NCBI GenBank assembly: GCA_963812155.1
Contig: CAWETW010000003.1
Location: 576,001-640,000, forward strand
Direction of reading: 5' to 3'
Length of the DNA: 64,000 bases
Source of the DNA: Vulcanimicrobiota bacterium
Lineage (GTDB): Bacteria; Vulcanimicrobiota; Vulcanimicrobiia; Vulcanimicrobiales; Vulcanimicrobiaceae
The notes beneath the pieces are model-generated. The model did no database searches, was not told the origin of the DNA, and saw nothing but the letters and a program-made list of their open reading frames with translations. Numbering within the stretch: position 1 is the stretch's first letter; every line of letters starts with the position of its first letter. The position numbers and the translations under genes were made by a program. This document shows positions 1 to 64,000 of this stretch, piece by piece.

Positions 1-509
1 CCGAACTGGTCGGAGGCTCCGAGCAACGTACAGTAGCACGATGCCGGATTACCCTGGCACGAGCCGGTCGGCGGTTTGAGGATAAAGGCCAGCGCCGCGA
101 GCGACGGCTTCTTCGAATAGAGCGTCGTCAGCAGAATGTGAATGCGCGAACCGTCCGACGCCGAGGTGTATTGGCAGAAGGGTTGGCGACCCGCGAGCAC
201 CAGCGGATTGGAGCCATTGGTATCGTACTCCGGAATGCGCATGTAGACCGTACCGCCGGTCTTCGTGCAGTAGTTGGCGGCCGCGGTCTCGTCGGGCGAA
301 ACGGCGGTGGACGCGCTCGAGTCGAGACCCACGCTGCGCTGCGTAGTAGCGGCGACGTGGCGCAGGGCCGCCCCGAACGAACCGTGGACGGCGGCGGGAG
401 CCGCGCCGTTGGGGGCTGCCGATTGGGCGCCGCCGAGGCCGGAGGCCCCGGAGCAGCCTGAAACGATGATTGAAGCGGCAACAACGGCCGCCGCGAGCGA
501 CAACTTCAT
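1..509 (-). CDS. Secreted lipoprotein with DUF333-like Cys motifs (runs off window start)
   Basis: Not in the ORF track. Manual translation from ATG 509 (GAGGAG RBS): MKLSLAAAVVAASIIVSGC lipobox, then ANYCTKTGG...FCQY...GNPASCYCTLLG; open to position 1. Confidence 0.8.
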   Translation of the reverse strand, partial: MKLSLAAAVVAASIIVSGCSGASGLGGAQSAAPNGAAPAAVHGSFGAALRHVAATTQRSVGLDSSASTAVSPDETAAANYCTKTGGTVYMRIPEYDTNGSNPLVLAGRQPFCQYTSASDGSRIHILLTTLYSKKPSLAALAFILKPPTGSCQGNPASCYCTLLGASDQF

Positions 510-577
510 GAGCGAAACTCCTCAGAAAAGGAAATAGCCTTGAAAAAAAGGACTAGGACCGCATAGTACTCTGCGGA

Positions 578-2122
578 CTACGAGATTCCCTTCGCTCGCT
601 CTGGGCGCACCCGCGAGCGCAGTTCCTTTTGCGAGTGGACCCCGAGCGCGGCGTAGACGGCGCCCGCATGGTTGCGGATCGTGTTCAGGCTCCGGTTCAG
701 GTGCGCCGCGACCTCGCTCAGCGAAAACCCGTCGGCGAGCAGGTGGAACACCTGCCACTGCGCCGGCGTGAGCCGTACGCCGGGAACGACGTTGGTGAAG
801 CCGAGCCGTTCGGCCGCTTCGCGGTACTCCGCCGCCAGCCAGCTGCGCTCGTAACGGGCCAGTTTCTTACGCGCGTTTTCGAGATGGCGCTGATCGCCCG
901 AGACGCCGGCCAGTTCGAGCGCGGCCTTTCCGGCGCGCCAGTCGAAGCCGATTTCATCGTAGATTTCGTAACACTCTTCGAGCGCGCGAACGGCCTCGTT
1001 GAGTTTTCCTTGGGCCGCGCTCACGACGCCCTTCGTGCCGCTGACGAGCGCGCGATCCACGCGGTCGTGCCGGCGCGTATTGGCGGCCGACAATCGCTGA
1101 TGGAACATTTGAAAGCGCGCGACGTATTCGCTGGCTTTGGTGGGGTTGACGTGCGCGTACAGCTCGGCCAGACTGGCCAGCACGATCGAGGAGTCGTCGC
1201 GTTCGTCGCGCTGCGCTTCCCACGAGACGCGACGGCAGAGCTCGTCGGCTTGGCTCGTCTCCTGTTCCGCCCACAGCCGTTCGCGCAGTCCCCTCGCGAG
1301 GTGCGCGCGGTCGGCGTGATTGAGCGCGCGCAGCGCGTCGCGGACCGGAAACTCGACCGCGCGTTTGAGAAAACGGAACGCGCTGAACGAATCGCCGGCG
1401 AGCGCGTGCCACCAGCTCAACGCGCGGCAGATGAAGAAGTGCCAGACCGCGATGCCCTCGTGCCAGGGAACGCGCTCGAAGTGCTCCTCGACCATCGTTG
1501 CGAGCGTCGGCTCCCAAAACTCCACGACGATTTCGGCCAGCATGTGGAGGATGCTGCAGAGCGCCCACAGGTTCGGCGATTCGCGCGCGTGCAGTTCGAC
1601 GAGGGCTTGCACGAGCACGGGAATCTGCGCGCGGTAGTATTCGCGATGCCGCAGGAGCACGGCAGACATGGCGGCGCCCTGCGCGCGAATGTCGGGATTG
1701 GCGGCCGCCGCAATCGTAGGAAGGAGCGGTTCGATGCGGTCGATGCGGCTCTGAAGCATGAGCGAAACGCTGCGGTAGAGCGCGACTTTGGCGAGCAGAT
1801 CCGAGTCGCCGCCGCAATCGGCCGCGGCTCGCGCGAGATGTTCCTCGGCTTCTTCGTATTCGCCGATGCGGCTGAGCGCGTTGCCCCAAATGATTTCGGC
1901 TTCGGCGCGGAAATGCGCCCGTTCGCGTCCGTGCAGCATCGAGCCCGCGAGCGCCACCGCCGCGGCCGGGTCGCGCACGACGAGCAGCCGCGCCTTCAAC
2001 AGCAGTGCCTCGCCGCGCAACTCTTGCGGCGGAAGCTCGTCGAGCACGGCTTCGGCTTCTCGCCAGCGTGCCTGTTGCCACAAATCCTGTGCGGCGCGAA
2101 GTTGCGCCGGCGGCTTACTCAC
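578..2122 (-). CDS. TPR-like helical-repeat protein with C-terminal LuxR HTH (transcriptional regulator)
   Basis: C-term LTPAQWQVFHLLADGFSLSEVAAHLNRSLNTIRNHAGAVYAALGV; probable GTG start at 2122 (ORF track over-extends it). Confidence 0.85.
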   Translation of the reverse strand: MSKPPAQLRAAQDLWQQARWREAEAVLDELPPQELRGEALLLKARLLVVRDPAAAVALAGSMLHGRERAHFRAEAEIIWGNALSRIGEYEEAEEHLARAAADCGGDSDLLAKVALYRSVSLMLQSRIDRIEPLLPTIAAAANPDIRAQGAAMSAVLLRHREYYRAQIPVLVQALVELHARESPNLWALCSILHMLAEIVVEFWEPTLATMVEEHFERVPWHEGIAVWHFFICRALSWWHALAGDSFSAFRFLKRAVEFPVRDALRALNHADRAHLARGLRERLWAEQETSQADELCRRVSWEAQRDERDDSSIVLASLAELYAHVNPTKASEYVARFQMFHQRLSAANTRRHDRVDRALVSGTKGVVSAAQGKLNEAVRALEECYEIYDEIGFDWRAGKAALELAGVSGDQRHLENARKKLARYERSWLAAEYREAAERLGFTNVVPGVRLTPAQWQVFHLLADGFSLSEVAAHLNRSLNTIRNHAGAVYAALGVHSQKELRSRVRPERAKGIS

Positions 2123-2151
2123 GCGGCGAAATTTCGGCGCCGGGGCGTGCG

Positions 2152-3891
2152 TTACCCTGACGGCGACACGGCGACCGCGATGCCGTCGTCGTAGCGCTCG
2201 CGACCCCGGCACGCCCGCGCCGCGCGCAACCGGTCCGCATTGAAAGCGTCGGGGCGGTCGTCTTCGGCGATGGCAAGCATCAGCACGCGCTCTCGCTCTG
2301 CCGTGAGGCAGGGCGTGGCGTCGGGAAGGTCGATCGCGCGTGCCGCCGGGTCGAGCACGTTGACGATGCCGGCACGCAATCCCCAGCCGCCCACTGCGGG
2401 CGGCCGCGAACGCGCGATCCAAGCGTAGACGCCGGTGGTGCGCCCGTTTACGCGCAGGCCCTCGGCGTAGTATGCAACGGGATCGCGCGTCGCCAAGATC
2501 GTCGCCACGATCGCGGCGGCAGCAAATCCGGCCGGAAGCAGCCAGCGTAAGAATTTCAATCTCGCGAGCGCCGTGTTGGCCGCCGCAATGGCGGCGATCG
2601 CGAACGCAACGTGCGTGCCGCCGTCGTTCCAATAGGTCGCCATGACTTGGCCCGCGCCGTACGCCGTGCAGAGCAGCAGCAAGGCGACCGCGGCGTACGG
2701 CCAGCGCGCGGCGACGCGCGCGAGCAACAGGGCGCCGAGGACGAGCGCGGGCGCCGCGTAGCGCAGCGACGCGCCGGTTGCGAGTTGCGGATGACGGTCG
2801 GCGTAGGCCAGCGGCATCACGAGAAACCAGAGGAACGCGCACAAGGCTGCGACGCCGAGTTTGCGCCGCTCCTCCCCCGCGAGCAACGGTCCGAACACTG
2901 CGGCCAGGAGTGCCGGTAACACAAACGGCGACGCGGCGGCCGCCACGCGCGCGAGCAGCCACAGCGCGGGTATGCCGTGCGCGATAATCAGCGTATCGGG
3001 CTTATTACCCGTCGACGAACCGGCGGGCGCTACGATCGACGCGTGCCACAATATTGCGTCGTGGGCAATCCATACCCCGATCGCCGCCGCCGCCGCGATC
3101 CACACGCGCAACGGCGCGCGCGACGCGGCCGCGGCGACCGCGGCGAAGATCCATCCATACGGTTTCAGCAATGCGGTGAAGGCAACGGTCCGTGCCGCCG
3201 CGCCCGTTTGGCGCTGCAGCACCCACAGCGATTCGAGAAAGAAGGCGGCAAGCCACACGTCGTTCTGCAGCGAACCGGCTTGCAGCGCAAGCGGCGTCAT
3301 CGTGACGGTTGCAGCCGCCAGCGCGTCGGCGAGCCACGTGGGCAAACCAAACTCGGCGCTCGCCCAATCGGCGACGCGAAATCCGATCAGCGCAAGTGCG
3401 CCGAAGCCGCTCCATCCAAGCCCGAACGGACCGGAAACCGCGAAGAGTCCCGAAGCGAAAATCTCCGAGCCGGGCGGATACCACCAGTAGCGCGGATCGG
3501 TCGTCCACAATCCGTGCGCGTGCACCCACGCAGCGGCATTGGGGAGGTGGTACGACAGCGTGTCGCCGTCGAGAAGGGGACGCATCAACGGCGGCCACGC
3601 TACCAGTGCGAGCGCCGCGATCAATACGTAGGGAGGCCGCGAGCGCTGCGCGGATCCCTCGGCTGCCGGCGACGCGCGCCGGTACGCGATCGCGACGCAC
3701 ATCGCGAGTACGATCCAACATGCGGCTGGATAGAGCAGATCGACGATCCCCAGCGCGAACGGAATCGCAGCGCCGAGGATCAGCGCGTCGCGCAGCCGAT
3801 CGGCGAACGCGTAGCGTGCGCCGTGTCGTAACGCAGGCGCCGCGGCGAGGAGCCCGAGCAGCCAGAGCGCCGAGAGAAAGCCGGCGATCAA
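2152..3891 (-). CDS. Polytopic membrane protein, GT-C/PMT glycosyltransferase-like
   Basis: Many hydrophobic segments; D-TLSYHLP...WWYPP and QNDVW motifs; TTG start inferred just after the argS stop. Confidence 0.6.
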   Translation of the reverse strand: MIAGFLSALWLLGLLAAAPALRHGARYAFADRLRDALILGAAIPFALGIVDLLYPAACWIVLAMCVAIAYRRASPAAEGSAQRSRPPYVLIAALALVAWPPLMRPLLDGDTLSYHLPNAAAWVHAHGLWTTDPRYWWYPPGSEIFASGLFAVSGPFGLGWSGFGALALIGFRVADWASAEFGLPTWLADALAAATVTMTPLALQAGSLQNDVWLAAFFLESLWVLQRQTGAAARTVAFTALLKPYGWIFAAVAAAASRAPLRVWIAAAAAIGVWIAHDAILWHASIVAPAGSSTGNKPDTLIIAHGIPALWLLARVAAAASPFVLPALLAAVFGPLLAGEERRKLGVAALCAFLWFLVMPLAYADRHPQLATGASLRYAAPALVLGALLLARVAARWPYAAVALLLLCTAYGAGQVMATYWNDGGTHVAFAIAAIAAANTALARLKFLRWLLPAGFAAAAIVATILATRDPVAYYAEGLRVNGRTTGVYAWIARSRPPAVGGWGLRAGIVNVLDPAARAIDLPDATPCLTAERERVLMLAIAEDDRPDAFNADRLRAARACRGRERYDDGIAVAVSPSG

Positions 3892-3904
3892 CCCGACGGC
3901 CCGT

Positions 3905-5596
3905 TTACATCGAATCGGGCGCGCTAACGCCCAAAATGCCGAGCGCCGCGGCCAGCACGTTTTTCGTGGCGATGCAGAGCGCCAGGCGCGCTTCACGCGT
4001 TCGCGGATCGTCGGTGAGAATCTTACACTCGGTGTAGAACGCGTGAAAATCGGATGCAACGTCGCGCGCGTAGCGTGCCAGCCGGTGCGGCGCGAGCTGT
4101 TTCGCGACGTTTTCGACGACGCGCGGAAACTCGACGAGGCGGCGTATCAGTGCGATTTCCGCCGGATGCACGAGCGTGCGCAGCGCTTCTTCGGACGGCG
4201 CGGCGGCCGCGTCGCCCGCGTTGCGCAAGACCGAAGCGATGCGCGCGTGGCCGTACTGCACGTAGTAAACCGGGTTCTCGTCGTTGCGCGCCACCGCCAG
4301 CGCCAAGTCGAACGTCAACGGCGACTCGGGCGCGAGCATCACGAAGAAGAAGCGGGCGGCGTCGTTACCGACCTCGTCGAGAATGCCGTCGAGCGTTTCG
4401 ATGTTCCCGGCGCGTTTGCTCATGCTGACTTGGTCGTCGCCGCGCATCAGCGTGATTTGCCCGGAGATCAGCACGTCGAGCTTGCCCGGAAAACCCAAGC
4501 CCGCCGCCAGCGCCTGCAGCCGCGACACGTAGCCGTGATGGTCGGGCCCGAGAATATCGACGACGCGATCGGCGCGTTGGAGTTTCTGGTGGTGGTACGT
4601 GACGTCGAGCGCGTAGTACGTGGGGCGGCCGTCGCCACGCAGCACGACGCGGTCTTTATCGTCGCCGAACTGCGTCGTGCGGAAGAAGAGCGCTCCGTCG
4701 CTTTCATAGGTCAGGCCGAGCTCGCGCGCGCGCTCGACGCCTTCGGCGATCTTTCCGGTGTCGTGCAGTTCCTTTTCGCTTTGCCAGAGATCGTAGTGAA
4801 CGCCGAAGCGCGCGGCAGTCTGCTGCTGCTCGCGCACGATTTCGTCGCGGCCGTAGGTTTGGAAGTGCGGGATCCATTCCGCTTCCGGCGCATTCGCCCA
4901 GTGCGGACCGTCGCGGTCGTACAGGGCGCGCGCGATCGGCAGCAGATATTCGCCGGGATACCCGTCGTCGGGGAACGGAAACGCCGGGTCGTCGATCTGG
5001 CGATAGCGCGCGTAGAGTGAACGGGCCAAGCGCTCCATCTGGGCGCCGGCGTCGTTGACGATCCATTCCGTGAAGACGTCGTATCCGCAGAAGCGCATCG
5101 CGTTGGCGAGCGCGTCGCCGATCGATAGCGCGCGACCCTGCACGACGACCAGCGGCCCGGTCGGATTCGCACTTCCGAATTCGAGCGACACGCGTTCTCC
5201 GTTGCGTGGGAGTATGCCGAAGCGCTCACCGTTGCGAACCATATCGGCAAGTTCGTTTTGCCAGAGGGCCGGGGCAAGGCGAAGATTGATGAAGCCGCCC
5301 TCTGCTCGAATCTCGCTAAATTGTTCCGTGAGTCGCGGCTCGCGGGTGATGGAATCGTTTATCAGGTCGGTGGCAATCTGCTGTGGTGAGCGACGCGCAA
5401 TCTTCGCAAGCGAAAAGGCCAGATTCGTCGCCCTGTCTCCAAACTCGGCTCGCCTCGGTAACTCAAATTTAATAGAATCGGCGCCGATTTCGGCGCCGTA
5501 CAACGCCGTGGCCGATGCGGCCATTGCCGTCGCGGCACGCGATAGCGCATCGGTAAAGCTGCCGGCTGTTGGCGGCTCGGCGTGGTTGCGCTGCAT
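3905..5596 (-). CDS. argS: Arginine--tRNA ligase
   Basis: EFGSANPTGP, DKDRV, GPDHHGY, MSKRAG, NPVYYVQYGHARIASV, LGVSAPDSM. Confidence 0.97.
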   Translation of the reverse strand: MQRNHAEPPTAGSFTDALSRAATAMAASATALYGAEIGADSIKFELPRRAEFGDRATNLAFSLAKIARRSPQQIATDLINDSITREPRLTEQFSEIRAEGGFINLRLAPALWQNELADMVRNGERFGILPRNGERVSLEFGSANPTGPLVVVQGRALSIGDALANAMRFCGYDVFTEWIVNDAGAQMERLARSLYARYRQIDDPAFPFPDDGYPGEYLLPIARALYDRDGPHWANAPEAEWIPHFQTYGRDEIVREQQQTAARFGVHYDLWQSEKELHDTGKIAEGVERARELGLTYESDGALFFRTTQFGDDKDRVVLRGDGRPTYYALDVTYHHQKLQRADRVVDILGPDHHGYVSRLQALAAGLGFPGKLDVLISGQITLMRGDDQVSMSKRAGNIETLDGILDEVGNDAARFFFVMLAPESPLTFDLALAVARNDENPVYYVQYGHARIASVLRNAGDAAAAPSEEALRTLVHPAEIALIRRLVEFPRVVENVAKQLAPHRLARYARDVASDFHAFYTECKILTDDPRTREARLALCIATKNVLAAALGILGVSAPDSM

Positions 5597-5680
5597 GTGT
5601 GCTAGCGCGATACCGCTAGTTTGGGGCGCCCTAGGGGCCCCACGAAGTGGGGGGCACGGAGCCTGGGGCGAAGCGCCTTA

Positions 5681-6142
5681 TTACTTGTGATAGGGCTCAT
5701 TGCGCGCGATCTTCGCCGCGCGATAGAGTTGTTCCAGCACGAGCGCGCGCGCCCACTCGTGGAGGAACGTCAGCTGCGAAAGCGACCATTGAAACTCGGC
5801 GCGCACCTTCAACGTCGGATCGGCGCCGTGCGCGCCCGCGATCACGAGGGTCAACCGGCGCGCTCCGGTGCTTCGAACGGTGTCGAGACGGCGCGCGAGT
5901 TCCTCGCTGGTTAACTCGGTGCCGCCGCGTTCGAGCAGCCACATGCGATCGTCTTCGCGTACGTGACGCATGATGCGCGCCGCTTCGTCGCGCATCGCGG
6001 CTCGCGGATCCTTGCCGTCGCCCGCGCGCACTTCGATTTCTTCGTACGAATGATAGGGAGCCAGCCGCTTGCGGAGGTCGTCGCAGAGCGCGGCGACGTG
6101 CGGGGAGCGCAGCCGGTCGACTGCAATCAGCCGAACGATCAC
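5681..6142 (-). CDS. rlmH: 23S rRNA pseudouridine-1915 N3-methyltransferase
   Basis: SLSQLTFLHEWARALVLEQLYRAAKIARNEPYHK. Confidence 0.95.
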   Translation of the reverse strand: MIVRLIAVDRLRSPHVAALCDDLRKRLAPYHSYEEIEVRAGDGKDPRAAMRDEAARIMRHVREDDRMWLLERGGTELTSEELARRLDTVRSTGARRLTLVIAGAHGADPTLKVRAEFQWSLSQLTFLHEWARALVLEQLYRAAKIARNEPYHK

Positions 6143-7008
6143 GCGCGACGCTCGACGACGGCAAACGTGCAGGGCGTTCGGGTTTCGATCGCGCCTTCGA
6201 GCTCCAGCACCGCGAGTTCGGCGAGCACCTGCGCCGGCGGAAGTTGAGTGGCCGCGACGAGATCGTCCAACGTTCCGGCGGCGTTTCGGAGCGCTGCGAG
6301 CACCGGACCGTCCGGCTCGTGCTTCGACGGCGTCGCCGGCGGCCGTAGCGGCAGGGCCATTTGCCCGATTGCCTCGAGCACGTCGCCGGCATGGCGCGCA
6401 AGCACCGCACCGTCGCGGATCAGTGCGAGGCAGCCCTGGACGTGGCGGCGGTCGACGTCGCCCGGCATGGCAAGGACCGGCACGCGTCCGGCGGCCCAGC
6501 CGGCCGTGTTGAGGGCGCCGCTGCGCGCCGGCGCCTCGACCACGACGACGGCGTCGGCGAGGGCGGCAACGATGCCGTTGCGCGCGAGAAACTGGCCCGG
6601 ACGCGCTTCCTGCTCGGGGGGATACGGCGACAGCACCGCACCGCCGGCCGCGACGATTCGCTCGGCCAAGCCGCGATTGCGCGACGGAAAAAACTGCCGG
6701 TGCCCCGCGCCGAGCACGCCGATCGTCGGGGCGCTTGCATCGAGAGCGCCTTCGTGCGCGGCGGCGTCGATTCCGAGGGCGAGTCCCGAGACGATGCTGC
6801 AGCCGGCCCTTCCCAGATCGGCGGCGAGCTCCCGGGCGAGACGCTTACCCAGCGGGGTAGCGGCGCGCGTGCCGACGACGGCGACGCAGGGTGCGGCGAG
6901 GCCGCGGAGGCTGCCCGCGCACCACAAGCCTGCGGCGGCCGCGTCGAAGGGCCGTTCGCCTCGGGCGGCACGGATCGCCGCCGCCGGCTCGAACACGGGA
7001 TCGTCCAT
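6139..7008 (-). CDS. dprA: DNA-processing protein DprA (short N-terminus)
   Basis: VAVVGTR, IVSGLALGIDAAAH, FLARNGIVAAL, VVVEAPARSGALNTA, C-terminal winged helix; ATG 7008 with GGAGGG RBS. Confidence 0.93.
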   Translation of the reverse strand: MDDPVFEPAAAIRAARGERPFDAAAAGLWCAGSLRGLAAPCVAVVGTRAATPLGKRLARELAADLGRAGCSIVSGLALGIDAAAHEGALDASAPTIGVLGAGHRQFFPSRNRGLAERIVAAGGAVLSPYPPEQEARPGQFLARNGIVAALADAVVVVEAPARSGALNTAGWAAGRVPVLAMPGDVDRRHVQGCLALIRDGAVLARHAGDVLEAIGQMALPLRPPATPSKHEPDGPVLAALRNAAGTLDDLVAATQLPPAQVLAELAVLELEGAIETRTPCTFAVVERRA

Positions 7009-7084
7009 CGCCCTCCCTTCACGCGCCGCCGGGGGGAATCGCGGGAGGCCACGGGAATAGGCAGCCCGCACGGAGGTACCCGAG

Positions 7085-7234
7085 GTGGCAGCAGAAGCGT
7101 ATTGCGTTAAGTGCAAGGCGAAGCGAGAGATCCAAGACGCCGTTCAAACGACTATGAAGAACGGCCGACCCGCAACCGTCGGTAAATGTGGCGTATGCGG
7201 GACCAAAATGTTCAAAATCGGCGCGGCCGGCTAG
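7085..7234 (+). CDS. 49-aa zinc-ribbon protein, DUF5679-like
   Basis: GTG start with GGAGG RBS; MAAEAYCVKCKAKREIQDAVQTTMKNGRPATVGKCGVCGTKMFKIGAAG; followed by a terminator. Confidence 0.9.
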   Translation: MAAEAYCVKCKAKREIQDAVQTTMKNGRPATVGKCGVCGTKMFKIGAAG

Positions 7235-7259
7235 TTTCCCTCGGCCGATCCGTTCGGAC

Positions 7260-7282
7260 GGACCGCTCACGCGGTCCTTTTT
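7260..7282 (+). terminator. Intrinsic terminator
   Basis: GGACCGC-TCAC-GCGGTCC followed by TTTTT. Confidence 0.85.
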
Positions 7283-7307
7283 GGTTTCCCAGGCAGCGAT
7301 AGTAACG

Positions 7308-7337
7308 TATAATACCAGGACCCACTACATATTGGGT
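7308..7337 (+). promoter_or_regulatory. -10 box (TATAAT, 7308-7313) and NrdR box (7322-7337)
   Basis: CCACTACATATTGGGT fits the NrdR consensus acaCwAtATaTwGtgt; lies just upstream of nrdR-dut. Confidence 0.75.
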
Positions 7338-7362
7338 ACCGCCGCCCTTTGGGAGACCGCCC

Positions 7363-7815
7363 CTGACCTGTCCGACCTGCCGCAAGAGCGAAACGCGCGT
7401 CGTCGACTCGCGCGACGACGAGACCGTCGTTCGCCGGCGGCGCGAGTGTTTGGATCCCCGCTGCAAGCATCGCTTTACCACCTACGAGCGGATGGAAGCG
7501 CCGCGTCTCTTCGTCGTCAAGAAAGACGGCCGGCGCGAGCAGTACAACCGCGAGAAGTTAATCGGCGGGCTGCGTAAGGCGTGCGAGAAGCGGCCGATTT
7601 CCGAAAGTCAGATGGAAGCGGCCGCCGCCGACCTCGAGCGCGAACTCTTCGCGCGCGGCGAGAGCGAAGTGTCGTCGTCGCTGGTCGGCGAGAAGCTTAT
7701 GGAGTCGCTCAAGCAACTCGACCCGGTGGCCTATATCCGCTTCGCGAGCGTCTACCGGTCGTTTCGCGACGTCGAGAGTTTCCGAGAAGAGTTGGCGGCG
7801 CTGCTTGCCAAGTGA
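7363..7815 (+). CDS. nrdR: Transcriptional repressor NrdR (CTG start)
   Basis: TCPTC...RVVDSR...RRRRECLDPRCKHRFTTYE plus ATP cone (VAYIRFASVY); GGGAGA RBS 6 nt before CTG; in-frame stop at 7303 with no ATG/GTG/TTG between it and the first CxxC. Confidence 0.93.
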   Translation: MTCPTCRKSETRVVDSRDDETVVRRRRECLDPRCKHRFTTYERMEAPRLFVVKKDGRREQYNREKLIGGLRKACEKRPISESQMEAAAADLERELFARGESEVSSSLVGEKLMESLKQLDPVAYIRFASVYRSFRDVESFREELAALLAK

Positions 7816-7821
7816 ACCGCG

Positions 7822-8271
7822 ATGTCCGCCGTCCGCGTCGCATTCAAACGTCTTCCTGAAGGCGACGGCCTCCCCACGCCCGCGTACATGAGCGAACACG
7901 CCGCGGGCGCCGATCTCTTCGCGGCCGTCGCCGGCGACGTTACGCTGCCGCCGGGCGGTCGCGCGCTCGTTCCGACCGGGTTCTCGATCGCGTTACCGAT
8001 CGGGTACGAAGCGCAAGTGCGCCCGCGCAGCGGGTTGGCGATGCGCAGCGGCGTGACGTGCTTGAATTCGCCGGGGACGATTGACGCGGATTACCGCGGA
8101 CAGGTTTGCGTGTTGCTGGCAAACTTCGGGTCGGAGCCGTTCGTCGTGCGGCGCGGCGACCGCATCGCGCAAATCGTCGTCGCGCCGGTATCGCGCGCTG
8201 CGTTCGAGCCGGTCGACGAACTGCCGCCGTCGCGACGCGGCACCAACGGTTTCGGTTCGACCGACGCGTGA
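7822..8271 (+). CDS. dut: dUTP diphosphatase
   Basis: [38 protein letters not shown]. Confidence 0.97.
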
Positions 8272-9251
8272 AAATCTACATCGTCGGCAAAGGTGCGGTC
8301 GGCAATTACTTCGGAGAACTCCTGGGTTCGCTCGGGTTGGAAGTGACCTACGCTCCGCGCCGGCTGTCCGACGTGCAGCCAGGTTACGACGCCGACGTCG
8401 CGCTCGTGACGACCAAAGCGTACGATACCGATTCGGCGATCGAAACGCTGCGCCGCGCGATCGCGCATCCCGAAAAGTGCGTCTTCGTCTCACCGCAAAA
8501 CGGCGTCGGCAACGAGGAAAAGCTCGCGGCGGCATTCGGCGCCGACAACGTCGTCGCGGCGGCGCTCACGACGCCCGTCGGGCGCGATCGCGACGGTAAC
8601 GTGCGGCTTGCGAAAGAAGGCGGGTTGGCGCTCGCTCCGATGGGCTCCAATGCCTACAACTGGCTGGTCGCGACGTTTGCCGGCACCGGACTCAACGTGA
8701 AGGTGGTCGAGGATTGGCGGGCGCTCAAGTGGAGTAAGCTCGCGCTCAACGTCGTCGCCAATGCGAGCTGCGCGATCTTGAACGTGCTGCCGAACCGCCT
8801 GGTGCATTTCGAGAAGGTCTTTACGCTCGAGATCCGCATGATTCGCGAAGTGCGCGCGGTGATGCAGGCGATGAAGATTGCTCCGGTCGATTTGCCGCGC
8901 TACCCCGTGCGCGCGCTCTTCAACGTCGCGGTCTTGCCCAGCCCGGTCGCGCGCGGGCTGCTGACGCGAAGCATCGCCGGAGCGCGCGGAACCAAGGCGC
9001 CGTCCCTGCTGATCGATCTGCGCAACGGCGAGCCGCAAACGGAGGTGGACGTGCTCAACGGCGCGGTTGCCGCGGCCGGTCACGAACACGGCCTTCCGAC
9101 GCCCGTCAACGCCATCTACTGCCGCGTGCTCGACGACATCGCGCACACGCCCCCGTTGTGGGCGAAGTATCGCGAGCATCCCGAGCGTTTAGAAGCCGAA
9201 GTGGTCGCTGAGATGAAACGCGTGAAGACGCTCGCGCGCGCGAAGGCGTAG
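8268..9251 (+). CDS. panE: Ketopantoate reductase (PanE/ApbA family)
   Basis: [30 protein letters not shown]...[12 protein letters not shown] overlap with dut. Confidence 0.8.
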
Positions 9252-9262
9252 CTTCGACCGTC

Positions 9263-10120
9263 ATGCGCGATCCAAACGTTCCCGAATCGGTCGAAGGCTG
9301 GTGGATCCTCCACCGCATGTTTGCGCTCGACCGGCGCGCGTGGGACGCGCTGCCGGAGAAGCGGCGTAACAAGTTTGCAAACCACGCCGTCGATCTCGTG
9401 GATCACCTCAAGAACGGCGACGACGGCGACCTCGGCCTCACGCAAATCGTCGGGCACAAGGGCGACCTCATGCTCACGCACTACGCCCGCACGTTCGACG
9501 GCTTGGCCTACGCGCAGACGCTGGTCGATAAACTCGAACTGCGCGGGTTCTTGCAGCCGCTCGGATCGTACGTCTCGGTGCTCGAAATCGGCATGTACGA
9601 CGCGACCGGAAAGATTCACGCCGAGTTGAACGAGCGCGCGCTGCCGCCGCAGTCGCCGGAGTGGATCGCGGCGTTCGACGAACTCGTTCGCAAGCAGGCG
9701 GAGAACCCGTACGTTTCGACCCGGTTAGTCGCGAAAATACCGCAACGCCGTTACGCGTGCTTTTATCCAATGAGCAAACGCCGCGGCGAAGTCCAGAACT
9801 GGTACATGCTGCCGTTCGACGCGCGCGCGAAGATGATGAGCGAACACGGCGTCGTCGGGCGCTCGTACCACGGACGCGTCACGCAGGTCATTTCGGGTTC
9901 CGTCGGCTTCGACGACTTCGAATGGGGCGTCGATCTCTACGCCGACGATCCGCTCGTCTTCAAGAAACTCGTCTACGAGATGCGCTTCGACGAAGCCAGC
10001 GCGCGCTACGGCGAGTTCGGCGCGTTTTGGTCGGGCATCCAGTTCTCGCCGGCCGAACTGCCGGTCTTCCTCGACGGCGACGCCATCCCGCAGCTTACCT
10101 CAAACCCTGTATCATCCTGA
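9263..10120 (+). CDS. hemQ: Coproheme decarboxylase (chlorite dismutase family)
   Basis: EGWWILH, GHKGD, CFYPMSKRR..NWYML, EHG, GFDDFEWGV, YEMRFDEASARYGEFG. Confidence 0.88.
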   Translation: MRDPNVPESVEGWWILHRMFALDRRAWDALPEKRRNKFANHAVDLVDHLKNGDDGDLGLTQIVGHKGDLMLTHYARTFDGLAYAQTLVDKLELRGFLQPLGSYVSVLEIGMYDATGKIHAELNERALPPQSPEWIAAFDELVRKQAENPYVSTRLVAKIPQRRYACFYPMSKRRGEVQNWYMLPFDARAKMMSEHGVVGRSYHGRVTQVISGSVGFDDFEWGVDLYADDPLVFKKLVYEMRFDEASARYGEFGAFWSGIQFSPAELPVFLDGDAIPQLTSNPVSS

Positions 10121-10186
10121 GCCCTTCGACTTCGCGTGCTTCGCACGCTGCGCTCAGGACAAGGCTCCGGCGCGCAGTCGAAGGAC
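10112..10186. repeat. REP-like nested palindromic element, copy 1
   Basis: TCCTGAGC/GCTCAGGA, CCTTCGACT/AGTCGAAGG and GCGTGC-TTC-GCACGC; lies between convergent genes. Confidence 0.65.
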
Positions 10187-10192
10187 GGCGCG

Positions 10193-10606
10193 TTACAACC
10201 GTTTGTAGTAAAAGATCTCCGGGTCGCCGGGGTCGAGATTATCGAGACGGCCGACCGGCTCGAATCCGCGCTCGGCGAGCAGACGCTGCATCGCCGCGTT
10301 CGATTCGTTGGTCGACGTGTAGATGGTGAGGCCTTGGTTGAGACGCTCGACGTTTTCGATGAGGTGCGATGCGACGCCGAGATGCTGGTGTGCCGGATCG
10401 ACGCCGAGCATCCACAGAAAAGGACGCGCGTAAAACCCGCGATCCCACACGGCGTATCCCGCGATCGCACCGTCCACGTCGGCAATCAGACATTCCTTGG
10501 TGCCGAGGGCGTGCCGTATGAAGGTCAGATGATGCTCGTAGTGCAGCGCGTGCGGCATCGTTTCGAGCAACGCGAGTTCAGAACGCTCCGCTTGCCTGAC
10601 GATCAC
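10193..10606 (-). CDS. GNAT family acetyltransferase
   Basis: LGVDPAHQHLGVASHLI, STNESNAAMQRLL..GF; GTG start at 10606 inferred. Confidence 0.85.
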   Translation of the reverse strand: MIVRQAERSELALLETMPHALHYEHHLTFIRHALGTKECLIADVDGAIAGYAVWDRGFYARPFLWMLGVDPAHQHLGVASHLIENVERLNQGLTIYTSTNESNAAMQRLLAERGFEPVGRLDNLDPGDPEIFYYKRL

Positions 10607-10705
10607 TGGAAGACAGTGCGTTCGAGAGGCGTATTTTTCATGAGGCGGTTCTTTCTCAAAGGCCTTACATCGGCGCCCTCCTTGCAAAGGGAGTCAATGC
10701 AAGGT

Positions 10706-12241
10706 TTACGCTACGGCGCCCAGACGCTCGAGGCTGCGATACTGGATTGCTTCGGCAACGTGCTCGGCTTGGATCGACGGCGTATCGGCGAGGTCCGCGA
10801 TGGTTCGAGCGACGCGCGCGATGCGGTCGAGCGCGCGCGCCGAGAACTGCCGTTTTGCGCTCGCAAGCGCGAGCAGTCGCATCGGCGCTTCGTCGAGCGT
10901 GCAGTACCGTCGCATCGCGTTTCCCGGGATCTCCGCGTTGCAGGAGAGGTTCGTTCGCGAGAAACGACCCTGCTGACGTTCGCGTGCGGCGAGCACGCGT
11001 TCGCGGATCTGGAGCGAGCGCTCGCCGCACTCGTAGCGCACCATGTCGTCGAACGGCACGCGAGCGAGTTCTATCTGCAGATCGATGCGATCGAGCAACG
11101 GTCCGGAGAGCTTCCCCACGTACTTCGCTACGGCAGCGTCGTCGCAGCGACATTCGGCGCCGCGCGTACCGCGATATCCGCACGGGCACGGATTCATCGA
11201 CGCGACCAGCTGAAATCGCGCCGGATACGTGAACGTTCCGGCCGCGCGGGCGATCGTCACGCGATGCTCTTCGAGCGGCTGGCGCAATACTTCTATGGCG
11301 CTGCGCGAGAACTCGGGAAGTTCGTCGAGGAAGAGCACGCCGTGGTGCGCGAGCGATATTTCGCCCGGTTTCGCGAGCGTGCCGCCGCCGACGAGCGCGA
11401 CCTGGGAAATCGTATGGTGCGGAAAACGAAAGGGACGCGCGCGGACGATGCCCGCTTTTGGTCCGAGTAATCCCGCCACGCTATAGATTTTCGTTACGTC
11501 GAGCGCTTCATTCGGCGTCATTGCCGGTAGAATCGACGGCAGACGGCGGGCCAGCATCGTCTTTCCGCAGCCGGGCGGCCCGACCAGCAGCAGATTGTGG
11601 CCGCCGGCCGCCGCGATTTCCAATGCGCGCTTCGCCGCGGCTTGTCCGCGCACGTCGACGAGATCGCCGTGTGGATCGGCAGCTGCGGCATCGACCGCCG
11701 GCACCTCGGTCCGCCGCCGCCATTTCGTGCCGTTGCCCCCGAGCACCGCAACGGCAGCACGCAGCGATTCCACCGGGTATAACTCGACGCCGTCAACTAG
11801 TGCCGCTTCCTCTGCGTTGCGTTCGGGAATGATGAGTTTTCGATATCCGGCAGCACGGGCGCCGAGAACCATCGGCAGCATGCCGCTCACCGGTTGGAGC
11901 GCGCCGTCGAGCGCGAGTTCGCCGAGCGCGATGAAGTCGCGGAGCGCGGCGCGGTCGATCTGCTCGTCCATTGCGAGCAGCGCCAGCGCGATCGCGAGAT
12001 CGAACGCCGGCCCGGCTTTGCGCACGTGCGCCGGGGCGAGGTTGACGAGCAACTTTCCCGGCGGATAGCCGAAGCCGGAGTTGAAGACTGCCGAGCGCAC
12101 GCGGTCGGCCGCTTCTTTCAAGGCGCGATCGGGAAGACCGATGATTGAGAAGTGGGGCGTACCCGGCGAACTGTCCGCCTCGACCCGCACGACGTAACCC
12201 TCGATGCCGAGCATGGCGGCCGAGAACGCCTGCGAGAGCAT
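10706..12241 (-). CDS. comM: ComM/YifB Mg-chelatase-like AAA+ ATPase
   Basis: GELALDG, GPPGCGKT, PFRFPHH, GVLFLDELPEF, MNPCPCG, SGPLLDRID. Confidence 0.95.
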   Translation of the reverse strand: MLSQAFSAAMLGIEGYVVRVEADSSPGTPHFSIIGLPDRALKEAADRVRSAVFNSGFGYPPGKLLVNLAPAHVRKAGPAFDLAIALALLAMDEQIDRAALRDFIALGELALDGALQPVSGMLPMVLGARAAGYRKLIIPERNAEEAALVDGVELYPVESLRAAVAVLGGNGTKWRRRTEVPAVDAAAADPHGDLVDVRGQAAAKRALEIAAAGGHNLLLVGPPGCGKTMLARRLPSILPAMTPNEALDVTKIYSVAGLLGPKAGIVRARPFRFPHHTISQVALVGGGTLAKPGEISLAHHGVLFLDELPEFSRSAIEVLRQPLEEHRVTIARAAGTFTYPARFQLVASMNPCPCGYRGTRGAECRCDDAAVAKYVGKLSGPLLDRIDLQIELARVPFDDMVRYECGERSLQIRERVLAARERQQGRFSRTNLSCNAEIPGNAMRRYCTLDEAPMRLLALASAKRQFSARALDRIARVARTIADLADTPSIQAEHVAEAIQYRSLERLGAVA

Positions 12242-12295
12242 ATCGCGATGCTACTGCGCGGGCGGCTCGCGTCGGCTAGAGCGAGAACTTTTGCT

Positions 12296-12907
12296 CTACT
12301 GCAGCATCGTCTTCAGCGTCGCGCCGTTGAAGACGTCGAGATCCACGGCGCCGGTTATTCCATTGACCGTGCCGGCGTTGTCGTGCTGCCAGATAGTCCA
12401 ACCGCGCCATCCCTGCGGTAATGCGGGAGAAGGATCCCGATTGTACTCTGCGACCCACAGTGGATGGCCCGCAAACGCGTCGCTGCCTTGTATGTTGGAA
12501 CTCCAAAAATCCAAGTTCGTGTAGACGACCATGCGCCGTCCCTTCAGCGCCTTTTCGACGGTCGACGTGAATTGCGAAAGCCGGGTTACGAGTTCGGAAG
12601 CGTCGGAGATGCCGTCGGCCGTTTCGACGTCGACCGCCGGAAGCAAGTCGCCTTTCTGCGGTTTGGCCGACGCGAGAAAGTAGTGTGCTTGCGCGACCGG
12701 GTCGTCGCTAAAGTGAAAAAAGTGATAGGCGCCGCGGTGAATGCCGACCGATTTCGCAACCGGCCAATTGCGCGCAAACTGCGCGTCTTGGATGCTCGCA
12801 CCCTCGGTCGCCTTGATGAATGCGAAAGCGATCCCGGCGGCACGAACGGCATGCCAATCGATGTCGCCCTGCGCGTAAGAAACATCAATTCCCTTGAGAC
12901 CAGTCAT
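12296..12907 (-). CDS. GH25 family lysozyme/muramidase (no signal peptide)
   Basis: GIDVSYAQG, FIKATEG, GAYHFF, PAVDVE, LWVAEY, WTIWQ, VDLDVF. Confidence 0.92.
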   Translation of the reverse strand: MTGLKGIDVSYAQGDIDWHAVRAAGIAFAFIKATEGASIQDAQFARNWPVAKSVGIHRGAYHFFHFSDDPVAQAHYFLASAKPQKGDLLPAVDVETADGISDASELVTRLSQFTSTVEKALKGRRMVVYTNLDFWSSNIQGSDAFAGHPLWVAEYNRDPSPALPQGWRGWTIWQHDNAGTVNGITGAVDLDVFNGATLKTMLQ

Positions 12908-13056
12908 GGGTATTATTGCCCTCCGCCAACGCTTCTCAACAGCGATCGAACGAAAGTTCATGGTAACATCACGGAAGCGGCGATGCAACAAAAAAGACGG
13001 CGTCACACGCTGTACGGGTTGAGGTCTCGTAGCGTGGTCCGTCGTAGGAACGATCC

Positions 13057-14826
13057 ATGAGGCAAGCCGTCGGGGCCTTCGTCCTCGGTGCGGTCGTCTG
13101 CGCCTGTCTCTTGGCGACGGCGCAAACGCCGCCGCGTTATATTGTCGACAAAGACGTCACGATTCACCTCGACGACGGCGCCACGCTGTGCGCGATGGTC
13201 GTCCGGCCGCCGGGCGCGGCGCGGCGACCGGCCGCACTCGAGTTCACGATTTACGTGAGCCCCGAGCAAGACCTCACGCGACTCGAATACGCGGCCGGCC
13301 GTGGATACGCGGGCATTATGGTCTACGCTCGCGGAAAGAGCTGCAGCCCGGATACGATCGCGCCGTACGAGCACGACGGTCACGATGCCAACGGCGCAAT
13401 CGACTGGATCTCGAAGCAACCCTGGAGCGACGGCCAGGTCGGCATGATGGGGGGCAGTTACGACGGCTTCACGCAGTGGGCCGCGGCGAAATTCGCAAAC
13501 CCGCATCTAAAAACGATCGTGCCGATTGTTCCGAACAATCCGGGCAACGGCTTGCCCATGCAAAACAACGTGTTCTTACTCGCTAACTACGCCTGGATAT
13601 ACTACGTCACCGACAACAAAACGCTCGACGACGCGACGTATAACGATCCGAAGTGGAGAACGTTGCCGATGCGATGGTACCAAAGCGGGCGATCGTATCG
13701 GGACGTTGACGTCGTTGCAGGCATGCCCAATCCGTGGCTGCGCAAATGGCTGCAGCATCCGAGCTATGACGGTTATTGGCAGAGCATGAGCCCCTATCGC
13801 GGCGACTACGCGCGAATCAGGATTCCCGTGCTTACCATCGACGGATACTACGGCGATAGCACGGCGATCGGATACTTCAACGATTTCCAAAAGTACAACC
13901 GAGCGGCGCAGACCTACCTGGTTGCCGGGCCGTGGGATCACTTCGGATCGCAGCGCCGCCGCAAACCCGACGTCGTCCGAGGCTACCGGATCGATCCGGT
14001 AGCGCATATCGATGCCTGGAAGCTTACCTTCGATTGGTTCGATTTCGTCATGCGCGGCAAGCCGCGTCCGCCGCTCGTTCGGAATCGCGTGAACTACGAG
14101 GTGATGGGAGCAAATGCGTGGCGCCATGCCCCGTCGCTCGACGCGATGGGTACGCCGGAACGCTTCTATCCGACGACCGGACACGTAAGCCGCCGCTTCT
14201 ACCTCTTATCGCCAATGCCGCCGGCTGGCCTCGGCGCCCTGCATCAGGTGGTGAACCTCGCAGACCGGAAGACGATGAACAACGATTCCTATCCGTCTCC
14301 CATCCTCGATAGGGAGCCTGACCTCTCGAACGGCTGCAATTTTCTCACGCCGCCATTTCCCCGCCCGGAGGAGGTCAGCGGTCTCGACGGGGTCGTTCGT
14401 CTACGCGTGAACGCGCGCGATCTCGACGTCGGACTCGCCCTATACGAGATGTTGCCGGACGGACGGCTCTTTCAACTCACCTACGATACGGAGCGCGCGA
14501 GCTACGGCAGCGACATGAGCGCACGCCGGCTCTTGACGCCCGGAAAAGAGGCCACGGTTCCGTTCGATCAAGACGATCTTTTCAGCCGGTTGATCGGCAA
14601 AGGCAGCCGCCTGCTGCTGACGCTCAACGTGAATAAGAACCCGTTTGCCGAAATCAATTACGGTACCGGAGGCGACGTCGCAACCGAGAGCCTCGACGAC
14701 GCGCGCGCTCCGATGCAAGTGGATTGGCTCACGAGCAGTTACATCCGCCTGCGATTACGCGATCCGCGTTCGCAAACCGCGGCGGTGCCTGGCCGGGCAG
14801 AAGGAGAGGGCCGCGGCGGCCGGTAA
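13057..14826 (+). CDS. Secreted CocE/NonD family hydrolase
   Basis: Signal peptide; IDWISKQPWSDGQVGMMGGSYDG; GPWDH. Confidence 0.92.
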   Translation: MRQAVGAFVLGAVVCACLLATAQTPPRYIVDKDVTIHLDDGATLCAMVVRPPGAARRPAALEFTIYVSPEQDLTRLEYAAGRGYAGIMVYARGKSCSPDTIAPYEHDGHDANGAIDWISKQPWSDGQVGMMGGSYDGFTQWAAAKFANPHLKTIVPIVPNNPGNGLPMQNNVFLLANYAWIYYVTDNKTLDDATYNDPKWRTLPMRWYQSGRSYRDVDVVAGMPNPWLRKWLQHPSYDGYWQSMSPYRGDYARIRIPVLTIDGYYGDSTAIGYFNDFQKYNRAAQTYLVAGPWDHFGSQRRRKPDVVRGYRIDPVAHIDAWKLTFDWFDFVMRGKPRPPLVRNRVNYEVMGANAWRHAPSLDAMGTPERFYPTTGHVSRRFYLLSPMPPAGLGALHQVVNLADRKTMNNDSYPSPILDREPDLSNGCNFLTPPFPRPEEVSGLDGVVRLRVNARDLDVGLALYEMLPDGRLFQLTYDTERASYGSDMSARRLLTPGKEATVPFDQDDLFSRLIGKGSRLLLTLNVNKNPFAEINYGTGGDVATESLDDARAPMQVDWLTSSYIRLRLRDPRSQTAAVPGRAEGEGRGGR

Positions 14827-14837
14827 CGCGCCGCGTC

Positions 14838-16619
14838 ATGCATTTGACGCCGTTCGATTGGGCGATCATCGCACTCTCGCTCGGCGTGACGTTCGTTCCG
14901 GCAATCGTGCTGGCGCGCCGAGCGGGGCGCAACATCACCGAGTTTTTTGCGGCCGGCCGGCAGGCGCCGTGGTGGCTGATCGGGATCTCGCTGGTCGCCA
15001 CGACGTTTTCGACCGACACGCCGAACCTCGTGACCAATCTCGTGCGCGACGGCGGCGTCGCCGAAAACTGGGTCTGGTGGTCCTTTCTGCTCACCGGAAT
15101 GGCGACGGTATTCTTCTACGCGCGGTTGTGGCGGCGCAGCGGGGTGCTCACCGACCTCGAATTCTACGAACTGCGTTACTCCGGACGGGCGGCATCTTTC
15201 GTCCGCGGCTTTCGCGCCATCTATCTCGGACTGTTTTTCAACTGCGTCATCATCGCGAGCGTCAACCTGGCGGCGGTGAAGATCGCCGGCGTGCTCTTCG
15301 GCTGGCCGCGGCTGGAGACGCTGCTCGTGCTGGCGGTCGTGCCGATCGTCTTTGCGGCCACCGCGGGACTGTGGGGCGTCATGGTCACCGACATGATTCA
15401 GTTCTGCATCACGATTACGTCGTCGTTCGCGGCCGCGTATTTCGCACTGCGCGCGCCCGGTGTCGGCGGACTGCACGGTCTGATCGCGCACTTCAATCAT
15501 GCCGGTCTCACGCCGCTGTCGCTGCTGCCGAATTTCCACGATTGGCCGACGGCGCTGGCGATCTTCATTATTCCGCTCACCGTGCAGTGGTGGTCGGTGT
15601 GGTATCCGGGCGCCGAACCGGGAGGCGGCAGTTACGTCGCGCAGCGCATGCTGGCTGCGCGCACCGAGTCGGATGCGCTCTTCGGAACGCTTGCGTTTCA
15701 AGTGATGCACTACGCGCTGCGCCCGTGGCCGTGGATCGTCGTCGCGCTCGCGTCGATGGTCGTCTATCCATCGCTGCACGACATCGCCACGGCGTTTCCA
15801 TCGGTGCAGAAAGACCTGATCGGCAACGACGTCGCGTATCCGGCGATGCTCGTCTTTTTGCCGGCGGGATTCGCCGGCTTCATGGTCGCCGGACTTTTCG
15901 CCGCCTACCGCTCGACGATCGAAACGCATCTCAATTGGGGTACGTCGTACCTCGTTCACGACTTCTACCAACGCTTCTTGCGACCGCAAGCGAGCCAACG
16001 CGATCTGGTCTTGGCGGGACGCATCGTCACGGTGTTGCTGATGGCCGCGGGCGTCGGGTTCACGCTATTTCTCGTCACCGCCAAGGACGCGTTCGACCTG
16101 CTGCTCTCGATCGGTGCCGGCACGGGCTTGATCTATTTGCTGCGATGGTTTTGGTGGCGCATCAACGCCTGGAGCGAGGTGAGCGCGATGCTTGCATCGT
16201 TCGCGATATCGCTCGGATTTTTCATCGCGGGGAAGATGGGCCACGCCGCCGCGAGTACGACGATTTTGCTGTGGACCGTCGGGGTGACGACGGTGGTGTG
16301 GGTGGTGGTGACGTATGCGACGCCGCCGGTCGCCGCGACCGCGTTGGCCGCCTTTTACGCCAAGGTGCGTCCGGCCGGCCCGGGGTGGTCGCGCGTCCGC
16401 GACGAGGCCGGATTGCCGCCCTCGCCCGATTCGCCGGCCCAGTCGCTCCTCGGTTGGGTATTGGGATTGACCGCCATCTACGGCGCGCTATTTTCAACCG
16501 GAGAATTCGTCTACGGGCGTCCCGTCGCGGGAACGGTCTGGGCGGCGGTTTCTGCGGTGGGCATTGCGGGGTTGGTCGCAGTCGTCAGGCGTCTCTTCTC
16601 CACAGATTGCACAAGATAA
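14838..16619 (+). CDS. Sodium:solute symporter
   Basis: FFAAGRQAPWW, ATTFSTDTP, YVAQRMLAA; many transmembrane segments. Confidence 0.92.
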   Translation: MHLTPFDWAIIALSLGVTFVPAIVLARRAGRNITEFFAAGRQAPWWLIGISLVATTFSTDTPNLVTNLVRDGGVAENWVWWSFLLTGMATVFFYARLWRRSGVLTDLEFYELRYSGRAASFVRGFRAIYLGLFFNCVIIASVNLAAVKIAGVLFGWPRLETLLVLAVVPIVFAATAGLWGVMVTDMIQFCITITSSFAAAYFALRAPGVGGLHGLIAHFNHAGLTPLSLLPNFHDWPTALAIFIIPLTVQWWSVWYPGAEPGGGSYVAQRMLAARTESDALFGTLAFQVMHYALRPWPWIVVALASMVVYPSLHDIATAFPSVQKDLIGNDVAYPAMLVFLPAGFAGFMVAGLFAAYRSTIETHLNWGTSYLVHDFYQRFLRPQASQRDLVLAGRIVTVLLMAAGVGFTLFLVTAKDAFDLLLSIGAGTGLIYLLRWFWWRINAWSEVSAMLASFAISLGFFIAGKMGHAAASTTILLWTVGVTTVVWVVVTYATPPVAATALAAFYAKVRPAGPGWSRVRDEAGLPPSPDSPAQSLLGWVLGLTAIYGALFSTGEFVYGRPVAGTVWAAVSAVGIAGLVAVVRRLFSTDCTR

Positions 16620-16705
16620 CGTCGCACGCTGTGGACAACGAAGGCCCGCGTTCGGCCGTTGCCCAACCACCGTTTCGTGCTGAAAATCGCTATGGGGAGC
16701 AGCTT

Positions 16706-17642
16706 TTGACCCACTTTCGTATCGCCGCGGCGCTGGCACTCTGCGCCGTCGCCGCTTGCTCGCATGCTACGAGCGGCAGCCAGGTCGCTTCAGGTGCCAA
16801 GACGATCGGCGTGTCGATTCAAAATCGCGAGGCGCAGTTCTACCAAGACATGGAAGCCGGCATGCGCGCCGAGGCGTCCAAATACGGCTACAATCTCATC
16901 GTCGTCGACGCCAATCGCGATAACGCCAAGCAGCAGAGCCAAGTCGAAGACTTCATCTCGAAAAAGGTCGACGCCATCGTTTTGACGCCATACGATTCGC
17001 AAGCAATCGGCAGTGCGATCGTCGAGGCGAACGACGCGTCGATTCCGGTCTTCACCGCCGACATTGCCAGCACGAGCAGCCAAGGTAAGGTCGTCGCGCA
17101 TATCGCGAGCGACAACGTGCAGGGTGGTTTTCAAGCCGGAAAGCTGATCTGTCAGGCGGTCGGAAAGACCGGCACGGTCGCGATCGTGGACGAGCCGGAA
17201 GTAACCAGCGTGCAAGATCGCGTGAAAGGCTTCAAACAGGCACTCGCGCAGCTCTGTCCGGGCGTCACGATCGTCGCCGATGTGGATTCAGGCGGCACGC
17301 GGACGAAGGCCAGCAGCGACACCGGGCGACATCTTGCAGGCGCACAAGAATCTCGGCGGCATCTTCGGTATCAACGACGACTCTGCGCTGGGAGCGGTGA
17401 CGGCCGTGAAAGCTGCGGGCATGAACGGAAAAGTTGCAATCGTCGGATACGATGCGACGCCGGAAGCGCGCGCCGCCATCGCTTCGGGCGCGATGTACGG
17501 CGACGCGATTCAATCCCCCAAGAAGATCGGCGGCACGACGATCGACGTGATTCACGACTACTTTGCCGGCACGACGCCCGCGCCGGTCGTGAAGATTGCC
17601 GTCGGATCGTACACGAAAGCCGACGCCGCGAAGAATCCGTAA
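16706..17642 (+). CDS. Sugar ABC transporter substrate-binding lipoprotein (RbsB-like), frameshifted near 17325
   Basis: Lipobox AVAAC, IASDNVQGG, INDDSALG; the two frames join at GGG 17324-17326. Confidence 0.88.
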
Positions 17643-17651
17643 AGCGTCGCA

Positions 17652-19157
17652 TTGACCTCCGGCGCACCGCTGCTCGAAATGCGCGGCATCGGAAAATCCT
17701 TTCCCGGCGTACGCGCGCTCAGCGACGTCTCCCTGACGCTGTATGCCGGCGAGGTGCACGTGCTGGTGGGCGAAAACGGCGCCGGGAAGTCGACCCTTAT
17801 GAAGATTTTGGCCGGCGCGCAGCCGGCCGACGAGGGCGACATTCTCGTGGACGGCAAGCCGGCGCGAATCGACTCGCCGCACGCTGCCGAACTCCTCGGG
17901 ATCGGCATGATCTATCAGGAGTTCACGCTCGTTCCGCAGCTGACCGCACCTGAAAATATCGCGCTCGGCGACGAGCCGATGCGCGGACCGCTGCTCGACG
18001 AGCGTGCGGTGCGCGCTCGAGCCGAACGCGAGCTCGACGAACTCGGCCTCGACTTGCCGCTCGACGTCCCGGTTTCGCAGCTCTCGGTCGGTCAGCAGCA
18101 GGTCGTCGAAATCGCGAAAGCGCTCGCGCGGCACGCGCGCATCATCGTGATGGACGAACCGACCGCGGCATTGAGCGGCCGCGAGATCGAACGGCTTTTC
18201 GCCATCATCGCGCGGCTCAAAGCGGCTGGTGCCGGCATCATCTACATCTCGCATCGCATGGACGAACTCCCGCGAATCGCCGACCGCGTGACGGTGCTGC
18301 GCGACGGCCGCGCCATCGAAACGCGTCCGGCCGCCGAGTTCCCCGCCGACGAAATCGTGCGCGCGATGGTCGGGCGCCGATTGGAATCGCATTTTCCCGA
18401 TCTTCCGGCGGTGGCGCCGAACGCGCCGGTCGTTCTGGACGTGCGAGACTTGGTGCGAGAGCCCGCGGTGCACGACGTTTCGTTCATTGCGCGCGCCGGA
18501 GAGATCGTCGGACTGGCGGGCCTCGTCGGCGCCGGGCGCACGGAGATTCTTCGCGCCATCGCGGGAGCCGACGTTCCCGGCAGCGGCGAAATCCTTATCG
18601 ACGGATCGCGGATACGCGTGCGAGCACCCGAAGATGGGATCGGCGCCGGCATCGCATTCATCACCGAGGATCGTAAGGCGCAGGGGCTCGTGCTCGGAAT
18701 GACCGTTCGCGAAAACATCACGCTGGCGCATTTGGCGGAGTTCGTCGCGCGCGATCGTTTGATCGAGCGCAAGCGCGAGCGTGCCGCGGCCGAGAAGATG
18801 ATCGACGAGCTGCATATCCGCACGCCCGGCAGCGAGCAAATCGTTCGAAATCTTTCGGGCGGCAATCAGCAGAAGGTCGTCTTGGCAAAGTGGCTGCTCG
18901 GCAAGGCGCGCGTGTTTCTGTTCGACGAACCGACGCGCGGCATCGACGTCGGTGCGAAGGCGGAGATCTACGGTTTGATGCTCGACCTGGCGGCGCGCGG
19001 AGCGGCGATCGTGATGGTCTCCAGCGATTTGCCCGAGGTTTTGGGATTGTCGCACCGCATTCTGGTGATTCGCGGCGGAACGATCGTCACCGAATTTTCA
19101 CGCGCCGACGCGTCGCCGGACCGCGTGATCGCGGCCGCGACGGGAGCGGCGGCGTGA
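17652..19157 (+). CDS. Sugar ABC transporter ATP-binding protein (RbsA-like)
   Basis: GENGAGKST, MDEPT, LSGGNQQK, DEPTRGIDVGAK. Confidence 0.95.
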   Translation: MTSGAPLLEMRGIGKSFPGVRALSDVSLTLYAGEVHVLVGENGAGKSTLMKILAGAQPADEGDILVDGKPARIDSPHAAELLGIGMIYQEFTLVPQLTAPENIALGDEPMRGPLLDERAVRARAERELDELGLDLPLDVPVSQLSVGQQQVVEIAKALARHARIIVMDEPTAALSGREIERLFAIIARLKAAGAGIIYISHRMDELPRIADRVTVLRDGRAIETRPAAEFPADEIVRAMVGRRLESHFPDLPAVAPNAPVVLDVRDLVREPAVHDVSFIARAGEIVGLAGLVGAGRTEILRAIAGADVPGSGEILIDGSRIRVRAPEDGIGAGIAFITEDRKAQGLVLGMTVRENITLAHLAEFVARDRLIERKRERAAAEKMIDELHIRTPGSEQIVRNLSGGNQQKVVLAKWLLGKARVFLFDEPTRGIDVGAKAEIYGLMLDLAARGAAIVMVSSDLPEVLGLSHRILVIRGGTIVTEFSRADASPDRVIAAATGAAA

Positions 19158-20149
19158 AGCAGGGTCGCGCGTATTGGCTGCGCATCGCCGCAGCGGCACT
19201 CGGGCTCCTCGCGTTGATCGTCGTCGTCAATGTTGCCTCGCACGGCTCGTTTCTCGAGCCCGCCAACATCGTTCGCGTGTTGCGGCAGATTACGTACAAC
19301 TGCGTGCTCGGCGTCGGACAAACGTTCGTCATCATTACGGGCGGCATCGACTTGTCGGTCGGCTCGCTCGTCGCACTGACCGGGGTCGTCGCGGCGCTGG
19401 TCGCAAACACGCTGCATCTGAGCGGCTTCGCACTGATCGTCGTGACGCTGCTCGTTGCCGTCGCCGTCGGCGGCGCGGCCGGCTGGATCAACGCGCTGCC
19501 GGTCGTCAAGCTCAATCTGCCGCCGTTCATTACGACGCTCGCGATGCTCGAAATGGCGCTCGGACTCTCGTTCATTCTCGCCCACGGGCGCCCGGTCGCG
19601 CTGCATAGCACCGATTTTCAACATACCGGCATCGGTTCGTTCCTCGGCGGCGTGACCGGCGCGTTACACTTGCCGGCGATTCCCGTACCCGTCATCTGGA
19701 TGGCCGTTATCGTCATTGCGGCTTCCGTGCTGCTCACGCGTACGCGCTTCGGGCGCTACGTTTTTGCGATCGGCGGCAACGAAGAAGCGGCGCGGCTTGC
19801 CGGCATCAACGTCGTACGCGTGAAGACGCTCGTCTACGTCATCAGCGGCGTCTGCGCCGCCATCGTCGGCTTTCTCTACATGGCGCTCTTCTCGTCGGGT
19901 TCGCCGCAAACCGGCACCGGCGACGAACTCCTGGAGTCGATCGCCGCCGTCGTCGTGGGCGGCACGAGCCTCACCGGAGGACGCGGCAGCATCGTCGGCA
20001 CGTTCTTCGGCGCACTGCTCATCGGGGTGCTCTACAACGCGATGAATCTACTCAACGTCGATTCGTACTTGCAGAAGGTCGTGCTCGGCGCCGTCATTCT
20101 TCTCGCCGTCGTCCTCGACGAACTCCGCAAACGCTATCTATCGAAGTAG
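19154..20149 (+). CDS. Sugar ABC transporter permease (RbsC-like)
   Basis: GGIDLSVGS, TRFGRYVFAIGGNEEAARLAGI, IAAVVVGGTSL. Confidence 0.95.
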   Translation: MKQGRAYWLRIAAAALGLLALIVVVNVASHGSFLEPANIVRVLRQITYNCVLGVGQTFVIITGGIDLSVGSLVALTGVVAALVANTLHLSGFALIVVTLLVAVAVGGAAGWINALPVVKLNLPPFITTLAMLEMALGLSFILAHGRPVALHSTDFQHTGIGSFLGGVTGALHLPAIPVPVIWMAVIVIAASVLLTRTRFGRYVFAIGGNEEAARLAGINVVRVKTLVYVISGVCAAIVGFLYMALFSSGSPQTGTGDELLESIAAVVVGGTSLTGGRGSIVGTFFGALLIGVLYNAMNLLNVDSYLQKVVLGAVILLAVVLDELRKRYLSK

Positions 20150-20158
20150 CCGGCGGCA

Positions 20159-20208
20159 CTTCGACTTCCACGTGCTGCGCAGCTGCGCACGCTGCGCTCA
20201 GCGTGACA
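20159..20208. repeat. REP-like palindromic element, copy 2 (partial)
   Basis: Shares CTTCGACTT...CGTGC...GCACGCTGCGCTCAG with the 10112 element; lies between convergent genes. Confidence 0.55.
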
Positions 20209-20218
20209 CCAATACTTC

Positions 20219-20899
20219 CTAAAACGGGAAGTCGTTTTGGGTGAGGCCAGTATTCGTTTTTAGTTCGGTGATGCTCTGGTCGAGCACGATCTGCGAGCCG
20301 GCGTAGAGGATTTGCCGAATCGGCCAGTGCGTGGTTTGCGACAGGTACATGATTTCTTCGCTGATGCCGTCGTTGGCCGCCGGGTCGGCAACCTTCAGGT
20401 CGAGGCGATCGGTCGCGACGCCGCCGATTTTTCCGCCGGCCGCCTGCGAAAGCGTGCCGGCCGTCGTCGCGTAGCGATGCACGACGTTCTGAATCAAGCC
20501 TTCGGGAATCGTTACGCCGCGCAGCGAGACCGCCCGCGGATCGTGCACGCTCACCTTCAGGTGAATGCCCGAGAGAATACCGCCTTGATGGCCGCTCACC
20601 TGATCGCCGCCGGCCCACACGCCGCCGGAGCCCTTGCCGTCGCCGGACACGATCAGCGTCTTGGCAAAATGCGGCTTCATAAACCACACTTGATAGACGC
20701 GGTCCTGCGAGGATGTTCCCTTCGCCTCGTGCACGTGCTGTATGCACTCGTAGTCGTTGACCGCGGCGAACGCCTGCTCGAAGGCGGTAATCGCCGGGGC
20801 GGTATTCTCGGCGCGCGCGGGTACGCCGGCTCGCAGTGCGAGCGCAAAAATGACCGCGCTCGTAGCCGCAAACGTGAAAAGAACTCGCCCAGCCTGCAT
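20219..20899 (-). CDS. Secreted LolA-like/outer-membrane lipoprotein-sorting fold protein
   Basis: Signal peptide; VWFMKPHFAK; C-terminal LKTNTGLTQNDF; GGAGG RBS. Confidence 0.65.
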   Translation of the reverse strand: MQAGRVLFTFAATSAVIFALALRAGVPARAENTAPAITAFEQAFAAVNDYECIQHVHEAKGTSSQDRVYQVWFMKPHFAKTLIVSGDGKGSGGVWAGGDQVSGHQGGILSGIHLKVSVHDPRAVSLRGVTIPEGLIQNVVHRYATTAGTLSQAAGGKIGGVATDRLDLKVADPAANDGISEEIMYLSQTTHWPIRQILYAGSQIVLDQSITELKTNTGLTQNDFPF

Positions 20900-20910
20900 G
20901 AAACCTCCGT

Positions 20911-21519
20911 CTAGATCGGCTCTTCGCCGAGAAGCGTACCGTGTTTCCCTTCGACGCCGATGAGCACGTCGCATTTTGCCTCGGCGGCGATGTCTTGAAC
21001 GGTTCCCCCGAGTCGGGCGCCGCTATATTTTCCTTCGAGATAGGAGCCGAGAATAATGAGATCGGCTTTTTCGCGCTTAGCGATGCTGAGCACCGCTTCT
21101 TTGGTCGATCGCACCTTCTCAATCTCGGTGTGGAGGGTGACGTTGCTACTATTGGCGATCGTTTCGGCCGCGCCGAGCGCGTCGAGCGCGGCGCGCTCTT
21201 CGTCGGGCATTTCGGCGTCGGGCGGCAGCGTCAGCGGCACCTCGATGACGTAGATCGCCAGCAGTTCCGAGCGCTCGCCGCGCGCGAGCTTCACGGCGAG
21301 CGCCATCATGTGGCGCGAGTTGATTTCGGGAGAAAACACGACGATGATGCTCCCGACCATGCGTTTGAGCTCGGCTCGCGTTTCGGCCGCAAGTTTCTGA
21401 ACCGAGGACTTCGGGACGTGCAGCATCCACGACAGAATCCAAACCACGCCCAGCGCGATGAACACGGCGGCGAGAATGCCGGCCGGAGCGAGGGTAAGCG
21501 TCACCGGCGTGATCGCCAT
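20911..21519 (-). CDS. Universal stress protein with N-terminal TM anchor
   Basis: AIYVIEVP, ADLIILG, LGGTVQDIAAEAKCDVLI. Confidence 0.88.
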   Translation of the reverse strand: MAITPVTLTLAPAGILAAVFIALGVVWILSWMLHVPKSSVQKLAAETRAELKRMVGSIIVVFSPEINSRHMMALAVKLARGERSELLAIYVIEVPLTLPPDAEMPDEERAALDALGAAETIANSSNVTLHTEIEKVRSTKEAVLSIAKREKADLIILGSYLEGKYSGARLGGTVQDIAAEAKCDVLIGVEGKHGTLLGEEPI

Positions 21520-21707
21520 CACTGCGCGGGCCCGCGACGCGTGCGCGCGATCAAGCTGAGCCGGTGAACGCCGAGCGCGATCATTGCTAGGCCTAAGACG
21601 AATCCCGGCAGACTCTCGGCGTGAAAGCCCAACGCCGCGACGCGCACGACGACGATCGCCCCGACGACCGTCATCGCAACGGCCAGGACGCCGCGAACCG
21701 CAATCAC
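21519..21707 (-). CDS. Small two-TM membrane protein
   Basis: 62 aa, two hydrophobic helices, start/stop overlaps with both neighbours. Confidence 0.75.
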   Translation of the reverse strand: MIAVRGVLAVAMTVVGAIVVVRVAALGFHAESLPGFVLGLAMIALGVHRLSLIARTRRGPAQ

Positions 21708-23326
21708 CCGGCGCCTCCGGCCCGAGCGCGCCGTTCGTTACTCGCCTTGACGTTGGCGATGTACTCGTCCATGAGTTCGAGTTCGCCGGCGTTGCGAAGG
21801 ATTTCGACTTGCAGTTTGCGCCATTCGCGTTTCTGCGAGCCGAACAGCGGCAGACCTCGATGGCTGCGATAGACGAAATACGCGACGATGCCGACGACGA
21901 GCCAGGTCGGGCCGGCAATCCGGCCGATCGGGTGCGTGAAGAGCGTGAAGATCAGAATCGAGACGATGCCGATGAATCCCAGCACGGCGACGATGGGGAA
22001 TTCCGCCTGCTCTCCGTTGACGCGCACCGGCACGTTGAGCGGAATCTTAAACTTGCGCGGGCTGAGCGGGTCGTAGAGCCGCAGCGCGATCAGCGCCAGG
22101 AACACGAACGAATAGCTCGTGGCAGCGCCGAACGCGTAGAGGTCGGCAAGAAAGTCGAGCCCGGTTTCGTGCCGGAAAAAGCGTCCGTACACGTCGTTCG
22201 CGCCCGGAAAAAGCGACGGAAAGGCTGCGAAGATCAGTTCGAGGATCGCGATGCCGCCGAAGGTCATGATCGAAATCATCGGCGTGCGATAACGCGGGTG
22301 AACGCGCTGGAAGATCGACGGCAAGAGATTGGAACTGCTCATCGCGTAGGCGATGCGCGAGCTGCCGAAGACGCCGGAGTTCGACGATATCAGCAGCAGC
22401 ACGGCCCCCAGCACCGGCACGTAAAACGCCGCTATCGCTCCAAAGTACGGAATTTGGCTCGCCAGAAGCGCGACCGCCTTGCCCTGGTTATCGCCGTTGT
22501 TCGGAAAGATTTGCCAGAACTGGACCGGATGGCCGTTGAGCATCTGCTGATGCCAGGGCTGGAAACCGAGCGCGAGATTCGAGTACGACAGTGCGAAGAT
22601 GAGAATCGTGAGAATCAGCGCGATCGAGGTGCGCGGAATGACCGAGGCCGGGCGCTGGGTTTCCTGGGCCGCCTGCGATATGGATTCGAGGCCGACGAAC
22701 GAGATGATCGCCAACGACGTTCCCAGCATCAACTGGTAGGGTGACGGCCAATGGAACTGCATGTTGTGCACCAGCAGCTGCGGCCGGAACGCGAACAGAA
22801 AACCGAAGCAGAGTATGCTCGTTTCGCTGACGACGTCGAGTCCCGAAACGAAGCCGTTGAACGCCGTGCTTTCGCGCACGCCGACGACGTTGAGCGCGAC
22901 CAATCCTACGATGAGCGTCAGGGTAACGAGAAAGTGCACCCAAGGATGGGTCGAGCCGGTGAGCACCGGAAGCAGCTGACTCGAATAGTCGACGCACGTC
23001 CAGGCGAAGAGCGTGATGTCGATCGTGAAATCGAGCAGCACGGTCCAGCCCGCAATGAAACCGAAGATGTCGCCCAGGCCGCGCAGGACGAAGTATTGAC
23101 CGCCTCCCGCGACCGGATACGCTGCCGCCAGTTCGGTGTACGCGAGGCCGATGCAGACGTAGACGATGCCCGCAAAGAGAAACGCGACGTTCGACGCGCC
23201 GGCCGCGGCCGCCAAAACCAGGCCCAGCCCGACGAAGATATCGGCACCGACGTCCGAGTAGCCCCATGAAAAGGAGCCCCAGGGCGTGACCGCACGGCGC
23301 AGTTGGGGTTTGCTCGCAGCCGGCAT
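21704..23326 (-). CDS. APC family amino acid/cation permease
   Basis: YTELAAAYPVAGG, SFVGLESISQAAQE, SRIAYAM, HPRYRTP. Confidence 0.92.
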   Translation of the reverse strand: MPAASKPQLRRAVTPWGSFSWGYSDVGADIFVGLGLVLAAAAGASNVAFLFAGIVYVCIGLAYTELAAAYPVAGGGQYFVLRGLGDIFGFIAGWTVLLDFTIDITLFAWTCVDYSSQLLPVLTGSTHPWVHFLVTLTLIVGLVALNVVGVRESTAFNGFVSGLDVVSETSILCFGFLFAFRPQLLVHNMQFHWPSPYQLMLGTSLAIISFVGLESISQAAQETQRPASVIPRTSIALILTILIFALSYSNLALGFQPWHQQMLNGHPVQFWQIFPNNGDNQGKAVALLASQIPYFGAIAAFYVPVLGAVLLLISSNSGVFGSSRIAYAMSSSNLLPSIFQRVHPRYRTPMISIMTFGGIAILELIFAAFPSLFPGANDVYGRFFRHETGLDFLADLYAFGAATSYSFVFLALIALRLYDPLSPRKFKIPLNVPVRVNGEQAEFPIVAVLGFIGIVSILIFTLFTHPIGRIAGPTWLVVGIVAYFVYRSHRGLPLFGSQKREWRKLQVEILRNAGELELMDEYIANVKASNERRARAGGAG

Positions 23327-23341
23327 GCGCCTCCGAAGATC

Positions 23342-23686
23342 CTAAAACGCGTTCCGGTGGAGTCGTAGACGCTCGCCGTTGACCGCAACCACGTCGAAGC
23401 GTATTTTGGCCGCGGGCGCGACGACCTGCGCGTAGTCTGCGGCGGCCCGGCGAAGTGCGGCGCGTTTGCGGGCGTTGACGGCCGAGAGTGCCGATCCGAA
23501 CCGCAGCGAGTCGCGCCGCTTGACCTCCACGATCACCAGGGTCGTGCCGTCGAGACAGACGGCGTCGATTTCGCCGCCGGGCACGCGCACGTTGCGCGCG
23601 ACGATGCGGTATCCGCAGGCCTGAAGGAATGCGGCGGCGCGCTCTTCGCCGTCGCGGCCCTTCGGGACGTTAGCCGAATCCGGCAT
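23342..23686 (-). CDS. yraN: YraN family endonuclease (UPF0102)
   Basis: GEERAAAFL..GY, GEIDAV, VEVK, RFDVV. Confidence 0.9.
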   Translation of the reverse strand: MPDSANVPKGRDGEERAAAFLQACGYRIVARNVRVPGGEIDAVCLDGTTLVIVEVKRRDSLRFGSALSAVNARKRAALRRAAADYAQVVAPAAKIRFDVVAVNGERLRLHRNAF

Positions 23687-24359
23687 CGAACTCAAACGCA
23701 ATTTGTGCGTCGCGTACCCGCGCCCAGTTGGCGCGATGATGCACGCACGGCCCGAAGCGGCTCAGGGCGTCGATGTGCGCGGGCGTTGCGTATCCCTTGT
23801 GCAGCGCAAAACCGTAACGCGGATCTTCACGGTCGAGCTCGACCAGCAGCGCATCGCGATACACTTTCGCAACGATCGACGCGGCGGCGACAACGGCGCA
23901 GCGCGCGTCTCCGCGAATCAACGGTTCTTGCGGCCCGGCAAACGAGCGAATCCGGACCGCGTCGGTAATCAAGTATTCGGGATGTGCCGAAAGCGACGCG
24001 ATCGCGCGCTCCATTGCAAGCACGCTCGCCCAATAGATGTTGAGGCGGTCGATTTCGGCGACGCTTGCGACGCCGACGGCCCATGCCGACGCACGCGCTT
24101 TGATCGTTTCGGCGATTTCGAGGCGCTGCTCGGGACGCACGAGCTTCGAATCGTTGAGGCCGCGGATGAAGAGCGGCTCGCCGGCAACCACGCATGCAGC
24201 TACGACGGGACCTGCCAATGGACCGCGCCCCACTTCGTCGACGCCGCCGACGAGCGTAAAGCCGCGATCGCGCGCCGCGCTTTCGAAGCGGTGCAGGCGG
24301 TGCAGCCTGCGCCGTTCGCGCTCGTAGGCGTTCTTGGCCTTACGCTGCTTAGGCGTCAT
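23670..24359 (-). CDS. rnhB: Ribonuclease HII
   Basis: GVDEVGRGPLAGPV, LNDSK, AAASIVAKVYRD, HKGY. Confidence 0.96.
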   Translation of the reverse strand: MTPKQRKAKNAYERERRRLHRLHRFESAARDRGFTLVGGVDEVGRGPLAGPVVAACVVAGEPLFIRGLNDSKLVRPEQRLEIAETIKARASAWAVGVASVAEIDRLNIYWASVLAMERAIASLSAHPEYLITDAVRIRSFAGPQEPLIRGDARCAVVAAASIVAKVYRDALLVELDREDPRYGFALHKGYATPAHIDALSRFGPCVHHRANWARVRDAQIAFEFDAGFG

Positions 24360-25155
24360 GCCCGGGCGATTCGAAAGAAATCCGTCCGAACGTGCCGTCG
24401 TCGAACGCGCTGATGTACGAACGGGCCGCATTGTGATAGTCGATCTCGCCGCCGCGGCGCATGAATCCGCGGGCGCCGGCAAACGCGGCGAGATCCGGGA
24501 CGCGCGTACGCGGCCGGTGCTCGAGCAGCCAGCCATGAAACGCGTCCACCACCTCCTCCGGGTCGTAGCGCTCGTGCGGCAACGCGCCGCAAATCGCGAG
24601 CATCCACTGCGCCTCTTTGCCGGCGATTTTCGGCACGAGGATGCCGGGGGTGTCCATCAACTCGACGCCCGGTGCCATGCGAAACCACTGCAGTTGCCGC
24701 GTGACGCCGGCGCGATTTTCGGTTTTGGCGGCGGCCCGGCGCAGCAAGCCGTTGACGATCGACGATTTTCCGGAGTTGGGAAGACCGACGACCAGCGCGC
24801 GCGCCGAACCCGTGCGCTTTTCTGCCGACCGCGCGATCGCGGCGGCGATGCGTGCGACGCTTTGCTGGGAACGGGCATCGGCGCCCAGTGCTTCGAGACC
24901 GCCTTGCGCAAACGCGCGAATCCAGGCTTTGGTCGTCGCGGGATCGGCCAGATCTTCGCGCGTCAACACGAGTACGCGGGCGCGCTTTCCAGCCAACGCG
25001 TCGAGTGCCGGGTTGCGCCCGCTGCGCGGAACTCGCGCGTCAGCGACCTCGACGACGATGTCGACGAGCTTCACGTACTCGCCAAGACGCCGCATGGCGC
25101 GTGCCATGTGGCCGGGATACCATTGAACGACGCGCTCGAGTCCGGCGGTCACCAC
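24349..25155 (-). CDS. rbgA: Ribosome biogenesis GTPase RbgA/YlqF
   Basis: QWYPGHM, DARVP, GLPNSGKSS, DTPG. Confidence 0.95.
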   Translation of the reverse strand: MVTAGLERVVQWYPGHMARAMRRLGEYVKLVDIVVEVADARVPRSGRNPALDALAGKRARVLVLTREDLADPATTKAWIRAFAQGGLEALGADARSQQSVARIAAAIARSAEKRTGSARALVVGLPNSGKSSIVNGLLRRAAAKTENRAGVTRQLQWFRMAPGVELMDTPGILVPKIAGKEAQWMLAICGALPHERYDPEEVVDAFHGWLLEHRPRTRVPDLAAFAGARGFMRRGGEIDYHNAARSYISAFDDGTFGRISFESPGHDA

Positions 25156-25161
25156 GAATTC

Positions 25162-25668
25162 CTACAGAGTGCCCACGGCCGCAGGCGGCCAGACGCCGGC
25201 CAGGGCGCGTCCGATGAGACGGTCATCCGTCACGGTTCCGAAAAAGCGCGAGTCTTCGCTGTCGGCGCGATTGTCGCCGAGCACGTAGACCGCACGTGCC
25301 GGCACGACGATTTCGGCAAAACTGCGGTCGTCGGCGAAGCGCACGTACGGTTCGCTCAGCGGCCGGCCGTCGATCGATACGGCGCCGCGATCGATGCGCA
25401 CGCGCTCGCCCGGGAGCCCGACCACGCGTTTGATGAAAATCGCTCGAGCGTCGTCGCTGCGAAACGCCACGATATCGCCGCGTTTCGGCGGCGCGAGGCG
25501 ATATGCAAACGTGTTGATCACTACGTATTCGCCGGAGGCAATGTGCGGCGCCATCGAAAGTCCCGAGACTTGCGGCATGCGCACGAAGAATGCCGCAATT
25601 AAAAGCGTGAGAATCGCCAGCTGCAATGCCAGATTCGCGAACGAGCGCCACGGCAGCGATCGGGCCAC
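25162..25668 (-). CDS. lepB: Signal peptidase I (paralog 3)
   Basis: SMAP, IKRVVGLPG, GDNRADSEDSR. Confidence 0.92.
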   Translation of the reverse strand: MARSLPWRSFANLALQLAILTLLIAAFFVRMPQVSGLSMAPHIASGEYVVINTFAYRLAPPKRGDIVAFRSDDARAIFIKRVVGLPGERVRIDRGAVSIDGRPLSEPYVRFADDRSFAEIVVPARAVYVLGDNRADSEDSRFFGTVTDDRLIGRALAGVWPPAAVGTL

Positions 25669-25688
25669 GAACCGCTACGTTCGCGGCG

Positions 25689-26423
25689 TTAGAGGGTGCG
25701 GGCCTGCGACGGCGGCCAGAAGATGACGAACGCGCGGCCGGTGAAACCGGCGGCTTCGCCCGCACGCGCGCCGCTGGCGAAACGGCCGGCATCCTGCGCG
25801 AATCCCCACACGTGCGAGTCTTCAGAGTCGTTGCGGTTATCTCCGAACATCACGTAGCAGTGCGGCGGAATACGATCCGGTGCCGTCCACATCGAGCGGG
25901 GCGGAACGTTCGCGGTGCTCGAGTCGAGCTTTTCCCAGCCTGCGCCCTCGCGCACGTAGATGCCGTAATCGCGGATTTGCAGCGCGTAGTCGGGGCGCTC
26001 TGCGACGTAGGGTTCCGAGAGTGCCGTACCGTTGACGTAGACTCGGCCTCCGGCGACGCTCAAGCGATCGCCCGGAAGTCCGACGACCCGTTTGATGAAG
26101 TCGTCGGGCGTCGGAACCGGCGGCGGAAAAACGACGATGTCGCTGCGATGGGGCGGATGAAACCGGTATTCGAACTTGTCAACCAGCAACACGTCGTGTA
26201 TCTGCAGCGTCGGGAGCATCGATCCCGACGGAATGTAGTAGGTCCGGGCGACGAACGTGATCAGCACCCATGCCGCCAAGCCGGCAATGATGAAGGGATC
26301 GAGAAACTCGCGTGCCAGGGCGGTGCTGCGGCCGTTCGACCCGGCAACGACCGGACGCAGCGAGAGCACGACGCGCGTCACGGCAATGACCGCCACGATG
26401 GCGAGCAGCTCTTGAGGCGTCAC
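25689..26423 (-). CDS. lepB: Signal peptidase I (paralog 2)
   Basis: IPSGSMLPTL, IKRVVGLPGD, GDNRNDSEDSH. Confidence 0.94.
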   Translation of the reverse strand: MTPQELLAIVAVIAVTRVVLSLRPVVAGSNGRSTALAREFLDPFIIAGLAAWVLITFVARTYYIPSGSMLPTLQIHDVLLVDKFEYRFHPPHRSDIVVFPPPVPTPDDFIKRVVGLPGDRLSVAGGRVYVNGTALSEPYVAERPDYALQIRDYGIYVREGAGWEKLDSSTANVPPRSMWTAPDRIPPHCYVMFGDNRNDSEDSHVWGFAQDAGRFASGARAGEAAGFTGRAFVIFWPPSQARTL

Positions 26424-27151
26424 CGCACCACCTGCAGGCGGCTCAACGGCCAGAAAATCGCAAAAACGCGGCCGGCGAAGCCGGCGCGACGGCCGGCCAG
26501 GGGCCCTGTGGAAAACGTGCCGTTCGATTGCGCGAAGCCCCAGACGTGCGAGTCGTCGGAGTAGTTGCGATTATCGCCGAGCATCAAATAGTAACCGTCG
26601 GGAATTCGATTGGGCGCCCGCCATTGCGACCGCGGGGGGACGTTGGCGTTATGCGGATCCAGCGCGACCCCGTCGACGTAGATGCCGTAGCGCTCGATGC
26701 GCAGGTCGTAGCGCGGCGGCTGGTTTTCGTACGGTTCGCGCAACGCGATGCCGTTGCGATACACGACGCCGTCGGCGATGCGCATGGTCTCGCCGGGCGT
26801 TCCGATCACGCGCTTCACGAACTCATCGCCGTTCGACGGCACCGGCGGCGTGAAGATCGCAACGTCGCCGTCCTGTGGTGCGTGAAAGCGATAGGCGATT
26901 TCGTCCGCGATCAAGACGTCGCCGACCTTTAAGGTCGGCACCATTGAAACCGACGGAATGTAAAACGTGCGAAGAACGAAGGTGAGGAGGAAGAGTGCGG
27001 CGAGGCCGGCGACCAGCAGCGCGTCGAGATACTCGCGAACCGCCGCCACTGCGGGCGACGGCCGGTTGACCGACGTAAACGGCTTGGTCGAGAGAGCGAG
27101 TCGGGCGATGGCGAAAGCGCAGAGAAGTCCTAGAAGCTGCAGCGGCGTTAC
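26420..27151 (-). CDS. lepB: Signal peptidase I (paralog 1); start uncertain (GTA 27151, CTG, or GTG 27049)
   Basis: [27 protein letters not shown]; upstream in-frame xTPLQLLG aligns with MTPQELLA of paralog 2. Confidence 0.9.
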
Positions 27152-27498
27152 TTGACGAGCTTCTTTTCTTTGATGCGCGCGGCTTTGCCGATCTTCTCGC
27201 TGAGATAGTAGAGCCGGCTGCGCCGGACGACGCCGCGCTTGCCGACTTCGATTTTCTCGACGCGTGGGCTGTGAACGAGAAACGTCTTCTCGACGCCGAC
27301 GCCGTGCGCGACGCGGCGCACCGTGATCGAGGCGCGTGCTCCGCCGCCTTTGCGCACCATGACGACGCCCTCGAACATCTGCGTGCGTTCCTTGCCGCCC
27401 TCGACGACTTTGGAATAGACTTTAATCGTATCCCCCGGACGAAATGCGGGGACCCCGTCTTTGACTTGGTCGGCGTTCAGGGCATCAATGGCGTTCAT
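27148..27498 (-). CDS. rplS: 50S ribosomal protein L19
   Basis: [31 protein letters not shown]. Confidence 0.98.
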
Positions 27499-27563
27499 GC
27501 TCGTACTTCTTCAGATAAAAAGCGAAGCCGGGCGAAGCCGGCGGTGAAAACAAACCACGCGGT

Positions 27564-27592
27564 ATAGTATCACGGCGCATCTTCCCCGACAA
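27564..27592 (-). promoter_or_regulatory. Sigma-70-type promoter for rplS
   Basis: TTGTCG-17 nt-TACTAT with extended TGn. Confidence 0.6.
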
Positions 27593-28272
27593 GGTCGGGA
27601 CGCCGCGCGACCGTGCGCCGGCGGGATTCTTCCCGCCGCCACTCCGCGATTTTGGCGTGGTCGCCGGAGAGGAGCACTTCGGGAACCCCGACGCCGCGAA
27701 ACACCGGCGGCCGTGTAAAGCTGGGGTAATCGAGCAGGCCTTCCGCGCCGGAGAATGACTCCGAGGCGAGCGACTCCTGCCGCAACGCGCCCGGCCAGCA
27801 GCCGCACGGTCGCGTCGAGGATCGCCAGCGCGGGAATCTCGCCGCCCGTGAGGACGAAGTCGCCGAGCGAGTATTCCTCGATGGGATACAGGGCCGCGAG
27901 GCGATCGTCGATACCCTCGTAGTGACCGCATACGATGATGAGCCGCTCCAGGCTCGCGAACCGCTGCGCGTCGCTTTGGCGCAACGGCCGGCCGCTCGGG
28001 CTGGGGACGACGATGGCGCGCCGCTCGGCCGTTTCGGGTGCCTCGGCGAGCAGCCGGTCCAGGCAGCGCGCGATCGGCTCGAGGCGCAAGACCATTCCGG
28101 CGCCTCCCCCAAACGGGGCCGCGTCGGCGCGCTCGCCGGCTTCCAACTCGTCGAGCAGGTGATGGTAGCGGACGCGCACGCGTCCGGCCTCGACCGCCCG
28201 GCCCACGATCGAGAGGCCGACGAACGGTGCGAACACCTCCGGAAAGAGCGAAACGACGTCGATCGTGAACAT
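27570..28272 (-). CDS. trmD: tRNA (guanine37-N1)-methyltransferase, frameshifted near 27795
   Basis: [27 protein letters not shown] in one frame; [20 protein letters not shown] in the other. Confidence 0.93.
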
Positions 28273-28279
28273 GAGAAGA

Positions 28280-28765
28280 ATGTTCCGGCTGGGCCCCCGA
28301 TTCGCTTCCGCGCGAGATCCCGATCGTTACGCCGCGGCGCTCGAGGCGCTCGAGCGGCGCGACTTCGAGCGCGCCGAGCGCGAACTGAACGGCCTGCTGG
28401 CGGCGTGCGAGGCGCCGGCCGATCGCGCGTTTGCGCTGAACAAGCGCGGCGTGGCGCGCGCCGGGCTCGGGCAGGTGCAGGCGGCCCGCGACGATTTCAC
28501 CGCAGCGCTGGCCTGCGTTCCGCGTTACGCGCCGGCACTGACCAATCTCGGGAACGTGTTATTGGAAGAGGGAGCGCTCGACGCGGCGATCGCGCGTTAC
28601 GAGGAGGCGATTGCGGCCGATCCGCAATACGCGATCGCGCATCTCAATCTTGGAACGGCATACAAACGCGCCGGCCGGTTCGACGAAGGCGTGCGCGCCT
28701 TGCGCGCGGCGCAGCGATTGGAGAAAACGCGGCTCAGCGACGCGTTCGGGCGTCGACGGTCGTGA
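28280..28765 (+). CDS. TPR protein (start 28271 or 28280)
   Basis: [20 protein letters not shown] repeats. Confidence 0.85.
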
Positions 28766-29207
28766 TTTCGTCGAGGTATTCGAAGAGTTCGGGAAGCGTG
28801 ATGCTTTCCAGTGCGGTTCGATCGCGAATACGCTCTTCGTCTTCACCTTCGTCGCGAATGTAGCACCGAGTTTCGACGCCCTTTTCGTCGTCGCAGACGA
28901 ACGACACCGCAAAGGCGCGCCCTGACGTCTCGTCGTAGATGCGCATCGTTTGCGGGTTGACGATTTCGACCGAGTGGGCTTGATGGCGCGCATCGAAAAT
29001 CAAGATGCGCAAATGTTCGTAGTTGGTTACTTCGATGGACCCGACCAGGAAAACGTTCTTCGCCGAAAAGAACTCCTGACCGCGCTTGTTGCGGCTCGAA
29101 ACTTCGTAGAACACATGGTGCGCTACGAACCGGTTGAGAATCTTTCGCAGCGTCGCCAGCGTTGCCAGCGTCTCGGTGCGATTGCCGCGGGTATAGATGA
29201 TTTTCAC
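28734..29207 (-). CDS. Hypothetical protein
   Basis: Globular-looking 157-aa ORF from GTG 29207 (VKIIYTRGNR...); no motif recognised. Confidence 0.7.
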   Translation of the reverse strand: MKIIYTRGNRTETLATLATLRKILNRFVAHHVFYEVSSRNKRGQEFFSAKNVFLVGSIEVTNYEHLRILIFDARHQAHSVEIVNPQTMRIYDETSGRAFAVSFVCDDEKGVETRCYIRDEGEDEERIRDRTALESITLPELFEYLDEITTVDARTRR

Positions 29208-29293
29208 GAGCGGACACGGTTGCTTGCACGCTTTGGCAGGCGAGACCTGCCGCGGCAGGCCAAATGGCAAGCCGAAACGGACTCTTGAGAGCC

Positions 29294-29569
29294 GTGTTTT
29301 CAGTCCCCGACATTTTGGTCGTTTCCGTGCTCGCGCTGCTCCTCTTCGGCCCCGACCGGCTGCCGAAGATGATGCGCCAGGCGGGCCGTTTCATGCGGGA
29401 GGTTCAGAACACGTCGCATTCGTTCGTCGCCGAGATGGAGCGCGCGGCCGACGTTGCGGATACCCCTCCCACGCCACCGCCACCGGCGCCGGATCCCGCG
29501 CCCGCGGCGCCGCCGCCGGATCCCGTGCCCGCGCCTACATCCCCGCCAGACGACGCCAAAGCGCCGTAA
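29294..29569 (+). CDS. Twin-arginine translocase TatA/TatB subunit
   Basis: LALLLFGPDRLPKMMRQAG; Pro-rich tail. Confidence 0.88.
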   Translation: MFSVPDILVVSVLALLLFGPDRLPKMMRQAGRFMREVQNTSHSFVAEMERAADVADTPPTPPPPAPDPAPAAPPPDPVPAPTSPPDDAKAP

Positions 29570-30074
29570 CGCGGCGCACGTACCGGCGCGTCTCGGCGTA
29601 GGGCGGCACGCCGCCGTAGCGTTCGACGGCGCCGGCGCCCGCGTTGTACGCGGCCAGCGCGAGCACGCAGCACGCGGCTGGGCCGCGCTCGTCGAAGCGG
29701 TCGATGAGCGCGCGCAGATGACGAGCGGACGCCGCGAGGTTCTCCAACGGATCGGCAGGGTTGACGCCGAGACCCGCTGCGGTGCCCGGCATCAACTGCG
29801 CGAGGCCGACGGCACCGGCGCGCGAACGCGCAGCGGGATTCCAGCGCGATTCAACGGCGATCACGGCCACCAGAAGTCGCGCATCGAGGCCTTGGCGATC
29901 CGCTTGCACGATCGTTGCCAGAGCGAGCGTGGCGGCGGTTGCGGCGTCGAGCCGCGGATTGAAATGACGCAATGCGAACGCGTACGCCGCGACCGGATCG
30001 GCGGCACGCGCGTGCGGCGGCGAAAAAAGTGCGAGCGCGAGAAAAAGAATTGCGGCGGCGAAAGAAGGCTTCAC
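29535..30074 (-). CDS. Secreted lytic transglycosylase (SLT domain)
   Basis: AVESRW, GAVGLAQLMPGTA, ALAAYNAG, YAETRRYV. Confidence 0.92.
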   Translation of the reverse strand: MKPSFAAAILFLALALFSPPHARAADPVAAYAFALRHFNPRLDAATAATLALATIVQADRQGLDARLLVAVIAVESRWNPAARSRAGAVGLAQLMPGTAAGLGVNPADPLENLAASARHLRALIDRFDERGPAACCVLALAAYNAGAGAVERYGGVPPYAETRRYVRRVTALWRRLAGM

Positions 30075-30120
30075 CCCGGCGCAAGTACCCGTTGCGTGTA
30101 CGGGCTACGGCAGAGCTTCT

Positions 30121-30414
30121 CTAGATATTGAAGTTCTGGCGGATCTCGTTGATGCGTTGCTGCACGACGCTGCGGAATTGCGAGTGCAGGCGTTCTTTTT
30201 GGTCGTCGGGCAGGCGCCGGTAGACCATGTAGCCGGCTGCGGAGAGCAGCCCGCCGAGCAGGCCGACGACCAGCGCTTTGCCGATTTCGCCGGCGCCGGG
30301 GTCGCCCGAGCCGTCGTAGCCGGGACCGGGCGCACCGCCTTGATAGCCGTTGCCGGCCGGATTCGACCCGGACCATTGCTGTTGCGGCGGCGTCGTGCGG
30401 AAGTTGTCAGACAT
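30121..30414 (-). CDS. Hypothetical single-TM protein
   Basis: AAGGAGG RBS; G/P/Q-rich N-term, TM helix, amphipathic C-term. Confidence 0.8.
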   Translation of the reverse strand: MSDNFRTTPPQQQWSGSNPAGNGYQGGAPGPGYDGSGDPGAGEIGKALVVGLLGGLLSAAGYMVYRRLPDDQKERLHSQFRSVVQQRINEIRQNFNI

Positions 30415-30444
30415 GAACGGGCCTCCTTCGGGGGCTCTGCGTAC

Positions 30445-30774
30445 TTACCCGGTTTCCTGTCCGGTGTTGCATGCCACGTGCTCCGGGTACTGCTGGGCGA
30501 TCTGTGCGACGGCCAGTTCGGCGGTCGCTGCGATCGTGCGCACGCGTTCGTCGTCACGGGCTTGCTCGGGCCAGCGGATGAAGAAGTCGCCTCGACGCTG
30601 CCTGGTTTCGAGTGCGACGCGTGCGTATTCCTCGAGCCCCAGCCGGGCGGCCTGGAGGATCGCCGAAACTGCGGCGCAGACGACGTCGTCGGCATCGGCG
30701 AACTCGGCATGTCCCCGCGCAAAAATCGAGGACAGCCGGTTACGGCTGTCCCGATGAAAAACGACCTCGAGCAC
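30445..30774 (-). CDS. prp: Ribosomal-processing cysteine protease Prp
   Basis: GHA...DVVCAAVSA; directly after rplU. Confidence 0.88.
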   Translation of the reverse strand: MLEVVFHRDSRNRLSSIFARGHAEFADADDVVCAAVSAILQAARLGLEEYARVALETRQRRGDFFIRWPEQARDDERVRTIAATAELAVAQIAQQYPEHVACNTGQETG

Positions 30775-30790
30775 GCGTACCGCTCTGCAG

Positions 30791-31105
30791 TTACGGAAGC
30801 GTAATCTTCGTGATTTTGACTTCGGCGAACGGCTGGCGGTGGCCGTTGAGTTTGCGCACGCGCTTCTTCGGCTTATAGCGGAAAACGAGAATCTTCTTGT
30901 CCTTGGCTTGGCGCAGGACCGTTCCGGTGACGCTGGCGCCTCCAACGGTCGGGGTCCCGACCGTCACGTTCTCGCCGCTGCCGGCCAGCACGACCCGGTC
31001 GAACGTGACGTCCGCTCCCGGTTCGCTGGTGATGAGGTCGCAGCGAATGACGTCGCCCTCGGCGACTTTGTACTGCTTGCCGCCGGTCTCGATGATCGCG
31101 TACAT
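30791..31105 (-). CDS. rplU: 50S ribosomal protein L21
   Basis: MYAIIETGGKQYKV...GHRQ. Confidence 0.98.
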   Translation of the reverse strand: MYAIIETGGKQYKVAEGDVIRCDLITSEPGADVTFDRVVLAGSGENVTVGTPTVGGASVTGTVLRQAKDKKILVFRYKPKKRVRKLNGHRQPFAEVKITKITLP

Positions 31106-31114
31106 GACCCCGGT

Positions 31115-31143
31115 ACGATACCAGCCCGGCCGGGCTCTGTCAA
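31115..31143 (-). promoter_or_regulatory. Promoter of rplU (near-leaderless)
   Basis: TTGACA-17 nt-TATCGT, 9 nt before ATG. Confidence 0.7.
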
Positions 31144-31191
31144 ACGAACGCAGCGCGCCGCGCTAGCGTCGTCAGCGTTTCGCGCTCCGCG

Positions 31192-33336
31192 CTAGGGCGT
31201 CAGGGTTTCGCGCTCGACGGCCGTGCGCTGTATGGCGGCTTCGGAGAACGGAAGCGGCCACAGGCGTCCTTCGACCCAAGCACCCGCCTCGTCGGTGTAG
31301 TGGCCGGACCCCGGCTGCCCGGACTCGCCCTGCGGCAAGATGATGCCGCCGGCCTCCCAGTTGCCGACGTCCCACACCGCGCGGAAACTCTGCGAGTATC
31401 CCGCATACTGCACGTGCAGCGAGAACTCATCGCCATATCCGGGCAGACGGGTTCCGTCCAAGAACGACATCCCCAGAGACGAGAGCGAGTGCAAGGGCGT
31501 GACGGCGCCGGCGACGCTCCACGGCGCGAGCGCGGACGGCAGCGTCACGTGCAGCGCGTGCGGTGCGCGTTGACCGATCGTAAGTTCGACCGGCATCAAG
31601 CGCTTGGTCTTGCCGATCAACTGCATGCGCAGCTGGTCGGCAAGCGTCGCCGTCGTCGATTCGCCGGTCATGCGCCCGTCCCAGCCGGCCAGCGCGCTTC
31701 CGGCAGCGGCATCCATACGCGTGACGGCTGGAGACAAATCGCGCGCGAGTTCGCGTTCGGGCAGCGAGAGCGCGTCCATCTGCATTTGCGCGAAGTACGC
31801 TACGTCGTAGCGCGGGCGAGCGCGCAACAGTTGCGCGATTCGGAAAGCGCGATAGGGCGCGGCAAACTGCGGGCTCAGTTGCAACGGATAACCCGCGGCA
31901 TAGGGCTTGTCGTTGGCAGTCCACACGATCGCGTCGCGCGACGCTGCGACGTGCGGAAGCTCGGCGCGCGGGACGCTGTCGTAACGCTTTGCGAGATCGG
32001 ATGCGGGGTGGAACCAGCGCGCCCAGACCGGATCGTTGGGCACCAAGCCCGCCATCACGTAGGCGGCGCGTCCGGTCGTATCGGCGAGCGCGAAATTGTG
32101 CGTCGGGCCGGGGAAACTCGCCAACGCGCGTCGCGCTTCGTCGACCGAACGCGCGCGATCGAGCGCGAGGAACGCCATCAGCGGTGCGGCCGGATCGTCG
32201 TACGCAGACCATCGCACGACCACGAATTTTCCACTCTTCGTCGTTACGCCGAATTCGGTTGCCGTGCGATAGTAACGCTGCGTCACTTGCCGGCCGAATC
32301 GCACGCGGAACGTTTCGTCCTGCCAGCCGTGCGGATCGAGCGATGGGGGCGGTGCGAAGACCGACAGCGACGCGACCGTCGCGTCGGTCGCACCCCAGGC
32401 GACGAATTGGTTGTGACCGAGAACGATGCCGGGCGAGCCGGGAAAGACGGCGCCGGCGGCGTGCATTTCGGGAGCGTGCAAATCGACGAGATACCACGCG
32501 CCGGGAATGCTCAGGCCGAGATGCGGATCGTTCGCCAGCAACGCGCGGCCGGTGAGCGAACGAAGCGCGCCGACGGCCCACTCGTTGCTGCCCCGCGGCG
32601 TGCGCGGCGTCAGATGCGGAACCACCGACGGGCGCAACGCGCAGGCACGTCCTGGTGCCATGCCCGCGAGGCCGGTGACGACGGGCGCGTCGTAACAGGG
32701 GTCGCTCAGCGGAAACTGCGCGTTCAACTCCGCCAGGCCGCCCCGAACGTAGGCCGCGTTGCGCGGCTCGACGTCGTTCCAATCGTCGGTGAGGTCGAGC
32801 ACGGTCGCCATTGCAACGGCGAGCGAATCTTGCGGCGACCACGGCGCGGGACGATAGGCGAGAATTCGAAACTCGACCGGCAGCGGTTCGCGCGCGATCG
32901 CGGCGTTCACGCCGTCGCTGAAGGCTCCGAGAATCTCGCGCGAACGGGCGTCGAGCCGGAGCCACTGGGCGCCGACGATGGCGTGAATCGGTATCGCGCG
33001 CTCGCGCTGGTCGCTGCGCAGCGCCTGCCGTCCGAAGACTTCGGCAAGATTTCCGGTGATGAAGCGGCGCAGCACGTCCATTTGAAACAGCCGGTCGGAA
33101 CCTTCGACGTAGCCTTGTGCGAAGAAGAGATCGTGTTCGTTGCGGGCCTCGATGTGCGGCACGCCGCGATCGTCGCGAAGAATCGAAACCGGCGCTCGCA
33201 GCAGCGAAATGCCCGAAATCGTTCCTTCGTAACGCGCATGCGCGCGCATGCCGAGGGCGACGTTGAGCGCAAATGCCGCGCAGACGGCGACCGCAATCAG
33301 CGCGACGGCGCCGGCGAAACGCCAAAAACTTCGCAC
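31192..33336 (-). CDS. Penicillin acylase family Ntn hydrolase
   Basis: RDDRGVPHI, DRLFQMD, GSNEWAV, LLANDPHL, GESGQPGSGHY. Confidence 0.93.
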   Translation of the reverse strand: MRSFWRFAGAVALIAVAVCAAFALNVALGMRAHARYEGTISGISLLRAPVSILRDDRGVPHIEARNEHDLFFAQGYVEGSDRLFQMDVLRRFITGNLAEVFGRQALRSDQRERAIPIHAIVGAQWLRLDARSREILGAFSDGVNAAIAREPLPVEFRILAYRPAPWSPQDSLAVAMATVLDLTDDWNDVEPRNAAYVRGGLAELNAQFPLSDPCYDAPVVTGLAGMAPGRACALRPSVVPHLTPRTPRGSNEWAVGALRSLTGRALLANDPHLGLSIPGAWYLVDLHAPEMHAAGAVFPGSPGIVLGHNQFVAWGATDATVASLSVFAPPPSLDPHGWQDETFRVRFGRQVTQRYYRTATEFGVTTKSGKFVVVRWSAYDDPAAPLMAFLALDRARSVDEARRALASFPGPTHNFALADTTGRAAYVMAGLVPNDPVWARWFHPASDLAKRYDSVPRAELPHVAASRDAIVWTANDKPYAAGYPLQLSPQFAAPYRAFRIAQLLRARPRYDVAYFAQMQMDALSLPERELARDLSPAVTRMDAAAGSALAGWDGRMTGESTTATLADQLRMQLIGKTKRLMPVELTIGQRAPHALHVTLPSALAPWSVAGAVTPLHSLSSLGMSFLDGTRLPGYGDEFSLHVQYAGYSQSFRAVWDVGNWEAGGIILPQGESGQPGSGHYTDEAGAWVEGRLWPLPFSEAAIQRTAVERETLTP

Positions 33337-33348
33337 CGCGCCTCTCGC

Positions 33349-33654
33349 TTACACGTCGACGAAGACGTCGTCGCCTTCGATGCTCACCGGATAGGTCAGC
33401 AGGGGGACGACTGCGGGCAGCGTCAGTGCGTCGCCGGTCCGCACGTCGAAGGTCGCGCCGTGGCGCGGGCAGGTGACGGTCTCGCCTTCGAGTTGCCCTT
33501 GATCGAGCGGTCCGCCGTCGTGCGTGCACACGTCTTCGATCGCGTACAGATTCCCGCCGGCGTTGCACAGCAGCAACTCGTTACCGTTTACGACGACGCG
33601 CAGCGTCGTCTCCGCAGCGATGTCGGAAACTTTGGCGACGAGGTGCTTAGCCAC
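33349..33654 (-). CDS. Rieske-type [2Fe-2S] ferredoxin
   Basis: CTH...CPRHG. Confidence 0.93.
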   Translation of the reverse strand: MAKHLVAKVSDIAAETTLRVVVNGNELLLCNAGGNLYAIEDVCTHDGGPLDQGQLEGETVTCPRHGATFDVRTGDALTLPAVVPLLTYPVSIEGDDVFVDV

Positions 33655-34171
33655 GCCGCAGCTCGCGTGAGGAGTCGTCGCGCGACAAGAACGCCAAGAT
33701 CAGCAGCAATAGTGGAAGAAAGATATCCGCGAACCAGAGCACCAGGCCGGTATTGCTCGGCGCGTAGTTGCCGCAACAGATCATTTGGTGTACGTGCTGC
33801 GCCGCACAGGCGAGCGCGAACGTCGCGATCACCAGGGTCGACGCGAGCCGGAATTCAAAGCCGCGCCAGAGCGACATCATCGCAACGAACCCAAGCGGAA
33901 TCTCCATCCATCCCAGTTCGTACTCGAAGGGACTCGGCTGCCAGCCGATATCGGGTGCGGCGATCGATTGAAAATACGCGTGCAGGATGCCCGCATACAC
34001 GAACCAGATGCCGATCGCGTAGAAGAGCACTTCACCCCAGAGGATGTACGCGCCGTTATAGGGTCTGCGCTCGCGTTGAATCCGCCGGATCTTCAACCAC
34101 GCCGTCACCAGCGCGATCGCGAACAGAATGACGAACGTCTGGCCCAGGACGAATCGGAGAAAAGAGACCAC
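33647..34171 (-). CDS. Membrane protein (DUF6790-like)
   Basis: IGWQPSPFEYELG, GNYAPSNTG; multiple TM segments. Confidence 0.7.
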   Translation of the reverse strand: MVSFLRFVLGQTFVILFAIALVTAWLKIRRIQRERRPYNGAYILWGEVLFYAIGIWFVYAGILHAYFQSIAAPDIGWQPSPFEYELGWMEIPLGFVAMMSLWRGFEFRLASTLVIATFALACAAQHVHQMICCGNYAPSNTGLVLWFADIFLPLLLLILAFLSRDDSSRELRRG

Positions 34172-34189
34172 GGGCGCGCGTTCGGGGCG

Positions 34190-35608
34190 TTACCCGACGG
34201 CGCCTTCCATTTCCATCTTGACGAGCCGGTTCAACTCGACCGCATACTCCATCGGCAGTTCCTTGACGAAGAAGTCGAAGAAGCCGTTGACGATCATCGC
34301 CGTCGCGTCGGCTTCGGAGAGGCCGCGGCTCATCGCATAGAAGAGCTGGTCCTCACCGATTTTGCTCACGCTGGCTTCGTGTTCGACGGTGGAGCGCTGC
34401 TCGTGAATCTTCATCGTCGGCTTGGTGTCGCTCGACGACTCTCGATCCATGATCAGGGCGTCGCAGCGCACGCGGGTTTTCGCCCCGACGGCACCCGGAA
34501 AAACCTCGACCAGCCCGCGGTAGGTGGTCTTGCCGCCGTGCGCGCTCACGCTCTTGTTCGTCACGACCGAGGTCGTGTTCGGCGCGGCGTGGATGACCTT
34601 GGCTCCGGCGTCTTGGTGCTGGCCTTCGCCGGCAAACGCCATCGAGAGAATCTCGCCGCGCGCGCCTTCGCCCATGAGGTAGATCGACGGGTACTTCATC
34701 GTGAGGCGCGAGCCGATGTTGCCGTCGACCCATTCCACCGTCGCGTTCTTGTGCGCGATCGCGCGCTTCGTGACGAGATTGAAAATGTTGCGATACCAGT
34801 TCTGGATCGTCGTGTAACGAATCGACGCGCCTTCGAGCGCGATCAACTCAACCACTGCCGAGTGCAGCGACGACGTCGAGAACTTCGGCGCGGTGCAGCC
34901 CTCGATGTAGTGAATCTTGGCGCCTTCGTCGGCGATGATGAGGGTGCGTTCGAACTGGCCCATGTTCTCGGCGTTGATGCGGAAATAGGCTTGCAGCGGC
35001 ATCGCCACTTCCACGCCCGGCGGAACGTAGATGAACGAGCCGCCCGACCATACGGCGGAGTTGAGTGCCGAAAACTTGTTGTCTCCCGAAGGAATGACGG
35101 TCGCTAAGTATTTGCGCACGATGTCGGGATAGGTCTTCACCGCGGTGTCCATGTCGCAGAACAGCACGCCCTGCTTGTCGAGAGCCTCGCTGGTGTTATG
35201 GTAGACGACCTCGGACTCGTACTGCGCGGAAACCCCGGACAAAAACTTGCGCTCGGCCTCGGGGATTCCGAGCCGGTCGAACGTGCGCTTGATATCCTCG
35301 GGAACGTCGTCCCACGAGCGCTCCGAGCGGTCGGTCGACCGCACGAAATAATGGATGTCGGCGAAATCGATCTCGCTGAGGCGCGCGGTGTCGCCCCACG
35401 TGGGCATCGGCTTTTCGAGAAAGATCCCGTACGCTTTCAAACGGAAGTCGCGCATCCACTCGGGCTCGTCCTTCATCGCGCTGATGCGCTCGACGATCTC
35501 CCGGGTCAGGCCTTTGTCGGATTTAAAGACGTAGTTTTCCGCATCGTGGAAGCCGTGCCGGTAGTCCTCGACCAGGTTTGGGGAGGAGACGGGTGTGTCG
35601 AGTTTCAT
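34190..35608 (-). CDS. sufB: Fe-S cluster assembly protein SufB (start 35608 or 35614)
   Basis: [39 protein letters not shown]. Confidence 0.96.
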
Positions 35609-35683
35609 CGCCATGTCCCTCTGAGCGTACTTCCCGCTGCCGACATAGTCAAGATAATTAAGTAGGAAGTTCAAAATCTGCTC

Positions 35684-35712
35684 TTTACAGGGGGGGTGGC
35701 AGGGGTTATGAT
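35684..35712 (+). promoter_or_regulatory. Promoter upstream of speD
   Basis: TTTACA-17 nt-TATGAT. Confidence 0.65.
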
Positions 35713-35909
35713 GGGCGCCGTACCGCGAAAAGCGGTCCACGGTTACAGGGAGGCGCGCCCGTACGCGCCATCGCGGCGAGTCGCCCGTGCACCGCTCAAA
35801 AGCGCCGGCAAGAGCTCGTCGATAGGTCGGGGACGTGAACTGCACCGCAGGCGCCAGCCGACGAAGTCCGGAGGTGGGACTCCCCCGAGGGTCAAGGAGA
35901 CCTGGTTCG

Positions 35910-36320
35910 TTGAAGGCACTCGGCAAGCACATCGTGTGCGAGCTATCGGGCTGCGACCCGGAAACGCTCGCCGACGTCGACGGGATCCACGCCATGATGG
36001 TAGCGGCCGCGCGGGCGGCCCACGCGACCGTCATGGAGAGCGCTTTTCACCGCTTCGAACCGCAGGGGGTCTCGGGTACCGTGATCCTGGCGGAATCGCA
36101 TCTCTCGATCCATACCTGGCCCGAAAAGGGCTACGCGGCGATGGATTTCTACACGTGCGGCGACCATACCGATCCCTGGCTCGCTTGCGAACACGCCGCT
36201 TCCGTTTTGAACGCGAAGAGCATCCTCACGACCGAATTCAAACGCGGCATCGAAAAGAGCGACGGCGAGTTCACGCACGTCATGAGCCGCGACCACGATC
36301 TGCGAGTTCTGTCGGCGTAG
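35910..36320 (+). CDS. speD: S-adenosylmethionine decarboxylase proenzyme
   Basis: [33 protein letters not shown] start with AAGGAG RBS. Confidence 0.93.
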
Positions 36321-36497
36321 ACCGCGCGCAACATTTTCCGGCGCCCCGATAACCTAGGTTTGCAAACGCGTTTACTTGCGTTGCAAACCTTGATAACTGT
36401 TACGTTTTACGCGTGTGTATCGGGCAGGCATCATGCGTTATGCGTCTAACGAGATGGTGCGGTTTCCGCATTCCCTGTGAGGTGTAAAACAATCCCG

Positions 36498-37247
36498 ATG
36501 CGTTTATCAATCATTGGCTCCGGCTTTGCAGCAGTCGCGGCTGCAACGATGCTGGCGGCATGCGGCGGGCACGGCGTCGTTCCGTCGCAGAGCTTCGCTT
36601 CCGGCAGTTCCGCGACGATCGGCGACGGCGTTTCGTCGCTCGTCGAAGATGCAAAAAGTCATCCGTGCGACATTACCGGAATGTACTACTTCCACGGCAA
36701 CTGCGTGAAGTTCACGTTGAATCTTCTCGGCAACACGTCCGTCGAACTGGGTAAATTCGGCGCCTACAAAGGCATAAAAATTACGACGACCTTCAGTGCG
36801 ATGGAGAACCCGCCTAAAGGCATCAAATCGGTACCGGCGATCATGGGCGACGCCACCGGCGCCGGCGACATTACCGGCACGGTCAAAGGCAAAGCGTTCC
36901 CGCTCTATGGCCACGGCAACGATTGCGTCAACTCGCAAGGCAAGGCTGAGCCCTGTCCCGGAAAGCCGTTCGTGTATGCCGAGTTGATCAACCAAGGCAC
37001 GCACACGCTCAAACCGAAGGACACGCCGAAGTTCTACATTACCGACACCAACGGATTCCCCGGCAAGCGCCTCTGCTTCCCGGCGATTCTTACCGCGGCC
37101 GGCCCGCATACCGCAGGCGGATGGGCTCCGAATACGACGCTCGGCGGACAGCCGCACGGCACCACGCTGACGATCAACGCGCAGCCGAATCCCGGTCAAC
37201 TCGTGTATCCCGTCGGCCAGTTCATCGTAGCGGGTGTGTGTGAATAA
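36498..37247 (+). CDS. Cys-containing hypothetical lipoprotein
   Basis: Lipobox MLAAC-GG; no family recognised. Confidence 0.85.
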   Translation: MRLSIIGSGFAAVAAATMLAACGGHGVVPSQSFASGSSATIGDGVSSLVEDAKSHPCDITGMYYFHGNCVKFTLNLLGNTSVELGKFGAYKGIKITTTFSAMENPPKGIKSVPAIMGDATGAGDITGTVKGKAFPLYGHGNDCVNSQGKAEPCPGKPFVYAELINQGTHTLKPKDTPKFYITDTNGFPGKRLCFPAILTAAGPHTAGGWAPNTTLGGQPHGTTLTINAQPNPGQLVYPVGQFIVAGVCE

Positions 37248-37371
37248 GTTAAAGGGCCACTGATTCGCCCGGATCTTTGTCGCCAAGGGCCTCATTTACC
37301 GTAGTAAACTTCGGCCCTTGGCTTCGCGATCCGAACGAATCATCGACCCTTTAAGCAGCGTCACTGCCTAA

Positions 37372-37408
37372 GGGCCTCGCCGTGAATGGCGGGGTTCTTT
37401 TTTATTTC
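37372..37408 (+). terminator. Intrinsic terminator just upstream of speE
   Basis: GGGCCTCGCC-GTGAAT-GGCGGGGTTC followed by TTTTTTATTT. Confidence 0.75.
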
Positions 37409-37423
37409 GTCAAAGCGCCCGGC

Positions 37424-38314
37424 ATGCCGAAGACCGAACGTTGGCAGTGGTACGTCGAAGAGTTTTCGCCGGGAGAAGAGCACCATCACGCAATCGACGG
37501 CGTGTTGTTTTCGGGCCGCTCGGAGTTTCAGCAGATCGCGGTCGTGCGGTCGCCGGTTTTCGGTAAAATGCTCGTGCTCGACGGCGACACGCAGAGCGCG
37601 CAGACCGACGAGCGCATCTATCACGAAGCGCTGGTGCATCCGGCGCTGGCGGCCGCAAGCGACCGCAGCAACGTGCTCGTGCTGGGCGGCGGCGAGGGCG
37701 CGACGCTGCGCGAAGCGCTGCGCTGCCCGGGCGTCTCGCGCTGCACGATGGTCGACATCGACGGCACCGTCGTGGATGTCGCGAAGCGCCATCTGCCTGA
37801 ATGGTCCGACGGCGCGTTCGACGATCCTCGCGCGCGCGTCGTGGTGGGGGATGCGCTCGCGTTCATGCGCGACGACGACGAGCGCTACGGCGTCATCGTG
37901 TCGGATCTCACCGAACCGCTCGAAGATTCACCGAGCAATCCGCTGTTCAACGAGGCGGTTTTCGCGCTGATTCACTCGCGGCTCGCCGCGGGCGGCATCT
38001 ACGTATTGCAAGCCAGTACCGGAGCCGCGCACAACGCGGCGCTGCATTGCAAGATGGCGCGCACGCTGCGCCGCCGCTACGCGCACGTCGCATCGTTCGT
38101 CACGCACGTGCCGGCGTTCGATACCGATTGGGCCTTTCTCGCGTGCAGCGATGCCGTCGACGTCGCGGCGCTCGATCCGGCCGCCATCGAAGCCTATTGC
38201 GCGACGCTGCGCGGCGAGAGTTTCTTCTACGACGCGGTCACGCACCGCAGGCTATTTTCGCTGCCGCTCTATCTGCGCCGCGCGCTCGCCGCGCCGGGCG
38301 ACGTCTTTCCGTGA
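37424..38314 (+). CDS. speE: Polyamine aminopropyltransferase
   Basis: FGKMLVLDGDTQ, DERIYHEALVHP, LGGGEGATLRE, VDID, SDLTEP. Confidence 0.93.
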   Translation: MPKTERWQWYVEEFSPGEEHHHAIDGVLFSGRSEFQQIAVVRSPVFGKMLVLDGDTQSAQTDERIYHEALVHPALAAASDRSNVLVLGGGEGATLREALRCPGVSRCTMVDIDGTVVDVAKRHLPEWSDGAFDDPRARVVVGDALAFMRDDDERYGVIVSDLTEPLEDSPSNPLFNEAVFALIHSRLAAGGIYVLQASTGAAHNAALHCKMARTLRRRYAHVASFVTHVPAFDTDWAFLACSDAVDVAALDPAAIEAYCATLRGESFFYDAVTHRRLFSLPLYLRRALAAPGDVFP

Positions 38315-39129
38315 CGCCGCGCTATGCCGGCAAGACCGTCGTCGTGACCGGTGGCGGCACCGGTTTGGGACGCGCGATGGCCGAGGCGTTTGCGGCCGAC
38401 GGCGCCTTCGTCGCGGTGATCGGACGCCGCAGCGAGAAGCTCGCGGAGACCGTTGCCGCCATCGAGGCGGCCGGCGGCACCGCGTTGGGATTGCCGGGCG
38501 ACGTGCGCGACGCCGCGCGCATGGAAGTGGCGATGCGCGAAGCCGCCGCGCGCACGGGACGCATCGACGTGCTGATCAACAATGCCGCCGGCAACTTCGT
38601 CTGTCCGTCCGAAGAACTCTCGCCCAACGGCTTCAAGAGCGTCGTCGACATCGTGCTGCTCGGCACGTTTTTCTGCACGCGTTTTGCGTTCGAGGCGTTG
38701 CGTGCGGCCGAGGGTGCGATCGTCAACATCGTGGCGGCCTATGCCTGGAGCGGCGAACCCGGCGCCGTCCATTCCGCCAGCGCAAAAGCCGGGGTGCTCG
38801 CGATGACCCGCACGCTCGCGGCGGAATGGGGGCGTTTCGGTATCCGCGCGAATGCGGTCGCACCCGGCCCGATTCACACCGAAGGCACCGACGCCAATCT
38901 CTGGAGCGTGGCCGACGTGGAAGAGCGCGTTCGAGCGAGCGTGCCGCTGGGGCGGCTCGGCGAGCCCGGTGACGTCGCTCGAGCCGTGCTCTGGCTCTGT
39001 TCGGAGGAAGCGCGGTGGATCAGCGGAGCGACGCTTTCGGTCGACGGCGCGCAGTGGCTGCACGGCGGCACGCTCGATTTTCGCCGGGCGTACGACGCGA
39101 TGAAAGCCGCCGCGCCGCGACGGGGATAG
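38311..39129 (+). CDS. SDR oxidoreductase, 2,4-dienoyl-CoA reductase-like
   Basis: TGGGTGLG, NNAAGNF, LSPNGF, HSASAKAG. Confidence 0.88.
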   Translation: MTPRYAGKTVVVTGGGTGLGRAMAEAFAADGAFVAVIGRRSEKLAETVAAIEAAGGTALGLPGDVRDAARMEVAMREAAARTGRIDVLINNAAGNFVCPSEELSPNGFKSVVDIVLLGTFFCTRFAFEALRAAEGAIVNIVAAYAWSGEPGAVHSASAKAGVLAMTRTLAAEWGRFGIRANAVAPGPIHTEGTDANLWSVADVEERVRASVPLGRLGEPGDVARAVLWLCSEEARWISGATLSVDGAQWLHGGTLDFRRAYDAMKAAAPRRG

Positions 39130-39159
39130 AGGCCACCCTTTCCTGAATCCCGCCACGAG

Positions 39160-39609
39160 ATGACGATCGATTACGGTCACGCCCCGCGCGCGTGGGAGAA
39201 GGAGCGGGGAAACTTCGTCCTGCTGCTGGACCTGCAGCTCGAGAGCGTCGAGCGCGGAAAAGCGGTCATGCGCATGCCGTTCCGACAAGAAATCACGAAC
39301 TCGACCGGCGCGGTGCACGGCGGCGCCATCGTCAGCCTGTGCGATACGGTGTTCTACGTGGCGCTCGCGTCGATCTTCGGACGCGAACAAGACACGACGA
39401 CGGTCGCGCTGCAGTGCAACTTTCTCAGCCCCGCAAAGCCGCCGCACGATCTGATCGCCGAAGCACGCGTGCTCAAGGCCGGGCGGCGCGTCGTCTACGG
39501 TGAAGTCTACGTGCGCAGCGGCGAAAAGATCGTCGCGCACGCCACGTTGAATTTCCTCAACAGTTATCCGCACGAGAAACCGGCGCGCGGAGGTGCTCCG
39601 GCGACGTGA
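39160..39609 (+). CDS. PaaI family thioesterase
   Basis: NSTGAVHGGAIVSLCD. Confidence 0.9.
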   Translation: MTIDYGHAPRAWEKERGNFVLLLDLQLESVERGKAVMRMPFRQEITNSTGAVHGGAIVSLCDTVFYVALASIFGREQDTTTVALQCNFLSPAKPPHDLIAEARVLKAGRRVVYGEVYVRSGEKIVAHATLNFLNSYPHEKPARGGAPAT

Positions 39610-40709
39610 GCGTGGAAACCTTGCGCCGTACGGCGCTCTACGGCGAGCACGCCCGCTTGGGCGGCCGGCTCGTGCCGTTTGCCGGTTTCGAGATGCCGGT
39701 GCAGTACGCAGGCATTCTGCAAGAGCACGACGCGGTTCGTCACCGCGCCGGACTCTTCGATCTTTCGCACATGGGACAGTTCGTGCTCGCCGGCGACGGC
39801 GTCGCCGACTGGGCAGACACGCTGGCCATCAACGCGGTCGCCACCATGAAGCCGATGCAAGCCCGCTACAATATCTTTTGCAACGAGCAGGGCGGAACGC
39901 ACGACGACACGATCTTCTACCGGCTGAACGGGCGCTGGCTGCTGGTCGTCAACGCTTCCAATGCGGACAAGATGTGGTCGCATCTCAACGCGCATCTTCC
40001 GGCGGGCGGCGTCGCGCTGGCGAATCATCACGGGGAACGCGCGCTGATCGCCATCCAGGGTCCGAAGTCGGCCGCGATGCTGCAACCGCACGTGAACGCC
40101 GACGTGAGCGCGATGAAGTATTACTTCTGCATCGAGGCCGAAGTCGACGGAGTGCCGGCGGTGATCGCGCGCACCGGCTATACCGGCGAAGACGGCTACG
40201 AACTCTTCATCGACAACGACAGCGCGCCCGCGATTTGGAACGCGCTGCTTGACCGTCACGCCGGTGAAGGGCTGCAACCGTGCGGTTTGGGCGCGCGCGA
40301 CGTGCTGCGCTTGGAAGCCGGCATGCCGTTATACGGTCACGAGCTGACCGAGGAGATTACGCCCGTGCAAGCCGGACAGTCGTGGGCGCTCAAGATGACC
40401 AAGCCGCGCTTCATCGGCCGCGAAGCGCTCGGCGAGCAGGCGGCTCGCGGCGACTATTCTCGCATTGCCGGGTTGGTGATGGAAGGGCGCGCTCCGGCGC
40501 GCGAAGGCTACGCAGTGTGGCACGAAGGGCGCAGAGCCGGCGAGGTTCGCAGCGGTTCGTTCGCGCCGTCGGCCGGAAATAAGAACATCGCGACCGCGCT
40601 GCTGGTTCCGCAAGCCGCAACCCCCGGTACGGCGGTCGAGGTCGAGATTCGCGGTGCCCGCCACGCGGCACGCGTCGTTTCGCTCCCTTTTTACAAACGC
40701 AACACCTGA
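39606..40709 (+). CDS. gcvT: Glycine cleavage T protein
   Basis: [40 protein letters not shown]. Confidence 0.97.
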
Positions 40710-40726
40710 CCCTCAACGGAGAAAAG

Positions 40727-41110
40727 ATGGCCCAGCCCGAGAACCTGCTCTACAGCAAAGAACACGAATGGCTGAAGATCGACGGCGACGTCGCGACGAT
40801 CGGCGTTACGGATTACGCGCAGGATTCGCTGGGCGATATCGTTTACGTCGAACTGCCCAAAATCGGCAGTTCGGTCGCGCAGTTCGGAAACGCCGGCGTC
40901 ATCGAGTCGGTGAAGGCCGTTTCCGATCTGTACTCGCCGATCTCCGGTGAAGTCGTCGAAGTTAACGCCGCGCTCGAGAGCGATCCGGCGGCGGTGAACA
41001 AAGCGCCTTACGACGACGGCTGGCTGTTCAAAGTGCGCCTCTCCGATGCGGGCGAAACCGCGAACCTGCTCGGTGCGGCCGAGTATGCGGCGCTCGCGGC
41101 TTCGTCGTAG
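40727..41110 (+). CDS. gcvH: Glycine cleavage H protein
   Basis: HEW, DYAQDSLGDIVYVELP, ESVKAVSD. Confidence 0.97.
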   Translation: MAQPENLLYSKEHEWLKIDGDVATIGVTDYAQDSLGDIVYVELPKIGSSVAQFGNAGVIESVKAVSDLYSPISGEVVEVNAALESDPAAVNKAPYDDGWLFKVRLSDAGETANLLGAAEYAALAASS

Positions 41111-41122
41111 AGGTTCTTTAGC

Positions 41123-42481
41123 GTGTACGCACCCCATACCGCGCGCGACGTCGCGCAGATGCTCGACGCGGTCGGCGTGGCATCGCTCGACGCCCTGTTG
41201 CCGGTTCCCGACGAGCTGGCGCTGCGGGCCGAACTCGACGTCGTGCCGGCGCTTCCGGAACTCGGCATCGTGCGCCGCTTCGACGAACTTGCCAAGAAAA
41301 ATTCCGGCGCGCACTACCGCTCGTTCTTAGGGGCGGGCGCATATCGCCACTACGCGCCGCCGGCGATCGCGGCGCTGGCAATGCGCGGCGAATTCCTCAC
41401 CGCCTATACGCCGTACCAGGCGGAAGTCTCGCAAGGGTACCTTCAGGCAATCTACGAGTGGCAGACGTATATCTGTTTGCTCACCGGCATGGACGTTGCA
41501 AACGCCTCGGTGTACGACGGGGCCACCGCCTTGGCTGAAGCGGCAATCATGGCGCTCAACGCGACCGGCCGGCACAAGATTCTCGTGTCGCGCGCTGTGC
41601 ATCCCAATTACCGCGCGGTTCTGAAAACGTATTGCGACGGGCTCGACGTCGCAATCGACGAGATTGCGTACACCGGCGAGGGCGTTACCGACACCGCTGC
41701 GGCTGTCGAAGCCGCGGCCGGAAAAGAGTACGCTGCCGTCGTGCTGCAGTCGCCGAACTTCTTCGGGAACGTCGACACGCTGCCGGCGTCCGCGTCCGAT
41801 GCGTTGCGCGACGGCGAGACCATCGCGATCGCGGTCGTCGCCGAGGCGCTCTCGATGGCGGCGCTGGCGACACCGGCATCGTGGGGCGCGCAGATCGTGG
41901 CCGGCGAAGCGCAGAGTTTCGGCGTCCCCGTCGCATACGGCGGCCCGTACGCCGGGTTCATTGCAGCGACCCAGGAGCACATGCGGCGCATCCCCGGACG
42001 CCTCGTGGGCAAGAGCGTCGACAACGCCGGCCGCACGGCTTACGTGCTCACGCTGCAGGCGCGCGAGCAGCACATCCGCCGCGAACGCGCCACCTCGAAC
42101 ATTTGTACCAATCAGGCGCATTGTGCGCTGATCGCCACGATCTATCTCGCACTCATGGGCAAAACCGGGTTGCGCGACGCGGCGGCGCTGAACGTCGAAC
42201 GTTCGCGCGAACTCGCCACCGCCGTCTCGAGCATCGAAGGCATCGACTTGAAGTTCGTCGCGCCGTTCTTCAACGAGTTCGTTGCCGACGTCCACCGGCC
42301 GGCCGGCGACGTGCTGGCGGCGTTGCGGGACCGCGGAATTCTGGGCGGATTGGATTTGGGGCGCTACTATCCCGAACTCGCGACATGCGTCCTGATGACG
42401 GCGACCGAACTCACGACCGGCGCCGACATCTCGGCCCTGTCCGATGCGTTGCGCGAGGTGTGCGATGTCGCTCGAGTCTGA
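41123..42481 (+). CDS. gcvPA: Glycine dehydrogenase subunit 1
   Basis: FLTAYTPYQAEVSQG, ANASVYDG, REQHIRRERATSNICTNQ. Confidence 0.97.
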   Translation: MYAPHTARDVAQMLDAVGVASLDALLPVPDELALRAELDVVPALPELGIVRRFDELAKKNSGAHYRSFLGAGAYRHYAPPAIAALAMRGEFLTAYTPYQAEVSQGYLQAIYEWQTYICLLTGMDVANASVYDGATALAEAAIMALNATGRHKILVSRAVHPNYRAVLKTYCDGLDVAIDEIAYTGEGVTDTAAAVEAAAGKEYAAVVLQSPNFFGNVDTLPASASDALRDGETIAIAVVAEALSMAALATPASWGAQIVAGEAQSFGVPVAYGGPYAGFIAATQEHMRRIPGRLVGKSVDNAGRTAYVLTLQAREQHIRRERATSNICTNQAHCALIATIYLALMGKTGLRDAAALNVERSRELATAVSSIEGIDLKFVAPFFNEFVADVHRPAGDVLAALRDRGILGGLDLGRYYPELATCVLMTATELTTGADISALSDALREVCDVARV

Positions 42482-43967
42482 CCGCACGTTCACGCCGACG
42501 ATCTTCGATCTCGGTCAAGACGGCCGCGCCAACCGCTACTTGGACTCGGGCAAACCGCTCGATTTGTTCGTGCCCGCGGCCGATTTGCGCGACGAACTGC
42601 CGCTGCCCGACAACAGCGAACTCGACGTGGTTCGCCACTATACGCGGCTATCGCAACGCACGTTCGGCATCGATCTCGGATTCTATCCGCTCGGATCGTG
42701 CACGATGAAATATAATCCGCGCGTCAACGACGCGATGGCGTCGAAGCCCGGGTTTGCAGATTTGCATCCGTACGTTCCCGACGAGCTGGCGCAAGGCGCC
42801 CTGCAGGTGATGTACGAGCTCGAGCGGTCCTTGAGTTCGCTGTTCGGCATGGCCGCATTCTCGCTCAACCCTTCAGCCGGCGCGCACGCCGAACTCGGCG
42901 CACTGCTGATCGCCAAGCGCTACTTCCGCGACCGCGGCGAAACCGCGCGAGACAAAGTGATCGTTCCCGACACCGCACATGGGACGAATCCGGCGTCCGC
43001 GGCGATGTGCGGATTCAAGGTCATCTCGCTGCCCAGCGACGAGCGGGGCCGCGTGAGCCTCGAGGAATTGCGCAAAGCGATCGGCCCGGATACGGCCGTC
43101 TGCATGATGACCAATCCGAATACGCTCGGATTGTTCGAAGACCAAATCGCCGGCATCACGGCGGCGGTGCACGCCGCCGGCGGCCTCATGTATTACGACG
43201 GCGCCAACGCCAACGCGCTGATGGGCAACACGCGTCCGGGCGACATGGGCTTCGATCTCATGCATCTCAACACGCACAAGACGTTTACTATTCCGCACGG
43301 GGGCGGGGGTGCGGGCCACGGGCCTCTCGGCGTCGCGGCGCATCTGGTCGAATACTTACCGGTGCCCGTCGTCGTAGCCGAGCCGAAATCCGACGGCGGC
43401 GGCTGGTCGCCCAGCGACCGGCTGTCGTATCGTCTCGAGTTCGACCGTCCGAAATCGATCGGACCGATGCGGTCCTTTTGGTCGAACTTCGCGCACGCGG
43501 TGCGCGCGCTCGCCTACCTCTATGCTAACGGTGAAGAGGGCTTACGGCGCGTTTCGCAGCTGGCCGTTCTCAACGCCAACTACCTGCGCGTAAAAATCGC
43601 CGAGTTCTTGGAAACGCCGTATCCCGAACTCTGCCGTCACGAGTTCGTCGTCTCGGCGCAAGGCTTAAAACGCGAAACCGGCGTTCGCGCGCTCGACATT
43701 GCCAAAGCGCTGCTCGACCGCGGCTTCATGGCGCCGACGATGTATTTCCCGCTCATCGTTCCCGAGTGCCTCATGATCGAGCCGACGGAAACTGAGTCGA
43801 AGGAGACGCTCGACGCGTTCGTCGAGGCGTTACGCCAGATCGTGGCGACCGCCAAATCGGACCCCGAATCGCTGTTGGCGGCGCCGGTCACGACCGTCGT
43901 GGGACGCGTCGACGAAACGCGGGCGGCGCGGCAGCCGGACCTGCGGTGGAAACCCTCACCGAACTAA
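42465..43967 (+). CDS. gcvPB: Glycine dehydrogenase subunit 2
   Basis: YPLGSCTMKYNP, HLNTHKTF, PHGGGG, IEPTETE. Confidence 0.97.
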   Translation: MSLESDRTFTPTIFDLGQDGRANRYLDSGKPLDLFVPAADLRDELPLPDNSELDVVRHYTRLSQRTFGIDLGFYPLGSCTMKYNPRVNDAMASKPGFADLHPYVPDELAQGALQVMYELERSLSSLFGMAAFSLNPSAGAHAELGALLIAKRYFRDRGETARDKVIVPDTAHGTNPASAAMCGFKVISLPSDERGRVSLEELRKAIGPDTAVCMMTNPNTLGLFEDQIAGITAAVHAAGGLMYYDGANANALMGNTRPGDMGFDLMHLNTHKTFTIPHGGGGAGHGPLGVAAHLVEYLPVPVVVAEPKSDGGGWSPSDRLSYRLEFDRPKSIGPMRSFWSNFAHAVRALAYLYANGEEGLRRVSQLAVLNANYLRVKIAEFLETPYPELCRHEFVVSAQGLKRETGVRALDIAKALLDRGFMAPTMYFPLIVPECLMIEPTETESKETLDAFVEALRQIVATAKSDPESLLAAPVTTVVGRVDETRAARQPDLRWKPSPN

Positions 43968-44644
43968 AGTCACTCGCGAAATTTTACGGGCCGCTTCGCG
44001 CGAGCGGTGAGCCGCGCGACCCCTTTGGATTGGTCGTGTGGGAAAACGTTGCGTATCTCGTCGACGACGCGCACCGGCGCGTCGCGTTCGAAGCGCTCCG
44101 GTGCGGAATCGGCATCGAACCACAAGCGCTGCTCGAGGCGGGAGCGAGCGCGATCGAGTACCTGATCGCCGGTGGCGGAATGCTGCCTCGGCGACGCGCG
44201 GAAAAGGTGCTGCGCTGCGCGCAGATCGTGGTTGACGAGGCTGCTGGAGATTTGCGCGCGGCGTTGCAGGATCTCGCGCCCAAGCGTGCGCGCGCGCTGC
44301 TCAAACGCTTTCCCGGCATCGGCGACCCAGGTGCCGATAAAATCATGTTGCTCTCCGGACTGAGCGACGCGCCCGCGTTGGATTCAAACGGCGTCCGCGT
44401 CATCGAACGCTTGCGCGGATTCCCAGCGTCCTCGTCATACGCGCGCTCGTACCGGAGCGCAATCGAATCACTGATCGAGGACGGCGTTCGCACGGCCGAC
44501 GGCGCGCGCGAGGCGTTCCAACGCTTCCGCCAGCACGGCCGGACGCTCTGTAAGCGAACGAGCCCTAAGTGCGCGGAGTGCCCGCTTCGCAGGTCTTGCG
44601 CGTTCGGCAATAAGCGCCGGAGGAGTCCGGTCCCCAGCCTCTAA
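43946..44644 (+). CDS. HhH-GPD DNA glycosylase (endonuclease III-like) with Fe-S motif
   Basis: FPGIG, PALDSN, CKRTSPKCAECPLRRSC. Confidence 0.82.
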   Translation: METLTELKSLAKFYGPLRASGEPRDPFGLVVWENVAYLVDDAHRRVAFEALRCGIGIEPQALLEAGASAIEYLIAGGGMLPRRRAEKVLRCAQIVVDEAAGDLRAALQDLAPKRARALLKRFPGIGDPGADKIMLLSGLSDAPALDSNGVRVIERLRGFPASSSYARSYRSAIESLIEDGVRTADGAREAFQRFRQHGRTLCKRTSPKCAECPLRRSCAFGNKRRRSPVPSL

Positions 44645-44673
44645 CCAAAAAGTAACTCAAGTTACTTTTTGGT
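44644..44673. promoter_or_regulatory. Perfect AT-rich palindrome (operator or bidirectional terminator)
   Basis: ACCAAAAAGTAAC-TCAA-GTTACTTTTTGGT. Confidence 0.65.
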
Positions 44674-44680
44674 GGTACGC

Positions 44681-45228
44681 TTGCTTCACGAGATCATATC
44701 CGAGTTGCGCCGGGTTCCGCCGCTCGCGCGGGGGGACGAGGAGATGGTGGCTTTGCTCGGCGCGGCGCGCGCGGGGGCGTCCCGCCGGCGCTCCCCGCGC
44801 GCCTTCACTCGTACACCCGGACGCGCGCTTACGGCGACGACCGCTTCGAGGTGCTTCTCTTGAATTGGTCGCCGGGAGCGGCCTCGGAGATCCACGACCA
44901 CGGCGGCCAGCGCTGCTGGTTCGTCGTCCTCGACGGAACGGTGCGTGTGAAGGATTACGCGCGTGTCGGCGGAGGGGACGAGGCGACGCACGCGGCGCTC
45001 GAACGGCGCGGTTCTCTCACACTAGGGCGTGGAGATCTCGACGTGCGAGCCGGGCGTTTCGACATTCATCGCGTGGCGGCGACGTCGCCCGCCCTGACGC
45101 TGCACGTGTACGCACACCCGCTCTTGGAGTTCGGCATCTACGACTACGACGCGCAGCGCCGTCGCGCCGTGCGCGCGCGATACGATGCGGACATCTCCGC
45201 GACGCTCGCCGGAGGTGTGTCGCGGTGA
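44681..45228 (+). CDS. Cysteine dioxygenase family cupin, frameshifted near 44775
   Basis: SYTRT...EVLLLNWSPGAASEIHDH..RCW...IHRV...LHVY; N-terminal frame joins at the G run 44773-44777. Confidence 0.8.
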
Positions 45229-46574
45229 TTCGATGCGACGTCGCCATCGTGGGAGGCGGCTTCAGCGGTGCGATGGTCGCCGCGCATCTCGCGCGCAACG
45301 GCGGTTCCAACGTCGGCGTCCGCCTGTTCGAGGCGGGCGAAGACGAGATCGGGCGAGGCGCCGCTTACGGCACGCCGCATCCGCAGCACTTGTTGAACAC
45401 GCGTGCGTCGGCGATGTCCGCATATCCCGGCGCGCCGGACCATTTCGTGCGCTGGCTCGGCTCAAACGCTTCGCCGGACGCGTTTCTTTCGCGTCGCCGC
45501 TTCGGCGACTACGTCGCCGAAATTGCGCGAAACGCATTCGCACTGCCGACCTTCACGACCGTGCGCGATCTCGTCGTGTCGGTCGCGCGGGACGGCGATC
45601 TTTACGTCGTTACCACGGCTTGCGGAGCGCGTTTTTCAGCGCGCGCGGTCGTATTGGCGACCGGCAACGCGCTTCCGAACGACGATTTTCTGCCGGCCGA
45701 ACTGACCGGATACGGACGCTACGTCGGCGATCCATGGCGTTTCGACTATTCCCGCGTGCGAGGCGACGTGCTGGTCATCGGCAGCGGCTTGACGGCGATC
45801 GACGCGCTCGTCGCAATGGACAGCGGCGGTCATCGCGGCATGATACACATCGTGTCGCGGCACGCTCGCTTTCCCGAAACCCATGCCGAACGGCTCGAAC
45901 GGTACGAGGTCGTGCCGGTGCTCGATGCCGGCGACGCCCGTTCGCTGGTCCGCAGCTTTCGGCGCCAAATCGCGGAGGCCGGGCGGCGGGGCTACGACTG
46001 GCGCGCGGTCGTGGATGCCATCAGACCGGAAGCCGAGACGATCTGGAGACGGTTGAGCGCGGTCGAACAATGCCGGTTCGACCGGCATCTGCGCGCGGCT
46101 TGGGAACGCCATCGCCACCGCGTACCTTTGGAGGTTGATGCGACCCGTCGCCGCTATCTCCGAAGCGGCCGTCTCGTCGTGCACGCCGGCCGGGTCGCCG
46201 GATTTCGCTCGAGCACGGTATTCGTCGAGGCGCGAGACGGCAGCGTGCTGCGGCTGCGCCCCGAGTGGATTCTCAACTGCACCGGGACCGGTCGTCGCAG
46301 GCGAATTTTCGGGGATCCGCTCATTGCCGGACTGGTCCGCGACGGGCTTGCGCTCCCCGACCCGCTCGGCTTAGGCATTCGCGTCGATCCCGACGATGCC
46401 GTCGTCACCGCCGGCCGCTCCGAGCCCAAAACCATGTGGGTCGTCGGTCCCCTCGCGAGGGGTTCGCGTTTCGAATCGACCGCCGTCCCCGAGTTGCGCA
46501 CCGCGGCCGAGAGCGTTGCACGGCGTGCGCTCGACGCAATAGCAAGCGAGCGCTGGGCGGTCGCCCGGGCCTAA
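45225..46574 (+). CDS. FAD/NAD(P)-binding oxidoreductase
   Basis: GGGFSG, GRGAAYGT..HLLN, LATGN, GSGLTAID, NCTG, ESTAVPEL. Confidence 0.88.
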   Translation: MIRCDVAIVGGGFSGAMVAAHLARNGGSNVGVRLFEAGEDEIGRGAAYGTPHPQHLLNTRASAMSAYPGAPDHFVRWLGSNASPDAFLSRRRFGDYVAEIARNAFALPTFTTVRDLVVSVARDGDLYVVTTACGARFSARAVVLATGNALPNDDFLPAELTGYGRYVGDPWRFDYSRVRGDVLVIGSGLTAIDALVAMDSGGHRGMIHIVSRHARFPETHAERLERYEVVPVLDAGDARSLVRSFRRQIAEAGRRGYDWRAVVDAIRPEAETIWRRLSAVEQCRFDRHLRAAWERHRHRVPLEVDATRRRYLRSGRLVVHAGRVAGFRSSTVFVEARDGSVLRLRPEWILNCTGTGRRRRIFGDPLIAGLVRDGLALPDPLGLGIRVDPDDAVVTAGRSEPKTMWVVGPLARGSRFESTAVPELRTAAESVARRALDAIASERWAVARA

Positions 46575-46629
46575 AATGGCCGTGAGACCCGGCAGGCTCT
46601 TCTTGGGCGCGGGGGCTATAATGGAGCTA

Positions 46630-47184
46630 ATGAGGGGGCTGCGAACAGGCCCCCTTCCCCGTCCCCAACGAGGCGTTTCGAGCGACATGCGGATCAAGTA
46701 CGAAGTATCGGCCGGTGGGTTACTATTGCGCCCGACCGGCGCGACGTACGAGGCGTTGTTGATCGGGCGCGGCACGCCGCCGCGTATTTGGACGTTGCCC
46801 AAAGGACACGTCGAAGCGCGCGAATCGAACGAGCAAGCAGCGTTGCGCGAAGTACGTGAGGAGACGGGCTGCTGGGGCGAGATCGTCACGCGCCTCAACG
46901 AGATTTCGTACTGGTTTTACGTCGGGAAGACCAAGCACCGCAAGGCGGTGACCTTCTACCTCATGCGTTATCTCTCGGGCGATCCGGCGCAGCACGACCA
47001 TGAGGTCGACGACGCGCGCTGGTTCGACATGCTTGCGGCCCGCAAGACGCTGAAATACGTCAACGAGAAGCGTTTGGTCGATCTGGCGCTCGAGTTTCTC
47101 GCCGCCAATCCCGCCGCGTTCGGTGACGTGCCGCTGGTCGGTGAGGTGCCGCTGGTCGCGCGGACGTCCCTGCAATCGTCTTGA
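46630..47184 (+). CDS. NUDIX hydrolase
   Basis: LPKGHVEARESNEQAALREVREETG; TATAAT 7 nt before ATG 46630. Confidence 0.9.
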   Translation: MRGLRTGPLPRPQRGVSSDMRIKYEVSAGGLLLRPTGATYEALLIGRGTPPRIWTLPKGHVEARESNEQAALREVREETGCWGEIVTRLNEISYWFYVGKTKHRKAVTFYLMRYLSGDPAQHDHEVDDARWFDMLAARKTLKYVNEKRLVDLALEFLAANPAAFGDVPLVGEVPLVARTSLQSS

Positions 47185-47945
47185 ACGATCTCGCCGAGGC
47201 GACGTCCGACCAAGCATGCCGCGTGCGGCTCGACGTCTTCGACGGACCGCTCGATCTTCTGCTCAGCCTGATCAAAGAACGCCAGCTCGACGTCGCCACC
47301 GTGCCGCTGGCCATCGTGGCCGAGCAGTACCTTGCGTACGTGCGCGCGATGCAGGAACTCGATGTCGAAGTCGCAGCCGAGTATTTGGTGATTGCGGCAA
47401 CGCTCGTGTTTCTGAAATCGCGCGCGCTTCTGCCGCCGATTCCGCAAGAGTTCGCCGGCGACGAGGCCGAGACGCCCGAAGAAGTCGAGGAGCGGTTGCG
47501 CCGGCGCCTGATCGCATACTCGAAGTATCGAGAGTTGGGGGAGCGCTTGCGCGCGTTCGCTCTCGAAGCGTCGGGCTATTTTTATCGCGAGGCGGGCGAT
47601 CCGGCTAGCCAGGTCGTTCAGCGCTACCATATCGATCCGGAGAAACTCAAGCACGCGTTCGTTTCGATGCTCGCGCAGGCGCGGCCCGAGAAGCGCTCGA
47701 TCGTGCGGGAGCGCGTTTCGCTGATCGCGTCCATGGATTACATCGTACGCCGGCTGAAGGAGGCCGGTGAGGTGACGTTTTCGGCGCTCTGTCACGAACT
47801 GGGGATGACGCGCGAAGTCGTGATCGTGACGTTCCTCGCGCTGCTGGAGCTGGTACGCCGCCATCGCGTCGCGTTGGAACAGCCGGAACTCTTCGACGAC
47901 ATTCGCATTCTGCCGATGGTGCGTCAACAGGCCGCCGGCGCGTGA
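47181..47945 (+). CDS. scpA: Segregation/condensation protein A
   Basis: FDGPLDLLL, AATLVFLKSRALLP, FLALLEL. Confidence 0.95.
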   Translation: MNDLAEATSDQACRVRLDVFDGPLDLLLSLIKERQLDVATVPLAIVAEQYLAYVRAMQELDVEVAAEYLVIAATLVFLKSRALLPPIPQEFAGDEAETPEEVEERLRRRLIAYSKYRELGERLRAFALEASGYFYREAGDPASQVVQRYHIDPEKLKHAFVSMLAQARPEKRSIVRERVSLIASMDYIVRRLKEAGEVTFSALCHELGMTREVVIVTFLALLELVRRHRVALEQPELFDDIRILPMVRQQAAGA

Positions 47946-48559
47946 GCGAAGACGCCATCGCCGAAAACGAAGCCGCAGCCGCCGCGGTGGAGGAGGCGGT
48001 GCTGCGATTGACGCGTCCGATCGAAGCGCTGCTCTTCGTTGCGGGCGAGCCGCTTTCGATCAAGCAGATGGCGAAATTAACGCGCGCGAGCGAGGTAGAA
48101 GTCGCCGCGACGCTGGCCCGCGTGACCGCCGACTACGCCGAGCGCGGCATCGTCGTGCGAGAGGCGGGCGGCGGGTACCGCTTCGCGACGTCGCCGCTCG
48201 CGCGCGATGCCGTAGAAGCCTACGTGCTGCCGCCGAAAACCACGCTCTCGATGCCCGCGCTGGAAGCCCTTGCGATCGTCGCGCACATGCAGCCGGTCAC
48301 CAAGAGCGAAATCGAAGCGGTTCGCGGCGTGAACTCGGATAGCGTCGTCAGCACGCTGCTCGACCGCGGGCTGATCGGCGAAGCCGGCCGCAAAGACGTG
48401 GTCGGACGGCCGATGCAATATCGGACGACGCCGTTCTTTCTGGAGTCGTTCGGTCTGCGGTCGCTCGACGATCTTCCCGAGGTCGAACTGGAAGCGGGGC
48501 AGCCGCTCGAACTCACGCTGCTGGGAACCTCTGAAGAAGTCCATGCACCGATCGTTTGA
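47942..48559 (+). CDS. scpB: Segregation/condensation protein B
   Basis: IEALLF, ALEALAIVA..QPVT, IRGV-like VRGV, GRP..Y.TT..FL..FGL. Confidence 0.95.
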   Translation: MSEDAIAENEAAAAAVEEAVLRLTRPIEALLFVAGEPLSIKQMAKLTRASEVEVAATLARVTADYAERGIVVREAGGGYRFATSPLARDAVEAYVLPPKTTLSMPALEALAIVAHMQPVTKSEIEAVRGVNSDSVVSTLLDRGLIGEAGRKDVVGRPMQYRTTPFFLESFGLRSLDDLPEVELEAGQPLELTLLGTSEEVHAPIV

Positions 48560-48800
48560 GCCGCAAAGGCGGTACATGCTAGAAGACGGCGAGGGAGCAT
48601 ACCCAGGGTGGTCTGTGACCGAGCCGGCGACGAAGCAGATGCTGCCTTTGCGGTCAAACCCTTTGGGCAACGGCATTTTCGGCTTATCTCGTTGTTGCAG
48701 CCTCGGTCACAGACTCCACGAGTATGCTTCCTCGGCTGCGCCTAGAGTTACGCCGAAAATGCTCGTTGCGATCGGTACAGCGACTTCTTCAGAGTTTCCC
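48523..48800. repeat. 278-nt long imperfect palindrome (structured RNA or MITE-like element)
   Basis: 19-bp terminal inverted repeats (18/19 match) and nested internal complementary blocks; detailed in findings. Confidence 0.75.
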
Positions 48801-48810
48801 TAAAACGATG

Positions 48811-49654
48811 ATGCGAATCGGGCTGCACGTGCGCGTCGGCGGCGGCTACGGGAAAGCGGTCGCGCACGCGAAGGCAACCGGCTGCAACGCGCTGCAAGTG
48901 TTTTCCAGCAATCCTCGCAGTTACCGTCCGAGTGCGATCGACGGCACGGCACTCGATGCGTTCGCGGAGATGCGGCGCGACGCGGGTATCGATCCGTGCG
49001 CCATCCACACGCCCTATCTCATCAACCTGGCCAGCGACGATCCGAAGATCTATGCCGGGTCGTTGCGTTTGCTGCGCGGCGATTTGGCCGCGGCGGCGCG
49101 CGGCGGAATGCAATTGGTGAACACGCACTTGGGTTCGTACGGAACGCGCGAGCGAGACGAAGGGTTCGTGGCGATTTGCCGCGCGCTCGAAGAGGCGCTT
49201 GCGGACGTAGCGCCCGGCGTTTTTTTAGTGTTGGAGAATTTCGGCGGGTGCGGGCAATCTCGCCGGCGGAACGCTCGAGGAGCTCGGAGCGTTCGTCAAC
49301 GCCGTCGATCATCCGCAGCTCGGCGTCTGCTTGGACACCGCGCACGCGTGGGCGGCGGGCTACGAAATCAACTCGGCGGCGGGCGTCGATCGATTCCTCG
49401 AGTCGGCCGACCGGCATATCGGCGTCGACCGTCTGCTGATGTTTCATTTCAACGACACGGAGGTGCCGCTGGGCGGAAGCCGCGACCGTCACTGGCACAT
49501 CGGTGAAGGAAACGTCGGGTTCGAAGGCTTTCGCGCGCTGCTGTCGCGTCCGGAACTGCACGGAAAAACCGCGATTCTCGAGACGCCCGGCGACGACGCC
49601 GACGATCTGCGCAACATGCAGACGATTCGCGCGATCGCAGCCGGCGCGCGCTAA
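48811..49654 (+). CDS. nfo: Endonuclease IV, frameshifted near 49240
   Basis: IGLH, HTPYLINLAS, H.GS, LEN(S)AG, CLDTAH, HFND, DRHWHIG, ILETP. Confidence 0.92.
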
Positions 49655-49663
49655 GCGCCGGCG

Positions 49664-49801
49664 CTACATCACCCGCAGATGGGGCAGCCGCATGTCGGAC
49701 GCTGCAAACAACGCGGCGTCGGCCCGCTGAACCTTCAGTCGCAGCGTGACGTCGGTGATGTCCGCGACGAGCGGCGTGGTGCGAATGGGATCCCGGAACA
49801 T
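49664..49801 (-). CDS. Unannotated 45-aa small protein
   Basis: GAGGA RBS and its own TTGACA-17-TACGAT promoter; MFRDPIRTTPLVADITDVTLRLKVQRADAALFAASDMRLPHLRVM. Confidence 0.6.
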   Translation of the reverse strand: MFRDPIRTTPLVADITDVTLRLKVQRADAALFAASDMRLPHLRVM

Positions 49802-49821
49802 ATTTTCCTCTTCGATGACGG

Positions 49822-49888
49822 ATGGTAACCTGTTACTATCGTACAGTGGTTATGGTAACTTGTCAACAACTTTTGATGGTGCTACAGT
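49822..49888. promoter_or_regulatory. Divergent promoters sharing one -35 (TTGTCAA), with ATGGTAAC operator-like repeats
   Basis: + strand TTGTCA-17-TACAGT; - strand TTGACA-17-TACGAT; ATGGTAAC-CT-GTTACTAT palindrome. Confidence 0.7.
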
Positions 49889-49895
49889 AGCCGTG

Positions 49896-50447
49896 ATGGA
49901 CGCCGACGCCGACAGAGCTCCCGGAGCGCTCGATCTCGTGCGGCTCTTTGTCAATACCTTGGACTACCCGGCGGGCCCGGACGCGCTCGGTACGGTCGAG
50001 GGAGCGGCGGAATGGTGCCGCGGTCATGGCCTGCCGCCTCCCTCGAACCGGCGCGAACTCGAACGGTTGCATGGTTTTCGCGAGGCCCTGCGCCGGCTGT
50101 TGGCGGCGAACAACGCTGCCGGCGAGCAGGCGATCGCTTGGGAGACGATGCGACCCTACTTCTCAAGCGCTCGATTTTCGCTCGCGCTGCGGCCGCCCCA
50201 CATTCCCTCCCTCGAACCGGCCGGCGCCGGAGTCGACCGGGCGATCGCGATGTTGCTGGCCGTCGTCTACGACGCGATCTCGGCGGGGACGTGGCAGCGC
50301 ATGCGCGCGTGCCGTAAGGAGTCGTGCCGCTTCGCGTACTACGACCGCTCGAAGAACGGCTCGCGCGCGTGGTGCAGCATGGCGGTTTGCGGCAATCGCG
50401 AGAAAGCCCAGCGCCGACGCACGCGCGAACGGCACGACGTCGCTTGA
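49896..50447 (+). CDS. ABATE/CGNR zinc-finger regulator
   Basis: LFVNT; RACRKESCRFAYYDRSKNGSRAWCSMAVCGNREK. Confidence 0.92.
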   Translation: MDADADRAPGALDLVRLFVNTLDYPAGPDALGTVEGAAEWCRGHGLPPPSNRRELERLHGFREALRRLLAANNAAGEQAIAWETMRPYFSSARFSLALRPPHIPSLEPAGAGVDRAIAMLLAVVYDAISAGTWQRMRACRKESCRFAYYDRSKNGSRAWCSMAVCGNREKAQRRRTRERHDVA

Positions 50448-51514
50448 CGCGCTTCGTCGCGCACTTCGACGTAGACGCTTTTTATGCGAGCGTCGCGGTA
50501 CGCGACGACCCGAGCCTGCGCGGAAAGCCCGTGGCGATCGCCGGCAGCAGCCGGCGTGCCGTCGTGCTCACCGCCTCGTACGAAGCGCGGCCGTTCGGCG
50601 TGCGCTCCGCGATGCCGCTCTACAAGGCGCGCGCGGCGTGCCCGCAGCTGGTCGTCGTCGCGCCCGAGATGGCGAAGTACCGCACCGTGTCGCGCGAGAT
50701 CTTTGAAGTGTTCGGCGCGCGCGGCCACGCCGTCGAAGGTCTTTCGCTCGACGAGGCGTTCGTCGACGTTGGTGACGGCGCCGGATTCGACGACGCGCGA
50801 GAACTTGCCGTGGCGATTCGGTGCGACGTCGCGTCGGCGACCGGGCTCACGGTCAGCGCCGGCGTTGCGGCCGGAAAAATGGTGGCGAAGATCGCGTCGG
50901 ATGCCTGCAAGCCGGACGGTTTGCTGGCGATCGCGCCGGGAGAGGAAACCGAGTTTTTGGCACCCCTGCCGGCCGGACGGTTGTGGGGCATCGGTCCGAA
51001 AACGCAACGGCGTTTGAGTGCGTTCGGAATTGAGACGATCGGCGATCTCGCGCGGCTCGACGACGCACATTTGCGCGAACTCTTCGGTTCGTGGGGCGAT
51101 CGGGTTGGGGACTTGGCGCGCGGTCTCGACCCGCGCCGCGTCGAGCCGGCGCGCGAGACGAAATCCATCTCAACCGAGGAAACCTTCGAGTACGACGTGC
51201 GCGACGAGCGCGAACTCGTCGCGATTTTGCGCGGTCAATCCCAGGAATTAGCCGAGAAACTCGAGCGCGACAACGCCGGAGCGCACACGATCGGCATCAA
51301 GGTGAAGCTTGCCGACTTCACGCTGCTCGGCAGACAGACGCACCTGGCCGAACCGACGCGTGCGGCCCGCGCGATCTTCCGCGCGGCAGTCCTGTGTTTA
51401 CGGCGGGCGCGGCTGGAAGGGGCGCCGGTGCGGCTGCTCGGAACGCGCGTCGCATCCATCGTCGAGGGTGCGCCGCTGCAAATCGGTTTGTTTGCGACAC
51501 ACGCGCCGAAGTGA
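50444..51514 (+). CDS. dinB: DNA polymerase IV
   Basis: HFDVDAFYASV, SYEARPFGVRSAMP, SLDEAF, AKIASD..KPDG, GIGPKT. Confidence 0.95.
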   Translation: MTRFVAHFDVDAFYASVAVRDDPSLRGKPVAIAGSSRRAVVLTASYEARPFGVRSAMPLYKARAACPQLVVVAPEMAKYRTVSREIFEVFGARGHAVEGLSLDEAFVDVGDGAGFDDARELAVAIRCDVASATGLTVSAGVAAGKMVAKIASDACKPDGLLAIAPGEETEFLAPLPAGRLWGIGPKTQRRLSAFGIETIGDLARLDDAHLRELFGSWGDRVGDLARGLDPRRVEPARETKSISTEETFEYDVRDERELVAILRGQSQELAEKLERDNAGAHTIGIKVKLADFTLLGRQTHLAEPTRAARAIFRAAVLCLRRARLEGAPVRLLGTRVASIVEGAPLQIGLFATHAPK

Positions 51515-51520
51515 GACGGC

Positions 51521-52489
51521 TCACACGTGGTCGGCGTGCCAGCACGGGTCGGCGCGGCCCGAATCGGCAAGCGCCGCGACGAGGCGTTTCCCGCCGGCGG
51601 TAAGCGGCGCCGCCATAAATGCAGCGGTTCGCCGTTTGCGAACGGTGCCTGCCGGCAGCCATTCGCGCGCGCCTGCCGGCGGAAGCCAACCCGCGATGCG
51701 CCGCAAATCGCCCGCGGCCGCGCGCAGCAGCGCGGGTATCGTCGCCGCGTACTCCTGACCGGCGCACCCGAACTCGTCGACGACGTAGACGTCACGCTCG
51801 GGTACGCGCGCGCCCAATACGTAGGCAGACACGCTGCGGCCGCGCCGCAGCACGAGATCGGTTTGACGCAAGCCGTCGGTGAGCGCCTCTTCCCGCAGGC
51901 GTAAGCGTACGTACGCCCACGTCGCCGTGGTGCGCACGAAGCTCGACGAACGCAGCCCCTCGCCGAACTCGTAACACCGGCGCACGCCGGGCCAATCGCG
52001 CTCGCGTAACGCATCGGGCCGGAGCCGCTGTGCGGGAAGTGCGTCGGCGCGCAGGACGATCTGGCGCGACGGCAGCGCGACGAACCCCAAGTCCGCGTAG
52101 AACTGCGGCGCGATGTCGGAGAAAAGAAACGCGGCATCGTATCCATCGGAGCGGCCGGCGTCGAGCGCCGCCGCCAGCATCACGCTCGCGTAGCCGCGCC
52201 CGCGATAGCGCTCCGGCGTGAAGACGGCGCCGATGCCGAACGTGCGCAGCTGCACCGAGCCGGCTCGCGCAGCCCGGCCGTAGCGCTTGAACGACGCCAC
52301 CATCCGCTCGCCGTCGAAAAGGCCAAACGTTCGATAATGGCGTTTGCCGTAGGGGCTCTCGGCAATTGCGAGCAGTTGGCCGACGTAGGTGTCGAAGTCG
52401 CGCCGGCCCGTCCATAACGACGCCGTTTCCGGCATCACGTCGCGCACGTAGCCGGCAATGGAGAGCCGGCGCAGCGTTACTCCAGCCAT
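51521..52489 (-). CDS. GNAT acetyltransferase (two-domain, Eis-like)
   Basis: GIGAVFTPERYRGRGYA, LFSDIAPQFYADLGF. Confidence 0.85.
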   Translation of the reverse strand: MAGVTLRRLSIAGYVRDVMPETASLWTGRRDFDTYVGQLLAIAESPYGKRHYRTFGLFDGERMVASFKRYGRAARAGSVQLRTFGIGAVFTPERYRGRGYASVMLAAALDAGRSDGYDAAFLFSDIAPQFYADLGFVALPSRQIVLRADALPAQRLRPDALRERDWPGVRRCYEFGEGLRSSSFVRTTATWAYVRLRLREEALTDGLRQTDLVLRRGRSVSAYVLGARVPERDVYVVDEFGCAGQEYAATIPALLRAAAGDLRRIAGWLPPAGAREWLPAGTVRKRRTAAFMAAPLTAGGKRLVAALADSGRADPCWHADHV

Positions 52490-54594
52490 TGCGTACCCGG
52501 CAGTTGCGCGCGGCGCAAGTCTTCGAGAAACTCCGGCGCGGCGACGCCCTTGGTCGGCTTCTGCGAAGCCGTGACGAGCGCGCAAACGCGTGCGCGCCGC
52601 AAGGCGTAGGCGAAGAGTTCTCGCTCGCGCTGGTTGTAGCGTTCGTTCGTCTTATTCCGATGAATGTAGTAACTGAACTTTGCCGTGCGCGATGCGCGGG
52701 CGTCGCCCGCATTTTCCTTGGGAATCATGCCGAGCCGCGGACTGTAGAGAAACGCGTCGGGCGAGTACCACCGCGGAAAGGCGCCGGCGCGCACGTCGGC
52801 CACCGCAACGCGATCGAATTCGCGACCGCGCGCGGCGTCGACGCTCAGCAGTCGCACGCCGTGCGCGCCGCCGTCGTCTTCGCAGGCCTCGAGATCGCTC
52901 GTCATGCGGCGCTGCGCGTACTCCAAAATTTCCTCCGTCGTCGCGCCGCCGCTTTCGCGCGAAAAGGAACTCAGACGCGCGATCAGCCGCTGGAGCACCA
53001 GTTGCTGCGCCGCCGCTCGCGCGGAGCCGGCCACGCCGTCGCGCGCGAGCCCCTCTCGCCAGACGACCCGTGCAAAGCGTTCGAACGGCAGATCGCGCAG
53101 CGCGATTAACCAACCCTCGCGCAGCGACCTGAAGCGCCCAAGCCGCGCGCGTGCCTCCGGCGTCAGCTGCGCGTCCTGCTCTGCGCGAACGACGTTCCAT
53201 CCGAGCCGCAAGTCGCGCTTTGGATCCCAGCGCGTCGCACGAGTTGTCGGCGCGGGATCGTCGTCGAAGACGAAGAGCGGCGTCTGCGGATGCGGCGGTT
53301 CGGTGCAGAGTAAGGCTAGCGAGGCGTCGGAGAGGGCCAACGCCGGATTGCCCAGCGTGCGCAGCATCCAATCGTGACGAAAGGGATCGACCACGTTCCA
53401 CAACAGCGCGATCGCATCCAGCGCACGGCGGTCGGCGAAAACGTTCGCGTCGCCCCCCGTGACGACGTTCACGCCGCGGTCGAGCAGCGCAGATTCGTAG
53501 ATTTCGGCGTGGCGGATCGAGCGCAAGAGGACGGCGACGCGTTCGGGCGGCGTTCCCTCGTCAAGCCACTCGCGCACGTGCCGCGCAACAAACGACGCCT
53601 CCGCGGCTCGCGAGGCCGCGCGATGCAGAAAAAGACGCGGCTCGACGTTCTCCGCAGGCACCGTTCGAACGCCGATCAGCCGCCGGCAGGCGATTTCGAT
53701 CGCGACCGGCGAGCGGTGCTGCTGCTCGAACGCGAAGTGCGCGGCGCCTTCGACGCTCGTAGCGCCGCACAGGGTCACACCGGCGAGGCGCGCGCCGAAA
53801 ATTTCGCGCAGCAATTGCAACTCGCCCGGCGTTGCCTCGGCCGCGTCGTCCACTAACGCGAAAGCGTGCCTCGCCCGCAACCGCTCGCAGCGAGCGGTGT
53901 CGCTGCGCAACGTTGCCACCGCCAGCGCAACCGCATCGCGTGCCGTGAGCCGCCGGCCGGCGGCGATGAGGTCGCAATAGCGCGTGTAGAGTTTGGCGAG
54001 AATCTTCGCGAGGTCGACTTCCCGCCGGTACTGGCGGCGCAGTTCGGCCGGCGTGACGTCGAGCGAGTCGTGGTATGCGCCCTTGACGCCGGCGAGCAGT
54101 GCGGGATCGGCGAAATTCGGCGGCCGGCCGTAAAACTCGGTCGCGCCGGAGAGTGAGCGCGCGAGAAATTCCTGCGGTTCTACCAGTGCGTCGCGCAACC
54201 GCCGGATGAGGCGAAATGCCGACGAAAGAAAACGGCTCGGCGAACGCAGCCCGGGAACCTCCGGATCGAGTTGTTCGGCGGCGAGCTCGTCCCATTCCAG
54301 CGCGAAGAGCGGCGCGCACGCACTCGCAAAGATGGCTTCGGCTTCGACGTCGTCGACGAGGGTGACGGGCGCGCCGGCATCGGCCAGAATGCCGGCGGCA
54401 AACGAGCCGAAACCGTGCGTTTGCGGAAACGACAACGGCTCGGCGGCGGGATGCAGCGCTCGCATGCGGTCCCGGCGCGCCGCGAGCGCGACGCTCTTAC
54501 CCGTTCCCGGCGCGCCGGAGATCGTCACGCAAATGTCGAGCGGAGCTTCGACGGCGCGGCACTGCTCGCCGGCGAGCGCGCTCGAAGCGATCAC
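52477..54594 (-). CDS. Degenerate UvrD/AddA-like superfamily 1 helicase
   Basis: SGAPGTGKS, LVDDAAE, VAVLLRS, SVDAARGREF, ERELFAYALRRAR; GTGA overlap with the upstream nuclease. Confidence 0.8.
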   Translation of the reverse strand: MIASSALAGEQCRAVEAPLDICVTISGAPGTGKSVALAARRDRMRALHPAAEPLSFPQTHGFGSFAAGILADAGAPVTLVDDVEAEAIFASACAPLFALEWDELAAEQLDPEVPGLRSPSRFLSSAFRLIRRLRDALVEPQEFLARSLSGATEFYGRPPNFADPALLAGVKGAYHDSLDVTPAELRRQYRREVDLAKILAKLYTRYCDLIAAGRRLTARDAVALAVATLRSDTARCERLRARHAFALVDDAAEATPGELQLLREIFGARLAGVTLCGATSVEGAAHFAFEQQHRSPVAIEIACRRLIGVRTVPAENVEPRLFLHRAASRAAEASFVARHVREWLDEGTPPERVAVLLRSIRHAEIYESALLDRGVNVVTGGDANVFADRRALDAIALLWNVVDPFRHDWMLRTLGNPALALSDASLALLCTEPPHPQTPLFVFDDDPAPTTRATRWDPKRDLRLGWNVVRAEQDAQLTPEARARLGRFRSLREGWLIALRDLPFERFARVVWREGLARDGVAGSARAAAQQLVLQRLIARLSSFSRESGGATTEEILEYAQRRMTSDLEACEDDGGAHGVRLLSVDAARGREFDRVAVADVRAGAFPRWYSPDAFLYSPRLGMIPKENAGDARASRTAKFSYYIHRNKTNERYNQRERELFAYALRRARVCALVTASQKPTKGVAAPEFLEDLRRAQLPGTQWLE

Positions 54595-55922
54595 CGTGCG
54601 AAACGTTCGGGCGCGGAGGGCGGGCGATGCGCGCATGCGGTTGCATAGGCGCAATACTCGCAGGCGGCCGGATCGGCGGCGACCGAAAAATCGTGCAGGG
54701 AGCCGGAAGAGAGTTCCGCCCCGATCTCAATCATGCGCGTGCGTGCGCGCTCCAAATCGGTGACCGAGATCCTGCCCGACGGCGCGTCGGCGGCGCGGGT
54801 CTCCGTCACCGGTCCCGGGACGACCTCGAGCACGATCGGACGCACGTCGCGCAGCGCATCCTTGAGCGGGAGCAGCGCGAGCCGAGTCACCCGATCGCCT
54901 TCGGCGGTGCGGGCCCAGTAATAGAAAGGAAGCTGGAAATCGCGGAAGCGCCGGACCTTGTCGCGATACTCCGCGGCGCTCAGTGCGATACTTCCGGTCT
55001 TGTAGTCGACGACGCCCGTCCCGCCCGAACGCTCGTCGCGGTCGAGCCGGTCGATGTACCCGACGAAGGGATACCCGTCGAGATCCAGATTGACGGCGAC
55101 CTCGCGACCGACGACTTCGAACGGCGCTTCGCGCGCTTGCACGAGCAGCCAATCGACGTATCGCTGCGCCGTTCGGAGCGCTCGCCGCCGTTGGAGTTCG
55201 AACTCCACCGCGGTTTCGAAGCCCTCGCGCGTACGTTCGAACGCCCAGCGCACGCACTCGGCAACGCGCCGGCGCATCGCTTGCTCGTCGCTTTCGCGCG
55301 GACGCGGAAACTCGCCGTGAAAATCTTCGAGCGCGAGATGGAATGCCGTTCCATAGGCCGCGGCCGACGATCCCGGATCTTCGATCGCGGCGCACGCGTA
55401 GCGGTAGAACCATTTTCGCGGGCATTCGGCGTATGCGTTGAGCGCAGACGCACTGAAGTGCGTTTGGCGCGCGCTCACGCCCGACGCCGATTCCCGCTCG
55501 ACGGCGTCTGCTAGTTCGATCTCGCCGCCGGCGTCGGGTTCTGCTTGCGCGCGGACCGGACGCTCGAGCTCGAACGTTTCGGCGACGCTGGCGCGCAGCG
55601 ATGCGTCGTCGAGATCGGCAAGGCCCGCAACGCGCCGCGCTCGGGTCGCAAACGTCAGCGTCGCCTCGCGCTCGCTCGGCGTGATGCCCAGGCGCTGGGC
55701 GTCGATTGCTGCCAGCAGCGAGCCGGTGCGCGTCGCAAGCGTCGCGTATGCGGCCGCGACGTCGTGCGGAACTCCCGAGCACGGCGAGCGCAGCATCGCG
55801 ACCAGCGCCGGCGACGCGCCGGTTCGGCACCAGCGCACGGCGCTCTCGGCGAAGGCGCGAAGGGCCGTGGAATCCGCGAGCACCGTGATTCCGTTAAGAG
55901 ACTCCGCCAGGCGCCCCTGCAC
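54591..55922 (-). CDS. PD-(D/E)XK RecB-family nuclease with 4-Cys Fe-S staple
   Basis: FSASALNAYAECP, GYIDRLD, VVDYKTG, FQLPFY, CEYCAYATAC. Confidence 0.88.
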   Translation of the reverse strand: MQGRLAESLNGITVLADSTALRAFAESAVRWCRTGASPALVAMLRSPCSGVPHDVAAAYATLATRTGSLLAAIDAQRLGITPSEREATLTFATRARRVAGLADLDDASLRASVAETFELERPVRAQAEPDAGGEIELADAVERESASGVSARQTHFSASALNAYAECPRKWFYRYACAAIEDPGSSAAAYGTAFHLALEDFHGEFPRPRESDEQAMRRRVAECVRWAFERTREGFETAVEFELQRRRALRTAQRYVDWLLVQAREAPFEVVGREVAVNLDLDGYPFVGYIDRLDRDERSGGTGVVDYKTGSIALSAAEYRDKVRRFRDFQLPFYYWARTAEGDRVTRLALLPLKDALRDVRPIVLEVVPGPVTETRAADAPSGRISVTDLERARTRMIEIGAELSSGSLHDFSVAADPAACEYCAYATACAHRPPSAPERFAR

Positions 55923-55943
55923 GCGGCGTGTAACGGTCGCTCG

Positions 55944-56516
55944 ATGCGCCGAATCGTCGTGGGTATCAGCGGAGCGAGCGGAAGCGTGTATGGATACATG
56001 ACGCTACAGGCGCTGCGCTCGGTGGGCGGCGTGGAGACGCATCTCGTGCTGACGAGCGCCGCACGGCGTACGCTCGAGCTGGAGACCGAGATGACGGCCG
56101 ACGACTTCGAGGCGCTGGCCGACGTCGTTCATCGCGACGACGACTTGGCCGCAGCGATTTCGAGCGGCTCGTTTCTCACCGACGGCATGCTCGTCATTCC
56201 CTGTTCGATGAAGAGCGCCAGTGCGATCGCCTACTCGTTCAACACGAACCTGCTCGTGCGCGCGGCCGACGTCTGTCTGAAGGAGAGACGCCGGCTGGTG
56301 CTGGTCGTCCGCGAGTCGCCGCTGCATCTCGGACACTTGCGTACGCTCGCGCAACTCGCCGAAACCGGAGCCGTGATCTTGCCGCCGATTCCGGCGATGT
56401 ACGCCAACCCGCAAAGCGTGGACGACATCGTCGCGCACACCGTGGGAAAGGCGCTCGATCAGTTCGGCATCGCCAACGAACTCTTCAAGCGCTGGCGAGT
56501 CGACAGTGCTACGTGA
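55944..56516 (+). CDS. ubiX: Flavin prenyltransferase UbiX
   Basis: GISGASG, ISSGS, PCSMK, RAADVCLKERR, RESP. Confidence 0.95.
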   Translation: MRRIVVGISGASGSVYGYMTLQALRSVGGVETHLVLTSAARRTLELETEMTADDFEALADVVHRDDDLAAAISSGSFLTDGMLVIPCSMKSASAIAYSFNTNLLVRAADVCLKERRRLVLVVRESPLHLGHLRTLAQLAETGAVILPPIPAMYANPQSVDDIVAHTVGKALDQFGIANELFKRWRVDSAT

Positions 56517-58453
56517 CGCCCGCTAGGCTCGCTGCGGCGCTGGGATCCGCCGTCGCGCTGGCGGCGTGCTCGAATACCAGCCTGGTTCCCATGCAAGCGA
56601 CTCGCGGCGCCCCGAGCGCCGCTGCCGGGCGAATGGCCGGCACCCTGCACCTCAAACCGTGCTTTCCCGAACGCGAGTACTATTGCGGAACGTTACGCCG
56701 CCCGCTCGATCCGGCCGGCCAGGTGCCGGGAACGATCGACGTCGCGTTCGCGTGGCTTCCGCATTCCGACGCTCGCCGGCGCGCGGCCGGCACGATCGTC
56801 GCGGTCGAGGGCGGCCCCGGATATCCGTCGATCGGTTCGCGCGCGCTGTATCGCGGCCTGTATGCGCCGCTGCTCGCGACCCGCGATCTGCTGGTCGTAG
56901 ACAACCGCGGAACCGGCGCGTCGGCCATCATCGACTGTCCGCCGCTTCAACGCGCGCCGCTGATGAAGCTGCATCAAGTCGCCGCGTGCGGCGCTCAATT
57001 GGGGAAGAAGTCGGATCTTTTCGGCACGGGCATCGCGGCCGACGACATGGCGGCGGTTCTCGCCGCGCTGCACGTTGCGCGCGTGGATTTCTACGGCGAT
57101 TCCTACGGCACGTTTTTCGTGCAGGCGTTCGCCGGGCGCCATCCGCATGCGGTGCGTTCCATCGTCCTCGACGGCGCGTATCCCGTAACCGGCGGCAGCC
57201 CGTGGTATCCGAGTTCGGGCCGGCAGATGCGCGATGCCTTCGATCTGGTCTGCCGGCGTTCCGACGTGTGCTCGAAACTGCCGGGATCGTCTCCGGAGCG
57301 CATCGAGCATCTGATCGCGGCGCTGCGCCGGGGGGACGCGCCGGGCATCACGGCGTCGGATCTCTCGTTCGTGATGGACTCGGCCGGTCTCGACCCGCTC
57401 GCGTATCGCGATCTCGACGCTGCGGCGCGCGCGATGCGCGACGGCAGCGATCTCGTTCCGTTACGGCGATTGGTGCGGGAGGCGTACGCCTACGACGAGG
57501 GAGCGGGCAGCGCGGCCAAGCGCTACAGCCAAGGCCTGTTTGCGGCGGCGAGCTGCTCGGACAATCCGCAAGCCTACGACATGCGGCTCGAACCTGCGCA
57601 ACGCGTGCGGCGCTGGCAAGAGACGCTCGCGCGCAAGCAAGCCGAAAGGCCGGACCTCTACGCTCCGTTCTCGATCGCCGAATTCTTGGGCATGCCGCCC
57701 GACTATGCGTACGTGCCGCTCTGCCTCCCATGGCCGGTTCCGTCGCGGTTGCATCCTTCGGGTCAGCCCGTTCCGCCCGGAACGCGCTTTCCGGACGTTC
57801 CCGTCCTGGTGCTCACCGGCGATCTCGACACGATTACGACGCCGCAAGAAGGGGATGCGGCCACGCGGCTCTTTCCGCACGCGCGTCACGTCATCGTCGC
57901 CAACACGGTGCACGTCAGTGCGCTCGACGACTACAAAGGTTGCGCGTCGGTCATCGTGCAGCGCTTCACCGAGTCGGAACGCATCGACGACGGCTGTGCC
58001 TCCCACGTTCCCGCGATGCACCTCGTTCCGTCGTTCGCGCGTTCGCTCGATGAGGTGATACCGGCGGCGCCGGCCTCAGGCAATCGGGGCACACCCGCAG
58101 ACCTGCGCGCCGCCGCGGCGTCAACGCTGGCCGCCGCCGACGTTCTCGCGCGCGCCTACGAGTTCACGCTCTCGTCGGGAACCGGATTGCGCGGCGGCAC
58201 CTTCTCGGCGGCCACCGCGCGCAGCGTCACGAGCGCCGCTCTTTCCGGAGTTGCGTGGACGCGGGATCTTTTCGTTTCGGGCACGGCGCAATCGGGAGCG
58301 CGCTCCGCGCGCGCGTCCGCGCATCTGACGCTGCAGGGTGCGGCGACTGGAACGATCGATGCAGCGTGGACGACGACCGGCAGCGGCACCGTCGCGACGA
58401 TTGCGGGAACCATCGGCGGCCGCAACGTCAATGCGACGATGCCGGCGCCATAG
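56513..58453 (+). CDS. Alpha/beta hydrolase lipoprotein (TAP-like peptidase)
   Basis: Lipobox LAAC; EGGPG, DNRGTG, GDSYGT, GDLDTITT, VH. Confidence 0.88.
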   Translation: MTPARLAAALGSAVALAACSNTSLVPMQATRGAPSAAAGRMAGTLHLKPCFPEREYYCGTLRRPLDPAGQVPGTIDVAFAWLPHSDARRRAAGTIVAVEGGPGYPSIGSRALYRGLYAPLLATRDLLVVDNRGTGASAIIDCPPLQRAPLMKLHQVAACGAQLGKKSDLFGTGIAADDMAAVLAALHVARVDFYGDSYGTFFVQAFAGRHPHAVRSIVLDGAYPVTGGSPWYPSSGRQMRDAFDLVCRRSDVCSKLPGSSPERIEHLIAALRRGDAPGITASDLSFVMDSAGLDPLAYRDLDAAARAMRDGSDLVPLRRLVREAYAYDEGAGSAAKRYSQGLFAAASCSDNPQAYDMRLEPAQRVRRWQETLARKQAERPDLYAPFSIAEFLGMPPDYAYVPLCLPWPVPSRLHPSGQPVPPGTRFPDVPVLVLTGDLDTITTPQEGDAATRLFPHARHVIVANTVHVSALDDYKGCASVIVQRFTESERIDDGCASHVPAMHLVPSFARSLDEVIPAAPASGNRGTPADLRAAAASTLAAADVLARAYEFTLSSGTGLRGGTFSAATARSVTSAALSGVAWTRDLFVSGTAQSGARSARASAHLTLQGAATGTIDAAWTTTGSGTVATIAGTIGGRNVNATMPAP

Positions 58454-58462
58454 GAGGCGCTT

Positions 58463-59695
58463 GTGTTCACTGCGTACGTCGCGAGCGCGCTGCTCGCGTG
58501 CTGCGGTCACCGAGGCGGTGCGGCGCTTTCGGCCGCCTGGCCGCAACCCGGCATGGGTGAGACGCACGCCGCGCACAACGCGCTCGAAACGACGCTCGGT
58601 GCCGGCAACCTCGATAAGCTGAGGCAACTATGGTCGTTTCCGACCCGCGGCACGATCTCCGCGCCGATCGTCGTCCAGGGTGCGACGGCGTTCGTGAGTT
58701 CGGCCGACGGTTTTCTCTATGCCGTCAACGCGCGAACCGGAGCGCAGATGTGGAAGTTTCAAACGTTCACCGACGGACAGACGCAAGACGCTCCGATCGT
58801 GTCCGGCGAGCGCGTCTTCGTCGCGTGCCTCGCGGGCGGAAAGCCGCAGCACAACGGCATGTGCGCATTACGCATTTCGAACGGAAGGCTCGCATGGAGC
58901 TACTTTCGCGACTGTGAGTGTACGCCGGCGGCCGGCCTCGCGGGCGCACCGGTCGTCTTGGGAGCGACGCTGCTCGTTCCGTACTATCAAAGTGCCGGCG
59001 GCAAAACCGTGCTGCAAGTGGTCAACGGCGATACCGGAAAGCCCCTTTGGCAGTACGCGTATCCAGGCAGCAACGGCGGCGGCCCCAGCCCCGCGGCACC
59101 GGCGATTGCAAACGGTGCCGCCTATGCCGGAGAACAATTCAGCCGCAGCGTCTGTTCGGTCAATCTCTCCAACAAAGGCGAAGATTGGTGCTTGCCGACC
59201 GACGACGACTACAACTCGGTCGCGGTGTACAAAAACGTCGTCTACGTGAACACCTACAGCCACGGGGTTTTCGCGTTCAACGCATCCAACGCTTCGCAGA
59301 TTTGGCACGCCACGCCGGGCGGCACCTATTCGGGCACGAACGATCCACCCGCAATTGCGGACGGAATCGTCTACGTCGCGGGCATCGGGTTCGACGGAAA
59401 CCTGTACGCGCTCAAGGCAACGACCGGTGCATTGATCTATGCCACGGATCCCGGAAGCGGCGGCGCGGCGATCACGCAGTCCCCGCCATCGGTTGCAAAC
59501 GGCGTCGTCTACGTCGGATGCCGCTCCGGAGTTTGCGCCTTCAACGCGAGAACCGGAAAGCTGCTGCGCGCCTTCGGCACGCCGGGAGGCCGGCAGTCGC
59601 CGCCTGCAATCGTCAATGGCGTCGTCTACGCGACCTGCGGGGCAAACGCCGCCTGCGCATACGGGCTTCCCGCCGAGCGCCCCGCTTCACGCTGA
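58463..59695 (+). CDS. Secreted PQQ-type beta-propeller protein
   Basis: Repeated YA-xA-TG-xxW and P-xANGVVY units. Confidence 0.85.
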   Translation: MFTAYVASALLACCGHRGGAALSAAWPQPGMGETHAAHNALETTLGAGNLDKLRQLWSFPTRGTISAPIVVQGATAFVSSADGFLYAVNARTGAQMWKFQTFTDGQTQDAPIVSGERVFVACLAGGKPQHNGMCALRISNGRLAWSYFRDCECTPAAGLAGAPVVLGATLLVPYYQSAGGKTVLQVVNGDTGKPLWQYAYPGSNGGGPSPAAPAIANGAAYAGEQFSRSVCSVNLSNKGEDWCLPTDDDYNSVAVYKNVVYVNTYSHGVFAFNASNASQIWHATPGGTYSGTNDPPAIADGIVYVAGIGFDGNLYALKATTGALIYATDPGSGGAAITQSPPSVANGVVYVGCRSGVCAFNARTGKLLRAFGTPGGRQSPPAIVNGVVYATCGANAACAYGLPAERPASR

Positions 59696-61172
59696 CCCGA
59701 TACGTCCGCGCAGCGCGGGTTTGTCGATTTTGCCCATGGCGTTGCGCGGCAACGCGTCGACGAAGCGAATGTCTTTCGGCACTTTAAAACTGGCAAGACG
59801 TTCGCGCAGCGCGGCCTCGATCGCCCCGGCATCGAGCGTTTCCGCCGTTTCGACGAACGCGATCGGCAGTTCGCCGCGCACGGGATCCGGCTTGCCGACG
59901 ATCGCGCAGGCCCGCACGCCGGGCAGCGCTTCGATCGCGTCCTCCACCTCGCGCGGGTAGACGTTGAAGCCGCCGGAAACGATCAACTCTTTGATCCGTC
60001 CGGCGATGCAATAAACGCCGTTCGTCGCGTCGTACAGCGCGAGATCGCCGCTGCGATACCAGCGCTCGCCGGAAGCGTCGCTCACGAACGCATCGCGGGT
60101 TGCGCCGGGCTGTTCCCAGTATCCGCAAAACACGTTCGGACCGGCCACGAGCAGTTCGCCGATTTCGCCGGGGCGCCAGCGGCGTAGCGGTTCCGGGCGC
60201 GGCGACGCGCACGCGGATGCCGGGAAAGGTCGTGCCGACGCTCCCGGGAACGCGCGGTCCGGCATAGCGGTTTCCCAACGCAAATCCGAACTCGGTCGCG
60301 CCGTAACGTTCGAGAATCGACGCACCGAAACGGCGCTCGAAGGCACGGTGCACGTCGGCCGAAAGCGCGGCCGATCCGCAGACGTAGAGGCGCAACGGCG
60401 GCGGCGGCGTTTCGGCGGCGGCTTCGAGCAGCCGAACGTACATCGTGGGAACGCCGAAGAACATCGTCACGTCGCCGTGCGCTAGTCGTTGGAAGACGTC
60501 GTGCGCGTCGAAGCGCTCGCGCAGCACGACGCGGCTGCCGGCGCACAGCGACGACGTGAGCCCGGCGATCAATCCGTGAATGTGAAAGAGCGGCAGCGTC
60601 AGCAACAGCGTATCGCGCGCTTCCCAGCGCCACGCGCTCGCCAACTGCGCCGCAATGGCGGCGACGTTTTCGTGCGAAAGCATCGCACCCTTCGCGCGTC
60701 CGGTCGTGCCGCTGGTATAGACGATCAGCGCAACGTCGTCGCGCGCAGGTCGCGCGGGAGCTTCGAGCATCGGCAGACCGGCGTCTCGCGCCCACGTTTC
60801 GACCTGCCCCGCGTCGCAGATCGCGCCTTCGAAATCGGCGGCTTCGACGAACTGCGCCACGGTTGCGGAACGGACGACCAGCCTGGGACGGGCGTCGCGC
60901 AGCACGTGTCCGAGATCGCCGGCGCGGTAAAGCACGTTCAGCGGAACCGCAATCGCGCCCAACCGTAGCGCGGCGAGATACGCGTACGCGAAGGCGTGCC
61001 GGTTCTCACTGTAGATCGCGACGCGATCGCCGGCACGCACCCCGGCTTCGACGAAGCGGCCGGCAACGCGGCGCGCCCCGTCGTGCAGTTCGCGATAGGT
61101 GACTTCGTCGAGCGCCAATGCGGCGGCGCGATCGTGAAGCGCGCCGTCGAGCAGGTCGAGCAGCGCGCTCAT
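59687..61172 (-). CDS. Acyl-CoA synthetase (MatB-like), frameshifted near 60172
   Basis: YTSGTTGRAKG, ERYGATE in one frame; GELLV.GPNVF, YRSGD, GFNVYPREVE, LPRNAMGK in the other. Confidence 0.9.
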
Positions 61173-61933
61173 CCGGCGCGCACGAGTTCGTTCGCGAGCG
61201 CGACGTCGCCGGCGCGGTCGACGTTGACGGCGGTCTGCGCAAACGGCGAGACGAGCGCGCGCACCGGCGCACCGAGAATGCGGCTGGCGCGCCCCTCGGC
61301 CTGCGCGATGCTCAGCGTTCCGGCCGCGTAACGCGCGAGCACGTTCCAGCCGAAGAGCGAGGCGAGCCGGAGGGGATGCTTGCGCGCGGCCCCCAAGCGC
61401 TCGATGAACCGTTCGAGCAGCGGCAGCGCTCGCGGTTTGATGGCGGCGAGACCTCCGCCGCAGAAGGTCCCGTCGCGTAAGCGCGCCCAGGTATGCGGCA
61501 CGTTCGGATACCGTGCGAGGTGCGTGCGCCGCTCGACGCAGCCGTAGACGACGTCGGCGTCCAGCTCGCGTACGCCGCGTGCGAAATCGTCCACCGAAAC
61601 CGCGTCGAGCACCGGCAGGTCGGAAGCGACTACGAGCACGGCGAGATCAGGCGGAAGATCCGACAGCCCGCTGCGCAAACTCTCACCGATCCGCACGCCG
61701 TCGGGGCGCAGGTCGTCGGCCGCCGCAAGCGCCGGATGCGAGCGGGTGGACGGCGGCGCGACGACGACGATGCGTCCGATCGACGCCGATGCGCGCAGCG
61801 CGGCGAGCACGCGACCGACCAGCGCGATGCCGGCGATTTCAACGAACGCTTTGTTGGGTGCGCCGGGCTGCAGCGCTGCGACGTCGTCGGCCGGTCCGCC
61901 GGCGAGCACGACCGCACACAGCGGTGCGTTCAC
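61169..61933 (-). CDS. NTP-transferase (MobA-like) family protein
   Basis: AVVLAGG...NKAF, ASDLP, AVNVDR; coupled to ispE. Confidence 0.82.
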   Translation of the reverse strand: MNAPLCAVVLAGGPADDVAALQPGAPNKAFVEIAGIALVGRVLAALRASASIGRIVVVAPPSTRSHPALAAADDLRPDGVRIGESLRSGLSDLPPDLAVLVVASDLPVLDAVSVDDFARGVRELDADVVYGCVERRTHLARYPNVPHTWARLRDGTFCGGGLAAIKPRALPLLERFIERLGAARKHPLRLASLFGWNVLARYAAGTLSIAQAEGRASRILGAPVRALVSPFAQTAVNVDRAGDVALANELVRAG

Positions 61934-62796
61934 GCGCGCCATTCCGGCGACTGCGCGAACGCCGTCGTCCAGCGCGCGTATTCCGGCGGCAGCGACAGCC
62001 GTTGGGCGATTTCGGCGGCAGCCTGCGCGTCCTGCGCGAGTGCGAAGACGCACGAGCCGGATCCGGCCAGCAAGGGGTGCACGGCGCCGGCCGCCGCAAG
62101 CGCATCGAGTGCGGTCGCCACGGGCGGCGATTCGGCGGCGATCGCGGACTGGAAATCGTTGTGCAGCAGTGACTGCACCGCTTGAAAATCGCCGCGCTGC
62201 AGTGCGGTCGCGGCGGCCAGCGAGACCGATAGGGCGCGCGAACGCATCGGCCGCTCGGTTCGATCGACGAGCGCGTACGCGTCCGCCGTCGAAACGCCCA
62301 CCGGCGGCTTCACGACCACCACATGCCAGCGAGGCATTGCCCCTAACGGCGTAACCCGTTCGCCCGTCCCCTCGACGAGCGCGCCGGTGCCGGCCAGAAA
62401 AAACGGCACGTCGGAACCCAAGGCGCGCGCGACCTGCGGCCAATCGGCGGGCGGAGGCGTCCCGAATGCGCCGCGCATGGCGGCGCCCAGCACCGCCGCC
62501 GCATCGCTCGAGCCGCCTCCGAGCCCGGCTTGCACGGGCACGTGCTTGCGCAGTTCGACGCGGTAGGCCGGCAGCGTACCGAGCGCACCCAGCGCGCGAA
62601 CGGCCAGATTCTCGTCGCCCTCCAGTTCGGTCCGATCGCAGACGAACGTGAAGCGTTCGCTCGATTCGACGATCAATTCGTCGGACAATTCGAGCGGAAC
62701 CATCACGCTGCGAATGCCGTGCAGCCCATCCGCGCGGCGCGCGAGCACTTCGAGCGTAAGGTTGATCTTCGCCGGAGCGCGGTATAGGGCCGCCAT
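61930..62796 (-). CDS. ispE: 4-diphosphocytidyl-2-C-methyl-D-erythritol kinase
   Basis: APAKINLTL, PVQAGLGGGSSDAAA, GSDVPFF, GSGS. Confidence 0.96.
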   Translation of the reverse strand: MAALYRAPAKINLTLEVLARRADGLHGIRSVMVPLELSDELIVESSERFTFVCDRTELEGDENLAVRALGALGTLPAYRVELRKHVPVQAGLGGGSSDAAAVLGAAMRGAFGTPPPADWPQVARALGSDVPFFLAGTGALVEGTGERVTPLGAMPRWHVVVVKPPVGVSTADAYALVDRTERPMRSRALSVSLAAATALQRGDFQAVQSLLHNDFQSAIAAESPPVATALDALAAAGAVHPLLAGSGSCVFALAQDAQAAAEIAQRLSLPPEYARWTTAFAQSPEWRA

Positions 62797-62878
62797 GCGG
62801 ACGGGTTTGGCGAAGCCGGCGGCGGGCGCCTGGGCGGAGGGGCCTGCGCGTCGCGTGCCGCAACAGAGCGGCGTCGAG

Positions 62879-64000
62879 ATGTCGCACAGTTACGACGCAC
62901 AGCGAAACGAGTTTTGCGCTTACGTCCTGCACGAGTCGCAGACGCCGTACGGCTTGCTGTTGGGAAACTTCAAAAGCTTCGCACAGTCGACCGCCAAGGG
63001 CGGCGTTCGCGGACTCTGGGACGCCGACACCGATCAAATCATCTTCGGCATGCATCACATCGCGTACCGTTTGCGCGAGAATGCCGAAACGAGTTACACG
63101 CTCTTTCCTCACCAGATCGAGCGCGAGCTGACGTTCCTGCCGTACGCGCAGATTTCGGAGTTCACGCTGCGCAATCGCGTGCACGTCTCCGAGTCGTTCT
63201 ACGTGCCGCACGGCCCCGAGATCGAGCGCGCGGTTGCGTTCGTGGTCGACGTCACGCTTTACAATCCCGGCCGCGACCCGATCGACGTCGCGCTCTTTCC
63301 TTGGGCGATGCTCGTCGGGCAGCGGTTCTACGGCGAGCCGGAACACGAGGTCCGCGCTTGGACCGACGGCCGCTTCATCTGTTCGAAGAACGTCGAAACC
63401 GGCGGCGAGCGCTGGTGGGGCGGTTCGCGCCAGCCGGTCGCCATCGCGATCTCGCTGCGCGAGCAGGCGCTGCTCGAAGCGATGCGGCGCTCGACGTTGC
63501 TGCGTGAGAAAACCGGGCGTGACGACGGCCCGATTCGGCCGAACTGGCCGGCCGCCGCATTTTCGGCGCGTTCGAATACGTCATCGCGTCGCACCGGGAG
63601 CCCGCGAGTCGGTGCGCTTCGCGGTGGTCTACGACAAGGACGGGAACGCCAAAAGCCGTCCGGTGCTCGAAGCGCTCCTCAACGACCCGCGCGCGCTGCA
63701 CGACACGCAGCGCTACTTCGCGGAACGTCTGGCCGACGCGCGTTTCATGACGCCGTCGCCGGAGATCAGCCGCGGCGTCGCCTGGGCGAAAGCCAACATG
63801 CTGCGCGTCGTCAAAGAGTATCCGCACGGATGGGGATCGACGAACTCGCCGCCCTCCGACATTCTGGTTTCACGCGATACGTCGTGGTTCGTACACGGCT
63901 TCGATTACTTCTGGCCGGAGTTCAGCCGCAACGCGCTCGAAGTGTTCAACCGCACAGTCGAGCCGAGCGGATTGATGGTCGAATACGTGCGCGGCGTGAG
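62879..64000 (+). CDS. Glycoside hydrolase, (alpha/alpha)6 glycogen-debranching-like; partial, two apparent frameshifts near 63533 and 63585
   Basis: Manual translation MSHSYDAQRNEF...; later frame WAKANMLRV...NSPPSDILVSRDTSWF; runs off the window. Confidence 0.6.
   Translation, partial: MSHSYDAQRNEFCAYVLHESQTPYGLLLGNFKSFAQSTAKGGVRGLWDADTDQIIFGMHHIAYRLRENAETSYTLFPHQIERELTFLPYAQISEFTLRNRVHVSESFYVPHGPEIERAVAFVVDVTLYNPGRDPIDVALFPWAMLVGQRFYGEPEHEVRAWTDGRFICSKNVETGGERWWGGSRQPVAIAISLREQALLEAMRRSTLLREKTGRDDGPIRPNWPAAAFSARSNTSSRRTGSPRVGALRGGLRQGRERQKPSGARSAPQRPARAARHAALLRGTSGRRAFHDAVAGDQPRRRLGESQHAARRQRVSARMGIDELAALRHSGFTRYVVVRTRLRLLLAGVQPQRARSVQPHSRAERIDGRIRARRE

Follow-up and report, generated by a model that had tools for sequence, protein, structure and literature searches.

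Closest described systems

In the REP/REPIN and RAYT system, high-copy imperfect hairpins with conserved mismatches occupy intergenic sites on the chromosome as singlets and as inverted doublets, the REP unit itself measuring 20-40 bp. The bcr1 repeat of the Bacillus cereus group is presented, in the available part of Delihas 2011 (PMC3184786), as a mobile non-coding repeat of ~155 bp with 5-bp direct repeats, cruciform-like, made of two independent stem-loops with compensatory changes, and located at unconserved genomic positions. On that account, MITEs with a covarying cruciform are known already. In Geobacter metallireducens, Gmet_R1001-R1024 are listed as 'predicted short RNA elements' (Aklujkar 2009, PMC2700814), and the accessible sections of this article give them as ~113-bp single arms devoid of IS5 ends, taken as regulatory RNAs. 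Lastly, the MRSC-65-2 motif, as outlined in the part available of Narunsky 2024 (PMC11109978), possesses a long covarying stem, occurs in many copies per genome among diverse phyla, and possibly acts as DNA. The literature covered, with subscription papers and some supplements outside its scope, returned no account of the 278-bp family reported here, of its twin-arm build or of its cross-phylum core, and the portions available of PMC2996986, PMC11602168 and PMC10969869 hold nothing on the 278-bp family.

A 278-bp element between scpB and nfo

The window is a 64,000-nt stretch of a Vulcanimicrobiota genome (G000), in which the genes scpA, scpB, and nfo flank a non-coding element of 278 bp that cannot accommodate a transposase-sized ORF. 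By the sequence of its ends, it is assigned to the MITEs with IS5-group termini. The features of the locus are as follows:

47942..48559, + strand: scpB (NCBIfam ScpB match)
48521-22: CT left flank, versus TA on the right
48523..48800, + strand: whole predicted MITE, 278 bp, with IS5-group ends and an inverted pair of hairpin arms
48523..48541, + strand: left TIR, 19 bp, 18/19 identical to the left end of the intact IS5 element L434
48544..48554, + strand: 5' side of the sub-terminal stem, covarying, partner 48769-48779
48555..48658, + strand: left arm, with a covarying stem, a tandem G-A mismatch, purine-rich internal loops and an apical hairpin
48590..48623, + strand: conserved core motif of the left arm (B blocks of the first-pass annotation), conserved in sequence, unpaired with B'
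48656..48668, + strand: central linker mini-hairpin, retained in 10/10 one-arm derivatives
48667..48769, - strand: right arm, the left-arm unit inverted, whose model retrieves Gmet_R1-like Geothermobacter repeats
48702..48734, - strand: conserved core motif of the right arm (B' blocks of the same annotation)
48782..48800, - strand: right TIR, 19 bp
48801..48802, + strand: TA right flank
48808..49654, + strand: nfo (endonuclease IV)

The first-pass annotation had proposed that this segment pairs end to end as a rod crossed by two further helices, and all the blocks that it named, together with both crossing helices, are present where it placed them. The terminal 19-mers are indeed complementary at 18/19 positions, 48611-23 pairs with 48702-14 at 13/13 and 48590-602 with 48722-34 at 12/13, while the CGATCGGT block, for which no position had been given, corresponds to residues 48769-76. 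The suggestion that several mismatches are G-U compatible does not hold for the terminal one, which is a C-T. The element does overlap the 3' end of scpB, to which it supplies 11 codons and the stop rather than ~12 codons, and it terminates just upstream of nfo as had been said, 7 nt before the ATG at 48808. The ScpB C-terminus following LELTLL is now element-derived and reads GTSEEVHAPIV, versus EQ in the related genome G001 and ER in G007; the insertion swaps the final two residues of the protein for eleven. In both of these genomes scpB and nfo overlap at TGATG, a stop/start overlap that the insertion abolishes. As a separate observation, nfo contains one extra base at 49239-41 as compared with G001, resulting in a frameshift after codon ~144, either an assembly error or the sign of a pseudogene.

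The GC content of the element is 57%, versus ~64% for the genome. Its net insertion at scpB-nfo amounts to 279 bp relative to G001 and G007, which is a 1-bp surplus, and the TA duplication is imperfect at this site since the left flank, 48521-22, is CT. The MITE would have inserted at or beside a TA in the scpB stop region. About 13 nt of the central linker (48655-48668) resemble the IS1182 elements of G105 at their right end (L379/L380), a likeness that may be due to chance.

Copies, empty sites, and decay

The element is a real and mobile insertion that exists in multiple copies. Each of the 14 congeners examined, G007 included, has an empty scpB-nfo site, and the element is present there in 0/27 relatives with an scpB match (one of these rows, L016, stems from the unpublished genome G033), 19 of which have an scpB-nfo spacing of at most 14 nt. 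At unrelated loci, a DNA search returns the element in 67/401 genomes of the phylum, G000 counted: 64/296 in the family, 2/5 in a sister family and 0/99 elsewhere. G105 harbors at least 9 full copies, the window genome a single one, and insertion positions differ between species. A scan for TIR pairs, run on fetched loci, some copies of which it missed, yields 67 distinct elements, 57 of them long and 10 of 170-198 bp, with the exact length of 278 bp in 35/67. All 10 short forms retain the linker and a single arm, the left one in 7 of them and the right one in 3. A ~12-bp scar of both element ends lies at G000 C5:62860, where G001 has a full copy, and unpaired TIR matches in G105, G127, and G001 are remnants. 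Copies decay by loss of one arm, giving the 170-198-bp forms, or of nearly everything, leaving short scars.

TA flanks the element on the left in 27/67 cases, on the right in 43/67 and on both sides in 17/67. The best-aligned empty sites in G000 display a 2-bp surplus (L005, L069, L108) or a 1-bp surplus (L064, L072). Together with an IS5 element that shares the end, these empty sites, the multi-copy spread and the apparent 2-bp duplications bear out one of the two readings first proposed for this segment, that of a non-autonomous mobile element with 19-bp TIRs.

IS5-group ends

The element sharing the end, L434, is an intact IS5 of 1156 bp bounded by CTA and TAG, with an end identical to the element TIR at 18/19 positions and a 316-residue transposase matching NF033581 (IS5) at 312 bits for a cut-off of 140. 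Three IS5 elements from the same bacterial family (L172, L162, L155) have ends 14-16/19 identical to those of the element, and variant MITE ends resemble other IS5 subgroups, as in L066, whose outer 13 bases match L171. Of 301 genomes of the family searched for DUF772, 45 are positive, and several of the positives are IS5-family (NF033581) with CTA/TAG flanks. A DUF772 transposase is present in 0/5 genomes tested, namely G000, G001, G007, G014, and G127 (completeness 84-96%), four of which are multi-copy carriers, and no enrichment of DUF772 appears among carriers, 8/45 positives carrying the element by hand count versus a background of 64/296, two samples that overlap but differ. The DUF772 gene scanned in G105 belongs to the IS1182 family, and both DUF772 elements of this genome have unlike ends. 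Among the IS5 elements and metagenome end loci tested, no autonomous element has a matching sub-terminal or interior sequence. A near-exact TIR (L177), considered as the end of the adjoining broken IS5, looks instead like a separate short remnant.

Searching metagenomes for the TIR end yields 48 loci. Sequence of an IS5 transposase is present in 3 of them, and 34 are short elements delimited by the end and filled with various palindromes, so that the capture of palindromic repeats seems to be a general property of IS5 ends. Within this set (L432-L479), the same IS5 end is found around many different REP-like hairpins and around a 9-bp minisatellite array.

An IS5-family DDE transposase acting in trans would recognise the 19-bp ends and duplicate 2 bp, and the movement may have taken place in past bursts. 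The two TIRs of a copy differ on average by 0.96 bases, versus 4.3/19 between copies, and the ends of five autonomous elements differ from each other by 2-4 bases. Since double-strand transposition needs no paired stems, we infer that selection for a single-stranded fold, copying of one side of a stem onto the other, or both, probably maintain the perfection of the stems.

A branched fold rather than a rod

Folded as RNA, the element reaches -152 kcal/mol (z -11.1; 0/200 shuffles as good), and its minus strand folds too, with z -10.4 against shuffles. The minimum-energy fold is branched and comprises a 30-bp terminal stem, the left arm, the small linker hairpin, and the right arm. The pairing blocks on which the end-to-end rod was built are genuine, and the rod does not stand as the main form. 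In the window copy the rod lies 3.0 kcal/mol above the branched fold as RNA and 7.2 kcal/mol as DNA, and across 56 copies its median cost relative to the best fold is 12.8 kcal/mol.

The covariation alignment contains these 56 copies, namely 54 of the 57 long elements plus L042, L070, and L149, minus L128 that has an insert; the three long elements left out harbor inserts of 8-54 bp. Double-sided changes affect 54/67 pairs of the branched helices (terminal stem 23/29, left stem 14/18, right stem 17/20), as against 1/12 and 1/12 pairs, 2/24 together, of the two loop-loop helices. The whole branched structure scores better than 500/500 shuffles and every slid control. Counted on a tree, double changes amount to 64 for helix T, 48 for A, and 40 for C, versus 1 each for B1 and B2, and the terminal stem acquires two or more double changes together on 14/42 branches. 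The inner helices within each arm likewise covary. It is a Y-shaped or cruciform structure that is conserved.

These data bear on the other reading initially advanced, a bistable or double-pseudoknot ncRNA switching between rod and branched forms. The small gap between both folds in the window copy and the B/B' helices, which remain 93% paired among the 56 copies, are what speaks for it. Such a switch requires covariation in both alternative helix sets, and it is absent from the loop-loop set: B/B' are conserved without covarying, with 2 double changes versus 110 other changes on the tree. The one-arm derivatives (10/67) do not even possess the partner loop. Since the branched helices covary, the loop-loop helices do not and the rod is costly across copies, the bistable RNA is rejected, and we give it almost no credence. 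Neither the element region, where the best match (E 6.3) falls outside the element, nor any of 15 related loci comes near gathering score in Rfam.

Twin arms with opposite strand preference

The covariance model R2, for which 30 right arms were taken in minus-strand orientation, scores plus-strand left arms at 43-68 bits (E 1e-6 to 1e-12), that of the window copy at 56.6 bits. These matches show both arms to be a single hairpin unit, present in two opposite orientations. Complementarity of the loops follows from this arrangement, the conserved motifs of an inverted unit being necessarily complementary, and the rod or kissing fold is a by-product of one conserved motif that is present twice in opposite directions.

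The two arms also differ in the strand on which they fold. The left arm folds better on the plus strand in 55/56 copies and the right arm on the minus strand in 51/56, and the left inner helices count 77 G-T versus 4 A-C pairs. This bias is present in the arms and absent from the terminal stem (18 G-U versus 19 A-C). As the non-canonical loops of each arm form on one strand only, the dimer offers one well-folded arm on either strand. The folding asymmetry is observed directly; display of a working arm on either strand would be its purpose.

Taken as a whole, the reading that we hold to be probable is that of an IS5-ended MITE, mobilised in trans, with an inverted twin-hairpin cargo. This cargo consists of two copies, inverted relative to each other, of a structured hairpin unit from a chromosomal repeat superfamily.

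The arm unit in other phyla

The left arm is homologous to cross-phylum one-arm repeats of the CAGATG type. A motif scan of named genomes locates the core in at least 126 loci, the matches listed belonging to NC10, Desulfobacterota, Nitrospirota, Bacillota, Planctomycetota, Myxococcota, and other bins. These listed matches are mostly single hairpins of 100-135 bp with IS5-like or other, unrelated terminal stems, and in 34/121 of them (within L183-L306) a second TIR lies outside the first, 44-47 nt upstream of the core, so that the 3' TIR of such one-arm elements has two possible partners. Tandem arrays of the core also occur, at G441 C11:149118-149550 (period 161-162 bp) and at L222, L273, and L280.

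R1, a model of the one-arm family based on 54 sequences, scores 10/10 held-out loci at 91-111 bits and, in each of five genomes, reports at least 76-148 matches, with 150 candidates scored. It matches the left arm in 24/43 copies of the 278-bp family at 13-35 bits, leaves the window copy unmatched at E up to 1 and never matches right arms. The R1 matches are partly circular, because the pattern that supplied its anchors had itself been modelled in part on L030, and R2 serves as the independent test. R2 matches 14/38 one-arm loci, weakly (best E 0.005) and all on the expected strand and at the expected place. It also retrieves 13 Geothermobacter repeats devoid of IS5 ends with the same type of central palindrome (E 1e-4 to 5e-3). 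Look-alike repeats in G441, where the arm unit is present without IS5 ends, score 33-41 bits with R2, and in G443-G445 the model finds nothing. On the evidence of such matches, the arm unit is shown to belong to a widespread, multi-phylum repeat superfamily.

Within G000, one R2 match belongs to a family of 23 copies, ~104 bp long, that has IS5-type ends and a related core, and that lies mostly between convergent genes (14/23). The ends of this sister family resemble the IS5-like L163, at sites such as C2:285805, C3:676869, and C3:1057247. Palindromic repeats of the GTCATCCTGAGC type are clustered in the same genome at C3:433925-434447, C3:575688, C1:651838, and others. Two paired arrangements, considered as candidates for an autonomous element with arms on either side of a gene, were discarded: in G000, two sister repeats bracket ORFs of ordinary metabolism, and in G445 an inverted pair with 1.2-kb spacing encloses an RNase D-like ORF, as judged by eye.

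A further R2 match is an arm-like unit on the sense strand of the 23S rRNA gene (G000 C1:245583-245674 (-), L391/L402; also L403-L408), at what we take to be the helix 54 region. It is common to G001, G007, G011, G014, G019, and G023, and is a hairpin located within a variable expansion of the 23S rRNA, with stem covariation across 7 genomes. At the same 23S place, G029 (L411) has a different type of palindromic repeat.

The breadth of this distribution is a point in favor of another explanation, in which the arms are the working part, a REP/REPIN-like single-strand unit for a putative chromosomal enzyme (an HUH-type nuclease, another nuclease or a reverse transcriptase), the two-arm form is a REPIN-like doublet and the IS5 ends are an add-on. 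It would account for a core found in many phyla and at high copy number, for several unrelated terminal stems around it or none, and for its strand specificity: in the one-arm family, G-T pairs outnumber A-C pairs 139 to 45 in the outer stem and 87 to 17 at the apex, and the purine-rich strand is the more stable in 112/119, with copies that are kin and p-values overstated for this reason. High-copy genomes possess 0-1 DUF772 gene each, and collections of plasmids, phages, and viral contigs, in which these taxa are thinly sampled, return no match. Against it, the Y1_Tnp gene is found in 0/5 genomes of the carrier family, 0/30 Y1_Tnp loci from high-copy genomes lie beside the core, no mobility gene recurs among the 150/236 flank frames scanned, and the 278-bp form is sharply delimited by IS5-type ends and TA flanks. 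We consider this explanation unlikely.

A further, tentative idea is that of an undescribed cross-phylum REP-like family, reaching hundreds of copies in a genome, whose arm would be a single-strand recognition unit for a putative enzyme or host factor that reads the tandem G-A and the purine-rich loops. Terminal stems would be swapped, the ends of several IS5 subgroups being taken up and the unit even being taken into 23S rRNA, and the 278-bp element would be an inverted doublet, built so that either strand shows a working arm.

Gene orientation and expression

Another alternative to the IS5-ended MITE is a host-selected mRNA element that is transcribed with the operon and retained because it serves RNA processing, stabilisation or termination, its mobility being a side aspect. 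Its plus strand is sense to the upstream gene in 47/66 called flanks (codon-model calls), and it often restores or supplies the stop codon of that gene, in 15/47 cases at the TA and first base and in 10 at a TGA within the TIR. The covarying arm-like unit on the 23S sense strand in 7 genomes also agrees with a function in RNA. In one leaf-litter RNA run, two contigs of 151 nt at depth 2 span 48505-48799; they represent a single fragment, possibly DNA, and the fact that the run leaves scpB and nfo uncovered has no evidential weight. However, insertions are not conserved across species, the well-folding strand of one-arm copies is antisense to the neighboring gene in 33/43 loci with Pfam-confirmed flanks (hand count; 150/236 frames scanned), the terminal stem does not favor G-U over A-C, and a scan of the element for promoter-like and terminator-like sites found none. 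We regard an mRNA element as highly improbable.

Comparison with known systems

A MITE between two genes is ordinary, and it is the cargo that raises the interest, with a fold that covaries across phyla on one strand only, in an element whose transposase would presumably act on double-stranded ends. The reason for which folds persist in bacterial MITEs and REP-like repeats is directly testable here, since Desulfobacterota, NC10, and Nitrospirota genomes contain many members of the family and some of their hosts are cultured. One-arm, two-arm, end-bearing, and end-less versions provide built-in natural controls.

With the IS5 group (NF033581) and its MITEs, the element shares 19-bp ends identical to L434 at 18/19 positions, a YTAR-type target, an apparent TA duplication of ~2 bp and its non-coding nature. 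It differs from the IS5 elements tested by the lack of a shared interior and by ends more alike than those of autonomous elements, and most tested carriers are devoid of such a transposase. Like REP/REPIN, the family has imperfect hairpins, strand-specific mismatches, singlets, and inverted doublets; unlike them, its units measure ~95-125 bp, many have IS5 ends, and no linked RAYT was found. MRSC-65-2 is defined, in the part of PMC11109978 available, by a UYCCGG repeat that is absent from the element consensus, and the core may be among the 250 mobile or repeat candidates of that study. The layout of Gmet_R1001-24 agrees with the Geothermobacter R2 matches by eye only, from the alignment published in PMC2700814; with rows compared in this way, one branch of the core appears to have been listed already in 2009 as the Geobacter Gmet_R1 elements. 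The likeness to bcr1 is one of description (PMC3184786, as far as available): unlike those of bcr1, the arms of the element are inverted homologues with opposite strand preference. What is new is that loop complementarity is explained by inverted twin arms, each favoring its own strand.
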